This document shows positions 1 to 47,874 of a stretch of DNA of 47,874 bases, piece by piece (position 1 is the first letter of the stretch; each line of letters begins with the position of its first letter). This stretch comes from Bacteroidota bacterium (GTDB lineage Bacteria > Bacteroidota > Bacteroidia > Flavobacteriales > Flavobacteriaceae): positions 1 to 47,874 of the forward strand of contig JAZABS010000049.1 of NCBI GenBank assembly GCA_036136835.1, in the 5' to 3' direction. Below the pieces are notes generated by a model that was given only the letters and a program-made list of their open reading frames with translations, did no database searches and had not been told where the DNA came from. A program made the position numbers and the translations under genes.

Positions 1-1289
1 TTACTGTTACTTGGATTTTCTTCTCTAGTTTTGATTTTCATTTCAGGCCTTACTCTTTGTCTTGTAATTTGTATTAATCCAAATTTACTCGGAGGAAGGA
101 TTTTATGTTTCGCTCTATCTTCTGACATTTCTGTCTTTAGATGGTTAAATAGTTTTTTTCTATTTTCAGCCGTATTCTGATCTATAAAATCAACTACAAT
201 TATTCCACCCATATCTCTAAGTCTTAATTGCCTAGCTATTTCACTAGCCGCTATTATGTTAACTTCTAAAGCAGATTCCTCTTGATTTTTTGATGATGAT
301 TTCCTGTTTCCACTGTTCACATCAATAACATGTAGTGCCTCTGTATGTTCAATAACCAGATAAGATCCTTTTGTCATTGATACAGTTTTGCCAAATGAAG
401 TTTTTATCTGTCTTTCTATTCCAAATTTTTCAAAAATTGGAATATCTGATTTGTAAAATTTAATTATGGACTCTTTTTTTGGTGCAATTTTATTTACATA
501 ATCCTTAATTTGAATATGTAGCGCTTCATCATCTACAATTATTGAGCTAAATGTTTCATCAAATAAATCTCTTAATATCTTTGATGATTTGTTCATTTCA
601 TTAAGAACTTTACTTGGTTGATTAGCTCTTTGCAGTTTTCTGCACATTGCTATCCATCTTCCATATAAATTTTGTAAATCTTTATCTAGTTCAGCTACTT
701 TTTTGCCTTTTGCTACTGTTCTTATTATCACTCCAAAACCTTTGGGTGCAATACTTTTAACAAGTCTTTTTAGACGATCCTTTTCATCATCATTTTCAAT
801 TTTTTGTGAAATCGATACTCGATTTGAAAAGGGCACTAATACTAGATATCTACCTGCCAACGATAACTCTGATGTTATTCTTGGCCCTTTGGTTGATATA
901 GGTTCTTTCACGATTTGAACAAGAACACTTTGATTAGGTTTAAGTACATCTGACATTACTCCATTCTTTTCAATATCTTTTTCAAATGTGAAATTTTTTA
1001 GTGAATAGTTTTTTAATTTCCCAGAGACAACACTTTTAATGAATTTTAACAATGTTGGAAGTTTAGGACCTAAATCATGATAATGTAGGAACCCATCCTT
1101 TTTATATCCAACATTAACAAATGCTGCATTTAGTGCAGGCATTGTTTTTCTTACTTTTGCTAAAAATATATCTCCAACGGAAAAATTAAAATTTTCATCA
1201 TCTTTTTGAAATTCAATTAGTTTACCATCTTTTAATAAGGCAAAATCAATATTATTTGAACTAGAACGAATTATTAATTCTTTATTCAT
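1..1289 (-). CDS. rng: Rne/Rng family ribonuclease (RNase G-like), C-terminus runs off the window
   Basis: Reverse-strand ATG at 1289-1287, open to the window edge and absent from the ORF track. Translation starts MNKELIIRSSSNNIDFALLKDGKLIEF. It has an S1-like segment GDIFLAKVRKTMPALNAAFVNVGYKKDGFLHYHDL and the catalytic-region motif VIDVNSG...GGIIVVDFID typical of RNase E/G. Confidence 0.85.
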   Translation of the reverse strand, partial: MNKELIIRSSSNNIDFALLKDGKLIEFQKDDENFNFSVGDIFLAKVRKTMPALNAAFVNVGYKKDGFLHYHDLGPKLPTLLKFIKSVVSGKLKNYSLKNFTFEKDIEKNGVMSDVLKPNQSVLVQIVKEPISTKGPRITSELSLAGRYLVLVPFSNRVSISQKIENDDEKDRLKRLVKSIAPKGFGVIIRTVAKGKKVAELDKDLQNLYGRWIAMCRKLQRANQPSKVLNEMNKSSKILRDLFDETFSSIIVDDEALHIQIKDYVNKIAPKKESIIKFYKSDIPIFEKFGIERQIKTSFGKTVSMTKGSYLVIEHTEALHVIDVNSGNRKSSSKNQEESALEVNIIAASEIARQLRLRDMGGIIVVDFIDQNTAENRKKLFNHLKTEMSEDRAKHKILPPSKFGLIQITRQRVRPEMKIKTREENPSNS

Positions 1290-1443
1290 TTTGTTCGTTT
1301 TTACAGTTATAATAACTGACCATTAATAATTTTATTCGATGTAAAATTCATTAATTGCAAAAGTCATTATTGCAACTTTTAAATGAATTTAATTTCAAAG
1401 AACTTAAGGTTGAATGTAATTAGTTAGATTAATTGTTTCTGTA

Positions 1444-1536
1444 TTAATCTTTTTTCTTATGACGATTAGCTCTACGTCTCTTTTTCCTTTTATGAGTAGC
1501 TACTTTATGTCTTTTACGTTTTTTACCACTTGGCAT
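1444..1536 (-). CDS. 30-aa Lys/Arg-rich peptide, possible small ribosome-associated protein (bS22/mS38-like composition)
   Basis: ATG at 1536-1534 and TAA at 1446-1444, giving MPSGKKRKRHKVATHKRKKRRRANRHKKKD. It starts 11 nt after the hup stop, on the same strand, between hup and rng. It uses CGT Arg codons. It is below the length cut-off of the ORF track. Confidence 0.5.
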   Translation of the reverse strand: MPSGKKRKRHKVATHKRKKRRRANRHKKKD

Positions 1537-1547
1537 TTGTCAATATT

Positions 1548-1838
1548 TTAATCAATCTTAACTTTAGTTTTGACCCCTTCTACAAAAAATTTAGAAGGTT
1601 TAAATGCTGGAATATTGTGTGCAGGAATTTTTAATGTAGTATTATTTTTAATATTTCTAGCTGTTTTCTCAGCTCTTTTCTTTACTATAAAACTTCCAAA
1701 TCCTCTTAGATATACATTTTCTCCATTTTCAAGAGAATTGATAATTTCTTTCATTAATGATTCAACTGTAAGTTGAACATCTACTTTTTCAATTCCCAAA
1801 TTCTTGGAAATGTTTGATACAATATCAGCTTTTGTCAT
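1548..1838 (-). CDS. hup: HU family DNA-binding protein
   Basis: 96 aa. The HU/IHF pattern is present: MTKADIV...LRGFGSF.VKKRAEKTARN...IPA...P.FKPSK. Confidence 0.9.
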   Translation of the reverse strand: MTKADIVSNISKNLGIEKVDVQLTVESLMKEIINSLENGENVYLRGFGSFIVKKRAEKTARNIKNNTTLKIPAHNIPAFKPSKFFVEGVKTKVKID

Positions 1839-1966
1839 AAATCAATTTTTTTGTTACTAATATATTTCAACAATGGCGCAAATATATGTATTTTAATTTC
1901 AATATTTAAAACATGATTAATTTAATTTTTTTACTAAATATTTAAATTAGACATAAAATTTATTGT

Positions 1967-3034
1967 ATGAATTTTAGCACTTATATCTTAAAATGGTATA
2001 ATCTTAATAAAAGGGATCTTCCATGGAGAATGAACCAGGATCCTTATTTAGTATGGTTGTCTGAAATAATATTACAGCAAACAAGAATTTCACAGGGCAC
2101 TTCTTATTACTTAAAATTTGTTGATAAATACCCTAATATTAAATCGTTAGCTTCAGCTAGTGAAAATGATATTCTATTATTGTGGCAAGGTTTAGGCTAT
2201 TATTCAAGAGCAAGAAATTTATTAAAGACAGCTAAACATATTGTTAATAATTTAGATGGAGCTTTCCCAGACAATTATAATGATTTGTTGAAATTACCTG
2301 GAATTGGACAATATACTGCAAGTGCTATTGCTTCAATATGTTTTAATGAGAGAAGGGCAGTAGTAGATGGGAATGTCTTTAGAGTTATTTCTAGAATTTA
2401 TGGTATAGAAAAGCCAATTAATACTTCTGGAGGTAAAAAATATTTTATTGATTTTACTCAAAAATTAATACCCAAAAAGTTCTGCGGAGATTATAATCAA
2501 GGAATTATGGATTTTGGTTCTTTAATATGTAAACCTAAATCCCCTTTATGTCAAGATTGTGTATTATCTTCAAAATGTTATGCAAGAAAAACTAATAATA
2601 TTCAATATCTACCAATTAAGTTAAAACAATCTAGTCCAGAGACAACATATTTTAATTATATAGTTAATATAAATTCTAATTATATGACTTCTTTGAATAA
2701 AATAGAAGATGGTATTTGGAAAAAGTTATTTCAATTTCCTAAAGTTGAATCAAAAGCGGAACTAAATAAACATGATTTGTTATCTAATAAAAAAATTAAT
2801 AAACTAATCAATCTATCAAACGGTGAGATTAAATTATTTAATTCTAAACCTTTAATTCATAAATTATCTCATAAAATTATCCATGCAAAATTTTGGATTT
2901 TTTTAAATCAAAATCCAACTGTTAATTCAATAAACTTTTCAGAAATTAAGAAATATCCTGTGCCTAAGCTTATTCAAAAATTCTTAGATGATTTTAATTA
3001 TAAAACATTTTTAAAAACATTTAGTTATAAATGA
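1967..3034 (+). CDS. mutY: A/G-specific adenine DNA glycosylase
   Basis: LPWR...DPY.VWLSEIILQQT, an HhH-GPD region (LPGIGQYTASAI), a Cys cluster (C..C..C...C) for the 4Fe-4S loop, and a C-terminal NUDIX-like domain. Confidence 0.9.
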   Translation: MNFSTYILKWYNLNKRDLPWRMNQDPYLVWLSEIILQQTRISQGTSYYLKFVDKYPNIKSLASASENDILLLWQGLGYYSRARNLLKTAKHIVNNLDGAFPDNYNDLLKLPGIGQYTASAIASICFNERRAVVDGNVFRVISRIYGIEKPINTSGGKKYFIDFTQKLIPKKFCGDYNQGIMDFGSLICKPKSPLCQDCVLSSKCYARKTNNIQYLPIKLKQSSPETTYFNYIVNINSNYMTSLNKIEDGIWKKLFQFPKVESKAELNKHDLLSNKKINKLINLSNGEIKLFNSKPLIHKLSHKIIHAKFWIFLNQNPTVNSINFSEIKKYPVPKLIQKFLDDFNYKTFLKTFSYK

Positions 3035-3064
3035 TATAATTAATTAAATTAGATAAAAAAAAAT

Positions 3065-3505
3065 ATGTCAGGAACATTAAATAAAGTCATGCTTATTGGT
3101 CATCTTGGAGATGACGTAAAAATTCATCGTTTTGAAGATGGTGGATGTGTTGGCAGATTTCCTCTTGCAACAAATGAAACATATCTAAATAGACAAACTA
3201 ATGAAAGAGTTTCGAATACTGAGTGGCATAATGTTGTCTTAAGAAATAAAGCTGCGGAAATATGTGAGAAATATTTATCTAAAGGCGATAAAGTTTACAT
3301 TGAGGGCCGTATAAAAACAAGAAAATGGCAGGATGATAAGGGTATGGATAGATATTCAACTGAGATTAATTGCACTGAATTTACGTTCTTATCAAATAAA
3401 CAAGATCCACAGCCAGATATGGGAATAAGTCCTCCAAAAAATACTGATGAAGTAGAAAATTCAAAATCTGAAGATTCTAATTCTAGTGATGATTTACCTT
3501 TCTAG
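3065..3505 (+). CDS. ssb: single-stranded DNA-binding protein
   Basis: OB-fold N-terminus LNKVMLIGHLGDDV...TEWHNVV, a disordered acidic tail, and the C-terminal tip SSDDLPF. Confidence 0.95.
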   Translation: MSGTLNKVMLIGHLGDDVKIHRFEDGGCVGRFPLATNETYLNRQTNERVSNTEWHNVVLRNKAAEICEKYLSKGDKVYIEGRIKTRKWQDDKGMDRYSTEINCTEFTFLSNKQDPQPDMGISPPKNTDEVENSKSEDSNSSDDLPF

Positions 3506-3527
3506 TTTATTTATAACTTTCAATTAG

Positions 3528-4826
3528 TTGAATATATCAATTACAGAAATACTTTACTTAGTAATATCAGATTTTCAATTCAATTCTGATATTATATTAT
3601 TGGCTATTTTATTAATCTTATCTGGATTAATTTCTGGATCAGAGGTTGCATTATTTTCTTTATCTAAAACTGACATTAAATCTAATTCTGATTTAAATGC
3701 ATTTAAAATAGTAGATAATTTATTAAAAGAACCGAATAAGCTTTTGGCAACTATATTAATTACAAACAATTTAATCAATATAGGGATTGTTCTCCTTTTT
3801 ACTCAAATTGGGGAATTATTATTTCACTCAATAGGGTCTCCTTTAATAAAATTTCTTTTAGAAATTGTTGTTGCTACTTTTTTAATATTATTGTTTGGAG
3901 AAATTTTACCAAAAATATATGCTTCACGAAATAATATTGGTTTTTCAAGAATTATTGCATATCCATTACGAATTTTAGATATAATTTTTTCTCCATTTAG
4001 TTACCCAATGCAAAATTTTTCAAATTATATTAAAGATAAAATTGCGATACAAAATTCAAATATTAGTATTGACCATATATCTCATGCTTTAGATTTAACA
4101 AGTACAGAAGAAACTACTTCACAAGAACAAAAAATTTTAAAAGGAATAGTAAATTTTGGCAGTATTGAAACTAAAGAAATCATGCGTCCAAGGATTGATA
4201 TTTTTGCAATAGAATCAAGCCTTAACTCTAATCAGGTAATACAAGCAATTAATAAGACCAATCATTCAAGAATTCCAGTATATAAGGAAAATCTGGATAA
4301 TATTATTGGAGTATTGCATATAAAGGATTTGTTGCCATTTTTAGAAAAAAAAGAATTTGAATGGCAAAATTTATTAAGAGAACCATTATTTATTCCTGAA
4401 AACAAGAAATTAGATGATCTAATGATAGAATTTCAGGAGAAAAGAGTTCATTTAGCTATAGTAGTTGGGGAGTATGGGGGAACTTCAGGATTGGTCTCTT
4501 TAGAAGATGTGATTGAAGAGATAGTAGGGGATATTTCCGATGAGTTTGATGATGATAATTTATTATATTCAAAAATCGATGATAACAATTTTACTTTTGA
4601 CGCAAAAACTAGTTTACATGATTTTTGTAGAATCATTAAGATCGATAAAGAGATATTTGATGAATATAAATTTGATTCTGAAACAATTGCAGGTTTTATT
4701 TTAGAAATTTCAAAGATTTTCCCTAAAAAAAATAGTAAAATAAATTTTATGAATCTTATTTTTAAAATAGAATCAATCGATAAGAAAAGAATAAAACAAG
4801 TAAAAGTAACAATCTTAGATAAATGA
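3528..4826 (+). CDS. gldE: gliding motility-associated protein GldE (CNNM/CorC-type membrane protein with CBS pair)
   Basis: TTG start. N-terminal TM domain, CBS pair region and CorC_HlyC-like C-terminus. The order ssb-gldE-gldD is conserved in Flavobacteriia. Confidence 0.8.
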   Translation: MNISITEILYLVISDFQFNSDIILLAILLILSGLISGSEVALFSLSKTDIKSNSDLNAFKIVDNLLKEPNKLLATILITNNLINIGIVLLFTQIGELLFHSIGSPLIKFLLEIVVATFLILLFGEILPKIYASRNNIGFSRIIAYPLRILDIIFSPFSYPMQNFSNYIKDKIAIQNSNISIDHISHALDLTSTEETTSQEQKILKGIVNFGSIETKEIMRPRIDIFAIESSLNSNQVIQAINKTNHSRIPVYKENLDNIIGVLHIKDLLPFLEKKEFEWQNLLREPLFIPENKKLDDLMIEFQEKRVHLAIVVGEYGGTSGLVSLEDVIEEIVGDISDEFDDDNLLYSKIDDNNFTFDAKTSLHDFCRIIKIDKEIFDEYKFDSETIAGFILEISKIFPKKNSKINFMNLIFKIESIDKKRIKQVKVTILDK

Positions 4827-5401
4827 GAAATTTAATTTATGTATGTTTTATTTTTATCCTTGGTTGTGATAACTATTTGATGCCTAAGCAGTCTGCTTTT
4901 TTAAGATTAGATTACTCTAATCCACAATATGAACAAATAAATAATAATTCATTTCCATTTTTATTTGAAACGAATAATATCTTATCTAATATATCAGAAA
5001 TAAATATTAGTAATGAATCTATTGATTTTATTTTAAAGTATGATGAATTAAATGGACAGGTAAACTTTCAATATAAAAATGTTGCTTCAAAAGAAGCATT
5101 AGATACTTACATACTAGATTTGAAAAAAACGATTGAAACTCACTCTATTATGGCAAATACTGTAAGAATTAGAGATTATGTTTTAGAAGAAAATGATATT
5201 TATGGAAGGATATTTGATTTATCTGGGAATGTCGCTTCTCCATACCAATTTTATTTAACAGATAATAAAAATAGTATCATCTCAGGATTTGTATATTTTA
5301 ATATTAAGCCTAATTATGATTCTATTTTACCGGCAATTAATTATATAGAAAATGATATGATTAATTTGATTGAATCCTTTTCTTGGAAAAAAAATAAATG
5401 A
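4823..5401 (+). CDS. gldD: gliding motility lipoprotein GldD
   Basis: 192 aa with lipobox FILGC. Its start overlaps the gldE stop by 4 nt (ATGA). Size and position match GldD. Confidence 0.7.
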   Translation: MRNLIYVCFIFILGCDNYLMPKQSAFLRLDYSNPQYEQINNNSFPFLFETNNILSNISEINISNESIDFILKYDELNGQVNFQYKNVASKEALDTYILDLKKTIETHSIMANTVRIRDYVLEENDIYGRIFDLSGNVASPYQFYLTDNKNSIISGFVYFNIKPNYDSILPAINYIENDMINLIESFSWKKNK

Positions 5402-6273
5402 AAAAGTGGTTATATCTTATCAGTTTATCAATAATATGGGGAAGTTCATTTATTCTTATAAAAAAAGCTTTAATTGGTCTTAGTCCTACACAATTAGGAT
5501 CTTTGAGAATTATTTTTTCATCGATAATTATTTTTGCTTTTGCTTGGCATACTTTGAAAATAATAACAAAAAACGAGTGGAAATGGATCATTATTTCAGC
5601 TTTTCTTGGAAGTTTTTTTCCAGCTTTTCTCTTTGCTTTTGCTGAAACAGAAATTGATAGTTCAATAGCATCTGTATTAAATTCTTTAGTTCCCCTTAAC
5701 ACAGTTATTATTGGAGCTATAGTATTTAAAATAGCCTCATCAAAAAAACAAATTATCGGAGTAATTATAGGTTTTATAGGTACTTACCTGCTTATTGAGA
5801 AAGGGATAGAACTAAATCCCGATCAAAATTATTTGTATTCAGGCCTAGTTATACTTTGCTCTTTTTTATATGGTTTTAATGTTAACATTATAAAAAAATA
5901 TTTAAATGAAGTTCCTCCTGTAGCCATTGCAGCAGGTCATTTTTCAGTCATTTTTATTCCAGCAATTGTAATCTTTTTGCTATCTGATTTTAAGTCAGAA
6001 CAAATTCATGATCCAGATACAATCAAATCAATAGGATATGTATTGGTTCTATCAGCTTTTGGAACAGCACTTGCTAAGGTTCTCTTTAATAAATTAGTTC
6101 AAATGTCCACTGCAGTTTTTGCATCTTCTGTTACATATTCCCTATTAATTGTATCCTTGTTTTGGGGAATATTAGATGGCGAACTTTTTAGTTTTAACCA
6201 ATTTATGGCAACAATACTAATTGTATTGGGCGTATTATTATCAAGTAGAAACCCTAGGCAATCTTTAGATTAA
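5398..6273 (+). CDS. EamA/DMT family transporter
   Basis: 291 aa with about 10 hydrophobic helices in two EamA-like halves. The start overlaps the gldD stop. Confidence 0.85.
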   Translation: MKKWLYLISLSIIWGSSFILIKKALIGLSPTQLGSLRIIFSSIIIFAFAWHTLKIITKNEWKWIIISAFLGSFFPAFLFAFAETEIDSSIASVLNSLVPLNTVIIGAIVFKIASSKKQIIGVIIGFIGTYLLIEKGIELNPDQNYLYSGLVILCSFLYGFNVNIIKKYLNEVPPVAIAAGHFSVIFIPAIVIFLLSDFKSEQIHDPDTIKSIGYVLVLSAFGTALAKVLFNKLVQMSTAVFASSVTYSLLIVSLFWGILDGELFSFNQFMATILIVLGVLLSSRNPRQSLD

Positions 6274-8429
6274 AAATCTGAGTCCTTTAATTCTTCATTA
6301 ATAAGAATTTCAGTAATATTTAATTTAAGTCCTTGAGCTGCTATTTCTGTGTAAAAAGGAAATTTAATTCCATTTACTACTCTATAATCATTGTAATTTG
6401 TAGAGACTATATTATTATCAACCTCCTCCTCAACACTTAATAATAATCCAGAATCTACACTATAGTATCTATAAGATACTTTTTCACCTTCAGTTACTTT
6501 TACTTTATATGCATCATTAAAGTCAATGGAGTTAATACTTAATAATTCTAATTCTTCTTCAGAATAATACAATTCTTCAAAAATCCCTTTTACAGCTTTT
6601 GCTCTATCAATTTGTTTTTGCTCCATTGCATTTCTTTGCCCTTGAGATACCATATAACCAGATTCACCGTCAAATGATACTTTCATTAATGTCATCGTAT
6701 TGCCCGTCATACTACTACCAGAGGATCTGGATCCTCCTCGCATACCTGGACCTCTTCTTCCTCCTCCCATGCTATTCCCCATGCTTTGACCGGGCATACT
6801 CGCCTCAATTGTAAAAGAAGATTTATTTGGCAGTTTGTTTTTTATAATTGCCTGGGGTTTAAATGGTGCCCCTGGTGGAACTTCCATATCAGCTTTTTGT
6901 ACTAGAGTAGTAACAGATTCAAGTAGATCTCTACCACCAATTGCGTCAATATAAGTATTTATCACTTGAGAAGCTGTTAAACCATCTGGAATAGCCTTAT
7001 TAAATACAGGTTTTGCTATAGCATTAGCATATTGATCAAAATAATTAATTGGCCAACCAACATTTTCTGCAAGATTATCTGCTACATCACTTCCTTTGCC
7101 AACAACAACAATTCTTGTTCCATTAGGATAATTGAAATATTTGTTTGCTACTCTTCTTACATCTTCATCACTAACCGCATTTATTTTTTCAAGATATGTT
7201 TCATAAAAATCTTTAGGCAGATCATTTAATTTAATGTTTAGTGCATAGTTTGCAATAGTTTGAGGCCTTTCTAATCTAGTTATAAAATTACCTACATATT
7301 TTGCTTTAGCATTTTTTAATAATTCAGCATCTACATTCTCTGTTTTTATTCTATTGATTTCTGATAATATTTCAACTACCGCACTATCAGTAACCATATT
7401 TCTAACCTTTGCAGCAGCTGTAAATCTAGCAACACCATATCTGTTTGATCCAAGGCTTGAATAAGATCCATAAGTATATCCCTTATCTTCTCTTAGATTT
7501 TTAAAAAGGTATCCTTCTCCACCTCCACCTAGAATATTATTAGTAATTAACGCTGCATGATAATCTTCATCACTCATTTTTAAATCTACATTATTAGTTA
7601 CCAATATAGAAGATTGAGTAGCAGTTGGTAAATCGACAAAATTAATTTCAGTCAGATTAACATTAGGTGTCATTACTGGAATAGGGTCAGTATGAGATTT
7701 ACCTTTTTTCCATGCTCCAAATTTTTCAGAAATCGTAGACTTAATATCTTTATAATTTACATCTCCAATTACTACTAAATATGAATTGTTTGGTTTAAAA
7801 TATTTTTCATGATAATCTAAAACATCCTGAAATGTTATATTATTTAAAGTTTCTTCAGTTATGAATTCACCATAAGCATGATTTTTTCCATATGACAGAG
7901 CACTACCAACTCTTCCAGATATTGCATCTAAACTTTTTTTATCAGCCTTAAGCCCTTCAATTAACTTTTTCTTTTCTTTATCAAATTCATCTTCAGATAG
8001 AAGAGGATTAATTATAGCATCAGTCATTAGATCGAGAACTTGTTCATTGTTCTTAGTTAATGTAGTAGCAAAACCTCCACTAAATCCAATATTTAATGAT
8101 GCACCAAGAAAATCAATTTCATCTATAAAATCTTCTTTAGACATAGATGTAGTCCCTTTTCCAAGTATACTACCTAGCAAACTAGTTACACCAGCTTTAT
8201 CACCTTCAACTATTGGATTATTGTCAATTCTTAGACTATATGAAACTCTTGGTAGTTTGTGATTCTCAACTACTAAAACTTTTATTCCATTTTTTAATTT
8301 AAATTCTTGTGGTTTATCAAGTTTTATTTTTGGAGTTGGACCACCCATAGGTTGAATAGATCTATCTAATTGAGAATACGCATTAATATTTAGCAGTATT
8401 ATTGTTATGAATAGAATAAATTTTTTCAT
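6270..8429 (-). CDS. M16 family peptidase-like protein (non-catalytic partner) with about 250-aa C-terminal extension
   Basis: Signal peptide and M16 N/C domain architecture, but no HxxEH motif. The C-terminal extra domain is interrupted by a Gly/Ser/Met/Arg-rich stretch. It is paired with the catalytic M16 gene upstream. Confidence 0.8.
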   Translation of the reverse strand: MKKFILFITIILLNINAYSQLDRSIQPMGGPTPKIKLDKPQEFKLKNGIKVLVVENHKLPRVSYSLRIDNNPIVEGDKAGVTSLLGSILGKGTTSMSKEDFIDEIDFLGASLNIGFSGGFATTLTKNNEQVLDLMTDAIINPLLSEDEFDKEKKKLIEGLKADKKSLDAISGRVGSALSYGKNHAYGEFITEETLNNITFQDVLDYHEKYFKPNNSYLVVIGDVNYKDIKSTISEKFGAWKKGKSHTDPIPVMTPNVNLTEINFVDLPTATQSSILVTNNVDLKMSDEDYHAALITNNILGGGGEGYLFKNLREDKGYTYGSYSSLGSNRYGVARFTAAAKVRNMVTDSAVVEILSEINRIKTENVDAELLKNAKAKYVGNFITRLERPQTIANYALNIKLNDLPKDFYETYLEKINAVSDEDVRRVANKYFNYPNGTRIVVVGKGSDVADNLAENVGWPINYFDQYANAIAKPVFNKAIPDGLTASQVINTYIDAIGGRDLLESVTTLVQKADMEVPPGAPFKPQAIIKNKLPNKSSFTIEASMPGQSMGNSMGGGRRGPGMRGGSRSSGSSMTGNTMTLMKVSFDGESGYMVSQGQRNAMEQKQIDRAKAVKGIFEELYYSEEELELLSINSIDFNDAYKVKVTEGEKVSYRYYSVDSGLLLSVEEEVDNNIVSTNYNDYRVVNGIKFPFYTEIAAQGLKLNITEILINEELKDSDF

Positions 8430-8449
8430 TTTAATATTTTTTCTTGTTA

Positions 8450-9760
8450 TTATTTTGATTCTTCTGGTAGATATTCTATTTCTACTCTTTGATTTGTGTT
8501 TAGATATCTTTTTGCAACATCTCTAATTTCCTCTCTAGATATGGATCTATATATGTCAATCTCCTTATTAATTAGAGTTACATCACCATAAAGCATATAA
8601 TAAGTTGCTAAGGAACTTGCTATTCCAGCTATACTTGAGTTTGAGTTAACAAATTGAGATTCAAATTGATTTTGAAGTTTTTGATAGTCTCTCTCTGAAA
8701 TTAATTCATTCTGAACCTTTGATATTTCTTCATCCATTTCTTCAATTAAAGTATCTAGACTAACATTTCCAAGTGGTAAAGCAAAGAATGTAAACATGCT
8801 ATAGTCTTGTTGCGTTATATTAATCGCCGCAACTTGTAATGCTTGCTCCTGATCATCTACAAGTTTCTTGTATAATACAGAACTTTCTCCTCCACTTAAA
8901 TAAGAAGATATCATGTCTAAAACATATGCATCCCTTTTCCCAAATCCAGGAGTTCTATAAGCCGCTAAAATGGCAGGAATTTGAATATTTCTATCATAGG
9001 TTTTAACTCTAGTCCTTTCAACTATAGGATCTTCTTTAGGGAAATTCCTAATTACTTCAGGTTTGCTTTTTACTTCTGAAAAGTACTTTCTAACAAGATC
9101 TTTAGTTTCTTCTATTTGAATGTCTCCAGCAACAATTAATACAGCATTATTTGGTCCATAATATTTGTCATAGTAAGCCATGAATTCTTCTAATGTCGCT
9201 GCATCTAAATCCTCCATTTTACCTATATTTTCATCCTTGTAAGGATGTACTTTAAATAGATTTTCACCTAAAACCTTAAAGATTTTTCCATATGGAGCAT
9301 CATATCTTTGTCTTTTTTCTTCCTTAACAACTTCATTTTGTGTATCTACACCAACTTTATCTATTACAGGGTGAAGCATACGCTCAGATTCTAACCATAA
9401 ACCTAATTCAAGTTTATTAGACGGAAATATTTCATAATAATATGTCCTGTCATTTGATGTATTGGCATTAAATGTACCTCCATTTGCAGGTATAATTTTC
9501 ATAAATTCACCTCTGCCTATGTTCTCTGAACCTTCAAATAATAGATGCTCAAAGAAGTGAGCAAAACCAGTTCTGCCTTCTTCTCTGTCCTTACCACCAA
9601 CATCATACATAACAGAAGTGACAACTACTGGTGCCGCATTGTCTTGGTGAAGGATAACGTGCAACCCATTTTCAAGATCAAATTCTGTAAAATCTACTTG
9701 TTGAGCAAATAGGCTATTTATAAGAAGAAAAGCAGAAAATAATAATAGAATTTTTTTCAT
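8450..9760 (-). CDS. M16 family zinc metallopeptidase (pitrilysin-like)
   Basis: Signal peptide, inverted zinc motif HFFEH (FAHFFEHLLFEG), 436 aa. Confidence 0.9.
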   Translation of the reverse strand: MKKILLLFSAFLLINSLFAQQVDFTEFDLENGLHVILHQDNAAPVVVTSVMYDVGGKDREEGRTGFAHFFEHLLFEGSENIGRGEFMKIIPANGGTFNANTSNDRTYYYEIFPSNKLELGLWLESERMLHPVIDKVGVDTQNEVVKEEKRQRYDAPYGKIFKVLGENLFKVHPYKDENIGKMEDLDAATLEEFMAYYDKYYGPNNAVLIVAGDIQIEETKDLVRKYFSEVKSKPEVIRNFPKEDPIVERTRVKTYDRNIQIPAILAAYRTPGFGKRDAYVLDMISSYLSGGESSVLYKKLVDDQEQALQVAAINITQQDYSMFTFFALPLGNVSLDTLIEEMDEEISKVQNELISERDYQKLQNQFESQFVNSNSSIAGIASSLATYYMLYGDVTLINKEIDIYRSISREEIRDVAKRYLNTNQRVEIEYLPEESK

Positions 9761-9876
9761 TTTTTTCAGTTTAAATTGATTTAATTAACGTTTTATATTA
9801 TATAAATTGGGACTGCAAATCTACAAAAATTATAAATTAGTCTATTTTTAATAGATATTTATATCATAAAAAAACA

Positions 9877-9907
9877 TTTGTAGGTTAACATATAAACTTT
9901 ATATTTG
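9877..9907 (+). promoter_or_regulatory. candidate Bacteroidota sigma-A promoter for rplU-rpmA
   Basis: TTTG at 9877-9880, a 19-nt spacer, then TATATTTG at 9900-9907. This matches -33 TTTG / -7 TAnnTTTG and lies 33 nt before the rplU ATG. Confidence 0.45.
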
Positions 9908-9939
9908 CAGACGTTTTCGAATGATATAATCATATAAAT

Positions 9940-10446
9940 ATGTATGCAATTGTTGAAATAGCGGGGAAACAATTTAAGGTTCAAAAGGATCAAAAGCTAT
10001 ATGTTCATCGTTTAAAAGAAGATGAAGGCAAGAAGGTTACTTTTGACAGAGTTCTTATGGTTGATAACAAGGATAAAGTATCTTTTGGCTCTCCAGTTAT
10101 TAGTGGAGCTCAAGTAGGTGCAAAAGTTTTAAAGCATCTAAAATCTGATAAAGTCATTGTATTTAAGAAGAAAAGAAGAAAAGGATACAGAGTAAAGAAT
10201 GGACATCGTCAATTATTAACTCAGATTCAAATCAGTGATATATCATTATCTGGAGCAAAAACAACAAAGAAATCGGAAACAAAATCAAAAACAGCAAAGA
10301 AACCAGAGACAAAGGAAAAATCAGCAGAAAAAAAGGAAGATTTAACTAAATTATCTGTTGCTGCTTTAAAAGATATGGCTAAATCAAAAGGTGTATCAGG
10401 AATTTCTAAAATGAAAAAAGCAGATTTAATTAAAGCTCTAAGCTAA
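9940..10446 (+). CDS. rplU: 50S ribosomal protein L21 with Lys-rich C-terminal extension
   Basis: The L21 core is MYAIVEIAGKQFKV...KKKRRKGYRVKNGHRQ. It is followed by about 65 extra residues ending in a Rho_N/SAP-like helix motif, LSVAALKDMAKSKGVSGISKMKKADLIKAL. Confidence 0.9.
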   Translation: MYAIVEIAGKQFKVQKDQKLYVHRLKEDEGKKVTFDRVLMVDNKDKVSFGSPVISGAQVGAKVLKHLKSDKVIVFKKKRRKGYRVKNGHRQLLTQIQISDISLSGAKTTKKSETKSKTAKKPETKEKSAEKKEDLTKLSVAALKDMAKSKGVSGISKMKKADLIKALS

Positions 10447-10458
10447 AAGTTATAAAAA

Positions 10459-10716
10459 ATGGCACATAAAAAAGGAGTAGGTAGTTCTAAAAACGGTAGA
10501 GAATCAGAATCGAAACGATTAGGAGTTAAAATTTTTGGTGGACAGGCAGCCAGAGCTGGTAATATAATTGTTCGTCAAAGAGGAACTGTTCATAATCCTG
10601 GAGAGAATGTTTATTTGGGAAAGGACCATACTCTTCATGCTCAAGTTGATGGAATTGTAAAGTTTACAAAAAAGAAGGATAACAAATCTTTTGTTTCAAT
10701 TGTTCCTTCAAAATAA
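10459..10716 (+). CDS. rpmA: 50S ribosomal protein L27
   Basis: [28 protein letters not shown]...[10 protein letters not shown] is canonical L27. Confidence 0.95.
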
Positions 10717-10768
10717 CAATCTTTAATTTTCTTAGTTGTACTTTTATAGTACATAATTTTATTTGATA

Positions 10769-11389
10769 ATGCCAATTGTTCGAATAATAAATCCGAATGA
10801 TACTACTATCGTTGGTATTTGGAAGATTACGGAAACTATAGAAGATTTTTTCACATTGATTCCGCTTTCTGCTAAATCTAAAAAATTATTAAAATCAAGA
10901 AAGTCAACTATTCATCAATTACAGTTTTTAAGCATAAGAGCTATTCTTCTTGAACTAGGATATTCAGATGATTCTTTAGATTATAGTAAAAATTCACCAA
11001 TATTAGATGGTGGTAAAAAAATATCAATAAGTCATTCAAATTTATTCTCTTGCGTGATTATAAGTGATACTAATGTTGGCATTGATGTTCAACACTTCAA
11101 CGATAAAATTAATAGAATTGCTCACAAATTTATTGGATATGAATCCTCATATTTAGCAAATAATGATATCCAAAAACTTTCCATAATATGGAATATTAAG
11201 GAATCTATATACAAGATTGCTAATATTGAGGGGTTGGATTTTAAAAATCATTCTTTAGTAATCCCATTTAATATTAGTGATGATTTTACATTTTCATGGC
11301 TTGTGTATAAAAACATAAGACATCGATATATATCCTATTTTTTTACAATAGAAAACTATAGTTTTGCATACTTAATATATAGCCCATGA
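10769..11389 (+). CDS. 4'-phosphopantetheinyl transferase superfamily protein
   Basis: VGIDVQ motif and downstream W.IKESIYK motif typical of Sfp/AcpS-type PPTases. I prefer the ATG at 10769 over the TTG at 10763 used by the track. Confidence 0.65.
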   Translation: MPIVRIINPNDTTIVGIWKITETIEDFFTLIPLSAKSKKLLKSRKSTIHQLQFLSIRAILLELGYSDDSLDYSKNSPILDGGKKISISHSNLFSCVIISDTNVGIDVQHFNDKINRIAHKFIGYESSYLANNDIQKLSIIWNIKESIYKIANIEGLDFKNHSLVIPFNISDDFTFSWLVYKNIRHRYISYFFTIENYSFAYLIYSP

Positions 11390-12018
11390 ATGAAATTTAT
11401 GATTTTTTTCTAGAAGCATATTCTAATTCACCAACATATGTCATTGTACTTGAATTTTTTGCATTTGTTTTTGGAATCATAAGTGTAGTTTATGCTAAAA
11501 AAGAAAACATATTAGTTTATCCAACAGGAATTATTTGTACTGTTATTACAATATATCTTTTATATAGGGCTCAGTATTTTGGTGATATGATGATGAACAT
11601 ATATTATTCTATAATGAGTATATATGGTTGGTGGAATTGGTCAAGAATAAAGGATAATCGATACATAGTTTTAATAACTAATACAAGTAAGAGAGAATAT
11701 TTGACCTCTGCATTTTTCTTTTTTCTAACTATAGCAATTACATTTTTTGTATACAAAATGAATCTAGAGATCCTGCATATTTCAAATTATATAGACATAT
11801 TTACCTCTGGAATTTTCTTTACAGCAATGTGGCTAATGGCGAATAAGAAAATTGAGTGTTGGATTTTTTGGATTATAGGTGATATAATTACAGTGCCTTT
11901 ATATGGATATAGAGGACTGGGTATGTTATCTTTGCAATATATGATTTTCTTGATTTTAGCAATACAAGGATATTACGAATGGAAAAAGACCTTAAACAAA
12001 CAGAATCAAACTGCATAA
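11386..12018 (+). CDS. pnuC: PnuC family nicotinamide riboside transporter
   Basis: 210 aa, 7-8 TM, with the W..NW / YGWW motif region (IYGWWNWSR). It is followed by a NadR-type kinase. Confidence 0.8.
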   Translation: MNEIYDFFLEAYSNSPTYVIVLEFFAFVFGIISVVYAKKENILVYPTGIICTVITIYLLYRAQYFGDMMMNIYYSIMSIYGWWNWSRIKDNRYIVLITNTSKREYLTSAFFFFLTIAITFFVYKMNLEILHISNYIDIFTSGIFFTAMWLMANKKIECWIFWIIGDIITVPLYGYRGLGMLSLQYMIFLILAIQGYYEWKKTLNKQNQTA

Positions 12019-12545
12019 AGGTTGTGCTATTTGGACCAGAATCTACTGGAAAGACAACTTTAGCAAAAAAACTAGCTAGACACTACAATTCAGTTTGGGT
12101 TAGAGAATATGCTCGAGAGTATTTGCAAAATAAATGGAATAATGAGAGAAAAACTTGTGAGCCAAAAGATCTTCCAGAAATAGCCAAGGGTCAAATCAAG
12201 CTAGAAAATGAACTTTCAAAAAAAACGGATTCAGTTTTGATCTGTGATACAGATCTATTAGAAACTAAAGTATATTCAGAGTCTTATTATTCTGGAACAT
12301 GTGACCCAATTATAGAAAAATATGCACTAGAAAACACTTATGATTTATATTTACTAACATATATTGATGTTCCATGGGTTAAGGATGATCTTCGAGATAA
12401 GCCAAATGAAAGAATGAAGTCATTTAAAATTTTTGAAAGCACATTAAAAAAATATAATCGTCCATATGTAATTTTAAAAGGAAGTAAGCAGGAAAGATTA
12501 AATATTGCAATAAAACATATTGATGGTTTGATGAAAAGTATGTAA
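11979..12545 (+). CDS. AAA-type ATPase, NadR C-terminal-domain-like ribosylnicotinamide kinase
   Basis: P-loop GPESTGKTT, 188 aa, with no HTH or NMN adenylyltransferase domain. It overlaps the pnuC 3' end by 40 nt. Confidence 0.7.
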   Translation: MEKDLKQTESNCIKVVLFGPESTGKTTLAKKLARHYNSVWVREYAREYLQNKWNNERKTCEPKDLPEIAKGQIKLENELSKKTDSVLICDTDLLETKVYSESYYSGTCDPIIEKYALENTYDLYLLTYIDVPWVKDDLRDKPNERMKSFKIFESTLKKYNRPYVILKGSKQERLNIAIKHIDGLMKSM

Positions 12546-12554
12546 ATTTATCAG

Positions 12555-12860
12555 GTGAAAAAGTTTTACAGCATTTTTCTCTTAATTGTTCTAACTATAC
12601 CTAACCTATTTAGTATAGAACATATTTTTTCAGAAGAACATATAATTTGTGACGAAGTTGAGCTACATGTTCATGAATTGGAGAACCATTGCTCAGTTTG
12701 TTATTTTTTCAACACAAACTATGATGATAGTTTTGTAGATTTTGAAAAAAAAGACAATCAAATAATAGCTATAGCTAGTCCAACTATAGTTAACACTAAA
12801 CTTTATTCTACTAATCTTTTATTTTATTTTGATTCCAGAGGTCCTCCTTTAAATTGTTAA
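12555..12860 (+). CDS. small secreted/anchored Cys-His protein of unknown function
   Basis: GTG start, N-terminal hydrophobic segment MKKFYSIFLLIVLTIPNLFS, HVHELENHCSVC motif, C-terminal RGPP. It lies 39 nt upstream of the His-rich TonB-dependent receptor. Confidence 0.5.
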   Translation: MKKFYSIFLLIVLTIPNLFSIEHIFSEEHIICDEVELHVHELENHCSVCYFFNTNYDDSFVDFEKKDNQIIAIASPTIVNTKLYSTNLLFYFDSRGPPLNC

Positions 12861-12899
12861 TTTTCAATCAAACATTAACAATTAATCAAATAAAAAATT

Positions 12900-15002
12900 A
12901 TGAAAAAAATTATATCGTATGCCTTTATGGCATTATGCTTATTATATACAAATAAAAATATTGCTCAGGAATCAACTGAGGCAACAGTCGATTTAGATGA
13001 AGTTGTAATTTCAATTCCATTTGGTGAGACTGAAGATGCAAGTGTAATTCATGTAGAAAAAGTTACAATTGACTCAAATAACCCGCTAATGTTTCAACAA
13101 ATTTCAAAATCTATTGAAAAATTGGCAGGTGTATCATTTATGACTACTGGTCCTGGAATAGCAAAACCTGTAATTAGAGGTTTGTCTGGCAACAGGGTAG
13201 TTGTTTATAACATGGGTGTGAGAATGGAAAACCAACAATGGGGAGATGAACATAGTATGGGATTAAATGGCTCTGGTATTAGCTCTGTAGAAGTTATTAA
13301 GGGCCCAATGTCAGTATTATATGGAAGTGATGCCATTGGAGGTGTCATTTACGCAGTGCCTGAAAACTTTTTGCAAGGAGATGGTACTAAGGTAGATTTA
13401 AGTACTGCATATAACTCAAATTATCAAGGGACTACCACTAATGTCGGTGTAAAAGGAGGATCAAATGAGTTGAAATATATTGTAAGAGGTAGTATGACTG
13501 ATAATGGGAATTTTAATACACCAGATGGTGAAGTTGAAAATTCTTTTCTTGAAGAAACAGACATTAAATTGGCTTTAGGATATACAGCCAAGTCTTATCA
13601 ATCAAATTTTAGAATGAGTATGACAGAGACTAAGGTTGGTATTCCGCATGGTGAGGAACATCATGATGAGGATCATGATGATCACGAAGATGGTGATGAT
13701 GATGAAGATGGTGATGATGATCATGATGATCATGATGAAGAACATGAAGAAGGCGTTTATTTAGAAACAGAACACACTATGTTTTCTTGGGAAAATGTTT
13801 TTACATTTAGTGATTCAGAGTTAAATGTTACCGTAGGTCACTCTAATAATATTCTTAGAGAATATGGAGGACATGATGAACATGATGAGGATCATGACGA
13901 TCACGAAGATGGTGATGATGATGAAGATGGTGATGATGATGATCATGACGATCATGACGACCATGACGAGCATGAAGAAGCTCATATGGATGTGGGCTTA
14001 AAAACTACAAGTCTTGATTTAAAGTATACTTTACCAAAGTTAGAAAATTTAGAATCAGTAGTTGGTGCTAGTTTTTTAAGCCAAGAAAATAAAAATCATG
14101 GAGAGGAGATGTTAATTCCAGATGCAGAAAAAATGGATATTGGAATTTTTGGAATGTGGAATTATCAACTTGATAATATGAATATTATGATTGGATCAAG
14201 ATTTGATAATAGAGAAATAAAAGTTGGAGGAGATGAACATGAATATTTTAGTTTTACAAATTCTTTAGGATTAAAAACAAGTATGGGATCAAATTCTACT
14301 GTTAGACTAAATCTTTCGTCAGGGTATAGAGCTCCAAATTTGGCTGAATTATTTTCTGATGGTGCCCATCATGGTTCAAATCAATATGAAATAGGTAATA
14401 GCAGTTTGGTTGAAGAACAAAACACTCAATTTGACGTTTCATACAGTCATACAAATGGAAGTAATTTATCTGTAGGTGTTGACGTGTTTTATAATGATAT
14501 AAGTGATTATATCTATTTGAATCCAACAGGTGCAGTTATCGATGATCTTCCTGTTTATCATTTTGATCAAACCGATAGTACAATTTTTGGAGGAAGTGTT
14601 CATTTATCATATGATACTAACATTGATTGGCTTTCTTTTGATACATCAGTAGAATATATGAATGGAGAAACAGCTGATGGTGATTATTTGCCAATGATTG
14701 CTCCTTTAACATTGAATCAGGATTTTACTATTGATATTAATGATAATATATTTGAATTGGATCTTTTATATAAGTCAAAGCAGGATAATGTAAGTGAATT
14801 TGAGTCTAGTACAGATTCTTATTTTACAGTTAATCTTTCAGGCTCACATAAAATTGATATATCCGACAATTCTTTAAATATATTTTGGTCTGTAGATAAC
14901 TTGTTAGATGCAGAATATATGGATCATTTATCCAGATTAAAAAATATAGGAATTCATGAAATGGGAAGAAACATTTCTGTAGGATTAAATTATAATTTTT
15001 AA
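12900..15002 (+). CDS. TonB-dependent receptor with two poly-His/Asp/Glu insertions
   Basis: Signal peptide, plug motifs (VIRGLSGNRV, IEVIKGPMSVLYGSDAIGGVIY) and a C-terminal beta-barrel ending ...GLNYNF. The two insertions are HGEEHHDEDHDDHEDGDDDEDGDDDHDDHDEEHEEG and GGHDEHDEDHDDHEDGDDDEDGDDDDHDDHDDHDEHEEAH. Confidence 0.9.
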   Translation: MKKIISYAFMALCLLYTNKNIAQESTEATVDLDEVVISIPFGETEDASVIHVEKVTIDSNNPLMFQQISKSIEKLAGVSFMTTGPGIAKPVIRGLSGNRVVVYNMGVRMENQQWGDEHSMGLNGSGISSVEVIKGPMSVLYGSDAIGGVIYAVPENFLQGDGTKVDLSTAYNSNYQGTTTNVGVKGGSNELKYIVRGSMTDNGNFNTPDGEVENSFLEETDIKLALGYTAKSYQSNFRMSMTETKVGIPHGEEHHDEDHDDHEDGDDDEDGDDDHDDHDEEHEEGVYLETEHTMFSWENVFTFSDSELNVTVGHSNNILREYGGHDEHDEDHDDHEDGDDDEDGDDDDHDDHDDHDEHEEAHMDVGLKTTSLDLKYTLPKLENLESVVGASFLSQENKNHGEEMLIPDAEKMDIGIFGMWNYQLDNMNIMIGSRFDNREIKVGGDEHEYFSFTNSLGLKTSMGSNSTVRLNLSSGYRAPNLAELFSDGAHHGSNQYEIGNSSLVEEQNTQFDVSYSHTNGSNLSVGVDVFYNDISDYIYLNPTGAVIDDLPVYHFDQTDSTIFGGSVHLSYDTNIDWLSFDTSVEYMNGETADGDYLPMIAPLTLNQDFTIDINDNIFELDLLYKSKQDNVSEFESSTDSYFTVNLSGSHKIDISDNSLNIFWSVDNLLDAEYMDHLSRLKNIGIHEMGRNISVGLNYNF
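13662..13721 (+). repeat. copy 1 of intragenic direct repeat encoding the His/Asp-rich loop
   Basis: catgatgaggatcatgaTgatcacgaagatggtgatgatgatgaagatggtgatgatgat differs at a single position from 13881-13940. The offset is 219 nt, which is in frame. Confidence 0.9.
13881..13940 (+). repeat. copy 2 of intragenic direct repeat encoding the His/Asp-rich loop
   Basis: Same 60-nt string as 13662-13721 with one T/C difference, followed by a longer His-Asp run. Confidence 0.9.
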
Positions 15003-15021
15003 TCAAATATTTTAGTTTGGT

Positions 15022-15057
15022 AAAAGCGGTTGTTCTTTTTGAATAGCCGCTTTTTTT
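15022..15057 (+). terminator. rho-independent terminator after the His-rich TonB receptor gene
   Basis: aaaagcgg...ccgctttt stem with a 17-nt loop, followed by a T7 run, 20 nt after the stop codon. Confidence 0.7.
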
Positions 15058-15121
15058 ATTGGTTATAAAAAGATTCGTAATCTATATATAAAAATTAGAA
15101 AAAAAACTATATTTGACTGTT

Positions 15122-15197
15122 CTCATAAAGGGGTGCTTTTTAAGGCTGAGATCATACCCATTGAACCTTGAACAGGTAATGCTGTTTAGGAATTATT
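15122..15197 (+). promoter_or_regulatory. TPP (THI-box) riboswitch
   Basis: GGGGTGC (15130), GGCTGAGA (15144-15151), ACCC (15156-15159), GAACCTTGAACAGGTAATGCTGTTTAGGAA (15163-15192). P5 forms from AACAG/CTGTT and P4 from CCT/AGG. It lies about 45 nt upstream of the TonB receptor ATG. Confidence 0.85.
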
Positions 15198-15240
15198 TAA
15201 TAACAATAATTACCCCTTTTTATTTTATAACAGATCTCTT

Positions 15241-17361
15241 ATGAAAAGATTTATTCTGCTTTTTTATTTAACTGGTTTGTCTAGTTTTTCACAAAGTACT
15301 ATTCTAGATTCTACAGCTGTTCAAAAACTTGAGGAGGTAGTTGTTTCATCGGTTAGAATAAAAAATAATATTCCGGCAGCTTATAGCAATATATCAAAAG
15401 ATGAAATTTCTAAAAGAAATTTAGGTCAAGATCTTCCCATATTACTTAATTACTTGCCTAATGTTGTTACCACATCAGATGCAGGCGCTGGTATTGGATA
15501 TACTGGTATAAGAATTAGGGGAATTAATTCTCAATCAACGAATGTTACTATTAACGGTATTCCCTATAATGATGCTGAATCACTTGGAACGTTTTGGGTT
15601 GATTTGCCAGACTTTTCATCATCAGTTGAAAATTTACAAGTTCAAAGAGGTATTGGCACTTCAATAAATGGATCCAGTGCTTTTGGTGCAAGTATTAATA
15701 TTTTAACTAATAAGATATCATCTAAATCTTATCTTGAAAGCTCTAATTCAATAGGAAGTTATAATACTTTAAAGAACACTATTAAATTTAGTACTGGCTT
15801 AATTAGTGATAAGTTTGAATTCTCTGGCAGGTTATCAAAAATAGATTCAGATGGGTATATTGATCGAGCATTTTCTGATTTGAAATCATATTTATTGCAG
15901 GGTACATATAAGAATAAAAATACTTTGATAAAATTTCTAAATTTTGGAGGTCATGAAATAACTTATCAAGCTTGGAATGGAATTGATAATCAAACATTAC
16001 AAACAGACAGGACATTTAATCCCTCAGGCTTATATTATGATAATGATGGTGAAATTCAATTCTATGATAATGAAGTAGATAATTATAAGCAGGATCATTT
16101 TCAATTGCATTGGAGTGAGATAATTAATGAAAACCTTACATCTAATATAGGATTGAATTTAACTAATGGTAAGGGATTTTATGAGCAATATATAGAAGAT
16201 GGAAGTGATGATTATGTTACAAGAAAATGGCTTGATAATCGATTTTTAGTATTTAATTACAATTTAATTTATAATAATAAAAGATTGAATTTAATTTATG
16301 GAACTACTCTAAGTGAATATGATGGCGATCATTATGGTGAAGTAACATGGCAACAAAACTCAAATAGTTCTCAATTAAATGATCTTTTGTATAGCGGTAA
16401 TGGACTTAAAAATGATTTTAGCAATTTTTTAAAATCTACTTATCAGATTTCTAAGAAGATTTCTATATACGGAGATTTCCAGTTAAGAAACATAAAATAT
16501 AAAACTACAGGAAGCACCATAAATTTATCAGATTTTTCAGTTAACAAGAAATACAGTTTTTTTAATCCTAAGGCAGGGATAAATTTTCAAATGAATAATA
16601 AAAATAGATTATATTTTTCCTTAGCTAGAGCATTTAGAGAACCTACTAGAAGTGATTTTGAAAGCAATCCTGAAATTATGCCTGAAGAATTAGTTGATTA
16701 TGAATTAGGATGGAATTATAAACTAGAAAAAATACAATTTAAAACTAATTGGTATTTTATGCGCTACATGAATCAGCTTGTTTTAACTGGAGAAATTGAT
16801 GATGTTGGAGCACCAATAAGGGAAAATAGCGGCAAAAGCTATAGGCATGGCTTGGAGATAGAATCTTTAGTTGGTTTGTCAGATAAAATCAGTATAAATG
16901 CAAATATTAGTTTAAGCGAAAATAAGAATATAGATTATGTTACATCTTTTGATGGCGAGATAGTCAATTTAGGGGATACTAAAATTTCATTTTCTCCTAA
17001 ATTGATTTCATATATAGGGCTTATGTATACACCTTCAGAGAAATTATATTTATCATTTTTAAATAAGCATATTGGCAAGCAATATATGAGTAATACTGAG
17101 GCTCAATTATCAAAGCTAGAATCTTATACAGTATCAGATTTAAATTTGATATATAAATTAAAAGACACTCTATTTTTTAGTGAAATAATAGTTTCAGCTA
17201 TGATAAATAATTTATTTAATATTGAATATGTTTCTAATGGTTATTATTACACTTATGATGATACTTGGAGTGATATTAATAATACGACAACCATTGAGGG
17301 CACCGGATATTATCCTCAAGCTAAGAGAAATTATTTGTTAGGAATTTCGATGAAATTTTAG
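15241..17361 (+). CDS. TonB-dependent receptor (thiamine/TPP-riboswitch controlled)
   Basis: Signal peptide, plug domain (LEEVVVSS, RIRGINSQSTNVTINGIPYND) and a 22-strand-type barrel ending ...LLGISMKF. Confidence 0.9.
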   Translation: MKRFILLFYLTGLSSFSQSTILDSTAVQKLEEVVVSSVRIKNNIPAAYSNISKDEISKRNLGQDLPILLNYLPNVVTTSDAGAGIGYTGIRIRGINSQSTNVTINGIPYNDAESLGTFWVDLPDFSSSVENLQVQRGIGTSINGSSAFGASINILTNKISSKSYLESSNSIGSYNTLKNTIKFSTGLISDKFEFSGRLSKIDSDGYIDRAFSDLKSYLLQGTYKNKNTLIKFLNFGGHEITYQAWNGIDNQTLQTDRTFNPSGLYYDNDGEIQFYDNEVDNYKQDHFQLHWSEIINENLTSNIGLNLTNGKGFYEQYIEDGSDDYVTRKWLDNRFLVFNYNLIYNNKRLNLIYGTTLSEYDGDHYGEVTWQQNSNSSQLNDLLYSGNGLKNDFSNFLKSTYQISKKISIYGDFQLRNIKYKTTGSTINLSDFSVNKKYSFFNPKAGINFQMNNKNRLYFSLARAFREPTRSDFESNPEIMPEELVDYELGWNYKLEKIQFKTNWYFMRYMNQLVLTGEIDDVGAPIRENSGKSYRHGLEIESLVGLSDKISINANISLSENKNIDYVTSFDGEIVNLGDTKISFSPKLISYIGLMYTPSEKLYLSFLNKHIGKQYMSNTEAQLSKLESYTVSDLNLIYKLKDTLFFSEIIVSAMINNLFNIEYVSNGYYYTYDDTWSDINNTTTIEGTGYYPQAKRNYLLGISMKF

Positions 17362-17786
17362 AAGCTAGTAACAAGTAGGCTACTTCCATTTTGTTCTACT
17401 CTATATGTTTTTAGAGCACATGTCAGTTGAGTTTTAATTGATTGTCCTGTGATTAAACTGTATTTATTCTCGTCAGGACAACTACAAGAAGCTTCTAAAC
17501 CTTCAATTGATAAAATTGAACATTGACTGTATGTGTGATTTGGATCTGCACCATCCCATGCTAAAAATCCTGTACCAGAGTTTGTTACTATTACGCCACC
17601 ATTTCCAATATTAGCTATGTATACAGAATTACTAATAAAATTTAAATCATTGTATTGAGGTAGATTTAGATTAATCTCGTGAGCGACTTCAATATCTAGC
17701 AAATAATTGCATCTTGGATCAGAATCTAGATCAGAGCATGAAAAAAAAATAAATAATACAATAGAATATAATGCTAATTGCTTCAT
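17358..17786 (-). CDS. hypothetical lipoprotein (degenerate Rieske-like pattern)
   Basis: Lipobox FFSCS. GGVIVTN..G..AWDGADPNH...CSCPDENKYSLITGQ resembles a Rieske fold with the metal ligands lost. Its stop overlaps the stop of the convergent TonB receptor gene. Confidence 0.55.
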   Translation of the reverse strand: MKQLALYSIVLFIFFSCSDLDSDPRCNYLLDIEVAHEINLNLPQYNDLNFISNSVYIANIGNGGVIVTNSGTGFLAWDGADPNHTYSQCSILSIEGLEASCSCPDENKYSLITGQSIKTQLTCALKTYRVEQNGSSLLVTSF

Positions 17787-17842
17787 AGTGCGAAATTACA
17801 ACAAAATAAAATTGAAATAAATATTTTGTATATTTGAGTATG

Positions 17843-17866
17843 ATCTCGTGAAAACGAGATTTTTTT
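17843..17866 (+). terminator. terminator-like hairpin in the greA leader
   Basis: atctcg-tgaaaa-cgagat followed by T6. It sits just downstream of a TATATTTG -7-like element (17829-17836) and 34 nt before the greA ATG. Confidence 0.35.
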
Positions 17867-17899
17867 AATATAACTGGTTTATAGCACTAATATTTAGCA

Positions 17900-18373
17900 A
17901 TGAGTAAGGTTTCATACTATACTGAAGATGGTTTAAAAAAACTAAGAGAGGAACTCAATAATTTAAAGGATATTGAGAGACCTAAAATTTCTAATGCTAT
18001 TGCTGAAGCTAGAGATAAGGGAGATTTAAGTGAAAATGCAGAATATGACGCAGCAAAAGAAGCACAAGGGATGTTAGAAATGAAAATTTCAAAATTAGAA
18101 GAAACATTGGCAGGTGCTAGAATAATTGATGAATCTCAGTTAGATACTTCTAAAGTTTTAGTCTTATCAAAAGTTAAGATTAAAAATGAAGCTAATGGTA
18201 TGGAAATGGATTATATGATTGTTGCAGATGGAGAGGCTGACTTAGCTTCAGGAAAATTATCAGTTAATTCTCCAATAGGAAAAGGCTTATTAGGAAAATC
18301 AGTTGGCGATATAGCTGAAATTAGTGTTCCAAATGGAAAAATAAGATTTAAAATTTTAGAAATTTCTAGATAA
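17900..18373 (+). CDS. greA: transcription elongation factor GreA
   Basis: Coiled-coil N-terminus with DLSENAEYDAAKEAQ, a C-terminal FKBP-like domain, 157 aa. Confidence 0.95.
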   Translation: MSKVSYYTEDGLKKLREELNNLKDIERPKISNAIAEARDKGDLSENAEYDAAKEAQGMLEMKISKLEETLAGARIIDESQLDTSKVLVLSKVKIKNEANGMEMDYMIVADGEADLASGKLSVNSPIGKGLLGKSVGDIAEISVPNGKIRFKILEISR

Positions 18374-18772
18374 ATGCCCTCAATATTTTCAAAAATTGTA
18401 TCTGGCGAAATTCCTTGTTATAAGATTGCTGAAAATGATAAATTTTTAGCATTTTTAGACATATTCCCAAACACAAAAGGTCATACTCTTTGCATTCCTA
18501 AGAATGAAGTAGATGATTTCCTTGATCTAGATCCAGAACTATTCAAAGAATTAGTTGGTTTTTCAAGGAATGTAGCATTAGCTATTAAAAAAACCATTCC
18601 ATGTGAAAAAGTTGCTTTATCAATTGTGGGATTAGAAGTTCCCCATGTTCATATACATCTAATACCAATTACTTCAATTAACGATGTAACATTTATAAAC
18701 AAAGTAAAATTAGAGAAAGAAGAATTTGTATCTATAGCTAATAATATTGCATCAGCTTATAGTTCTCTTTAA
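18374..18772 (+). CDS. HIT family protein
   Basis: Histidine triad HVHIHLIP. The ATG immediately follows the greA stop. Confidence 0.9.
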   Translation: MPSIFSKIVSGEIPCYKIAENDKFLAFLDIFPNTKGHTLCIPKNEVDDFLDLDPELFKELVGFSRNVALAIKKTIPCEKVALSIVGLEVPHVHIHLIPITSINDVTFINKVKLEKEEFVSIANNIASAYSSL

Positions 18773-19897
18773 TTGAATTTTTATTGTTGTTCCCTCCCCA
18801 ACTTTTGATGAAACAACACCTATTAAGCCTTTATGATAGTCCTCTATTATTCTTTTAGACAAAGAAAGTCCTAGTCCCCAACCTCTTTTCTTAGATGTAT
18901 ATCCAGGATCAAATATCCTATTAAAATATTTTTTTTCGATTCCACTTCCTGTATCCTTTATTAATATATCAGTCAGTAATGTTGTGGTATTTATTTCAAT
19001 AATAATTTTCCCTGATCCTTTCATTGAATCAATACTATTTTTTATTAGATTTTCTATTGTCCAACTAAATAGCTGTGAATTTAATAGTGCAATAATTTTT
19101 TCTTTTGGTTTTATAAATTCAAAGTGAATTGAATTAGAGGATCTACTTTTCATATACTCTATAGTAGACTCAGTTTCTGAGATAATATCTTTTTTTTCAA
19201 GAGTTGGTACTGAGCCAATATTACTAAATCTTTCGGTTATAATGTTTAGCCTCTTAATGTCTTTCTGAATTTCATCAATATAGCTCTTATCAATATTTTT
19301 TTGTTTTAAAATTTCAATCCAACCCATAATTGAAGATAGAGGTGTAGCTATTTGGTGAGCAGTTTCTTTAGCCATTCCTGACCATAGTTTATTTAAAGCT
19401 GCTGTTCTAGAGCTTCTGTAAAAGAAATAAACCACAGATCCAAAAAGAACAACAATTAGTAAAAGTGCCAATGGGTAATATTTTAGTTTATTTATAACGG
19501 TTGAATTACCATAGTAAAGCGTTGATAATAACTCATTATCATACTTAATTTCAATTGGTTTATTTTCTCTAGAGAATTTTTTAATTAATCCATCAACTAA
19601 TAAGGAGTCCAAAGGATTAAAATCTTGGATATTATTGTGCTCTATACTTCCATCATTGTTTACTTTAATCATTGGTGTTGAAGTGTTTTGCCTTAAGATA
19701 TCTAATGTTAATGGTGATATCTTATCTTCATTTGAATTAATTAGTTCAATTTGAGCTTTAGACCAAATTTCCATTTTTATTCTTTCCTCACTTTTAAAAT
19801 TTTGAAAGAAAATGTATGTATTCCAAAGAATCGATGAAATAATAATAAAGGAGCCCAAAATTATAGACCATCTAATAAGATTAGTTTTATCCCCCAT
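18752..19897 (-). CDS. sensor histidine kinase (orphan)
   Basis: Two TM segments flanking a periplasmic region, H-box ETAHQIATPLSSI, and N/G boxes (NSIDS, DTGSGI, GWGLGLS). No response regulator is adjacent. Confidence 0.85.
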   Translation of the reverse strand: MGDKTNLIRWSIILGSFIIISSILWNTYIFFQNFKSEERIKMEIWSKAQIELINSNEDKISPLTLDILRQNTSTPMIKVNNDGSIEHNNIQDFNPLDSLLVDGLIKKFSRENKPIEIKYDNELLSTLYYGNSTVINKLKYYPLALLLIVVLFGSVVYFFYRSSRTAALNKLWSGMAKETAHQIATPLSSIMGWIEILKQKNIDKSYIDEIQKDIKRLNIITERFSNIGSVPTLEKKDIISETESTIEYMKSRSSNSIHFEFIKPKEKIIALLNSQLFSWTIENLIKNSIDSMKGSGKIIIEINTTTLLTDILIKDTGSGIEKKYFNRIFDPGYTSKKRGWGLGLSLSKRIIEDYHKGLIGVVSSKVGEGTTIKIQLKRTIS

Positions 19898-20032
19898 TAT
19901 ATATAAATTAAGAATCCTAAATATAGTGAGATTAAATCAAAATAAAGTATGGATTAATTTGCAAATAATTACTAATCTTTACTTTAGATTATTAAATTTG
20001 TCAATTCATATATTAATTAGAAAATAAAATAG

Positions 20033-20407
20033 ATGGAAGTTCAGGGTAAAATTAAATTAGTGGGGGACATACAAGAGATAACGGATAGTTTTAGTAAAAG
20101 AGAATTAGTAATTGTAACACAAGAACAATATCCTCAAACATTATGTGTAGAATTTGTGCAGGATAAAATGAGTTTACTAGACGATTTTCAAGAAGGACAA
20201 GAAGTCAAAATAGGAATTAATCTTAGGGGAAGAGAATGGAAAAATCCAGAAGGAAAAATTAAGTATTTTACCTCTCTTCAGGGTTGGAGAATTGAGAATC
20301 TTCAAAATGAAGTTCCGAATAATGATCAACCTGGACTAGATTCATTAAGCCCATTTGAACCGGCTGATGATGTAAATAAAGAGGATCTTGATGATCTTCC
20401 TTTTTAG
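20033..20407 (+). CDS. DUF3127-like OB-fold protein with SSB-type C-terminal tip
   Basis: 124 aa. The N-terminal about 90 aa matches the Bacteroidota DUF3127 pattern (F.KRE.V......YPQ...VEF.QDK...LD....G..V....NL.GREW). This is followed by an acidic linker ending EDLDDLPF. Confidence 0.7.
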   Translation: MEVQGKIKLVGDIQEITDSFSKRELVIVTQEQYPQTLCVEFVQDKMSLLDDFQEGQEVKIGINLRGREWKNPEGKIKYFTSLQGWRIENLQNEVPNNDQPGLDSLSPFEPADDVNKEDLDDLPF

Positions 20408-20436
20408 ATCTGTTTGTATAAGTAACAGATATTTTT
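20408..20436 (+). terminator. rho-independent terminator after the DUF3127 gene
   Basis: 7-bp stem atctgtt/aacagat with a 9-nt loop, followed by aTTTTT, starting directly after the stop codon. Confidence 0.6.
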
Positions 20437-20457
20437 CAGACTTAATTTTAGACATAA

Positions 20458-21267
20458 ATGTTAAATGAAGGTGATTTATTGTTATTTGATGATAGGGAGA
20501 ATTTTTTAAAGACTTTAAAAAAGAAACTCCCATCAAAAAAATATAATAAAATTTTAGATAGGGTAAATTATAATAATGAATTATTGTTTTTACAATCTAA
20601 ACTTGTTGATCTTCAAAATTATATTAAGAATGAAAAGTTAAGAGTTTGTATAATCTTTGAGGGAAGAGATGCTGCTGGAAAAGGAGGAGCAATCAAACGT
20701 TTTGCTCAACATCTTAATCCAAGAAATTCAAGAATTGTTGCTCTACCTGAACCAACTTTAGAAGAGAAAGGTCAATGGTATTTTAGAAGATATATAAGGA
20801 TGATGCCTAACCCTGGTGAAATTGTTTTTTTTGATAGAAGCTGGTATAATAGAGCCGTTGTTGAGCCTGTTATGGGATTCTGTTCCTCTAGTGAATATAA
20901 CTCATTTATGTCAGCGGTAAATGAATTTGAAAAAATGCTGATAGAGGATGAAGTTCATATAATAAAATTTTGGTTTTCAATTTCAAAGTCAGAACAAAAA
21001 AGACGGTTTATAAAAAGGATTACAAACCCCTTAAAATCTTGGAAATTTAGCAATGTAGACTTGGAAAGTCAGAATAAATGGGACTTATATACAAAGTACA
21101 AGAAAAAAATGTTTAATAAAACTAGCACAGCTTATTCCCCGTGGATAAATATTAAAAGTAATAGTAAATTGAGGGCAAGAATTGAATCCATAAAGTATGT
21201 TTTATCAAGATTTGAAATATCTAAAAGTAATATTAAAGTCGACGATACAATTATAAGCTCTATATAA
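20458..21267 (+). CDS. ppk2: polyphosphate kinase 2 family protein (paralog 1)
   Basis: Walker A FEGRDAAGKGG, FDRSWYNRA lid motif, 269 aa single-domain PPK2. Confidence 0.9.
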   Translation: MLNEGDLLLFDDRENFLKTLKKKLPSKKYNKILDRVNYNNELLFLQSKLVDLQNYIKNEKLRVCIIFEGRDAAGKGGAIKRFAQHLNPRNSRIVALPEPTLEEKGQWYFRRYIRMMPNPGEIVFFDRSWYNRAVVEPVMGFCSSSEYNSFMSAVNEFEKMLIEDEVHIIKFWFSISKSEQKRRFIKRITNPLKSWKFSNVDLESQNKWDLYTKYKKKMFNKTSTAYSPWINIKSNSKLRARIESIKYVLSRFEISKSNIKVDDTIISSI

Positions 21268-21270
21268 AAA

Positions 21271-22077
21271 ATGAAAGGAAATCTATCAAGTAAGGATATA
21301 AAAATATTGAATTCTAATAAGGCATTAGTTAACTTAATTAGTCGACCTAATACTTCTATTTCTAAAACAATTAAATATGTAAAGTATGAATTGGAATTAA
21401 AGAGGTTACAAGCTGAAATGATTAAATTGCAGAATTGGGTATATGAAAATAGAAAAAAAGTTGTGATAATTTATGAGGGTAGAGATGCCGCAGGAAAAGG
21501 TGGTGCAATAAGAAGAGCAGTTGAACATCTTAATCCTAGGAGATTGAAGGTAATAGCCCTTCCAAGACCAAATAAGTCACAAACTTCCCAATGGTATTTT
21601 CAAAGATATATAGAAAAGTTACCCAAGGATGGTAATATGGTATTTTTTGATAGAAGTTGGTATAATAGAGCAGTTGTTGAGCCAGTTAATAAATTTTGCA
21701 CTGAAGATGAATACAAAATATTTATGTCTCAGGTAAATGAATTTGAAAAAATGTTAGTTGATTCAGATTTCTATTTATTGAAATTTTACTTTTCTATAAA
21801 TAAAAATATTCAAGATAAAAGGTTTAATGAAATCAAAAATAGCCCTATAAAAAGATGGAAATATACTGCGGTTGATAAAAAAGCCCAAAGATTGTGGGAA
21901 GAATATACTTATTATAAAGATATCATGTTTGACAAAACTAATACAGAATTTTGTCCTTGGCATGTTGTTGAAGCTAATAAAAAAATATTTGCAAGAACTA
22001 AAGCCATTCAATTGATTCTAGACAATATTCCTTATGATAAGAATTACAAAATATTAAAGAAAAATATAAAGTTTTAG
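21271..22077 (+). CDS. ppk2: polyphosphate kinase 2 family protein (paralog 2)
   Basis: YEGRDAAGKGG and FDRSWYNRAVVEPV, 268 aa. It starts 3 nt after paralog 1. Confidence 0.9.
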   Translation: MKGNLSSKDIKILNSNKALVNLISRPNTSISKTIKYVKYELELKRLQAEMIKLQNWVYENRKKVVIIYEGRDAAGKGGAIRRAVEHLNPRRLKVIALPRPNKSQTSQWYFQRYIEKLPKDGNMVFFDRSWYNRAVVEPVNKFCTEDEYKIFMSQVNEFEKMLVDSDFYLLKFYFSINKNIQDKRFNEIKNSPIKRWKYTAVDKKAQRLWEEYTYYKDIMFDKTNTEFCPWHVVEANKKIFARTKAIQLILDNIPYDKNYKILKKNIKF

Positions 22078-22763
22078 CCTAAAACATTCTCTATAAAATC
22101 TTCAACTTTATATGCATCTTTGACTGAATGTTTCCCAATTTCAGTTCTTTTTAACATTGAAAGGTATCCTCCAGAATTTAACCTTTCTCCAAAGTCATTA
22201 GCGATTGACCTTATATATGTTCCTTTGCTACATAATATTTCAAAATGAATATTTGGGATTTCAATAGCTATAATATTAAACTCTAAAATTTGAATTTTCC
22301 TAGATTTAATTTCAACTTTTTCTCCAGCTCTAGCATATTTGTAAAGCCTTTTTCCATCCTTTTTTATGGCAGAGTATATAGGAGGTTTTTGATTATTAGA
22401 TCCAATAAAACTATTTGCTTGTTTTAATATCATTTCATCATTAATATGATTTATTGGATATGTTTTGTCAATTTCTGTTTCACAATCATATGATGGAGTT
22501 GTTGCCCCTAATGTAATAGTCCCAGTATATTTTTTGTTTAAAATACTGAGTGTATCTATTTTCTTTGTCATTTTACCTGTGCATAAAATTAGAAGACCTG
22601 TAGCAAGAGGATCTAATGTGCCGGCATGGCCTACTTTTATTTTATTTATTGAGAATTTTTTTTTTATTGCATATCTAATTTTGTTCACTACATCAAATGA
22701 TGACCATCCTTCATCCTTATTTATTAATATTATTTCTCCTGAGATTAAATCGTTTATATCCAT
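22074..22763 (-). CDS. truB: tRNA pseudouridine(55) synthase
   Basis: HAGTLDPLATGLL catalytic Asp motif. I prefer the start MDINDLISGEI (ATG at 22763-22761, overlapping the uppP stop as TAATG) over the longer ORF in the track. Confidence 0.9.
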   Translation of the reverse strand: MDINDLISGEIILINKDEGWSSFDVVNKIRYAIKKKFSINKIKVGHAGTLDPLATGLLILCTGKMTKKIDTLSILNKKYTGTITLGATTPSYDCETEIDKTYPINHINDEMILKQANSFIGSNNQKPPIYSAIKKDGKRLYKYARAGEKVEIKSRKIQILEFNIIAIEIPNIHFEILCSKGTYIRSIANDFGERLNSGGYLSMLKRTEIGKHSVKDAYKVEDFIENVLG

Positions 22764-23554
22764 TAATAAGAAGAAATTATTATTGATAATACTCCAACAA
22801 TTATACAATATCCACTAAAGATAATTAAGCTATTGTTTTTAACAATCTTTAGCATTAGCTTACATGCAAATAATCCGGTTATAAATGCACTTAAAAAACC
22901 AAATATGTATATTGAATAATCTATATTATTGAATATTACATTACTACTAAACAAATCTTTAATTATTTTACCAAAAATTAATGGAATTACCATTAGAAAT
23001 GAAAATTTTGCTGTCTCATTTTTCTTATTACCTAAAAGTAATGAAGTACATATTGTTGCCCCTGATCTAGAAATTCCAGGTATCATTGCAAATGCCTGTG
23101 ATATACCAATTATCAATGAATGTAAGTATGAAATATCTCTTTTAGTTTCCTTACTCATTTTGGTAAGCAATAAAAGTATTCCTGTAATTATTAGCATTGA
23201 GCCAACTAATGAAATATTTCCGGTGAAAAATAACTCAATTTCTTTTTCAAAAAACAAACCAATAAGTACTGCTGGAATCATCGAGACAACTATTTTAAGT
23301 AAGTATTTATGATTTGAATTGAATGAATTTGAAATCGTCCCCTTCAATAGCTCCATTATATCTTCTTTAAAAATAATAATTGTGCTAAGTGCTGTTGCAA
23401 AATGTAATATTATTGTAAATAATAAATTTTCAGTAGCTAATAAATCAGCATTAAGGACTTCTCTTCCAATTTCTAGATGACCACTAGATGAAACTGGAAG
23501 AAATTCGGTTAACCCTTGGATGATACCTAAAATAATAGCATCTACTATATCCAT
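22763..23554 (-). CDS. uppP: undecaprenyl-diphosphate phosphatase
   Basis: BacA/UppP motifs GLTEFLPVSSSGH and PGISRSG, 8 TM, 263 aa. Confidence 0.9.
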   Translation of the reverse strand: MDIVDAIILGIIQGLTEFLPVSSSGHLEIGREVLNADLLATENLLFTIILHFATALSTIIIFKEDIMELLKGTISNSFNSNHKYLLKIVVSMIPAVLIGLFFEKEIELFFTGNISLVGSMLIITGILLLLTKMSKETKRDISYLHSLIIGISQAFAMIPGISRSGATICTSLLLGNKKNETAKFSFLMVIPLIFGKIIKDLFSSNVIFNNIDYSIYIFGFLSAFITGLFACKLMLKIVKNNSLIIFSGYCIIVGVLSIIISSY

Positions 23555-23799
23555 TATTGTTTTTTATCAGAATTTAAAATTGCATAGACTTGTATGGCTA
23601 ATCCTATGATTACAAGTAGTGGTGCTACCTTTATTCTTCTAAAATTATAGATTTCATAATTAAAAATATTTGGATCAGTGCTTCCTCCGCCAGACATCAT
23701 GACATAACCAATTATTATGAAAATTATTCCAATACAGCTGATTAAATAGTTCTTCTTTGCAAATAATAATTCTTTATTAAAGGGTTTTTTATTTTTCAT
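23554..23799 (-). CDS. small membrane protein (DUF3098-like)
   Basis: 81 aa with two TM helices, in the conserved Bacteroidota position between ftsX and uppP. Confidence 0.55.
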   Translation of the reverse strand: MKNKKPFNKELLFAKKNYLISCIGIIFIIIGYVMMSGGGSTDPNIFNYEIYNFRRIKVAPLLVIIGLAIQVYAILNSDKKQ

Positions 23800-23800
23800 A

Positions 23801-24676
23801 TTAGAAATTAAATTTTTCAGTATTAAGATTTAATATATTTTGTGTAGCAAAGTAAGTGCTAACTCCACTAATAATTACTCCTAAAACTATAATAAGAACA
23901 AATAATATAGCTAATAACATTGTGTTTATCATTTCAAGCAATAATATGTTTTGGTTAAGATAAAAAATAAGGCCTCCCAAAGCTAGTGATGAAATAATTG
24001 AACTTATTATACTTAGTTGTATATTTTTCATGATAAATGGAAGTCTAATAAAATGTTTAGTTGCACCAACCATTTGCATTGTTTTAATTGTATGTCTATT
24101 TGAGAAAATAGAAAGCCTTATTGAACTATTAATAATTAAGAAGGATATTAATGTAAAGACTATGGATATTGGAAGAATCCAATATGTAATTTTATTAAGA
24201 TTTTTATTCATAACTGAAATTAGATCTCTATCATAAATAACTTCATCAACAAATTTATTTTCTAATATTTTATTTGAAATACTATCCAAAACTCTATTAT
24301 TAATATATTCTGATTTTAAATTTATATCAATTGAATTAACTAATGGATTATATCCAATATCATCAATAAAATCTTCCCCATATTCTTCCTTCATAAATAT
24401 AGCAGCTTCGTCTTTAGAAATAAATGTGATATTCTTTATATAGTCAGACATTGTTAAACTATTCTTTAATTGATTGATTTCAACATTTTTTATATCTTCT
24501 TTCAGATATATTGAAACAGTCAATTTTTCCTTAAAAGAATTTCCTACAGATTTAATACTAATAGCAGAGAGGCCTAAGACACCAAACAGGAATAATACTA
24601 TTGAAATTATTATAATAACTGAGATATATGATGAAAATAATCTTTTTTTCTGGAATTCTTCAAACTGTTGATCCAT
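23801..24676 (-). CDS. ftsX: cell division protein FtsX-like permease
   Basis: 291 aa. One N-terminal TM, an extracytoplasmic domain and three C-terminal TMs (FtsX/ABC3 permease layout). Confidence 0.8.
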   Translation of the reverse strand: MDQQFEEFQKKRLFSSYISVIIIISIVLFLFGVLGLSAISIKSVGNSFKEKLTVSIYLKEDIKNVEINQLKNSLTMSDYIKNITFISKDEAAIFMKEEYGEDFIDDIGYNPLVNSIDINLKSEYINNRVLDSISNKILENKFVDEVIYDRDLISVMNKNLNKITYWILPISIVFTLISFLIINSSIRLSIFSNRHTIKTMQMVGATKHFIRLPFIMKNIQLSIISSIISSLALGGLIFYLNQNILLLEMINTMLLAILFVLIIVLGVIISGVSTYFATQNILNLNTEKFNF

Positions 24677-24779
24677 GCCTTAGAATTTGTAAAGTAAAAA
24701 TAATGAACAAAATCAAATATTTAAAAAGATTTTCTTATAAGAAAATGTAAATTTGTTTAATATCAATTGAAGAAACTGA

Positions 24780-27593
24780 ATGAAATATAATTTCAGATCA
24801 ATAGAAAAGAAATGGCAAAAGTATTGGGCAGACAACAATACTTATCAAACAGGAATTGATTTAGATAGAAAAAAATATTATGTTATGGACATGTTCCCTT
24901 ATCCAAGTGGAGAGGGCTTACATGTGGGACATCCTTTAGGATATATAGCTTCAGATATATACTCTAGGTATAAAAAATTAAAAGGATATAACGTTCTTCA
25001 CCCTCAGGGATATGACAGCTTTGGATTACCAGCAGAACAGTATGCAATTCAAACCGGGCAACATCCAAAAAAGACTACAGATAAAAACATAAATACATAT
25101 AGAAATCAATTAGATAAAATAGGGTTTTCATTTGATTGGTCTAGAGAAATTAAAACTAGTGATCCAGAATATTATAAATGGACACAATGGATATTTATTC
25201 AATTATTTGATTCATATTATTGTAAAATTGATGATGCAGCATCTCCTATATCGGAGTTGATAGAAGAATTTGAACGTAATGGCAATGCTAATGTAAAATC
25301 TGCATGTGATGATGATACTCCTGCTTTTAATGCACAAGAATGGAATGCTTGTAATGAAAAAGAGAAACAAGATATTTTATTGAAGTATCGTTTAGCCTAT
25401 TTAGCAGAATCAGAAGTTAATTGGTGTCCGGAATTAGGGACTGTTTTGGCTAATGATGAAATTGTAAACGGAGTTTCTGAAAGAGGTGGTCACAAAATTG
25501 AAAAAAGATTAATGCTTCAATGGAATATGAGGATTAGTGCTTATGCAGATAGACTATTAAATGATTTAGAAAATATTGATTGGTCAAATTCAATTAAAGA
25601 GACACAAAGAAATTGGATTGGCAAATCAATAGGAGTTTCAATGAAATTTAATGTAATTGATCATGATGAAAATATTGAGGTTTTTACTACTAGGCCAGAT
25701 ACAATATTCGGAGTTAGCTTTATGACTTTAGCTCCTGAACATCAGCTGGTATTAAAAATTTGTACTGATGATCAAAGAAAGGAAGTAGAGGAATATATAG
25801 AATTAGCATGCAATAGAAGTGAGAAAGATCGCCTTTCTGAAGTAAAGAAAATTACTGGAGTTTTTACAGGGGCATATGCTGAACATCCTATTTCAAAAGA
25901 TAAACTTCCTATATGGGTTGGTGATTATGTATTAGCAACCTATGGAACAGGAGCAGTAATGTCAGTACCCTGTGGTGATCAAAGAGATTATGATTTTGCA
26001 AAGTTTTTTGGAATTGACATTCCAAATATTTTTAAAAACAAAAACATCTCAAATGAAGCTTTTACAGATAAAGAAGGGTTTGAATTACAAAACAGCTTAT
26101 TTTTAGATGGCCTTTCTTTTGATGATGCTACTGAATCTATAGTTTCTAGGTTAGAAAACGATAAAATTGGTATTAAAAAAATTAATTATAGACTAAGGGA
26201 TGCAGTTTTTTCTAGACAAAGATATTGGGGAGAACCTTTCCCTATTTACTATGTAAATGGGATCCCTAAAGTGATTGATAAAAAGTATTTGCCAATAACA
26301 CTTCCAGATGTTAAAAAATATCTTCCAACTGATGCTGGAGATCCACCATTAGGTAGGGCAGAAAATTGGGCTTGGGATGAGAAGCAAAATATGATAGTTG
26401 CTACAGATAAAATAGACAATAAGACAGTTTTCCCAATGGAGTTGAATACAATGCCTGGTTGGGCTGGAAGCTCTTGGTATTTTTTAAGATATATTGATCC
26501 TAAGAATCCAAATGAAATTTGTTCCAAAGAATCATTGGAATATTGGTCTAATGTTGATCTATATATTGGAGGCAGTGAACATGCAACAGGTCATCTTTTA
26601 TATTCTAGATTTTGGACTAAATTTTTGTTTGATAGAAAAATAATTCCATTTGATGAACCCTTTAAAAAATTAATTAATCAAGGAATGATTTTGGGTACAA
26701 GTGCAATTATATATAGAATTTCAGGAACAAATAAATATATTTCAAAGGACTTGTTAAAAAATGAGAATATTGAACAAATACATATTGATGTAAGCTTGGT
26801 TAATTTTTCAGATGAGCTAGATATTAATAGATTAAAAAAATGGCAGCCAATGTTTGAGGATGCTGAATTTATTTCTAACAATGGTGTTTTTGTAGTTGAA
26901 AGGAAGGTTGAGAAGATGTCTAAAAGATGGTATAATGTTGTGAATCCTGATCTAATTTGTGAAGATTTTGGTGCAGATAGTTTGAGATTATTTGAAATGT
27001 TTCTAGGACCTTTAGAACAATATAAACCATGGAATACATCTGGAATTGTTGGAACACACAATTTTTTAAAAAAATTATGGAAACTATATATAGATGATAC
27101 TGGGCTAAAGGTAAAAGATATCCCTGCTACAGATGATAATCTAAAAACTTTACATAAAACCATAAAGAAGGTTGATAATGACATTGAGTCTTATTCATTT
27201 AATACTGCTGTTTCAAATTTTATGATTGCAGTAAATGAATTAACTGAACAAAAATGTATAAGCAATGAAATATTATCACCATTATTAATAATATTATCTC
27301 CATATGTGCCGCATATTACTGAAGAATTGTGGAGTTTGCTTGGTAACAATGAGTCTATAACTAAAGAATCATTTCCTTTGTTTGACAGCAAATATTTAGA
27401 AGAACAAAGCAAAATATATCCTATTTCAATTAACGGAAAGGTTAGATTAAGACTAGAATTGTCATTAGATCTGAGTGAAAAAGAAATAGAAGAAATTATT
27501 TTAAATCACGATGATGTTATTGCTAAATTAGATGGAGTTTCTCCAAAACGGGTTATCGTTGTCCCAGGTAAAATCATTAATTTGGTAATATAG
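24780..27593 (+). CDS. leuS: leucine--tRNA ligase
   Basis: PYPSGEGLHVGHP (HIGH), KMSKRW (KMSKS), CP1 editing domain, 937 aa. Confidence 0.97.
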   Translation: MKYNFRSIEKKWQKYWADNNTYQTGIDLDRKKYYVMDMFPYPSGEGLHVGHPLGYIASDIYSRYKKLKGYNVLHPQGYDSFGLPAEQYAIQTGQHPKKTTDKNINTYRNQLDKIGFSFDWSREIKTSDPEYYKWTQWIFIQLFDSYYCKIDDAASPISELIEEFERNGNANVKSACDDDTPAFNAQEWNACNEKEKQDILLKYRLAYLAESEVNWCPELGTVLANDEIVNGVSERGGHKIEKRLMLQWNMRISAYADRLLNDLENIDWSNSIKETQRNWIGKSIGVSMKFNVIDHDENIEVFTTRPDTIFGVSFMTLAPEHQLVLKICTDDQRKEVEEYIELACNRSEKDRLSEVKKITGVFTGAYAEHPISKDKLPIWVGDYVLATYGTGAVMSVPCGDQRDYDFAKFFGIDIPNIFKNKNISNEAFTDKEGFELQNSLFLDGLSFDDATESIVSRLENDKIGIKKINYRLRDAVFSRQRYWGEPFPIYYVNGIPKVIDKKYLPITLPDVKKYLPTDAGDPPLGRAENWAWDEKQNMIVATDKIDNKTVFPMELNTMPGWAGSSWYFLRYIDPKNPNEICSKESLEYWSNVDLYIGGSEHATGHLLYSRFWTKFLFDRKIIPFDEPFKKLINQGMILGTSAIIYRISGTNKYISKDLLKNENIEQIHIDVSLVNFSDELDINRLKKWQPMFEDAEFISNNGVFVVERKVEKMSKRWYNVVNPDLICEDFGADSLRLFEMFLGPLEQYKPWNTSGIVGTHNFLKKLWKLYIDDTGLKVKDIPATDDNLKTLHKTIKKVDNDIESYSFNTAVSNFMIAVNELTEQKCISNEILSPLLIILSPYVPHITEELWSLLGNNESITKESFPLFDSKYLEEQSKIYPISINGKVRLRLELSLDLSEKEIEEIILNHDDVIAKLDGVSPKRVIVVPGKIINLVI

Positions 27594-27603
27594 ATTTACT
27601 TTG

Positions 27604-27918
27604 ATGGAAATATTTTTGACAGTTTTTTTTGTTGATATTCTTTTTATTGGAATAGCATATCTCTTAAATGAAAACAATGCCAAATATTTATTGGCTGGAT
27701 ACAATACAATGTCTAAAGAGGAAAGAGAAAAGGTAGATTTGCCAAATTTTTTAATTTTTTGGAAGAATTTTTTTATAATGCTCACCTTTATTACTACTTT
27801 AATTTTCGTAATATCATTTTTTGTTTTTTCTGAATCAACGGCTGCATTAATTTGGGCCTTATCCCTACTAATTCCTTGGCCAATTTTTATATATAAAGCA
27901 CAGAAATTTAAGAAGTAA
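27604..27918 (+). CDS. small membrane protein (DUF3784-like)
   Basis: Three hydrophobic helices and the motif LLAGYNTMSKEEREKVD. I prefer the ATG at 27604 over the TTG at 27601. Confidence 0.5.
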   Translation: MEIFLTVFFVDILFIGIAYLLNENNAKYLLAGYNTMSKEEREKVDLPNFLIFWKNFFIMLTFITTLIFVISFFVFSESTAALIWALSLLIPWPIFIYKAQKFKK

Positions 27919-27920
27919 TT

Positions 27921-29267
27921 TTATTTTTCAAATGGCACATACTTTTCATTAAATTCAATGCCATATTCTTTTAATTCATTTAAAATAGGAGTGTAAATTT
28001 CTTTTGATACAGGTAATATAACTCCACTAGATTTAATTTTCTGATTTAATATTGCTAATGCTGCTATTGCTAAAGGCAATCCTACTGTTTTTGCCATTGC
28101 AGTATATTTTTCATCTTCACCTATGCTAACCATAGTTGAGTCTATTTGGTGTAATACATTATTTTTTTTGAATCCAAATTTATGATACATAACGATCATA
28201 TCTTTATCATTTTTTTCAAGTTTCCAGTTTTTAACAAGAATATGTTCCAATATTTGAGCCGGAGTTGCATTAGTTAAAGAAATTTTATTTATATCACTAA
28301 AAATATCTAATTCTAATAATTTTTGCCATATTATGTCTTTTTCATCCAAATTAAATTTTTTCTTGATATTAGCTTCGACTGAATTTTTTGAGTTTGATTG
28401 AAAGAAATATTTTACATATTCTCTGTAGCTCATATTATTAGAATTTTCAATGTTGTAGCTATCATCAGTCATTCCCAATTGAACAAAAATATTCCATGCA
28501 TTACAAAACCCAGCCCTTCTAATGGTTCCTCTATATATTGTCTCTATATCATTTAATTTATATATGCTACGGTATTTTAATGAATCTCTATTAGCATATG
28601 ATTCAAACTCACCATATTGATCAATCAATAAGGATTCAGTATTTTTAAAGAGATCATTGTATGAAATACTTATTTCTTTATTTTCTTCAATATATTTTGC
28701 ATCACCTCCTTGACCTGCTAACACTACGTTTCTTGGATTCCAAGTGAATTTATAATTCCACAGGTTGTTATCACTTTCAGGGGCAATCAATCCTCCAGTA
28801 TATGATTTAAACGATACTAATTCATTCCCGTCATCTTTTATTTGATCAATTATTTTCATGGCACTCATATGATCAATCCCTGGATCAACCCCTATTTCAT
28901 TCATAAATATCAATCCTGCTTTTTTAACCTCTTGATCTAATTCATTCATCTCATCACTTATATATGAAGCAGTTAGTAGGCTTTTTCTATGTTTTAAACA
29001 TTCTTTTGCAACTAGAATATGAAATTTAGCAGGCAACATAGAGATAACAATATCTGATTGGGCAATTTCTTTACTGCTATTGGATTTATTAAAAATATCA
29101 AATTCAATTGCATTAATATTTTTTTGTCCATCTACTAGTTTTTTTGCGGAATTCAAATCTATATCTCCAACTTTGATAAATAGATTTTCCTTTAATGATT
29201 TACTTGTCAAATATTTTACAATATATGCTGTAGATTTCCCTGCGCCAATTATCAAAATATTTCTCAT
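27921..29267 (-). CDS. saccharopine dehydrogenase family protein
   Basis: N-terminal Rossmann motif ILIIGAGKS, 448 aa, with the C-terminal Sacchrp_dh domain pattern (GVDPGIDHM). Confidence 0.8.
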   Translation of the reverse strand: MRNILIIGAGKSTAYIVKYLTSKSLKENLFIKVGDIDLNSAKKLVDGQKNINAIEFDIFNKSNSSKEIAQSDIVISMLPAKFHILVAKECLKHRKSLLTASYISDEMNELDQEVKKAGLIFMNEIGVDPGIDHMSAMKIIDQIKDDGNELVSFKSYTGGLIAPESDNNLWNYKFTWNPRNVVLAGQGGDAKYIEENKEISISYNDLFKNTESLLIDQYGEFESYANRDSLKYRSIYKLNDIETIYRGTIRRAGFCNAWNIFVQLGMTDDSYNIENSNNMSYREYVKYFFQSNSKNSVEANIKKKFNLDEKDIIWQKLLELDIFSDINKISLTNATPAQILEHILVKNWKLEKNDKDMIVMYHKFGFKKNNVLHQIDSTMVSIGEDEKYTAMAKTVGLPLAIAALAILNQKIKSSGVILPVSKEIYTPILNELKEYGIEFNEKYVPFEK

Positions 29268-29372
29268 ATTTCAAATAAAATATTCAGTAATATTACTAAA
29301 ATAAAATGCTATTAATTAATAATTTTAGATTATTTTTATTAACCATTTATATAATAAACTAAAGTTATATTT

Positions 29373-30971
29373 ATGAATAACAATTCGGATATTTCCTTAG
29401 ACAATTATGGAATCCATAATTCAAAAATAAACTACAACCTTCCAGTATCGGATCTTTATAGTATAACAATTTCAAAAAACTTAGGAAGATTAACTAGTCA
29501 AGGAGCTTTATCAATTAATACTGGGAAGTTTACGGGAAGATCTCCAAAGGACAGATATATAGTTAGAGATCATATAACTGACAAAAAAGTGTGGTGGGGG
29601 GATATAAATATTCCAATTGATCAGACTATTTTTGATAGTTTATATAAACAAATAACGGATCATTTATCAAATAAAGAATTATATGTGCGAGATGCATATG
29701 CATGTGCCAATGATGATTGTAAAATTAATATTAGGACAATTTGTGAATATCCATGGAGTGATATTTTCGTTCATAATATGTTCCTCAGATTTGATAACGA
29801 TTCTTTAAATGGCATTACTACTGATTGGACTATACTGAATGCTCCTAGTTTTTTCGCTAACCCTTCGTTAGACAATATAGGTGACAAGAATTTTTCGATA
29901 ATTAATTTTACTAAAAAGTTGATAATAATAGGTGGAACTGGTTATACTGGTGAAATAAAAAAAGGAATTTTTTCAGTCTTAAATTTTACATTGCCTGTAT
30001 ATAAAGAGGTTTTGCCTATGCATTGTAGTGCAAATACTGGAGTTGATGGAGACACATCTATTTTCTTCGGATTATCTGGTACTGGCAAAACAACTTTATC
30101 TACTGATAGTAGTAGAAGACTGATAGGTGATGATGAGCACGGATGGAATTCAAAAAACCAAATTTTTAATTTTGAAGGAGGTTGTTATGCTAAGGTTATA
30201 AATTTATCAAAAGACAATGAACCTGAAATATATAATGCTATTAGAGAGGGAGCTTTATTAGAAAATGTTGTTATAGATGATGACGGAGTAGTTGATTATA
30301 ATAATAAGTCAATAACTCAAAATACTAGGGTTAGTTATCCTATCCATTTTATTGATAATATAATGAACCCTTCTCAAGGTGGAACCCCGAAGAATATCTT
30401 CTTTTTGACTGCTGATGCCTTTGGAGTATTACCTCCGATATCAAAATTAAATCCTGGTCAAGCTGCATATCACTTCATTTCTGGGTATACTTCAAAAGTT
30501 GCAGGTACAGAAACTGGTATAAATGAACCAGAGCCATCCTTCTCTGCTTGTTTTGGTGCTCCATTTATGCCATTACATCCGACAGTCTATGCAAAAATGC
30601 TAATTGATAAGATGAAAAATTCAGGGGTCAATGTATGGTTAGTTAATACCGGATGGACTGGAGGTCCTTATGGTATTGGTAAAAGAATGGAACTAAAATA
30701 TACTAGAGCTATGATTAATGCCGCAATGGATGGAGAATTAGATGCAATAAATAAGGAAAATTACCACATACACTCAGTCTTTAATGTTAAACAGCCTAGA
30801 CAATGCCCTAATGTTCCTTCAGAAATATTAAGCCCAAGACAAACATGGAATAATGATGCTAAATACTATAAAAAAGCATACATGCTATCAGAATTCTTTG
30901 TAGAAAATTTTGAAAAATTTAAAGAATTTGCAGATAATAGAATTTTAGAGGGAGCTCCAAATACTAAATAA
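29373..30971 (+). CDS. pckA: phosphoenolpyruvate carboxykinase (ATP)
   Basis: Kinase-1a motif GLSGTGKTTLS, GDDEHGW, 532 aa. Confidence 0.95.
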   Translation: MNNNSDISLDNYGIHNSKINYNLPVSDLYSITISKNLGRLTSQGALSINTGKFTGRSPKDRYIVRDHITDKKVWWGDINIPIDQTIFDSLYKQITDHLSNKELYVRDAYACANDDCKINIRTICEYPWSDIFVHNMFLRFDNDSLNGITTDWTILNAPSFFANPSLDNIGDKNFSIINFTKKLIIIGGTGYTGEIKKGIFSVLNFTLPVYKEVLPMHCSANTGVDGDTSIFFGLSGTGKTTLSTDSSRRLIGDDEHGWNSKNQIFNFEGGCYAKVINLSKDNEPEIYNAIREGALLENVVIDDDGVVDYNNKSITQNTRVSYPIHFIDNIMNPSQGGTPKNIFFLTADAFGVLPPISKLNPGQAAYHFISGYTSKVAGTETGINEPEPSFSACFGAPFMPLHPTVYAKMLIDKMKNSGVNVWLVNTGWTGGPYGIGKRMELKYTRAMINAAMDGELDAINKENYHIHSVFNVKQPRQCPNVPSEILSPRQTWNNDAKYYKKAYMLSEFFVENFEKFKEFADNRILEGAPNTK

Positions 30972-31721
30972 TTATTTCTTGTTAGATTGGGATATGTAAT
31001 TATCTAATGCCATTGTCATTGATGGAAATTTTTTAGATGGAGCATAGATATCTACATTAAGACCTTTATCTTCTACAGCTTTCCTAGTAATTGATCCAAA
31101 AACTGCAATTTTAGTTCCATTTTGTTTAAATTCTGGAAAGTTTTGAAATAATGATTCAATTCCAGATGGACTAAAAAACACTAAAACATCATATGTTACA
31201 TCTGATAAACTAGAAAGATCACTAATTACAGTTTTATAGAAAACACATCTTTTCCATTTAATTTCAAGGCTATCAAGAAGTTCTGGGACCTCAGGTTTTA
31301 ATTTATCAGTTGTAGGTAGTAAAAAATTTTCATCCTTATGTTTAGATAAAATTGGACATAATTCTTTAAATGATCTTTGCCCTACATATATTTTCCTTTT
31401 TCTATATACAACATATTTTTGAAGATAGAATGCAACAGCTTCTGATTGACAAAAATATTTCATAGAATCAGGAACTTTAAATCGCATTCTTTCACATATT
31501 CTAAAAAAATGGTCAACAGCGTATCTACTTGTTAAAATTATTGACGAAAATTTAGATAAATCAAGTTTTTGCAGTCTAATTTCTTTTAGAGTTGCTTCTT
31601 TGACATGGATAAAAGGGACAAAATCAATTTTTAATTTTCTTTTTTTCTGAAGCTCAAAATATGGAGAGTTTACCAATTTTGGCTTAGGTTGAGAAACTAA
31701 AACTGTTTTTATTTTTGCCAT
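30972..31721 (-). CDS. uroporphyrinogen-III synthase (HemD-like) family protein
   Basis: 249 aa with a two-lobe HEM4-like pattern (ILTSRYAVDHFF, VFFSPSGIESL). It abuts the pckA stop. Confidence 0.55.
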   Translation of the reverse strand: MAKIKTVLVSQPKPKLVNSPYFELQKKRKLKIDFVPFIHVKEATLKEIRLQKLDLSKFSSIILTSRYAVDHFFRICERMRFKVPDSMKYFCQSEAVAFYLQKYVVYRKRKIYVGQRSFKELCPILSKHKDENFLLPTTDKLKPEVPELLDSLEIKWKRCVFYKTVISDLSSLSDVTYDVLVFFSPSGIESLFQNFPEFKQNGTKIAVFGSITRKAVEDKGLNVDIYAPSKKFPSMTMALDNYISQSNKK

Positions 31722-31931
31722 TTTATAATTTCTATGTCTTTCTTATTATAGAAAGAAAAAAATTATACTATATCTAGATATTGTATAATTTCGAGTCTGC
31801 AAAGATACAAAATAAAATAAAACCAATAGTTTTTGATGGATTTAAGAAGAAAACTCAATCAATTTAGATATAATTACAATTATAAAGTATTATCATTCAA
31901 ATATCATATTTTTGTTTAAAATAATAGAGAA

Positions 31932-32660
31932 ATGAATGATGTTTTGGTCATCATACCAACTTATAATGAAATAGAAAATATTGATAGGATTATAACTTCT
32001 ATTTTTGGCCTATACAAAGATATTAATATTCTTATAGTTGATGACAATTCCCCTGATCAAACTGCATCAAAAGTAATTGAGCTTCAAGCTACATATAAAG
32101 AAAAATTATATCTGCAAATTAGAAAGGTTAAATCAGGTTTGGGGCCAGCTTATATTCATGGATTTAAATGGGCTTTAAATAAGAATTACAATTTTATATT
32201 TGAAATGGATGCAGATTTTTCTCATGATCCAAAGGATATTGAATATTTGTATAATGCATGTAAAAATGGAGGAGCAGATGTATCTATTGGATCTAGATAT
32301 AAAGAAGGAATTAATGTTGTAAATTGGCCTGTTGGTAGAATAATTTTATCATTATTTGCATCTTATTATGTTAGATTTTTAACTGGAATGAACATTAAAG
32401 ACCCTACATCTGGATTTATTTGCTATAAAAGAAGTGTGATTGAAAATATTAATTTGGATATGGTTAAATTTATAGGATATGCTTTTCAGATTGAAATGAA
32501 ATATAAATCATATATAAAGAAATATAAATTATTAGAAGTGCCAATAGTTTTTACAGATAGAGAACATGGAAAATCGAAATTAGATGCTTCAATAATCAAT
32601 GAAGCAGTATTTGGAGTAATTAGTATGAAAATTAAAAGCTTATTTTCTAGGAATTTTTAG
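31932..32660 (+). CDS. polyprenol-phosphate mannosyl/glycosyltransferase (GT2)
   Basis: VIIPTYNE, IVDDNSPD and EMDADFSHDP (DxD) motifs of the Dpm1-like GT2 family. Confidence 0.8.
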   Translation: MNDVLVIIPTYNEIENIDRIITSIFGLYKDINILIVDDNSPDQTASKVIELQATYKEKLYLQIRKVKSGLGPAYIHGFKWALNKNYNFIFEMDADFSHDPKDIEYLYNACKNGGADVSIGSRYKEGINVVNWPVGRIILSLFASYYVRFLTGMNIKDPTSGFICYKRSVIENINLDMVKFIGYAFQIEMKYKSYIKKYKLLEVPIVFTDREHGKSKLDASIINEAVFGVISMKIKSLFSRNF

Positions 32661-32661
32661 T

Positions 32662-34005
32662 ATGGCAAATAGTATATTAATCAAAAATGGTAAGATAATT
32701 AATGAAGGGGAAATATATCCTTCAGATATATATATCGAAGATGAAATAATTAAGGAAGTATCTGAATCAATTACACCAAAATTTTCTGACACAAAAACTA
32801 TTGATGCTGAAGGAAACTTTATTATCCCTGGATTGATTGATGATCAAGTTCATTTTAGAGAACCTGGATTAATTCACAAAGGAGATATTTATTCTGAATC
32901 TAGAGCTGCAGTTGCTGGAGGTATAACTTCGTATTTTGAGATGCCTAATACAGTGCCTCAGACTACAACTCAAGCTGAATTAAAAAACAAATTTTCCATT
33001 GCATCTAAGAATTCATTAGCAAACTATTCTTTTATGTTTGGTGGAACTAATGATAATATTGAGGAAATATTAAAAATAGACCCTAGGGAAGTACCGGCTC
33101 TAAAAATATTTTTGGGGTCATCTACTGGTAATATGCTAGTAGACAATCTTGATGCATTAGAGGAAATCTTTTTAAAATGTCAACTTCCAATTGCTGTTCA
33201 TTGTGAAGATGAAAATACAATAAAAAATAATCTAAAAATTTATAATGATTTATACGGTGAAAAAATTCCGGTAAAACTCCATCCTAAAATTAGAGATGAA
33301 CAGGCGTGTTATATTTCATCATCTATGGCAGTTGATTTAGCTAAAAAAACAGGAGCAAGATTGCATGTTTTTCATCTTTCAACTAAAAAAGAAACTAATT
33401 TATTTTCTAATTCTATTGATTTAAATAACAAAAAAATAACATCAGAAGTATGTATTCATCATTTAACATTTACTGACAATGATTATGATAAATATGGATC
33501 TAGAATTAAATGGAACCCTTCTATAAAATCTATAGATGATCAGAATGGTCTTTGGGAAGCATTAAATGATGACAGAATAGATGTTATTGCAACAGATCAT
33601 GCGCCACATACAATTGATGAAAAAGGGAATGATTATGTTAAATGCCCATCGGGCGGACCATTAGTACAACATTCTTTAGTAGCAATGTTGGAGGGCTATC
33701 ATAATGATAAAATTAAACTGGAAAAGATAGTACAAAAAATGTGTCATAACCCAGCTATTTTATTTGAGATTGAAAATAGGGGTTTTATTAAAGAAGGATT
33801 TTATGCAGACTTAGTTATTTTTAATTTAAATAAGCCATGGACTGTTAATAAGGAAAACATTTTATATAAATGTGGATGGTCTCCTTTTGAAGGGACTACA
33901 TTTAAATCTAGAATATCTCATACTATTATAAATGGAAATTTAGTTTTCTCTAATAATAGCATAATTGATAAAAAAATGGGTAAAAAGTTAACATTTAAAA
34001 GATGA
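32662..34005 (+). CDS. pyrC: dihydroorotase
   Basis: Amidohydrolase metal motifs DDQVHFREPG and TDHAPH, 447 aa. Confidence 0.85.
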   Translation: MANSILIKNGKIINEGEIYPSDIYIEDEIIKEVSESITPKFSDTKTIDAEGNFIIPGLIDDQVHFREPGLIHKGDIYSESRAAVAGGITSYFEMPNTVPQTTTQAELKNKFSIASKNSLANYSFMFGGTNDNIEEILKIDPREVPALKIFLGSSTGNMLVDNLDALEEIFLKCQLPIAVHCEDENTIKNNLKIYNDLYGEKIPVKLHPKIRDEQACYISSSMAVDLAKKTGARLHVFHLSTKKETNLFSNSIDLNNKKITSEVCIHHLTFTDNDYDKYGSRIKWNPSIKSIDDQNGLWEALNDDRIDVIATDHAPHTIDEKGNDYVKCPSGGPLVQHSLVAMLEGYHNDKIKLEKIVQKMCHNPAILFEIENRGFIKEGFYADLVIFNLNKPWTVNKENILYKCGWSPFEGTTFKSRISHTIINGNLVFSNNSIIDKKMGKKLTFKR

Positions 34006-34460
34006 AGAAATATTTTTTCATATTAATTGTTTTTTTTGGTTGTAGTAATTCCAATAATAAAGAAACAATTCCAGAAAATTTAATAGCAGAAGAGAAAATG
34101 GTAGATGTTATTTATGAAATGACGCTTATAAGTGTTTCTAAAGGTGTAAATAGACAAATTCTTGAAAAAAATGGAGTAATTCCAGATCAATATATTTTTA
34201 ATAAGTACAATATTGATAGCTTACAATTTGCCATAAGTAATGAGTTTTATTCGAATGATTTAGATACTTATTTAGATATATACGAAAAAGTAAAAGAGAA
34301 ACTTCAATTAAATAAGCAAATTGTTATAGACAGTATAGAGAATTACAAAAGGAATAGAGCAAAAAGAAGCTTAGAGATTTCAAAAGAGGAAAGAAGAAAT
34401 GATAAATTGGATAGTATTAAAATGAAAAGATCAAGGATGCTTTTGAAAACAAATGATTAA
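34002..34460 (+). CDS. lipoprotein (DUF4296-like)
   Basis: Lipobox FFGCS, 152 aa. The start overlaps the pyrC stop, a position conserved after pyrC in Flavobacteriia. Confidence 0.5.
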   Translation: MKKYFFILIVFFGCSNSNNKETIPENLIAEEKMVDVIYEMTLISVSKGVNRQILEKNGVIPDQYIFNKYNIDSLQFAISNEFYSNDLDTYLDIYEKVKEKLQLNKQIVIDSIENYKRNRAKRSLEISKEERRNDKLDSIKMKRSRMLLKTND

Positions 34461-34488
34461 TCAACTAACTTTGAGTATATTTATTTAA

Positions 34489-35787
34489 ATGGAATTAATA
34501 AGTTTTATTGATGAGTTAAAATGGAGAGGCATGATTCACGACATTATGCCTGGCCTTGAAGATTATCTAAGGGATGAGATGAGATCTGCTTATATTGGAT
34601 TTGACCCTACATCAGATTCTTTACATATAGGCCATTTGGTTCCAATAATGCTTCTTGCTCATTTTCAAAAGGCTGGACATCGACCAATTGCATTGGTAGG
34701 AGGTGCTACAGGAATGATTGGTGATCCATCTGGAAAATCTGCCGAGAGAAATCTGCTTGATGAAGAAACTATAAAGTCTAATCAAAAAATTATCAAAGAT
34801 CAATTAGCTCATTTTTTAGATTTTAGTAAGTCAAACAATAATGCAGCATTGATATTAAATAATTTAGATTGGATGAAAGGATTAACTTTTCTTGATTTTA
34901 CTAGGGATGTTGGAAAACATATGACGGTAAACTACATGATGTCTAAAGACTCTGTAAAAAATAGAATTTCTGGTGAGCAAAGTGAAGGCATGAGTTTTAC
35001 AGAATTTTCATACCAATTAGTTCAGGGGTATGACTTCCTATATTTGCATAAGAATTATGATTGCTCGATACAAATGGGAGGAAGTGATCAATGGGGTAAC
35101 ATTACAAGTGGTACAGAACTAATAAGAAGAATGGATAATGGGAAAGGCTATGCATTAACATGTCCATTAATTACGAAATCTGATGGAAGTAAGTTTGGTA
35201 AGACACAGGAGGGAAATATTTGGTTAGATGCAAATAAAACCTCTGTATACAAATTTTATCAATATTGGCTTAACACATCAGATGAAGATGCTAAGAATTA
35301 TATTAAAATATTTACTTTTCTTGATAAAAAAGAAATTGATACACTAATTTCTGAGCATCAAAAAGATCCACATTTAAGAATCCTTCAGAAAGCACTTTCT
35401 AAAGAAATGACTTCAACTGTCCATTCTAAGGAAGCCTATGACAATGCTTTTAAAGCTTCTAATATTTTATTTAGCAATAATTTTAAAAAGGACATTGAAC
35501 AATTAAATGAATCAATATTCCTTGAAATATTTGAAGGAGTTCCTCAGTACGAAATAAGTTCTTCCATTTTTGGCAAAGGATTAGATATGATATCTGCATT
35601 ATCTAATGAAACCAATTTTCTGAAATCAAATTCTGAAGCACGAAGAGCTTTAAAAGAAAATTCAATATCTGTAAATAAGATTAAAGTAAATGAGGATTAT
35701 ATTATAGATAATAAAGATTTAATAAGTAATAAATATATAATATTGAATAAGGGGAAGAAAAACACTTATATTATTAAAGTCATATAG
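34489..35787 (+). CDS. tyrS: tyrosine--tRNA ligase
   Basis: HIGH motif (SLHIGHL), KFGKT (KMSKS variant), C-terminal S4-like domain. Confidence 0.95.
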   Translation: MELISFIDELKWRGMIHDIMPGLEDYLRDEMRSAYIGFDPTSDSLHIGHLVPIMLLAHFQKAGHRPIALVGGATGMIGDPSGKSAERNLLDEETIKSNQKIIKDQLAHFLDFSKSNNNAALILNNLDWMKGLTFLDFTRDVGKHMTVNYMMSKDSVKNRISGEQSEGMSFTEFSYQLVQGYDFLYLHKNYDCSIQMGGSDQWGNITSGTELIRRMDNGKGYALTCPLITKSDGSKFGKTQEGNIWLDANKTSVYKFYQYWLNTSDEDAKNYIKIFTFLDKKEIDTLISEHQKDPHLRILQKALSKEMTSTVHSKEAYDNAFKASNILFSNNFKKDIEQLNESIFLEIFEGVPQYEISSSIFGKGLDMISALSNETNFLKSNSEARRALKENSISVNKIKVNEDYIIDNKDLISNKYIILNKGKKNTYIIKVI

Positions 35788-35789
35788 AC

Positions 35790-36770
35790 TTATTCAACTA
35801 GTAAATTGCACCCTCTTTGATCAGAATAATCTAATCTTCCAAGAATTTCGAAATCACCTTCTTTATCAACTTTCCCCATATCATCTGTTGCAATAAAAGA
35901 GCAGGAATTATAGTTTGCTAAATCAATAATATTTATTCCTCCACTTTTATTGTTTGTAATTATTTTCAAGGGATCTTCTTTTTCCCTTATCAATATTTTC
36001 ATCCATTTAGGACATTTAAATTTCTGATTTTTTAATGAATATGCCTGGGACATTAATTCTGTCATTCCATATTCACTATTTATGTTTTTTACTCCAAACC
36101 CTAACTCTAGTTTTTCATGTAGATCCTTTTTAATTAATTCTTCTTTTAAACCTTTCATTCCTCCAGTTTCAATTATTATAGTATTTTTTAAATTGAACTT
36201 ATGTAAATCAATTAAATTTAGAAGGGCATATGATACCCCAAAGAGAATTGTTTTCCTCTTCTTTGCTTCTAGATATAAAAGTTTATCCCTTAATTCTTTG
36301 TAATTATTAAGATAGAAACCACTATGCACATTTTTTGACTTTTCTATCAAATTATTTACCATGTAGATTAACGATGAATTTTTGTTTTCAAGGTATGTTG
36401 GCAACAGTGCGATAATATTGTAATTAGTTGGCTCTCCATAGTTTTCTATGAAGATTCTACTAAAGCAATCCTCATAGAGTTCTAAATCTATAATATGATG
36501 CTTGCTTAAATTGCTTTTTGTTGTGCCACTACTATAAAAAATTTTTTTAATTTTTTTGTTTGATGAAACAATTTTGTGTGTTTTATAAAACTGAATTGGA
36601 AGAAATGGAATCTCTATGGAAGATTTAACTTTATCTATATCCTTTCCAGTAAACTTGCAAAATTCTCTATATATATTATTGTTTTGGAATTGATACTGAA
36701 AGATTTCAATTGAATATTTTTCAAATTCCTCTTTTGACTTAATATTAAATATTTTAGTAGAATTAAACAC
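35790..36770 (-). CDS. LuxE/PaaK-like acyl-adenylate-forming enzyme (acyl-protein synthetase family)
   Basis: GTG start, 326 aa, with the motifs FYSSGTT and YGMTE characteristic of the adenylate-forming superfamily. No lux genes are nearby. Confidence 0.5.
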   Translation of the reverse strand: MFNSTKIFNIKSKEEFEKYSIEIFQYQFQNNNIYREFCKFTGKDIDKVKSSIEIPFLPIQFYKTHKIVSSNKKIKKIFYSSGTTKSNLSKHHIIDLELYEDCFSRIFIENYGEPTNYNIIALLPTYLENKNSSLIYMVNNLIEKSKNVHSGFYLNNYKELRDKLLYLEAKKRKTILFGVSYALLNLIDLHKFNLKNTIIIETGGMKGLKEELIKKDLHEKLELGFGVKNINSEYGMTELMSQAYSLKNQKFKCPKWMKILIREKEDPLKIITNNKSGGINIIDLANYNSCSFIATDDMGKVDKEGDFEILGRLDYSDQRGCNLLVE

Positions 36771-36786
36771 GTGTTAAATATAAATG

Positions 36787-36816
36787 AAAAAGAGCATTAA
36801 ATTAATAATGCTCTTT
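36787..36816 (-). terminator. rho-independent terminator after the LTD/T9SS gene
   Basis: 11-bp stem aaagagcatta/taatgctcttt with a 6-nt loop. On the minus strand it is followed by TTTTCATTT, 24 nt past the stop codon. Confidence 0.6.
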
Positions 36817-36839
36817 AATCCATTGTAAAATTTAAAAAA

Positions 36840-38540
36840 TTAGTTTACTATTAATTTTTTAACTATCGATTGATTGTTTTTATATACTTCTATAAGATAA
36901 ATTCCTGACTGAAGATTGCCAATTTTAATTGGTTGTAAAATGCTATTATTACTCATTATTTTTTCACCAAGAATATTATATATCTTAAACGATGCATCCT
37001 GATTATTTGCTGTAATAATTTCAAAAACTCCAGAATTAACAGGATTAGGATAAATTTTAAAACTTTCAATAAATGTAGTTTCTATACTCATTTGAGGTTC
37101 TTGACCAGGAGTTCCATGATCACCATTATCACCATATTCTGAAACAGATATAGCCCAATTTGAACCAATATCATTATCTGAACTATTATATGCATCAGGT
37201 AACAATTGCATACTATAAGCAGACTCATCTGGGAAGGTGTCCCCGTTATCATATGCAACTTGATCAATTATATTGGTTCCACAAGAAATTATTATTTCAT
37301 CATCACCATTGCCTAAAGTGAAATTACTTTCAGTCCCCCATCCATAATCTACAGGAGCTCCACCATTAATTGATGTATCAGTTTCTTCTCCTAAAACAGT
37401 GTATCCCTGAGCAGGTACAATTAAACTTCCATTAATAGTTATACTATTTGAACCTTCATCAGATATTACCCAATTTTCCATATCTATATCTGATGCAGTC
37501 GTATTAAAGACTTCAAACCATTCCTTTCCATCATCATCTCCATCAGCATTATTTAATATTTCAGTAATTATAATACTTCCTTCATCTACACAGTTTGCAC
37601 ATAATATAGAAAATGTAACAGAAGCTTCAATAGGAGGATCTAAAGGCTGGTGTGCATCATCTGCCAATGACATATCTACAGTATATGTGAATCCGCATTC
37701 TACTTGCAGCTCTATAGGATTTGTATCATAGACCATTTGTTCTGTACCATCAATAACAGTAGTTCCATCAGTAGCTGAAAAAATCCAGTGAATATGTCCG
37801 TCAACATCATCATCTCCACTAGCACCAACATTAAAATTAGATACTGTGAAATTTATTGTTGCAATTGACGTTCCTGCAGGATATGTATAGCCATCATTAG
37901 GAGATGTAATGGTTAAGCTTATATCTTCTACACAATCGCTAGAATAACTTCCAACAGTGTCCCATCCTGAATTTTGATCAGTAACAATCCATTCTGAATC
38001 ATCTTCATTTGTACCAAATGATCCTAGTGGAGTAGGGTTAGGACTACAAATTGAACTTTTTCTAGTCAAAGTGTGATTTTTAGTTCCATCAGATACACCA
38101 GCTACATCCCATCCATCACCAGGATCTCCTTGAAGATCTCCAAGAATATCAATAATAGTATATTCTGAAGCAGTTGCTCCAGCAAGAGTCAATGCAAATG
38201 CATCATCTCCATTACTTAAATATGTAAAAGTTTGATCTGAAGCAATTCCTGCATCTGCACTTGGGTGAGTGATAACATATACATCTCCATGAGAAATTAT
38301 TGTCCCAGCATCAAATGTTATATTATCTGGATAGTCCCACTCATCTGCAGTATCACAACCGTTAGAACATGATGAAATAGAATAATTGGACAGATCAACA
38401 TCTTGGCCTGTACCATTATATATTTCAATAAATTTATTGTTACTAGATCCCTCTCCCCATTTAGTGATTATTAGGTCTGTAGTTTGTCCATAAATAAATA
38501 ATGGAAAGAAAAGGATTAAGAATAGGTAAAGTTTTTTCAT
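36840..38540 (-). CDS. secreted protein with two lamin-tail domains and a T9SS C-terminal sorting domain
   Basis: I prefer the start MKKLYLFLILFF at 38540. LTD-like segments are ITKWGEGSSNNKFIEIYNGTG.DVDLS.Y and IIITEILNNADGDDDGKEWFEVFNT...DM..W. The C-terminus FKIYPNPVNSGVFEI...GIYLIEVYKNNQSIVKKLIVN is a type A T9SS CTD. Confidence 0.8.
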   Translation of the reverse strand: MKKLYLFLILFFPLFIYGQTTDLIITKWGEGSSNNKFIEIYNGTGQDVDLSNYSISSCSNGCDTADEWDYPDNITFDAGTIISHGDVYVITHPSADAGIASDQTFTYLSNGDDAFALTLAGATASEYTIIDILGDLQGDPGDGWDVAGVSDGTKNHTLTRKSSICSPNPTPLGSFGTNEDDSEWIVTDQNSGWDTVGSYSSDCVEDISLTITSPNDGYTYPAGTSIATINFTVSNFNVGASGDDDVDGHIHWIFSATDGTTVIDGTEQMVYDTNPIELQVECGFTYTVDMSLADDAHQPLDPPIEASVTFSILCANCVDEGSIIITEILNNADGDDDGKEWFEVFNTTASDIDMENWVISDEGSNSITINGSLIVPAQGYTVLGEETDTSINGGAPVDYGWGTESNFTLGNGDDEIIISCGTNIIDQVAYDNGDTFPDESAYSMQLLPDAYNSSDNDIGSNWAISVSEYGDNGDHGTPGQEPQMSIETTFIESFKIYPNPVNSGVFEIITANNQDASFKIYNILGEKIMSNNSILQPIKIGNLQSGIYLIEVYKNNQSIVKKLIVN

Positions 38541-38694
38541 TTCGGTTTTTTTTTTAAAATTATGAATTTTTATGATCAATATCTATTACATATATATTAA
38601 AAATGTAAACTAATTGTTATTATATAGTTAATATCATCCTTTTATTTAGATCTAATTTTATAAGTTGGTATCTTTACATATAATTATAAGCCTT

Positions 38695-39372
38695 GTGAAT
38701 CCAGAAAAAATTAAAATTTTACTTGTTGACGATGAGCCTGATATTCTAGAAATAATTACTTATTCTTTAGAAAATGCTGGATATGAAATATATACTGCAA
38801 CAAATGGTATTGAAGCAGTGGAAAAGGCATCTAAAATAGAACCACATTTAATTATTTTAGATGTTATGATGCCTAAAATGGATGGCATTGAAGCATGTGA
38901 AATTATAAGGAACAATCCTAAAACAAAAAATATCCTAATCACTTTTTTAACTGCAAGAGGAGAAGATTATAGTCAAATTGCTGGTTTTAATGCAGGAGCT
39001 GATGATTATATAACAAAGCCGATAAAGCCAAAAATTCTATTAAGCAAAGTAAAATCTCTACTTAGAAGAATGACAATAAATAAGGATCAAATTATTCAGT
39101 TTGAAGATTTAATTATTGACAGGTCTAGCTATAAAGTTTTATATAAAGGTGAAAAAATAAATTTACCTAGAAAGGAATTTGAATTGCTATATTTGTTAAC
39201 ATCCACACCAGGAAAGGTTTTTAAAAGAGAAAATATTCTTGAATCTGTTTGGGGTAAAGATGTTATAGTAGGAGATAGAACAATAGATGTTCATATTAGA
39301 AAACTTAGAGAAAAAATAGGTAGTTCTTTTTTTGAAACAGTTAAAGGTGTTGGTTATAAATTTGTTATTTAA
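38695..39372 (+). CDS. OmpR/PhoB family response regulator
   Basis: Receiver domain KILLVDDEPDI...LDVMMPKMDG plus a winged-helix output domain (REFELLYLL, RTIDVHIRKLREK). I prefer the GTG at 38695 over the upstream TTG. Confidence 0.85.
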   Translation: MNPEKIKILLVDDEPDILEIITYSLENAGYEIYTATNGIEAVEKASKIEPHLIILDVMMPKMDGIEACEIIRNNPKTKNILITFLTARGEDYSQIAGFNAGADDYITKPIKPKILLSKVKSLLRRMTINKDQIIQFEDLIIDRSSYKVLYKGEKINLPRKEFELLYLLTSTPGKVFKRENILESVWGKDVIVGDRTIDVHIRKLREKIGSSFFETVKGVGYKFVI

Positions 39373-40400
39373 TGCCATTGAAAAACAAACAAAAAAATCC
39401 TTACCAGTTTGCCTTGATTACTGCCAGTTTAATAGGCGTTACTAGTTATTTGATATTTTTATTATTGGGATCTACTTCCATCTTAGGATCTTTTTTAATT
39501 TTTTTAATTTCTTTTTTAGTAATTCAATATAGAACTCAAATTTTCTTATTTAATAGATTTAAGGAATTATATGAGGATTTAGAGATGTTGGATTCACAAA
39601 AAATGAATAAATCTTCTATTTCAACTGACATGGATTCATTGATGGAAAATATAGAAGAATTCGCAAAAAATAAAAAAATAGAAATAGAGTCTTTAAAATC
39701 TCAGGCACAATACAGAAAGGAGTTTATAGGTAATGTAGCACATGAACTCAAGACACCAATTTTTACTATTCAAGGTTATATTTCAAATTTATTAGATGGT
39801 GCAATGGATGATAAAATTCTTCTAGACAAATATTTAAATAGAACAGATAATAGTATTGAAAGGTTAATTTATATTATTAAGGATCTAGACTTAATTACAC
39901 AATTAGAGTCATCTACTATGAATTTAAATATTTCTAGTTTTAATTTAATTGATCTAATTTCTGATATTTTTGAGCAACTTGAGATTAAATCAAAAGAAAA
40001 AAATATCAAATTATTTTTTGACAAGAAATATGATAAAGAAATTTTAGTTAAAGCTGATAAGGCCAGGATAGAGCAGGTAATTACTAATTTATTGGTTAAT
40101 TCTATAAATTATGGAAGTAAAAATGGCAGTACAGAAGTTAGCATTAGCGATTTAACTGAGGATAAATTGATTGTAAGGGTCACGGATAATGGAGATGGTA
40201 TCGATCAGGAACATTTGCCAAGATTATTTGAGAGGTTTTATAGAGTTGATGTAAGTAGAAGCAGAAGCCATGGAGGTTCTGGATTGGGACTAGCCATAGT
40301 TAAGCATATTATTGATGCTCACAATGAAAACATTTATATAAATTCTGAATTAGGAGTTGGAAGTGAGTTTTCATTTACTCTTCAGAAGATTGCAAAATAA
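39372..40400 (+). CDS. sensor histidine kinase (PhoR-like)
   Basis: Two N-terminal TM segments, H-box NVAHELKTPI, and N/G boxes NLLVNSINY, DNGDGI, GGSGLGLAIV. The start overlaps the response regulator stop. Confidence 0.85.
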   Translation: MPLKNKQKNPYQFALITASLIGVTSYLIFLLLGSTSILGSFLIFLISFLVIQYRTQIFLFNRFKELYEDLEMLDSQKMNKSSISTDMDSLMENIEEFAKNKKIEIESLKSQAQYRKEFIGNVAHELKTPIFTIQGYISNLLDGAMDDKILLDKYLNRTDNSIERLIYIIKDLDLITQLESSTMNLNISSFNLIDLISDIFEQLEIKSKEKNIKLFFDKKYDKEILVKADKARIEQVITNLLVNSINYGSKNGSTEVSISDLTEDKLIVRVTDNGDGIDQEHLPRLFERFYRVDVSRSRSHGGSGLGLAIVKHIIDAHNENIYINSELGVGSEFSFTLQKIAK

Positions 40401-40422
40401 AGTAACTTTTAAATTAATTCAT

Positions 40423-41103
40423 TTGGGCAGTAAAAATAAATTAAAAAGATTTAAAGAAAATGAGGGTTTTGAAAATGTAATCCAGCCCTTAAGAGAAGAT
40501 CTAATTAATGATAAATTTAATTACAAAGGAAACTGGAATAAACTAGTTTTTAAGAACAATAATCCTATTGTTATTGAACTTGGCTGTGGTAAAGGAGAGT
40601 ACTCTTTAGGATTAGCCAAAATGTTTCCAGAAAAAAATTTTATTGGAATAGACATTAAGGGTGCTAGATTTTGGAAAGGAGCTAAAATCTCTTTAACAGA
40701 AAAAATTAGTAATGTATTTTTTGTAAGGGCTCAAATTGAGTTGATTGAGAATATTTTTTCTAAGGGTGAAGTTAGTGAAATATGGATAACCTTTCCTGAT
40801 CCACAAATAAAATATAAACGCAACAAACATAGGCTAATAAATATTGATTATATAAATAGATATAAAAACATTTTAGTTCAAGATGGTGTAATTAATTTAA
40901 AAACTGATAGTGAATTTTTTCATGGATATTCTATCGGATTAATTCAAGGAATGGATCATGAAATTATTTATTCAAATCATGATATATACAATAGATCTGG
41001 ATCGCCTTTAGAAGCAACTTCAATTCAAACGTTTTATGAGAATATGTTTTTGGATGAGAACAAACCAATAACTTATTTAAAATTTAGATTTAATTATAAA
41101 TGA
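40423..41103 (+). CDS. trmB: tRNA (guanine-N7)-methyltransferase
   Basis: I prefer the TTG start giving (M)GSKNKLKRFKEN. SAM motif IELGCGKGEY, and FPDPQ.K...NKHRL. Confidence 0.85.
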   Translation: MGSKNKLKRFKENEGFENVIQPLREDLINDKFNYKGNWNKLVFKNNNPIVIELGCGKGEYSLGLAKMFPEKNFIGIDIKGARFWKGAKISLTEKISNVFFVRAQIELIENIFSKGEVSEIWITFPDPQIKYKRNKHRLINIDYINRYKNILVQDGVINLKTDSEFFHGYSIGLIQGMDHEIIYSNHDIYNRSGSPLEATSIQTFYENMFLDENKPITYLKFRFNYK

Positions 41104-41426
41104 TATCTAGTAAAGAATCTTTTTTTAAAAAGGTATATAAAATTGTAAAAAAGATACCTTATGGAAAAGTAACGACATATGGATTAATTGCAAAACATTT
41201 GGGGGCAATAAAAAGTGCAAGAATGGTGGGTTATGCAATGAATTCTTCTCACAAATATTCAGATATCCCTGCACATAGAGTAGTAAACAGAAACGGCATC
41301 TTAACTGGAAGACATCATTTTTCAGGTTCTTTATTAATGCAGGAATTATTAGAAAATGAAGGGATAAATATAATTGACAATAGAATACAAAACTTTACTG
41401 ATGTACTTTGGGATCCTTCCACTTAA
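41100..41426 (+). CDS. alkyltransferase-like (ATL) protein, MGMT DNA-binding domain without acceptor Cys
   Basis: 108 aa with IPYGKVTTYG.IA, SARMVGYAMN and IPAHRVVNRNG. The PCHR active-site Cys is replaced by Ala (codon gca at 41271-41273). Confidence 0.75.
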   Translation: MISSKESFFKKVYKIVKKIPYGKVTTYGLIAKHLGAIKSARMVGYAMNSSHKYSDIPAHRVVNRNGILTGRHHFSGSLLMQELLENEGINIIDNRIQNFTDVLWDPST

Positions 41427-41466
41427 ATAAAGAATTCGTCTTATATTTGTACTAGTTATTAGTTCA

Positions 41467-42576
41467 ATGGTTTTATCAAAAAAAAATATTTTACTACTAT
41501 TTGAAGATCCTAAGTTCAAAGATATTTTAATCAATAATGTTGTAGTTTTTGAAAATGAGGTTGTTATTGATATTACTATAAATAATCCAACGCTTCAAGC
41601 TAAAAAAAAATCAGAATCTTTAATTAAAAATATTATAGATAAGAACTTTAATGAAAAGATTGATCTTACTATTAATACAAAAGTTGAAAAGCCAAAGGAT
41701 AATTTAAACCAAATTAAGGGTAAGCCAATACCAGGAATTAAAAATGTAATTGCAATAGCATCAGGTAAGGGCGGAGTTGGCAAATCAACTATTACCTCTA
41801 ATATTGCAATTTCACTAGATAAGATGGGCTTTTCTGTAGGAATTTTAGATGCAGATATATATGGCCCTTCTATTCCAATTATGTTTGATATAGCCAATTC
41901 AAGACCACTTTCAGTTTCTGTTAATGGCAAGAACAAGATGAGTCCTGTTGAAAGTTATGGTATTAAAATTTTATCTATTGGGTTTTTCACTAAAGCTGAT
42001 CAAGCAGTAATATGGAGAGGCCCAATGGCTTCAAAGGCTTTAAATCAGATGATTTTTGATGCAGCTTGGGGAGACCTAGATTTTTTACTTATTGATTTGC
42101 CACCTGGAACCGGGGATATTCATTTGAGTATATTACAAGCTTTGCCAGTAACTGGATCAGTAATTGTAAGTACTCCTCAAAATATTGCTTTGGCTGATGC
42201 TAGAAAAGGTGTTGCAATGTTTAAGCAAGAGAGTATAAAGGTGCCAGTATTGGGAATTGTTGAAAACATGTCATATTTCATACCAGAAGAATTACCAAAA
42301 AATAAATATTATATCTTTGGTAAGGATGGTGCTAAGAATCTAGCAAGTGATTTAAAGGTTCCCTTTCTAGGCTGTTTACCTATAATACAATCAATTAGGG
42401 AAGCTTCTGATTATGGGCATCCTGTTGCTTTGCAAAAGAAATCAATGATTTCAGACGTTATAGATGACATAACAAGAAATATGATAACTGAACTGGTTAA
42501 AAGGAATAAAGATTTGCCAGCATCGGAGGCTTTAAAAATAACTACAATGGCAGGTTGTTCTGCTATAAATAAATAA
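41467..42576 (+). CDS. apbC: Mrp/NBP35 (ApbC) family Fe-S cluster carrier ATPase
   Basis: Deviant Walker A SGKGGVGKST, an N-terminal DUF59-like domain, 369 aa. Confidence 0.9.
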   Translation: MVLSKKNILLLFEDPKFKDILINNVVVFENEVVIDITINNPTLQAKKKSESLIKNIIDKNFNEKIDLTINTKVEKPKDNLNQIKGKPIPGIKNVIAIASGKGGVGKSTITSNIAISLDKMGFSVGILDADIYGPSIPIMFDIANSRPLSVSVNGKNKMSPVESYGIKILSIGFFTKADQAVIWRGPMASKALNQMIFDAAWGDLDFLLIDLPPGTGDIHLSILQALPVTGSVIVSTPQNIALADARKGVAMFKQESIKVPVLGIVENMSYFIPEELPKNKYYIFGKDGAKNLASDLKVPFLGCLPIIQSIREASDYGHPVALQKKSMISDVIDDITRNMITELVKRNKDLPASEALKITTMAGCSAINK

Positions 42577-42578
42577 AA

Positions 42579-42818
42579 ATGAGTAAATCCAATTTAAAAG
42601 AAAAAGTTGAAAATGCTTTAGAAGAAATAAGGCCTTTTTTAAAGAATGATGGTGGAGATATTTCTTTAATAGAAATTAAGAATAATACTGTAAAAGTTAG
42701 ACTTGAAGGAGCATGTACTTCATGCTCAGTTAATCAAATGACTTTGAAGACTGGTGTTGAGATGACAATAAAAAAGCATGCTCCAGAAATTCAGAATGTT
42801 GTTAATGTAGGAATATAG
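42579..42818 (+). CDS. NifU/Nfu-type Fe-S cluster assembly protein
   Basis: 79 aa with IRP.L..DGGDI and the CxxC motif GACTSCS. Confidence 0.85.
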   Translation: MSKSNLKEKVENALEEIRPFLKNDGGDISLIEIKNNTVKVRLEGACTSCSVNQMTLKTGVEMTIKKHAPEIQNVVNVGI

Positions 42819-42828
42819 CATTTAATTA

Positions 42829-43884
42829 ATGATAAAAACAGATATTTTAATAATTGGAGCTGGCCCAGTTGGGTTATTTACAGTCTTTGAGGCAGGTTTA
42901 TTAAAATTAAAATGTCATTTAATTGATATTCTACCAAAACCTGGAGGCCAATGTTCTGAGCTTTATCCAAAAAAACCAATATATGATATTCCAGCTCATC
43001 CCGAAATATTAGCTGGAGATTTAGTTGACAATCTGCTTAAACAATGCAAGCAATTTCAGCCTGGATTTACTTTAGGTGAAAGAGCAGAAGAAATTATCAA
43101 AAAACCAAATGGAATATTTGAAGTAACCACAGATAAAGGGACTATTCATCAAGCTAAAGTAGTTGCTATTGCCGGTGGATTAGGAGGATTTGAACCAAGA
43201 AAACCAAATTTGGAAAAGATAGATTTCTATGAGAATAATGGCATCTCATATTTTGTTAAAGATCCAAATTTATTTAAAAACAAGAATATCCTTATTGCAG
43301 GAGGCGGTGATTCTGCTTTAGATTGGACAATAGAACTTTCTAATATAGCCTCTAGCCTTACCTTAATTCATAGAAGAAATGAGTTTAGAGGAGCTCTTGA
43401 TTCAGTTGAAAAGGTTCAGGAATTAAAAAATAAAAATAAAATAAAACTTATCACGCCTTCTGAAGTAGTCTCTTTAATTGGAGATAAGAAATTAGAAGCA
43501 GTTGAAATTAAGGTTGGAGATTCAGAAAACTTGATATTGGATGTTGATCATTTTATTCCGCTTTTCGGATTAACTCCAAAACTAGGACCTATTAATGATT
43601 GGGGATTAGAGATAGAGAAAAATTCTATAAAAGTTGATAATTCTCTAGATTATCAAACAAATATTCCAGGAATATTTGCAATAGGTGATATCAATACTTA
43701 TCCAGGAAAACTAAAATTAATATTGTGTGGTTTTCATGAAGCTGCTATGATGTGTCAATCCGCATATAAAATAATTAATCCTGATAAAAAATTTGTTTTA
43801 AAATACACTACAGTTTCAGGTGTAAGTGGTTTTGATGGTACAGTTAAAAAAGCTGATCTACCGGTAAGAAAATCAATAGATTAA
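42829..43884 (+). CDS. thioredoxin-reductase-like ferredoxin--NADP+ reductase
   Basis: FAD motif IIGAGPVGLF, NADPH motif IAGGGDSALDW, GDI.TYPGKLKLI, 351 aa. Confidence 0.8.
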   Translation: MIKTDILIIGAGPVGLFTVFEAGLLKLKCHLIDILPKPGGQCSELYPKKPIYDIPAHPEILAGDLVDNLLKQCKQFQPGFTLGERAEEIIKKPNGIFEVTTDKGTIHQAKVVAIAGGLGGFEPRKPNLEKIDFYENNGISYFVKDPNLFKNKNILIAGGGDSALDWTIELSNIASSLTLIHRRNEFRGALDSVEKVQELKNKNKIKLITPSEVVSLIGDKKLEAVEIKVGDSENLILDVDHFIPLFGLTPKLGPINDWGLEIEKNSIKVDNSLDYQTNIPGIFAIGDINTYPGKLKLILCGFHEAAMMCQSAYKIINPDKKFVLKYTTVSGVSGFDGTVKKADLPVRKSID

Positions 43885-44744
43885 ATCTTAAATTTATAAT
43901 TGGAGAATTCACTTGAGTATGTCTCTTCATTTATATCTGTTTGCATATTTTCTCTTGTTTCACTCCACGAATTATTTTTTTTCATGACATTGTCATAGAT
44001 TGCATCCCATAATCCAATTCTTTTTTCAAGGGCAACTATAGAGATGTCTCTAATTTCTTCCCATTTCAAGGGGTCATTTTCAGCCAGTTCATTGACCATT
44101 TGTAATGCCATAGGGCCATGTTCATCTTCATCTAATTCAATATGCCTTTCGAAATAGTAAATTAATTTAGAAATATCTTTTTCAGTAAAATTGTTTTGAA
44201 ATTCATGTAATATTTCATTAAACATATTTGGTATTAGATTTTCTCTTCCAAATGTAAAAATAGCTGCAATTTTGTGAGGCTTTCCCTCATCAATTATTGA
44301 AAATGTGAATTTTAAGAATTCTTTAATTTTTGGATGAATATCTAATTTTTCTATGGAATTTTCAATGCTATCTGAAGATGATAATAACATTATATTTTTT
44401 TCAATGTTTTCAACTTTTACACCTATATCTATCATTGCATCCAAATATAATTCGTAATGACTTTTTCTTTTTCCATCTTGACTTATATCAGTTTCTTCAG
44501 CTAAAACGATCTCATTAATTAAATAAGCAGTTTCAGAATTTTTATTTGGTGTCCAAGGTACTTTAGTACAAGTTAAATTGTTTTGTAGTGCTTTTAATAA
44601 TGACATAAAATCCCAAACAGCAAATATGTGATTTGATGTGAATATTTGTAAATCTTCTATAGATTTAATTTCAGTATAAAGTTTGTGATTTAGTAATTTT
44701 TCTCTTGGCTCTTTAATAGAGTCTCTTATCTTTTCAACATCCAT
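43881..44744 (-). CDS. DUF3050-like heme-oxygenase-fold protein
   Basis: L.NH.LY..I.S.EDL..F...HIFAVWDFMSLLKALQ...C...PW.P and SHYELYLDAM match my recollection of the DUF3050 (MgoB/PvfA-type) family. 287 aa. Confidence 0.6.
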   Translation of the reverse strand: MDVEKIRDSIKEPREKLLNHKLYTEIKSIEDLQIFTSNHIFAVWDFMSLLKALQNNLTCTKVPWTPNKNSETAYLINEIVLAEETDISQDGKRKSHYELYLDAMIDIGVKVENIEKNIMLLSSSDSIENSIEKLDIHPKIKEFLKFTFSIIDEGKPHKIAAIFTFGRENLIPNMFNEILHEFQNNFTEKDISKLIYYFERHIELDEDEHGPMALQMVNELAENDPLKWEEIRDISIVALEKRIGLWDAIYDNVMKKNNSWSETRENMQTDINEETYSSEFSNYKFKI

Positions 44745-45923
44745 CTATTTAAATGCATTTATTCCAGTAATATCCATCCCTGTAATTAACAGGTGAATAT
44801 CATGCGTTCCTTCATATGTTATTACACTCTCAAGATTCATCATATGTCTCATAATAGAGTAATCTCCAGTAATACCCATTCCACCTAGAATTTGTCTAGA
44901 TTCTCTAGCAATTTTAATTGCCATTTCAACATTATTTCTTTTAGCCATAGAAATCTGTGCCGAAGTAGCTCTGTCCTCATTTTTTAACATCCCAAGTCTC
45001 CATGCCAAAAGCTGAGCTTTTGTAATTTCAGTTATCATTTCTGCAAGTTTTTTCTGTTGTAATTGAAATCCTCCAATAGGTTTTCCAAATTGAATTCTTT
45101 CTTTGCTATATCTAAGAGCTGTGTCATAACAATCCATTGCTGCTCCTATTGCACCCCATGAAATCCCATACCTTGCTGAATCTAGACATCCTAATGGAGC
45201 TCCTAATCCAGATTTATTTGGAAGTAGGTTTTCCTTTGGAACTTTAACATCATCAAATATTAATTCACCTGTTGCACTTGCCCTTAAAGACCATTTATTG
45301 TGAGTTTCGGGAGTAGTAAATCCTTCCATCCCTCTTTCAACAATTAGCCCATGGATTCTATCTTCCTCATTTTTAGCCCATACTATTGCTATATCTGCGA
45401 ATGGAGAATTAGAAATCCAGAGTTTGGCACCATTAAGTAAATAATGATCTCCCATGTCCTTAAAATTTGTAGTCATTCCACCAGGATTGGATCCATGATC
45501 TGGTTCAGTTAGACCAAAGCAGCCCATAAATTCTCCTGAAGCTAGTTTAGGAAGATACTTTTTCTTCTGCTCTTCACTTCCATATTTCCATATAGGGAAC
45601 ATCACTAAAGATGACTGCACAGATGCAGTAGATCTGATACCTGAATCACCTCTTTCTATTTCCTGCATCAATAAACCATATGAAATTTGATCAAGTCCTG
45701 CTCCACCATATTCCTCTGGAATATATGGTCCAAATGCACCAATATCCGCTAACCCTTGAATTAATTGGTCTGGAAATTTTGCATTTTGAGCATATTCTTC
45801 AATAATAGGAGAAACAGATTTTTTGACCCATTCTCTTGCAGAGTCTCTAATTAGTTTATGCTCTTCAGTTAATAGTTCATCAATATTGTAGTAGTCTGGA
45901 GCTTGAAATAGATCTTGTTTCAT
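44745..45923 (-). CDS. gcdH: glutaryl-CoA dehydrogenase-type acyl-CoA dehydrogenase
   Basis: DYY.IDELLTEE..LIRD, GCFGLTEPDHGSNPGGM, and the C-terminal YEGT.DIH. I prefer the ATG at 45923 over the TTG at 45941. Confidence 0.85.
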   Translation of the reverse strand: MKQDLFQAPDYYNIDELLTEEHKLIRDSAREWVKKSVSPIIEEYAQNAKFPDQLIQGLADIGAFGPYIPEEYGGAGLDQISYGLLMQEIERGDSGIRSTASVQSSLVMFPIWKYGSEEQKKKYLPKLASGEFMGCFGLTEPDHGSNPGGMTTNFKDMGDHYLLNGAKLWISNSPFADIAIVWAKNEEDRIHGLIVERGMEGFTTPETHNKWSLRASATGELIFDDVKVPKENLLPNKSGLGAPLGCLDSARYGISWGAIGAAMDCYDTALRYSKERIQFGKPIGGFQLQQKKLAEMITEITKAQLLAWRLGMLKNEDRATSAQISMAKRNNVEMAIKIARESRQILGGMGITGDYSIMRHMMNLESVITYEGTHDIHLLITGMDITGINAFK

Positions 45924-46001
45924 TTTAATGAAATTTTGCAATGCAAATTTAGTTAATGCTTATTGAAGTTTAAATATTTTTGAATTAATTTTTTCAAAAT
46001 T

Positions 46002-47090
46002 CTATTCCTCATTAAAAAAATTAGAAATCAAATTATGAAAATGATGAACTCCTTTTTCTTTAGTAGGTGAAAACCTGCCAGTTTTATAGAAAGATGAATT
46101 TAGTCCTTTTTGAACATTTTGAACTACATGTTCATCTTCCATTTCAACTTTGTCTAAATCTCCGCTAGCACCCATATTTAATTTTGATTCATCAAATACA
46201 TATGATCTAAAAATAATTTTTGTATGAGACATAGACTGAGGTTTGACAAGATTTACAGATATACCCCAAGGATATATATTCAACATTAGGTTTGGAAAAA
46301 TCCAGTAATAATAGGCAGCTATGTTTTTTCCAAAATCAACATGATTTTTTGGTATAATAAAACAATCATCATTTGCTGAAGAATATCCAACTTGAAGATT
46401 AAAATAATCATAAATCTCTGTATCATAGTTTTCATAGTCTAAAACTTCATTTAAATCTTTATGCACAAATGGAACATGAAATCCTTCAAGATAATTGTCA
46501 CAATATAGCGCCCAATGTGCATTTATTTCATAATCCTTGGAAAGAGACTTTTTTGGAGTTAAATTTTTTAACGGGAGAAATCCAATTCTCTTTTCAATTT
46601 CAATTAACACCTTTTTAAAATCAAATCTTGGATTTAGGCCGACAAATAATAATCCATTCCAATTAATTAATGGAAAATTATGAAGATTATCACAATCTCT
46701 AGGAAAATTTAATGCTTCATCAAATTCAGGCATGTATTCAAATTTGCCTTTTTCACTAAATCTCCTTCCATGATATTTACAAATTATTTTTTTTGTTTTA
46801 GAAGGTTTCTCAATTAAAATGTTTCCTCGATGTGAACATACATTACTTATACAATTTATATCTTCATCTTCTAATCTTGTTAAGATAACAGGTTCTGTAA
46901 GATAATTATCTAAAATTGTTAGAGGATATGCAGAGTTTTTTTTAATTAAGGACTCATCACCAACCCATTGCCATGATTTTAAAAAAATTTTTTCTTTTAA
47001 AAGATCAAATGTTTCAGAATTTTTATAAAACGATGCAGGCAATGTCTCAGCCTTTCTAATATCAGGATCTATAAAAATTTTGTTTTTCAT
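46002..47090 (-). CDS. Rieske (2Fe-2S) non-heme iron oxygenase alpha-subunit-like protein
   Basis: Rieske motif CSHRG-x-CKYHG (C-x-H-x16-C-x2-H) and a mononuclear-iron region DNYLEGFHVPFVH. 362 aa. Confidence 0.85.
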   Translation of the reverse strand: MKNKIFIDPDIRKAETLPASFYKNSETFDLLKEKIFLKSWQWVGDESLIKKNSAYPLTILDNYLTEPVILTRLEDEDINCISNVCSHRGNILIEKPSKTKKIICKYHGRRFSEKGKFEYMPEFDEALNFPRDCDNLHNFPLINWNGLLFVGLNPRFDFKKVLIEIEKRIGFLPLKNLTPKKSLSKDYEINAHWALYCDNYLEGFHVPFVHKDLNEVLDYENYDTEIYDYFNLQVGYSSANDDCFIIPKNHVDFGKNIAAYYYWIFPNLMLNIYPWGISVNLVKPQSMSHTKIIFRSYVFDESKLNMGASGDLDKVEMEDEHVVQNVQKGLNSSFYKTGRFSPTKEKGVHHFHNLISNFFNEE

Positions 47091-47100
47091 TTTTTTATAA

Positions 47101-47628
47101 TTAATCTAAATATAATTCAATAAGTCCATTTGGAGCAGAGATATAAATAGTTTTATTTTTTCTATCTATTTTTTCAATTATTTTATCATTGATTGGTATT
47201 AGGATTTGCTTCTTTTGATTTTCTATAACAAATATACTTTGGGATGAAGCATCATTAACAGAAATAATAGATCCAATATTACCATAATTTAAGTCCACTA
47301 CTTTATAACCAATGATTTCATGGTAATAGAATTTTTTCCCTTTTAATTTAGGCAGGAGATTCATTGGTAGGTAAACTTTTTTGTTTAATAAATATGATGC
47401 CTCTTCTTCTGAATTAACATCTTCAAATTTTATTCTAAGTGATGTTTTTTTGTGCATTGAAGATTTTTCAATAAAATGTGGAATAATTTTTCCATTTAAA
47501 TCTATAAATACCGATGAAATGTTATGATACAAATTAGGCTCATCAGTATCAAGATTTAGTATAAGTTCACCTTTAAAGCTATATTTCTTAGTTATCTTTC
47601 CTAAATAGAAGTAGTCCTTTATATCCAT
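47101..47628 (-). CDS. rimM: 16S rRNA processing protein RimM
   Basis: 175 aa. The N-terminal GKI.K..SFKGEL beta-barrel and PRC-barrel C-terminus fit RimM, as does its position downstream of the presumed rpsP. Confidence 0.85.
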   Translation of the reverse strand: MDIKDYFYLGKITKKYSFKGELILNLDTDEPNLYHNISSVFIDLNGKIIPHFIEKSSMHKKTSLRIKFEDVNSEEEASYLLNKKVYLPMNLLPKLKGKKFYYHEIIGYKVVDLNYGNIGSIISVNDASSQSIFVIENQKKQILIPINDKIIEKIDRKNKTIYISAPNGLIELYLD

Positions 47629-47689
47629 AGCATTCTAGCTACAATGATTCATTAGTAGTATTAAATTTAAAATTAATTTTTAGAATAAA

Positions 47690-47874
47690 TTATTCTTTTT
47701 TAGTAGAATCATCTTCTTCAGCAGGAGCCTCTTCAGCAGGAGCTTCTTCAGCAGGTGCTTCTTCAGCAGGAGCTTCTTCAGCAGGTGCTTCTTCAGCAGG
47801 AGCTTCTTCAGCAGGAGCTTCTTCAGCAGGAGCTTCTTCAGCAGGAGCTTCTTCAGCAGGAGCTTCTTCAGCAG
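47690..47874 (-). CDS. rpsP: C-terminal tail of a protein with (AEEAP)n repeats, probably 30S ribosomal protein S16 (N-terminus outside window)
   Basis: The minus-strand frame is open from the window edge to TAA at 47692-47690 and reads ...AEEAPAEEAPAEEDDSTKKE*. The call rests on rpsP-rimM synteny and the known Ala/Glu-rich S16 tails in Bacteroidota. The S16 core itself is not visible. Confidence 0.55.
   Translation of the reverse strand, partial: AEEAPAEEAPAEEAPAEEAPAEEAPAEEAPAEEAPAEEAPAEEAPAEEAPAEEDDSTKKE
47721..47874 (-). repeat. 15-nt tandem repeat, at least 10 copies, coding
   Basis: The unit gcaggagcttcttca repeats head to tail with only A/T and C/T variants, to the end of the window. 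In frame on the minus strand it encodes AEEAP. Confidence 0.95.

Follow-up and report, generated by a model that had tools for sequence, protein, structure and literature searches.

A small open reading frame (ORF) lying directly upstream of a ZnuD-like TonB-dependent receptor (TBDT) is best read as a CruR/CutF-type leader peptide that acts in cis, a candidate metal-sensing switch for the receptor gene, and not as a metal-capture partner; judged by analogy with these systems, we give this reading a probability of roughly 0.6. The window, i.e., the whole stretch of DNA analysed, comprises 47,874 nucleotides of a Bacteroidota bacterium of the Flavobacteriaceae (contig JAZABS010000049.1). A preliminary description had reported a GTG-initiated 101-aa ORF 39 nt before a 700-aa TBDT, and re-reading of the coordinates returned the same arrangement, with an ATG start for the receptor (Table 1). 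The hydrophobic N-terminus of the small protein, its Cys/His motif (HVHELENHCSVC, residues 38–49) and its C-terminal RGPP, which is followed by LNC and the stop codon, were all found again.

The two genes form a self-contained transcription unit (12543–15064) with its own promoter box and terminator. The -7 box starts 12 nt ahead of the GTG of the uORF, within sequence that also holds part of the NadR-like gene's stop codon. A perfect TAnnTTTG starting at -16 to -10 was present in 23 of 42 related loci, where about 0.005 per locus is expected by chance, and its position in the relatives is independent of which gene lies upstream. The uORF/receptor mRNA is probably leaderless or nearly leaderless.

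Nearby genes encode L21, L27, PnuC, the NadR-like kinase, a second TBDT unrelated to the receptor, a PPTase-like protein (weak match), the product of a 142-aa ORF without a domain match, and GreA-like and HIT-like proteins, the names of the last two being carried over by position through synteny with locus L003. No importer, Zur/Fur or TonB-ExbBD gene was found within about 5 kb of the pair, which extends the earlier observation that none is adjacent. The proposal of a self-contained unit also withstood a synteny check across marine Flavobacteriia: a member of the small-ORF family was encoded upstream of the receptor and on the same strand in all 49 assessable receptor loci, in several differing genomic contexts. 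Some related loci encode an extra exported His/Asp-rich ((HD)n) mini-lipoprotein between the uORF and the receptor.

Table 1. Features of the two-gene unit, with positions in the window.
Feature	Position	Strand	Basis or remark
Bacteroidota-type -7 promoter box, TAAATTTA vs TAnnTTTG (one mismatch)	12543..12550	+	Read from sequence
Leader ORF (uORF), putative metal-sensing ribosome-arrest peptide	12555..12860	+	101 codons + stop, GTG start
Export-type hydrophobic segment, codons 1–20	12555..12614	+	AF2 helix, dN/dS, near-invariant Pro16
His/Cys sensor patch, codons 21–52	12615..12710	+	Residue conservation, composition
Spacer ("ruler"), codons 53–91	12711..12827	+	Fixed length, near-random sequence
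RGPP, codons 95–98, proposed ribosome-arrest motif	12837..12848	+	Family invariance, literature
RNA hairpin, 10-bp stem AAUUGUUAAU / AUUAACAAUU	12852..12883	+	Folding, recurrence in relatives
ZnuD-like TonB-dependent receptor, 700 aa	12900..15002	+	Domains, HMM, PDB and fold searches
Plug E117-H118, aligned to ZnuD ligands D99-H100	13248..13253	+	Sequence/profile alignments
Insertion 1, residues 250–285, 8 His, between barrel strands 5/6 (L3)	13647..13754	+	
Insertion 2, residues 322–361, 9 His, between barrel strands 7/8 (L4)	13863..13982	+	
H490-H491 in DGAHHG; H490 aligned to ZnuD ligand H499	14367..14372	+	Sequence/profile alignments
Intrinsic terminator, 14-bp stem with 5 G-C pairs, then T-run	15022..15064	+	Closes the two-gene unit

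The small ORF has 27 close homologues, and an exhaustive HMM search delineated a family of 97 cluster representatives without prior annotation. An R-x-PP motif near the C-terminus was found in 87 of these (54 RGPP, 31 RAPP, one RDPP and one RPPP), the commonest tail after it being three residues. The Arg lay 47–50 residues beyond the first Cys in 81 of 83 members. C46, R95, P97 and P98 are invariant across the family, and P16, H23, H29, C32, H38 and H40 are conserved at 90% or more. The second Cys of the CxxC, C49, is present in the window ORF but in only 57 of 83 members, and C32 is missing in some subfamilies as well, so that the ligand set is not uniform across the family. The sensor patch contains 14.5% His and 0.5% Met, compared with 15.4% Met in DUF2946 proteins.

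Calculated by region, dN/dS was 0.14 over the signal segment, 0.27 over the sensor, 0.90 over the spacer and 0.08 over the arrest motif and tail, and on this basis the small ORF is a real translated gene under selection and not a chance ORF. Its N-terminus is hydrophobic, with a helix at residues 2–26 in the AF2 model (pLDDT >90) and the conserved Pro16, and a signal peptide is likely; the model is coil thereafter. The spacer has a sequence entropy of 3.47 bits and evolves almost neutrally.

This pattern makes the secreted metal-capture partner of the preliminary description unlikely: conservation is confined to the signal region, the His/Cys patch and R[AG]PP, the spacer of 39 residues is near-random yet fixed in length, and the chain past the N-terminal helix is predicted coil. 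A wider version of the idea would have the small protein exported as a mature metal-binding partner of the receptor (a chaperone, a relay or a metallophore-like protein), with RGPP incidental or tuning synthesis. The export-type N-terminus is indeed conserved (dN/dS 0.14, with Pro16 and His23 at fixed spacing), the His/Cys patch would begin the mature chain on signal peptide cleavage, and the (HD)n mini-lipoprotein at some related loci implies that accessory capture proteins exist in the system. However, two-thirds of such a mature chain would be unconserved spacer (dN/dS 0.90) or predicted coil, and selection retains the length of the spacer, which matters to a tunnel ruler and not to a folded binder. 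RGPP/RAPP is strongly avoided in ordinary proteins, yet it is invariant here, always 2–6 residues before the stop, and CruR, a peptide of the same layout, was considered to be short-lived and to lack a mature function. We consider a mature partner improbable, although it would be compatible with a regulatory role and the two views are not mutually exclusive.

The closest precedent for a leader peptide is CruR (Bp2923, DUF2946) of Bordetella pertussis (Roy et al. 2022, PMC9426467), a copper-responsive uORF controlling the TBDT BfrG, for which arrest was demonstrated and whose regulation of the TBDT needs RAPP, CXXC and the spacing. In CruR, CXXC (90–93) is followed by 45 residues, RAPP (139–142) and 3 residues, with 49 residues from the first Cys to the Arg (PMC9426467); the window ORF has identical spacing, reading CSVC (46–49), 45 residues, RGPP (95–98), 3 residues and stop. 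As in CruR, the small ORF is the first gene of its unit, lies directly upstream of a TBDT and has an export-type N-terminus; the motif spacing is held within 1–2 residues while the intervening sequence varies, and the protein is predicted to be poorly structured.

There are also differences from CruR. The small-ORF sensor is His4Cys2, Met-free and often missing its second Cys, whereas CruR has its CXXC in a Met/His-rich context; the family is mostly RGPP, CruR has RAPP; and the mRNA is probably leaderless or nearly so. The hosts are Bacteroidota instead of Proteobacteria, and the receptor is ZnuD-like instead of copper-type. The small protein had also been likened to DUF2946 proteins, which holds for the architecture (CxxC-45-R-x-PP spacing) but not for sequence homology. 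The window protein has no match to DUF2946 (PF11162), 3 of 87 family members matched at E values of 0.006 or worse, and an hhalign comparison of the family with 24 enterobacterial DUF2946 sequences gave a probability of 6%, with only a local 25-column match over C...H...CxxC. Neither the Pfam gathering score nor the hhalign result supports DUF2946 membership by sequence.

A second precedent is provided by the CutF-like proteins (Ozturk et al. 2023, PMC9973294), which sense metal as nascent, exported chains and carry a PP stalling motif at the C-terminus. Measured against the limits of that class, the window ORF is 101 aa long (<150), carries its PP at 97–98 (last 15 residues) and is followed 39 nt on by a same-strand gene (<1000); the signal peptide that also defines the class is likely. 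Bacteroidota account for 19% of the members in the CutF-like survey, which includes TonB-type neighbours and His, Cys or mixed motifs (PMC9973294). The regulatory logic differs, in that copper raises CutF stalling and turns on a detoxifying oxidase, whereas an uptake receptor needs the opposite.

The "PP" ending remarked on in the preliminary description is present, but it belongs to RGPP, a motif whose robust arrest has been established by experiment. Arrest at RGPP and at RAPP is robust and not relieved by EF-P, and both motifs are depleted from proteomes; of those compared in several peptide contexts, RGPP arrested most robustly (PMC12992588), and it is functionally equivalent to, or stronger than, RAPP. 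In Gram-negative bacteria, however, both are enriched at the C-termini of small secretory proteins encoded ahead of TonB-dependent receptor genes (PMC12992588). The window RGPP, the only one in the window ORFs of at least 100 aa, lies near the end of a small protein with an export-type N-terminus and before a TBDT, as in the RAPP/RGPP arrest peptides (Fujiwara et al. 2025, PMC12992588; Morici et al. 2024). The survey was made at the level of motifs, and its Bacteroidota cases come without a defined family, sensor or metal (PMC12992588).

The first RAPP-type arrest peptides came to light upstream of sec/yidC genes, and translocation force relieves their stall. The uORF might accordingly be a SecM-like secretion monitor whose stall is released by Sec/SRP pulling, with no metal sensing by its His/Cys residues and with the receptor link reflecting envelope-biogenesis control, and the strong selection on the export-type N-terminus would suit such a role. 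We regard this as highly unlikely: the downstream gene is a metal-type TBDT in 49 of 49 loci, an ABC-2 transporter in one distant member and never Sec/YidC, the near-invariant His4Cys2 patch would be without a role, and the signal region of CruR is dispensable for regulation. By analogy, the anatomy of the small ORF is instead that of a putative metal-sensing arrest leader of the CruR/CutF type (PMC9426467, PMC9973294, PMC12992588), and it is from this analogy that we infer arrest, metal binding and the direction of regulation in the family.

Between the two genes, the 5' arm of the hairpin spans the last codon and the stop of the uORF, and the 3' arm ends 16 nt short of the receptor ATG. The hairpin has a z score of -3.6 against shuffles, and same-position hairpins occur in 11 of 14 subfamilies. 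It is not distinctive, as 45% of ordinary stop codons also lie within a hairpin 5' arm, and for this reason it is only suggestive as a functional element. It does fit CutF, where the stalled ribosome melts a stem-loop in a short intergenic region. In the family, the intergenic region is 35–64 nt with a hairpin, whereas that of CruR is 162 nt with Rho-dependent termination, so the output mechanism of the 39-nt window linker may differ.

From this anatomy and the CruR and CutF precedents we propose the following sequence of events by analogy. Translation would stall at RGPP with Pro97 and Pro98 in the ribosomal P and A sites, and during the stall the fixed 45-residue spacer would set the His4Cys2 patch (residues 23–49) just beyond the exit tunnel. 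When metal is scarce, the ribosome would remain stalled on the last codons and the stop, and the receptor gene would stay expressed, either with the hairpin across the uORF stop and the 39-nt linker kept open or with premature transcription termination blocked. Plentiful metal would bind the nascent patch, and the resulting compaction or pulling force would free the stall; uORF translation would then terminate and receptor expression would drop. On the receptor, the expanded His/Asp/Glu loops L3 and L4 would serve as "fishing lines": a divalent cation would be concentrated there and handed on to a buried site made up of E117/H118 in the plug and H490 in a barrel loop.

The receptor has Plug and TonB_dep_Rec_b-barrel domains. 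Its top match is ZnuD by NCBIfam HMM, by phmmer and profile searches of the PDB (E 8e-25) and by Foldseek, all of which speak for the ZnuD type proposed earlier. The ZnuD model NF038289 was the best-scoring model at 159 bits, far under its curated cut-off of 950, followed closely by the TonB-hemin model TIGR01785 (152 bits over a full-length alignment; curated cut-off 317). The TonB-copper receptor model TIGR01778 (OprC) gave 78 bits (cut-off 472), and OprC was the second-best structural relative.

Structures of ZnuD from Neisseria meningitidis (PDB 4RDR, 4RDT, 4RVW; Calmettes et al. 2015, PMC4557270) identified the high-affinity zinc ligands D99, H100, E340 and H499, and two His/Asp/Glu clusters about 37 residues apart were proposed to act as a fishing net for zinc. 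Identity to ZnuD is only about 15%; the receptor keeps the plug D-H and the barrel-loop His ligand positions (E117-H118 and H490). Among its relatives, H118, H490 and H491 are invariant and E117 is conserved at 90% or more. Three of the four buried zinc ligands of ZnuD can be aligned; the E340 region lies outside the sequence alignment, and E403 is our guess for its counterpart.

With the hemin and ZnuD models scoring so similarly and homologues labelled "iron complex outermembrane receptor protein" by JGI, the receptor might import haem or another iron complex, the His/Asp/Glu loops serving a different purpose. But the hemin score falls under the curated cut-off, ZnuD comes first among the PDB matches in sequence, profile and fold searches, the ZnuD authors tie the loop His/Asp/Glu clusters to zinc capture, and an (HD)n mini-lipoprotein is added at related loci, which together leave haem or iron-complex import with very little probability.

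The two His/Asp/Glu insertions, each with about 8–9 His, match exactly the sequences quoted earlier. They are alike over about 89 nt at about 90% DNA identity (13662–13750 and 13881–13969) and have an identical 20-residue stretch in common. Strand order and a low-confidence AF2 model (pLDDT 55) place them on long barrel loops and not on short periplasmic turns; from this strand order and the way short turns alternate with long loops, L3 and L4 are probably extracellular. The insertions are an expansion of the two His/Asp/Glu clusters of ZnuD loop 3. At 36 and 40 residues they are three to four times longer than the ZnuD clusters (11 and 11), and, unlike these, they are near-identical copies in two separate model loops. 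Two long acidic His-rich loops had been considered unusual; within the marine flavobacterial clade they are not, since the insertion positions are conserved across it and mark a clade trait. ZnuD is under Zur control, whereas the receptor unit has its own putative leader-peptide switch.

Zinc is most probably the metal sensed and transported, on the basis of ligand chemistry and the ZnuD relationship only; it is the likeliest signal because the sensor is rich in His and free of Met. Cys is absent from the mature receptor, which therefore lacks an OprC-type copper site (CxxxM-HxM). The unit could also work as proposed with another metal, be it copper (as in CruR/OprC), nickel, cobalt, iron or cadmium. 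CruR and CutF both sense copper, the window ORF retains the CxxC, and OprC ranks second among the structural relatives; histidine-only CutF-like clusters are associated with Ni/Co transporters, His-rich loops bind many divalent cations, and the ZnuD structure was solved with Cd at the loop sites (PMC4557270). Against another metal stand the Cys-less mature receptor without an OprC-type site, the sensor Met content of 0.5% versus 15.4% in copper-type DUF2946, the dispensable second Cys of the CxxC, and the reported lack in Bacteroidota of RAPP/RGPP uORFs upstream of copper-related genes. The three zinc-ligand positions of ZnuD are also kept in the receptor, and a metal other than zinc seems to us unlikely.

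Nascent-peptide post-transcriptional metal sensing has so far been demonstrated for copper only (CruR, CutF), and riboswitches for Cu or Zn are not known, as the authors of the CruR study point out with emphasis (PMC9426467). A His-rich, Met-free family tied to ZnuD-like receptors is a concrete zinc candidate. The reading that joins all parts, in which this is the first zinc-responsive nascent-peptide sensor, with a His4Cys2 patch and RGPP arrest on a leaderless or near-leaderless mRNA setting the level of a ZnuD-like receptor, is put forward tentatively, at somewhat less than even odds. In this reading the zinc sampled may be periplasmic, as in CutF, instead of cytoplasmic, since the patch comes straight after an export signal.

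Small unannotated "hypothetical proteins" thereby gain a name and a candidate function, which accounts for gene calls next to receptors. The compact candidate switch (promoter, 101-codon sensor and 39-nt linker) could be reused as a metal-responsive expression element, and nature offers designs for metal capture at very low concentration in the twin (HD)n loops and the mini-lipoprotein. Members of the family are found in marine flavobacteria that are abundant and uncultured, and in which the acquisition of trace metals matters to ocean biogeochemistry. If zinc is the metal sensed, these streamlined Flavobacteriia would use the leader instead of, or besides, a Zur-type repressor, and the twin (HD)n loops would scavenge zinc from sea water, with the surface-exposed (HD)n mini-lipoprotein adding to capture in some lineages.

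The small ORF upstream of the receptor (uORF) proved to have the sequence features set out in the preliminary description: a GTG-started frame of 101 codons lying 39 nt before a TonB-dependent receptor gene, with HVHELENHCSVC at residues 38–49 and RGPP at residues 95–98, followed by LNC and the stop codon. The G+C content of the window is ~28%. We found 27 close homologues, and exhaustively searching 1.84 billion representatives with a profile yielded a family of 97 clusters with lengths of ~100–120 aa. None of the Pfam and NCBIfam models covers this family, and the source databases label its clusters only as “hypothetical protein”; weak NCBIfam matches were to the LIC10965 family (7/87 members) and CzcI (4/87). 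Across the 87 full-length representatives, C46, R95, P97 and P98 are invariant, and conservation is 90% or higher at P16, H23, H29, C32, H38 and H40. The family consensus reads L..L..P......H.F.HEH..C.....H.HE...DC..C.F, ~40 variable residues, LRGPP and three final residues. The dN/dS ratio was 0.14 for the signal region, 0.27 for the sensor, 0.90 for the spacer and 0.08 for the arrest motif and tail, a pattern with which column entropy across the family agrees. Judged by these substitution rates, the uORF is a translated gene under constraint, with a 39-residue spacer drifting almost neutrally.

Coordinates of the features of the uORF–receptor unit and of related elements (window positions unless a residue range or another locus is named)
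Feature	Position	Strand	Description
-7 box	12543-12550	+	TAAATTTA; overlaps the stop codon of the NadR-like gene
uORF	12555-12860	+	101 codons, GTG start, hydrophobic N-terminus
Hairpin	12852-12861 pairs with 12874-12883	+	perfect 10-bp stem
Receptor ORF (TBDT1)	12900-15002	+	700 codons; start 39 nt past the uORF; Plug and TonB-dependent beta-barrel domains
Insertion 1	receptor residues 250-285		8 His; almost wholly His, Asp, Glu, Gly
Insertion 2	receptor residues 322-361		9 His; almost wholly His, Asp, Glu, Gly
Intrinsic terminator	about 15022-15054	+	strong; 3' of the receptor
Mini-lipoprotein	L001:7781-7897		also in loci L014, L019, L021, L026, L032, L035, L038, L039, L042, L050

The C-terminal part of the family has a distinctive layout. 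An R-x-PP motif lies near the C-terminus in 87 of 97 representatives (54 RGPP, 31 RAPP, 1 RDPP and 1 RPPP), 2–6 residues (most commonly 3) before the stop; the remaining 10 are of unusual length and resemble truncated gene calls. In 81 of 83 members, the Arg follows the first Cys of the CxxC position at a distance of 47–50 residues, with unconserved intervening sequence; in the window, the order is CSVC, 45 residues, RGPP, 3 residues and stop. The spacing is matched by CruR (Bp2923), a copper-responsive uORF of Bordetella pertussis (CXXC, 45 residues, RAPP, 3 residues). In CruR, the downstream TonB-dependent transporter was no longer expressed once RAPP was mutated, mutation of CXXC abolished copper control, and lengthening the spacer by 5 residues impaired that control (PMC9426467). 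In the model of its authors, a stalled ribosome holds the operon on, and copper binding to the nascent chain frees the stall (PMC9426467). Direct evidence of arrest in CruR came later and placed its two Pro codons in the P and A sites; of the arrest cores, RAPP and RGPP are the most robust and are refractory to EF-P, RGPP being the strongest (Fujiwara et al., PMC12992588). Both motifs are depleted from proteomes and enriched at the C-termini of small secretory proteins encoded 5' of TonB-dependent receptors in Gram-negative bacteria (PMC12992588).

In the window, a single ORF of 100 aa or more contains RGPP, and this, together with the way RGPP and RAPP replace each other freely in the family, fits selection on arrest. 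The AF2 model of the uORF product comprises an N-terminal helix (residues 2–26) followed by coil, and poor structure beyond the N-terminal helix was also reported for CruR. By analogy with CruR, we consider it likely, with a probability of roughly 0.75, that the uORF, which has the anatomy of a metal-sensing ribosome-arrest leader peptide, also acts as one. The small protein had initially been taken for a secreted capture partner of the receptor; its conserved R-x-PP and its fixed-length, drifting spacer are better read as those of a putative arrest leader acting in cis. The sensor itself differs between subfamilies. In one (L022, L023, L024, L027 and L030), it is extremely His-rich, e.g., MHIFMHSHDHSHETHHSYFEGIHQAEEECTLC, and is joined to a hydrophobic spacer, and in another (L009, L015, L016, L020 and L031), the C32 equivalent is absent; the ligand set therefore varies by lineage.

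The suggested resemblance to DUF2946, the family of CruR, holds for architecture and fails at the sequence level. Starting from a genuine DUF2946 gene located 5' of a plasmid-borne TonB-dependent copper receptor, we built an alignment of 24 genuine DUF2946 proteins and compared it with the small-protein family using hhalign, which returned a probability of 6% and a local match over C...H...CxxC only. The Pfam DUF2946 model gave sub-threshold matches in 3 of 87 family members. Membership by sequence was thus rejected, and the architecture alone was retained: the uORF–receptor unit would be functionally similar to CruR–BfrG, although its small protein is not DUF2946 in sequence. Three of the four features by which Ozturk et al. 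recognize CutF-like proteins are present in the uORF, and the fourth, a signal peptide, is likely. Their catalogue holds 5,334 proteins of this kind, of which Bacteroidota contribute 19%. TonB-type genes occur among the neighbours, the motifs are His, Cys or mixed, and not all of the proteins are copper-specific (PMC9973294).

Synteny was assessed by an HMM scan for both proteins in 48 receptor relatives from named assemblies, three metagenome loci and the window; three loci were left out of the count, as contig ends cut them off. In each of the 49 loci with enough upstream DNA, the receptor is preceded by a same-strand family member, so that the pair, as the preliminary description proposed to test, is syntenic across marine Flavobacteriia. 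The motif is R[AG]PP in 48 of these loci and KAPP in the sole remaining one (L052, uORF ending at 3951), where Lys naturally replaces the Arg of the arrest motif. All relatives come from genomes of uncultured marine Flavobacteriaceae, Cryomorphaceae or “Candidatus Marisimplicoccus”. The pair follows a NadR-like gene (the window, L006 and L007) or an unrelated TonB-dependent receptor (L003 and many others), or lies beside a divergent tRNA-Asn gene, and is in this respect a unit that behaves like a movable two-gene cassette.

The divergent tRNA-Asn(GTT) gene is found ~65–70 nt from the unit in many related loci, including L001:7268-7342 (-), L019:3233-3307 (-), L039:3236-3310 (-) and L009:3-77 (-). 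The window (11386-12545 and 15241-17361) has the pair placed between the NadR-like gene and a second receptor, TBDT2; in L003:3477-6889, TBDT2 comes immediately after PnuC and the NadR-like kinase, and the pair is next. TBDT2 is neither a paralogue nor a partner of TBDT1 (BLASTP E = 1) and may serve nicotinamide riboside uptake alongside PnuC and NadR. Further downstream, window 17358-17786 (-) encodes a Cys-rich protein of 142 aa, a probable lipoprotein with a C...C...CxC pattern and no Pfam or NCBIfam match, which is kept at the same position in L003:9400-9825 (-).

In 23 of 42 loci, a Bacteroidota -7 box (TAnnTTTG) begins 10–16 nt 5' of the start codon of the uORF, with a chance expectation of ~0.005 per locus. 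This position implies that the unit has its own predicted promoter and that the uORF mRNA is probably leaderless or has a very short leader. Start codons in the 42 loci include 23 GTG and 3 TTG, which, together with the -7 box 12–13 nt before them, suggests a leaderless or near-leaderless and perhaps deliberately weak translation start. A sigma-70 promoter scan was uninformative, giving fewer matches than shuffles, as expected in Bacteroidota.

The uORF–receptor gaps fall into three groups of 35–64, 134–147 and 277–321 nt. In short-gap loci, a hairpin starts straight past the PP codons and takes in the uORF stop codon, with its 3' arm in the intergenic region; its position recurs, and the arm sequences vary by subfamily. 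Compared with shuffles, the mean z was -2.7, and in 11 of 14 subfamilies the uORF stop codon is part of the 5' arm. Ordinary stop codons of the same loci are, however, placed likewise in 45% of cases, so the hairpin was downgraded as a distinctive element and is only suggestive as a regulatory feature. With Pro97 in its P site and Pro98 in its A site, a stalled ribosome would sit over the 5' arm of the hairpin; in CutF, which has a short intergenic region, the stalled ribosome melts a stem-loop masking the downstream start (PMC9973294). Rho-dependent attenuation, as in CruR, is a possible alternative output of the uORF; the 39-nt uORF–receptor spacer contains zero G and seven C by count.

As for the receptor, the initial view of it as ZnuD-like was borne out. 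ZnuD is its top NCBIfam model (159 bits, far under the 950-bit cut-off), its top PDB match with the single sequence and with a 20-sequence profile (E 8e-25), and its top Foldseek match (4RDT, E 1e-19), ahead of the copper transporter OprC in second place. The nearest characterised relative is thus ZnuD on all measures used. The buried zinc ligands of ZnuD are D99, H100, E340 and H499, and its loop 3 carries two His/Asp/Glu clusters, 241-HSHEYDDCHAD-251 and 288-HDDDNAHAHTH-298, likened to a fishing net (PMC4557270). HMMER alignments place D99-H100 at receptor E117-H118 and H499 at H490; H118 and H490 are invariant among 20 receptor relatives, and conservation of E117 is 90% or higher. The E340 region was left unaligned by both phmmer and the profile. 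The mature receptor contains no cysteine, and an OprC-type copper site (CxxxM-HxM) is therefore impossible. This and the low TIGR01778 (copper receptor model) score led us to reject a copper-type receptor.

The two poly-His/Asp/Glu insertions originally noticed in the barrel were found again in our analysis. They have ~89 nt in common at ~90% DNA identity (13662-13750 vs 13881-13969) and share 20 identical residues; therefore, either one was copied from the other or intragenic recombination keeps both alike. Barrel loops L3 and L4 are also alike in relatives (median identical stretch of 9 residues), which suggests concerted evolution, with length variation by recombination or slippage. In the AF2 receptor model, which is of low confidence (pLDDT 55 overall, plug unresolved, barrel strands 70–89), the insertions lie between strands 5/6 and 7/8 and alternate with 2–5-residue turns, a predicted pattern of long extracellular loops versus short periplasmic turns. 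Both positions are occupied in all receptor relatives, with identities as low as 47%, and the insertions differ in length and in the repeats they contain: in the subsample of 26 of 120 receptors matched by the extraction pattern, L3 spans 26–49 residues with 4–10 His and L4 spans 18–49 residues with 6–13 His. Short loops without His runs characterize a receptor that is more distant within this clade and located 3' of another small-protein family member. The insertions are thus a clade trait, kept in marine relatives and dispensable for pairing.

In every locus with a gap of ~280–320 nt, a conserved mini-lipoprotein of 38–46 aa, not present in the window, is encoded between the uORF and the receptor. 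An example, MKKYLLLLMFVFSTLAVVSCGKDDDHDDHDHIAYVVKG, shows a lipobox, C-X-K-D-D and an (HD)n run of variable length. C-X-K-D-D fits C-X-K-(D/E)2-X, the optimal signal for surface export in Bacteroidota (PMC5080379), and the product is probably a surface-exposed metal-capture peptide.

The sensor consists of 14.5% His and 0.5% Met, whereas the equivalent segment of copper-type DUF2946 has 15.4% Met, and one third of the family dispenses with the second Cys of CxxC. RAPP/RGPP uORFs that precede copper-related genes were reported to be absent from Bacteroidota (PMC12992588). At L061:5001-9126, a distant family member (P0236, RAPP) lies 5' of an ABC-2 transporter (an ATPase and two DUF3526 permeases) with no TonB-dependent receptor; by transporter type alone, this resembles the Zur-repressed ABC-2 system znuGHI of Caulobacter. 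The His-rich, Met-poor sensor, the dispensable second Cys, the ZnuD-like receptor without a copper site, the reported lack of such uORFs before copper-related genes in Bacteroidota and the putative znuGHI likeness make zinc the best guess, one that we place just on the probable side; Ni, Co, Cu or Cd are possible alternatives. The combined statement of an arrest leader that responds to zinc seems fairly probable.

Given the likeness to CruR and the CutF-like catalogue, this kind of system is already known and partly surveyed. New here are the definition of the family, its His4Cys2 sensor and the strict coupling to ZnuD-like receptors, as well as a ruler that drifts neutrally at a fixed length, the geometry of the promoter and a likely zinc specificity. 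For the small protein itself, the picture of a secreted capture partner should give way to that of a candidate cis-acting, metal-sensing arrest leader.
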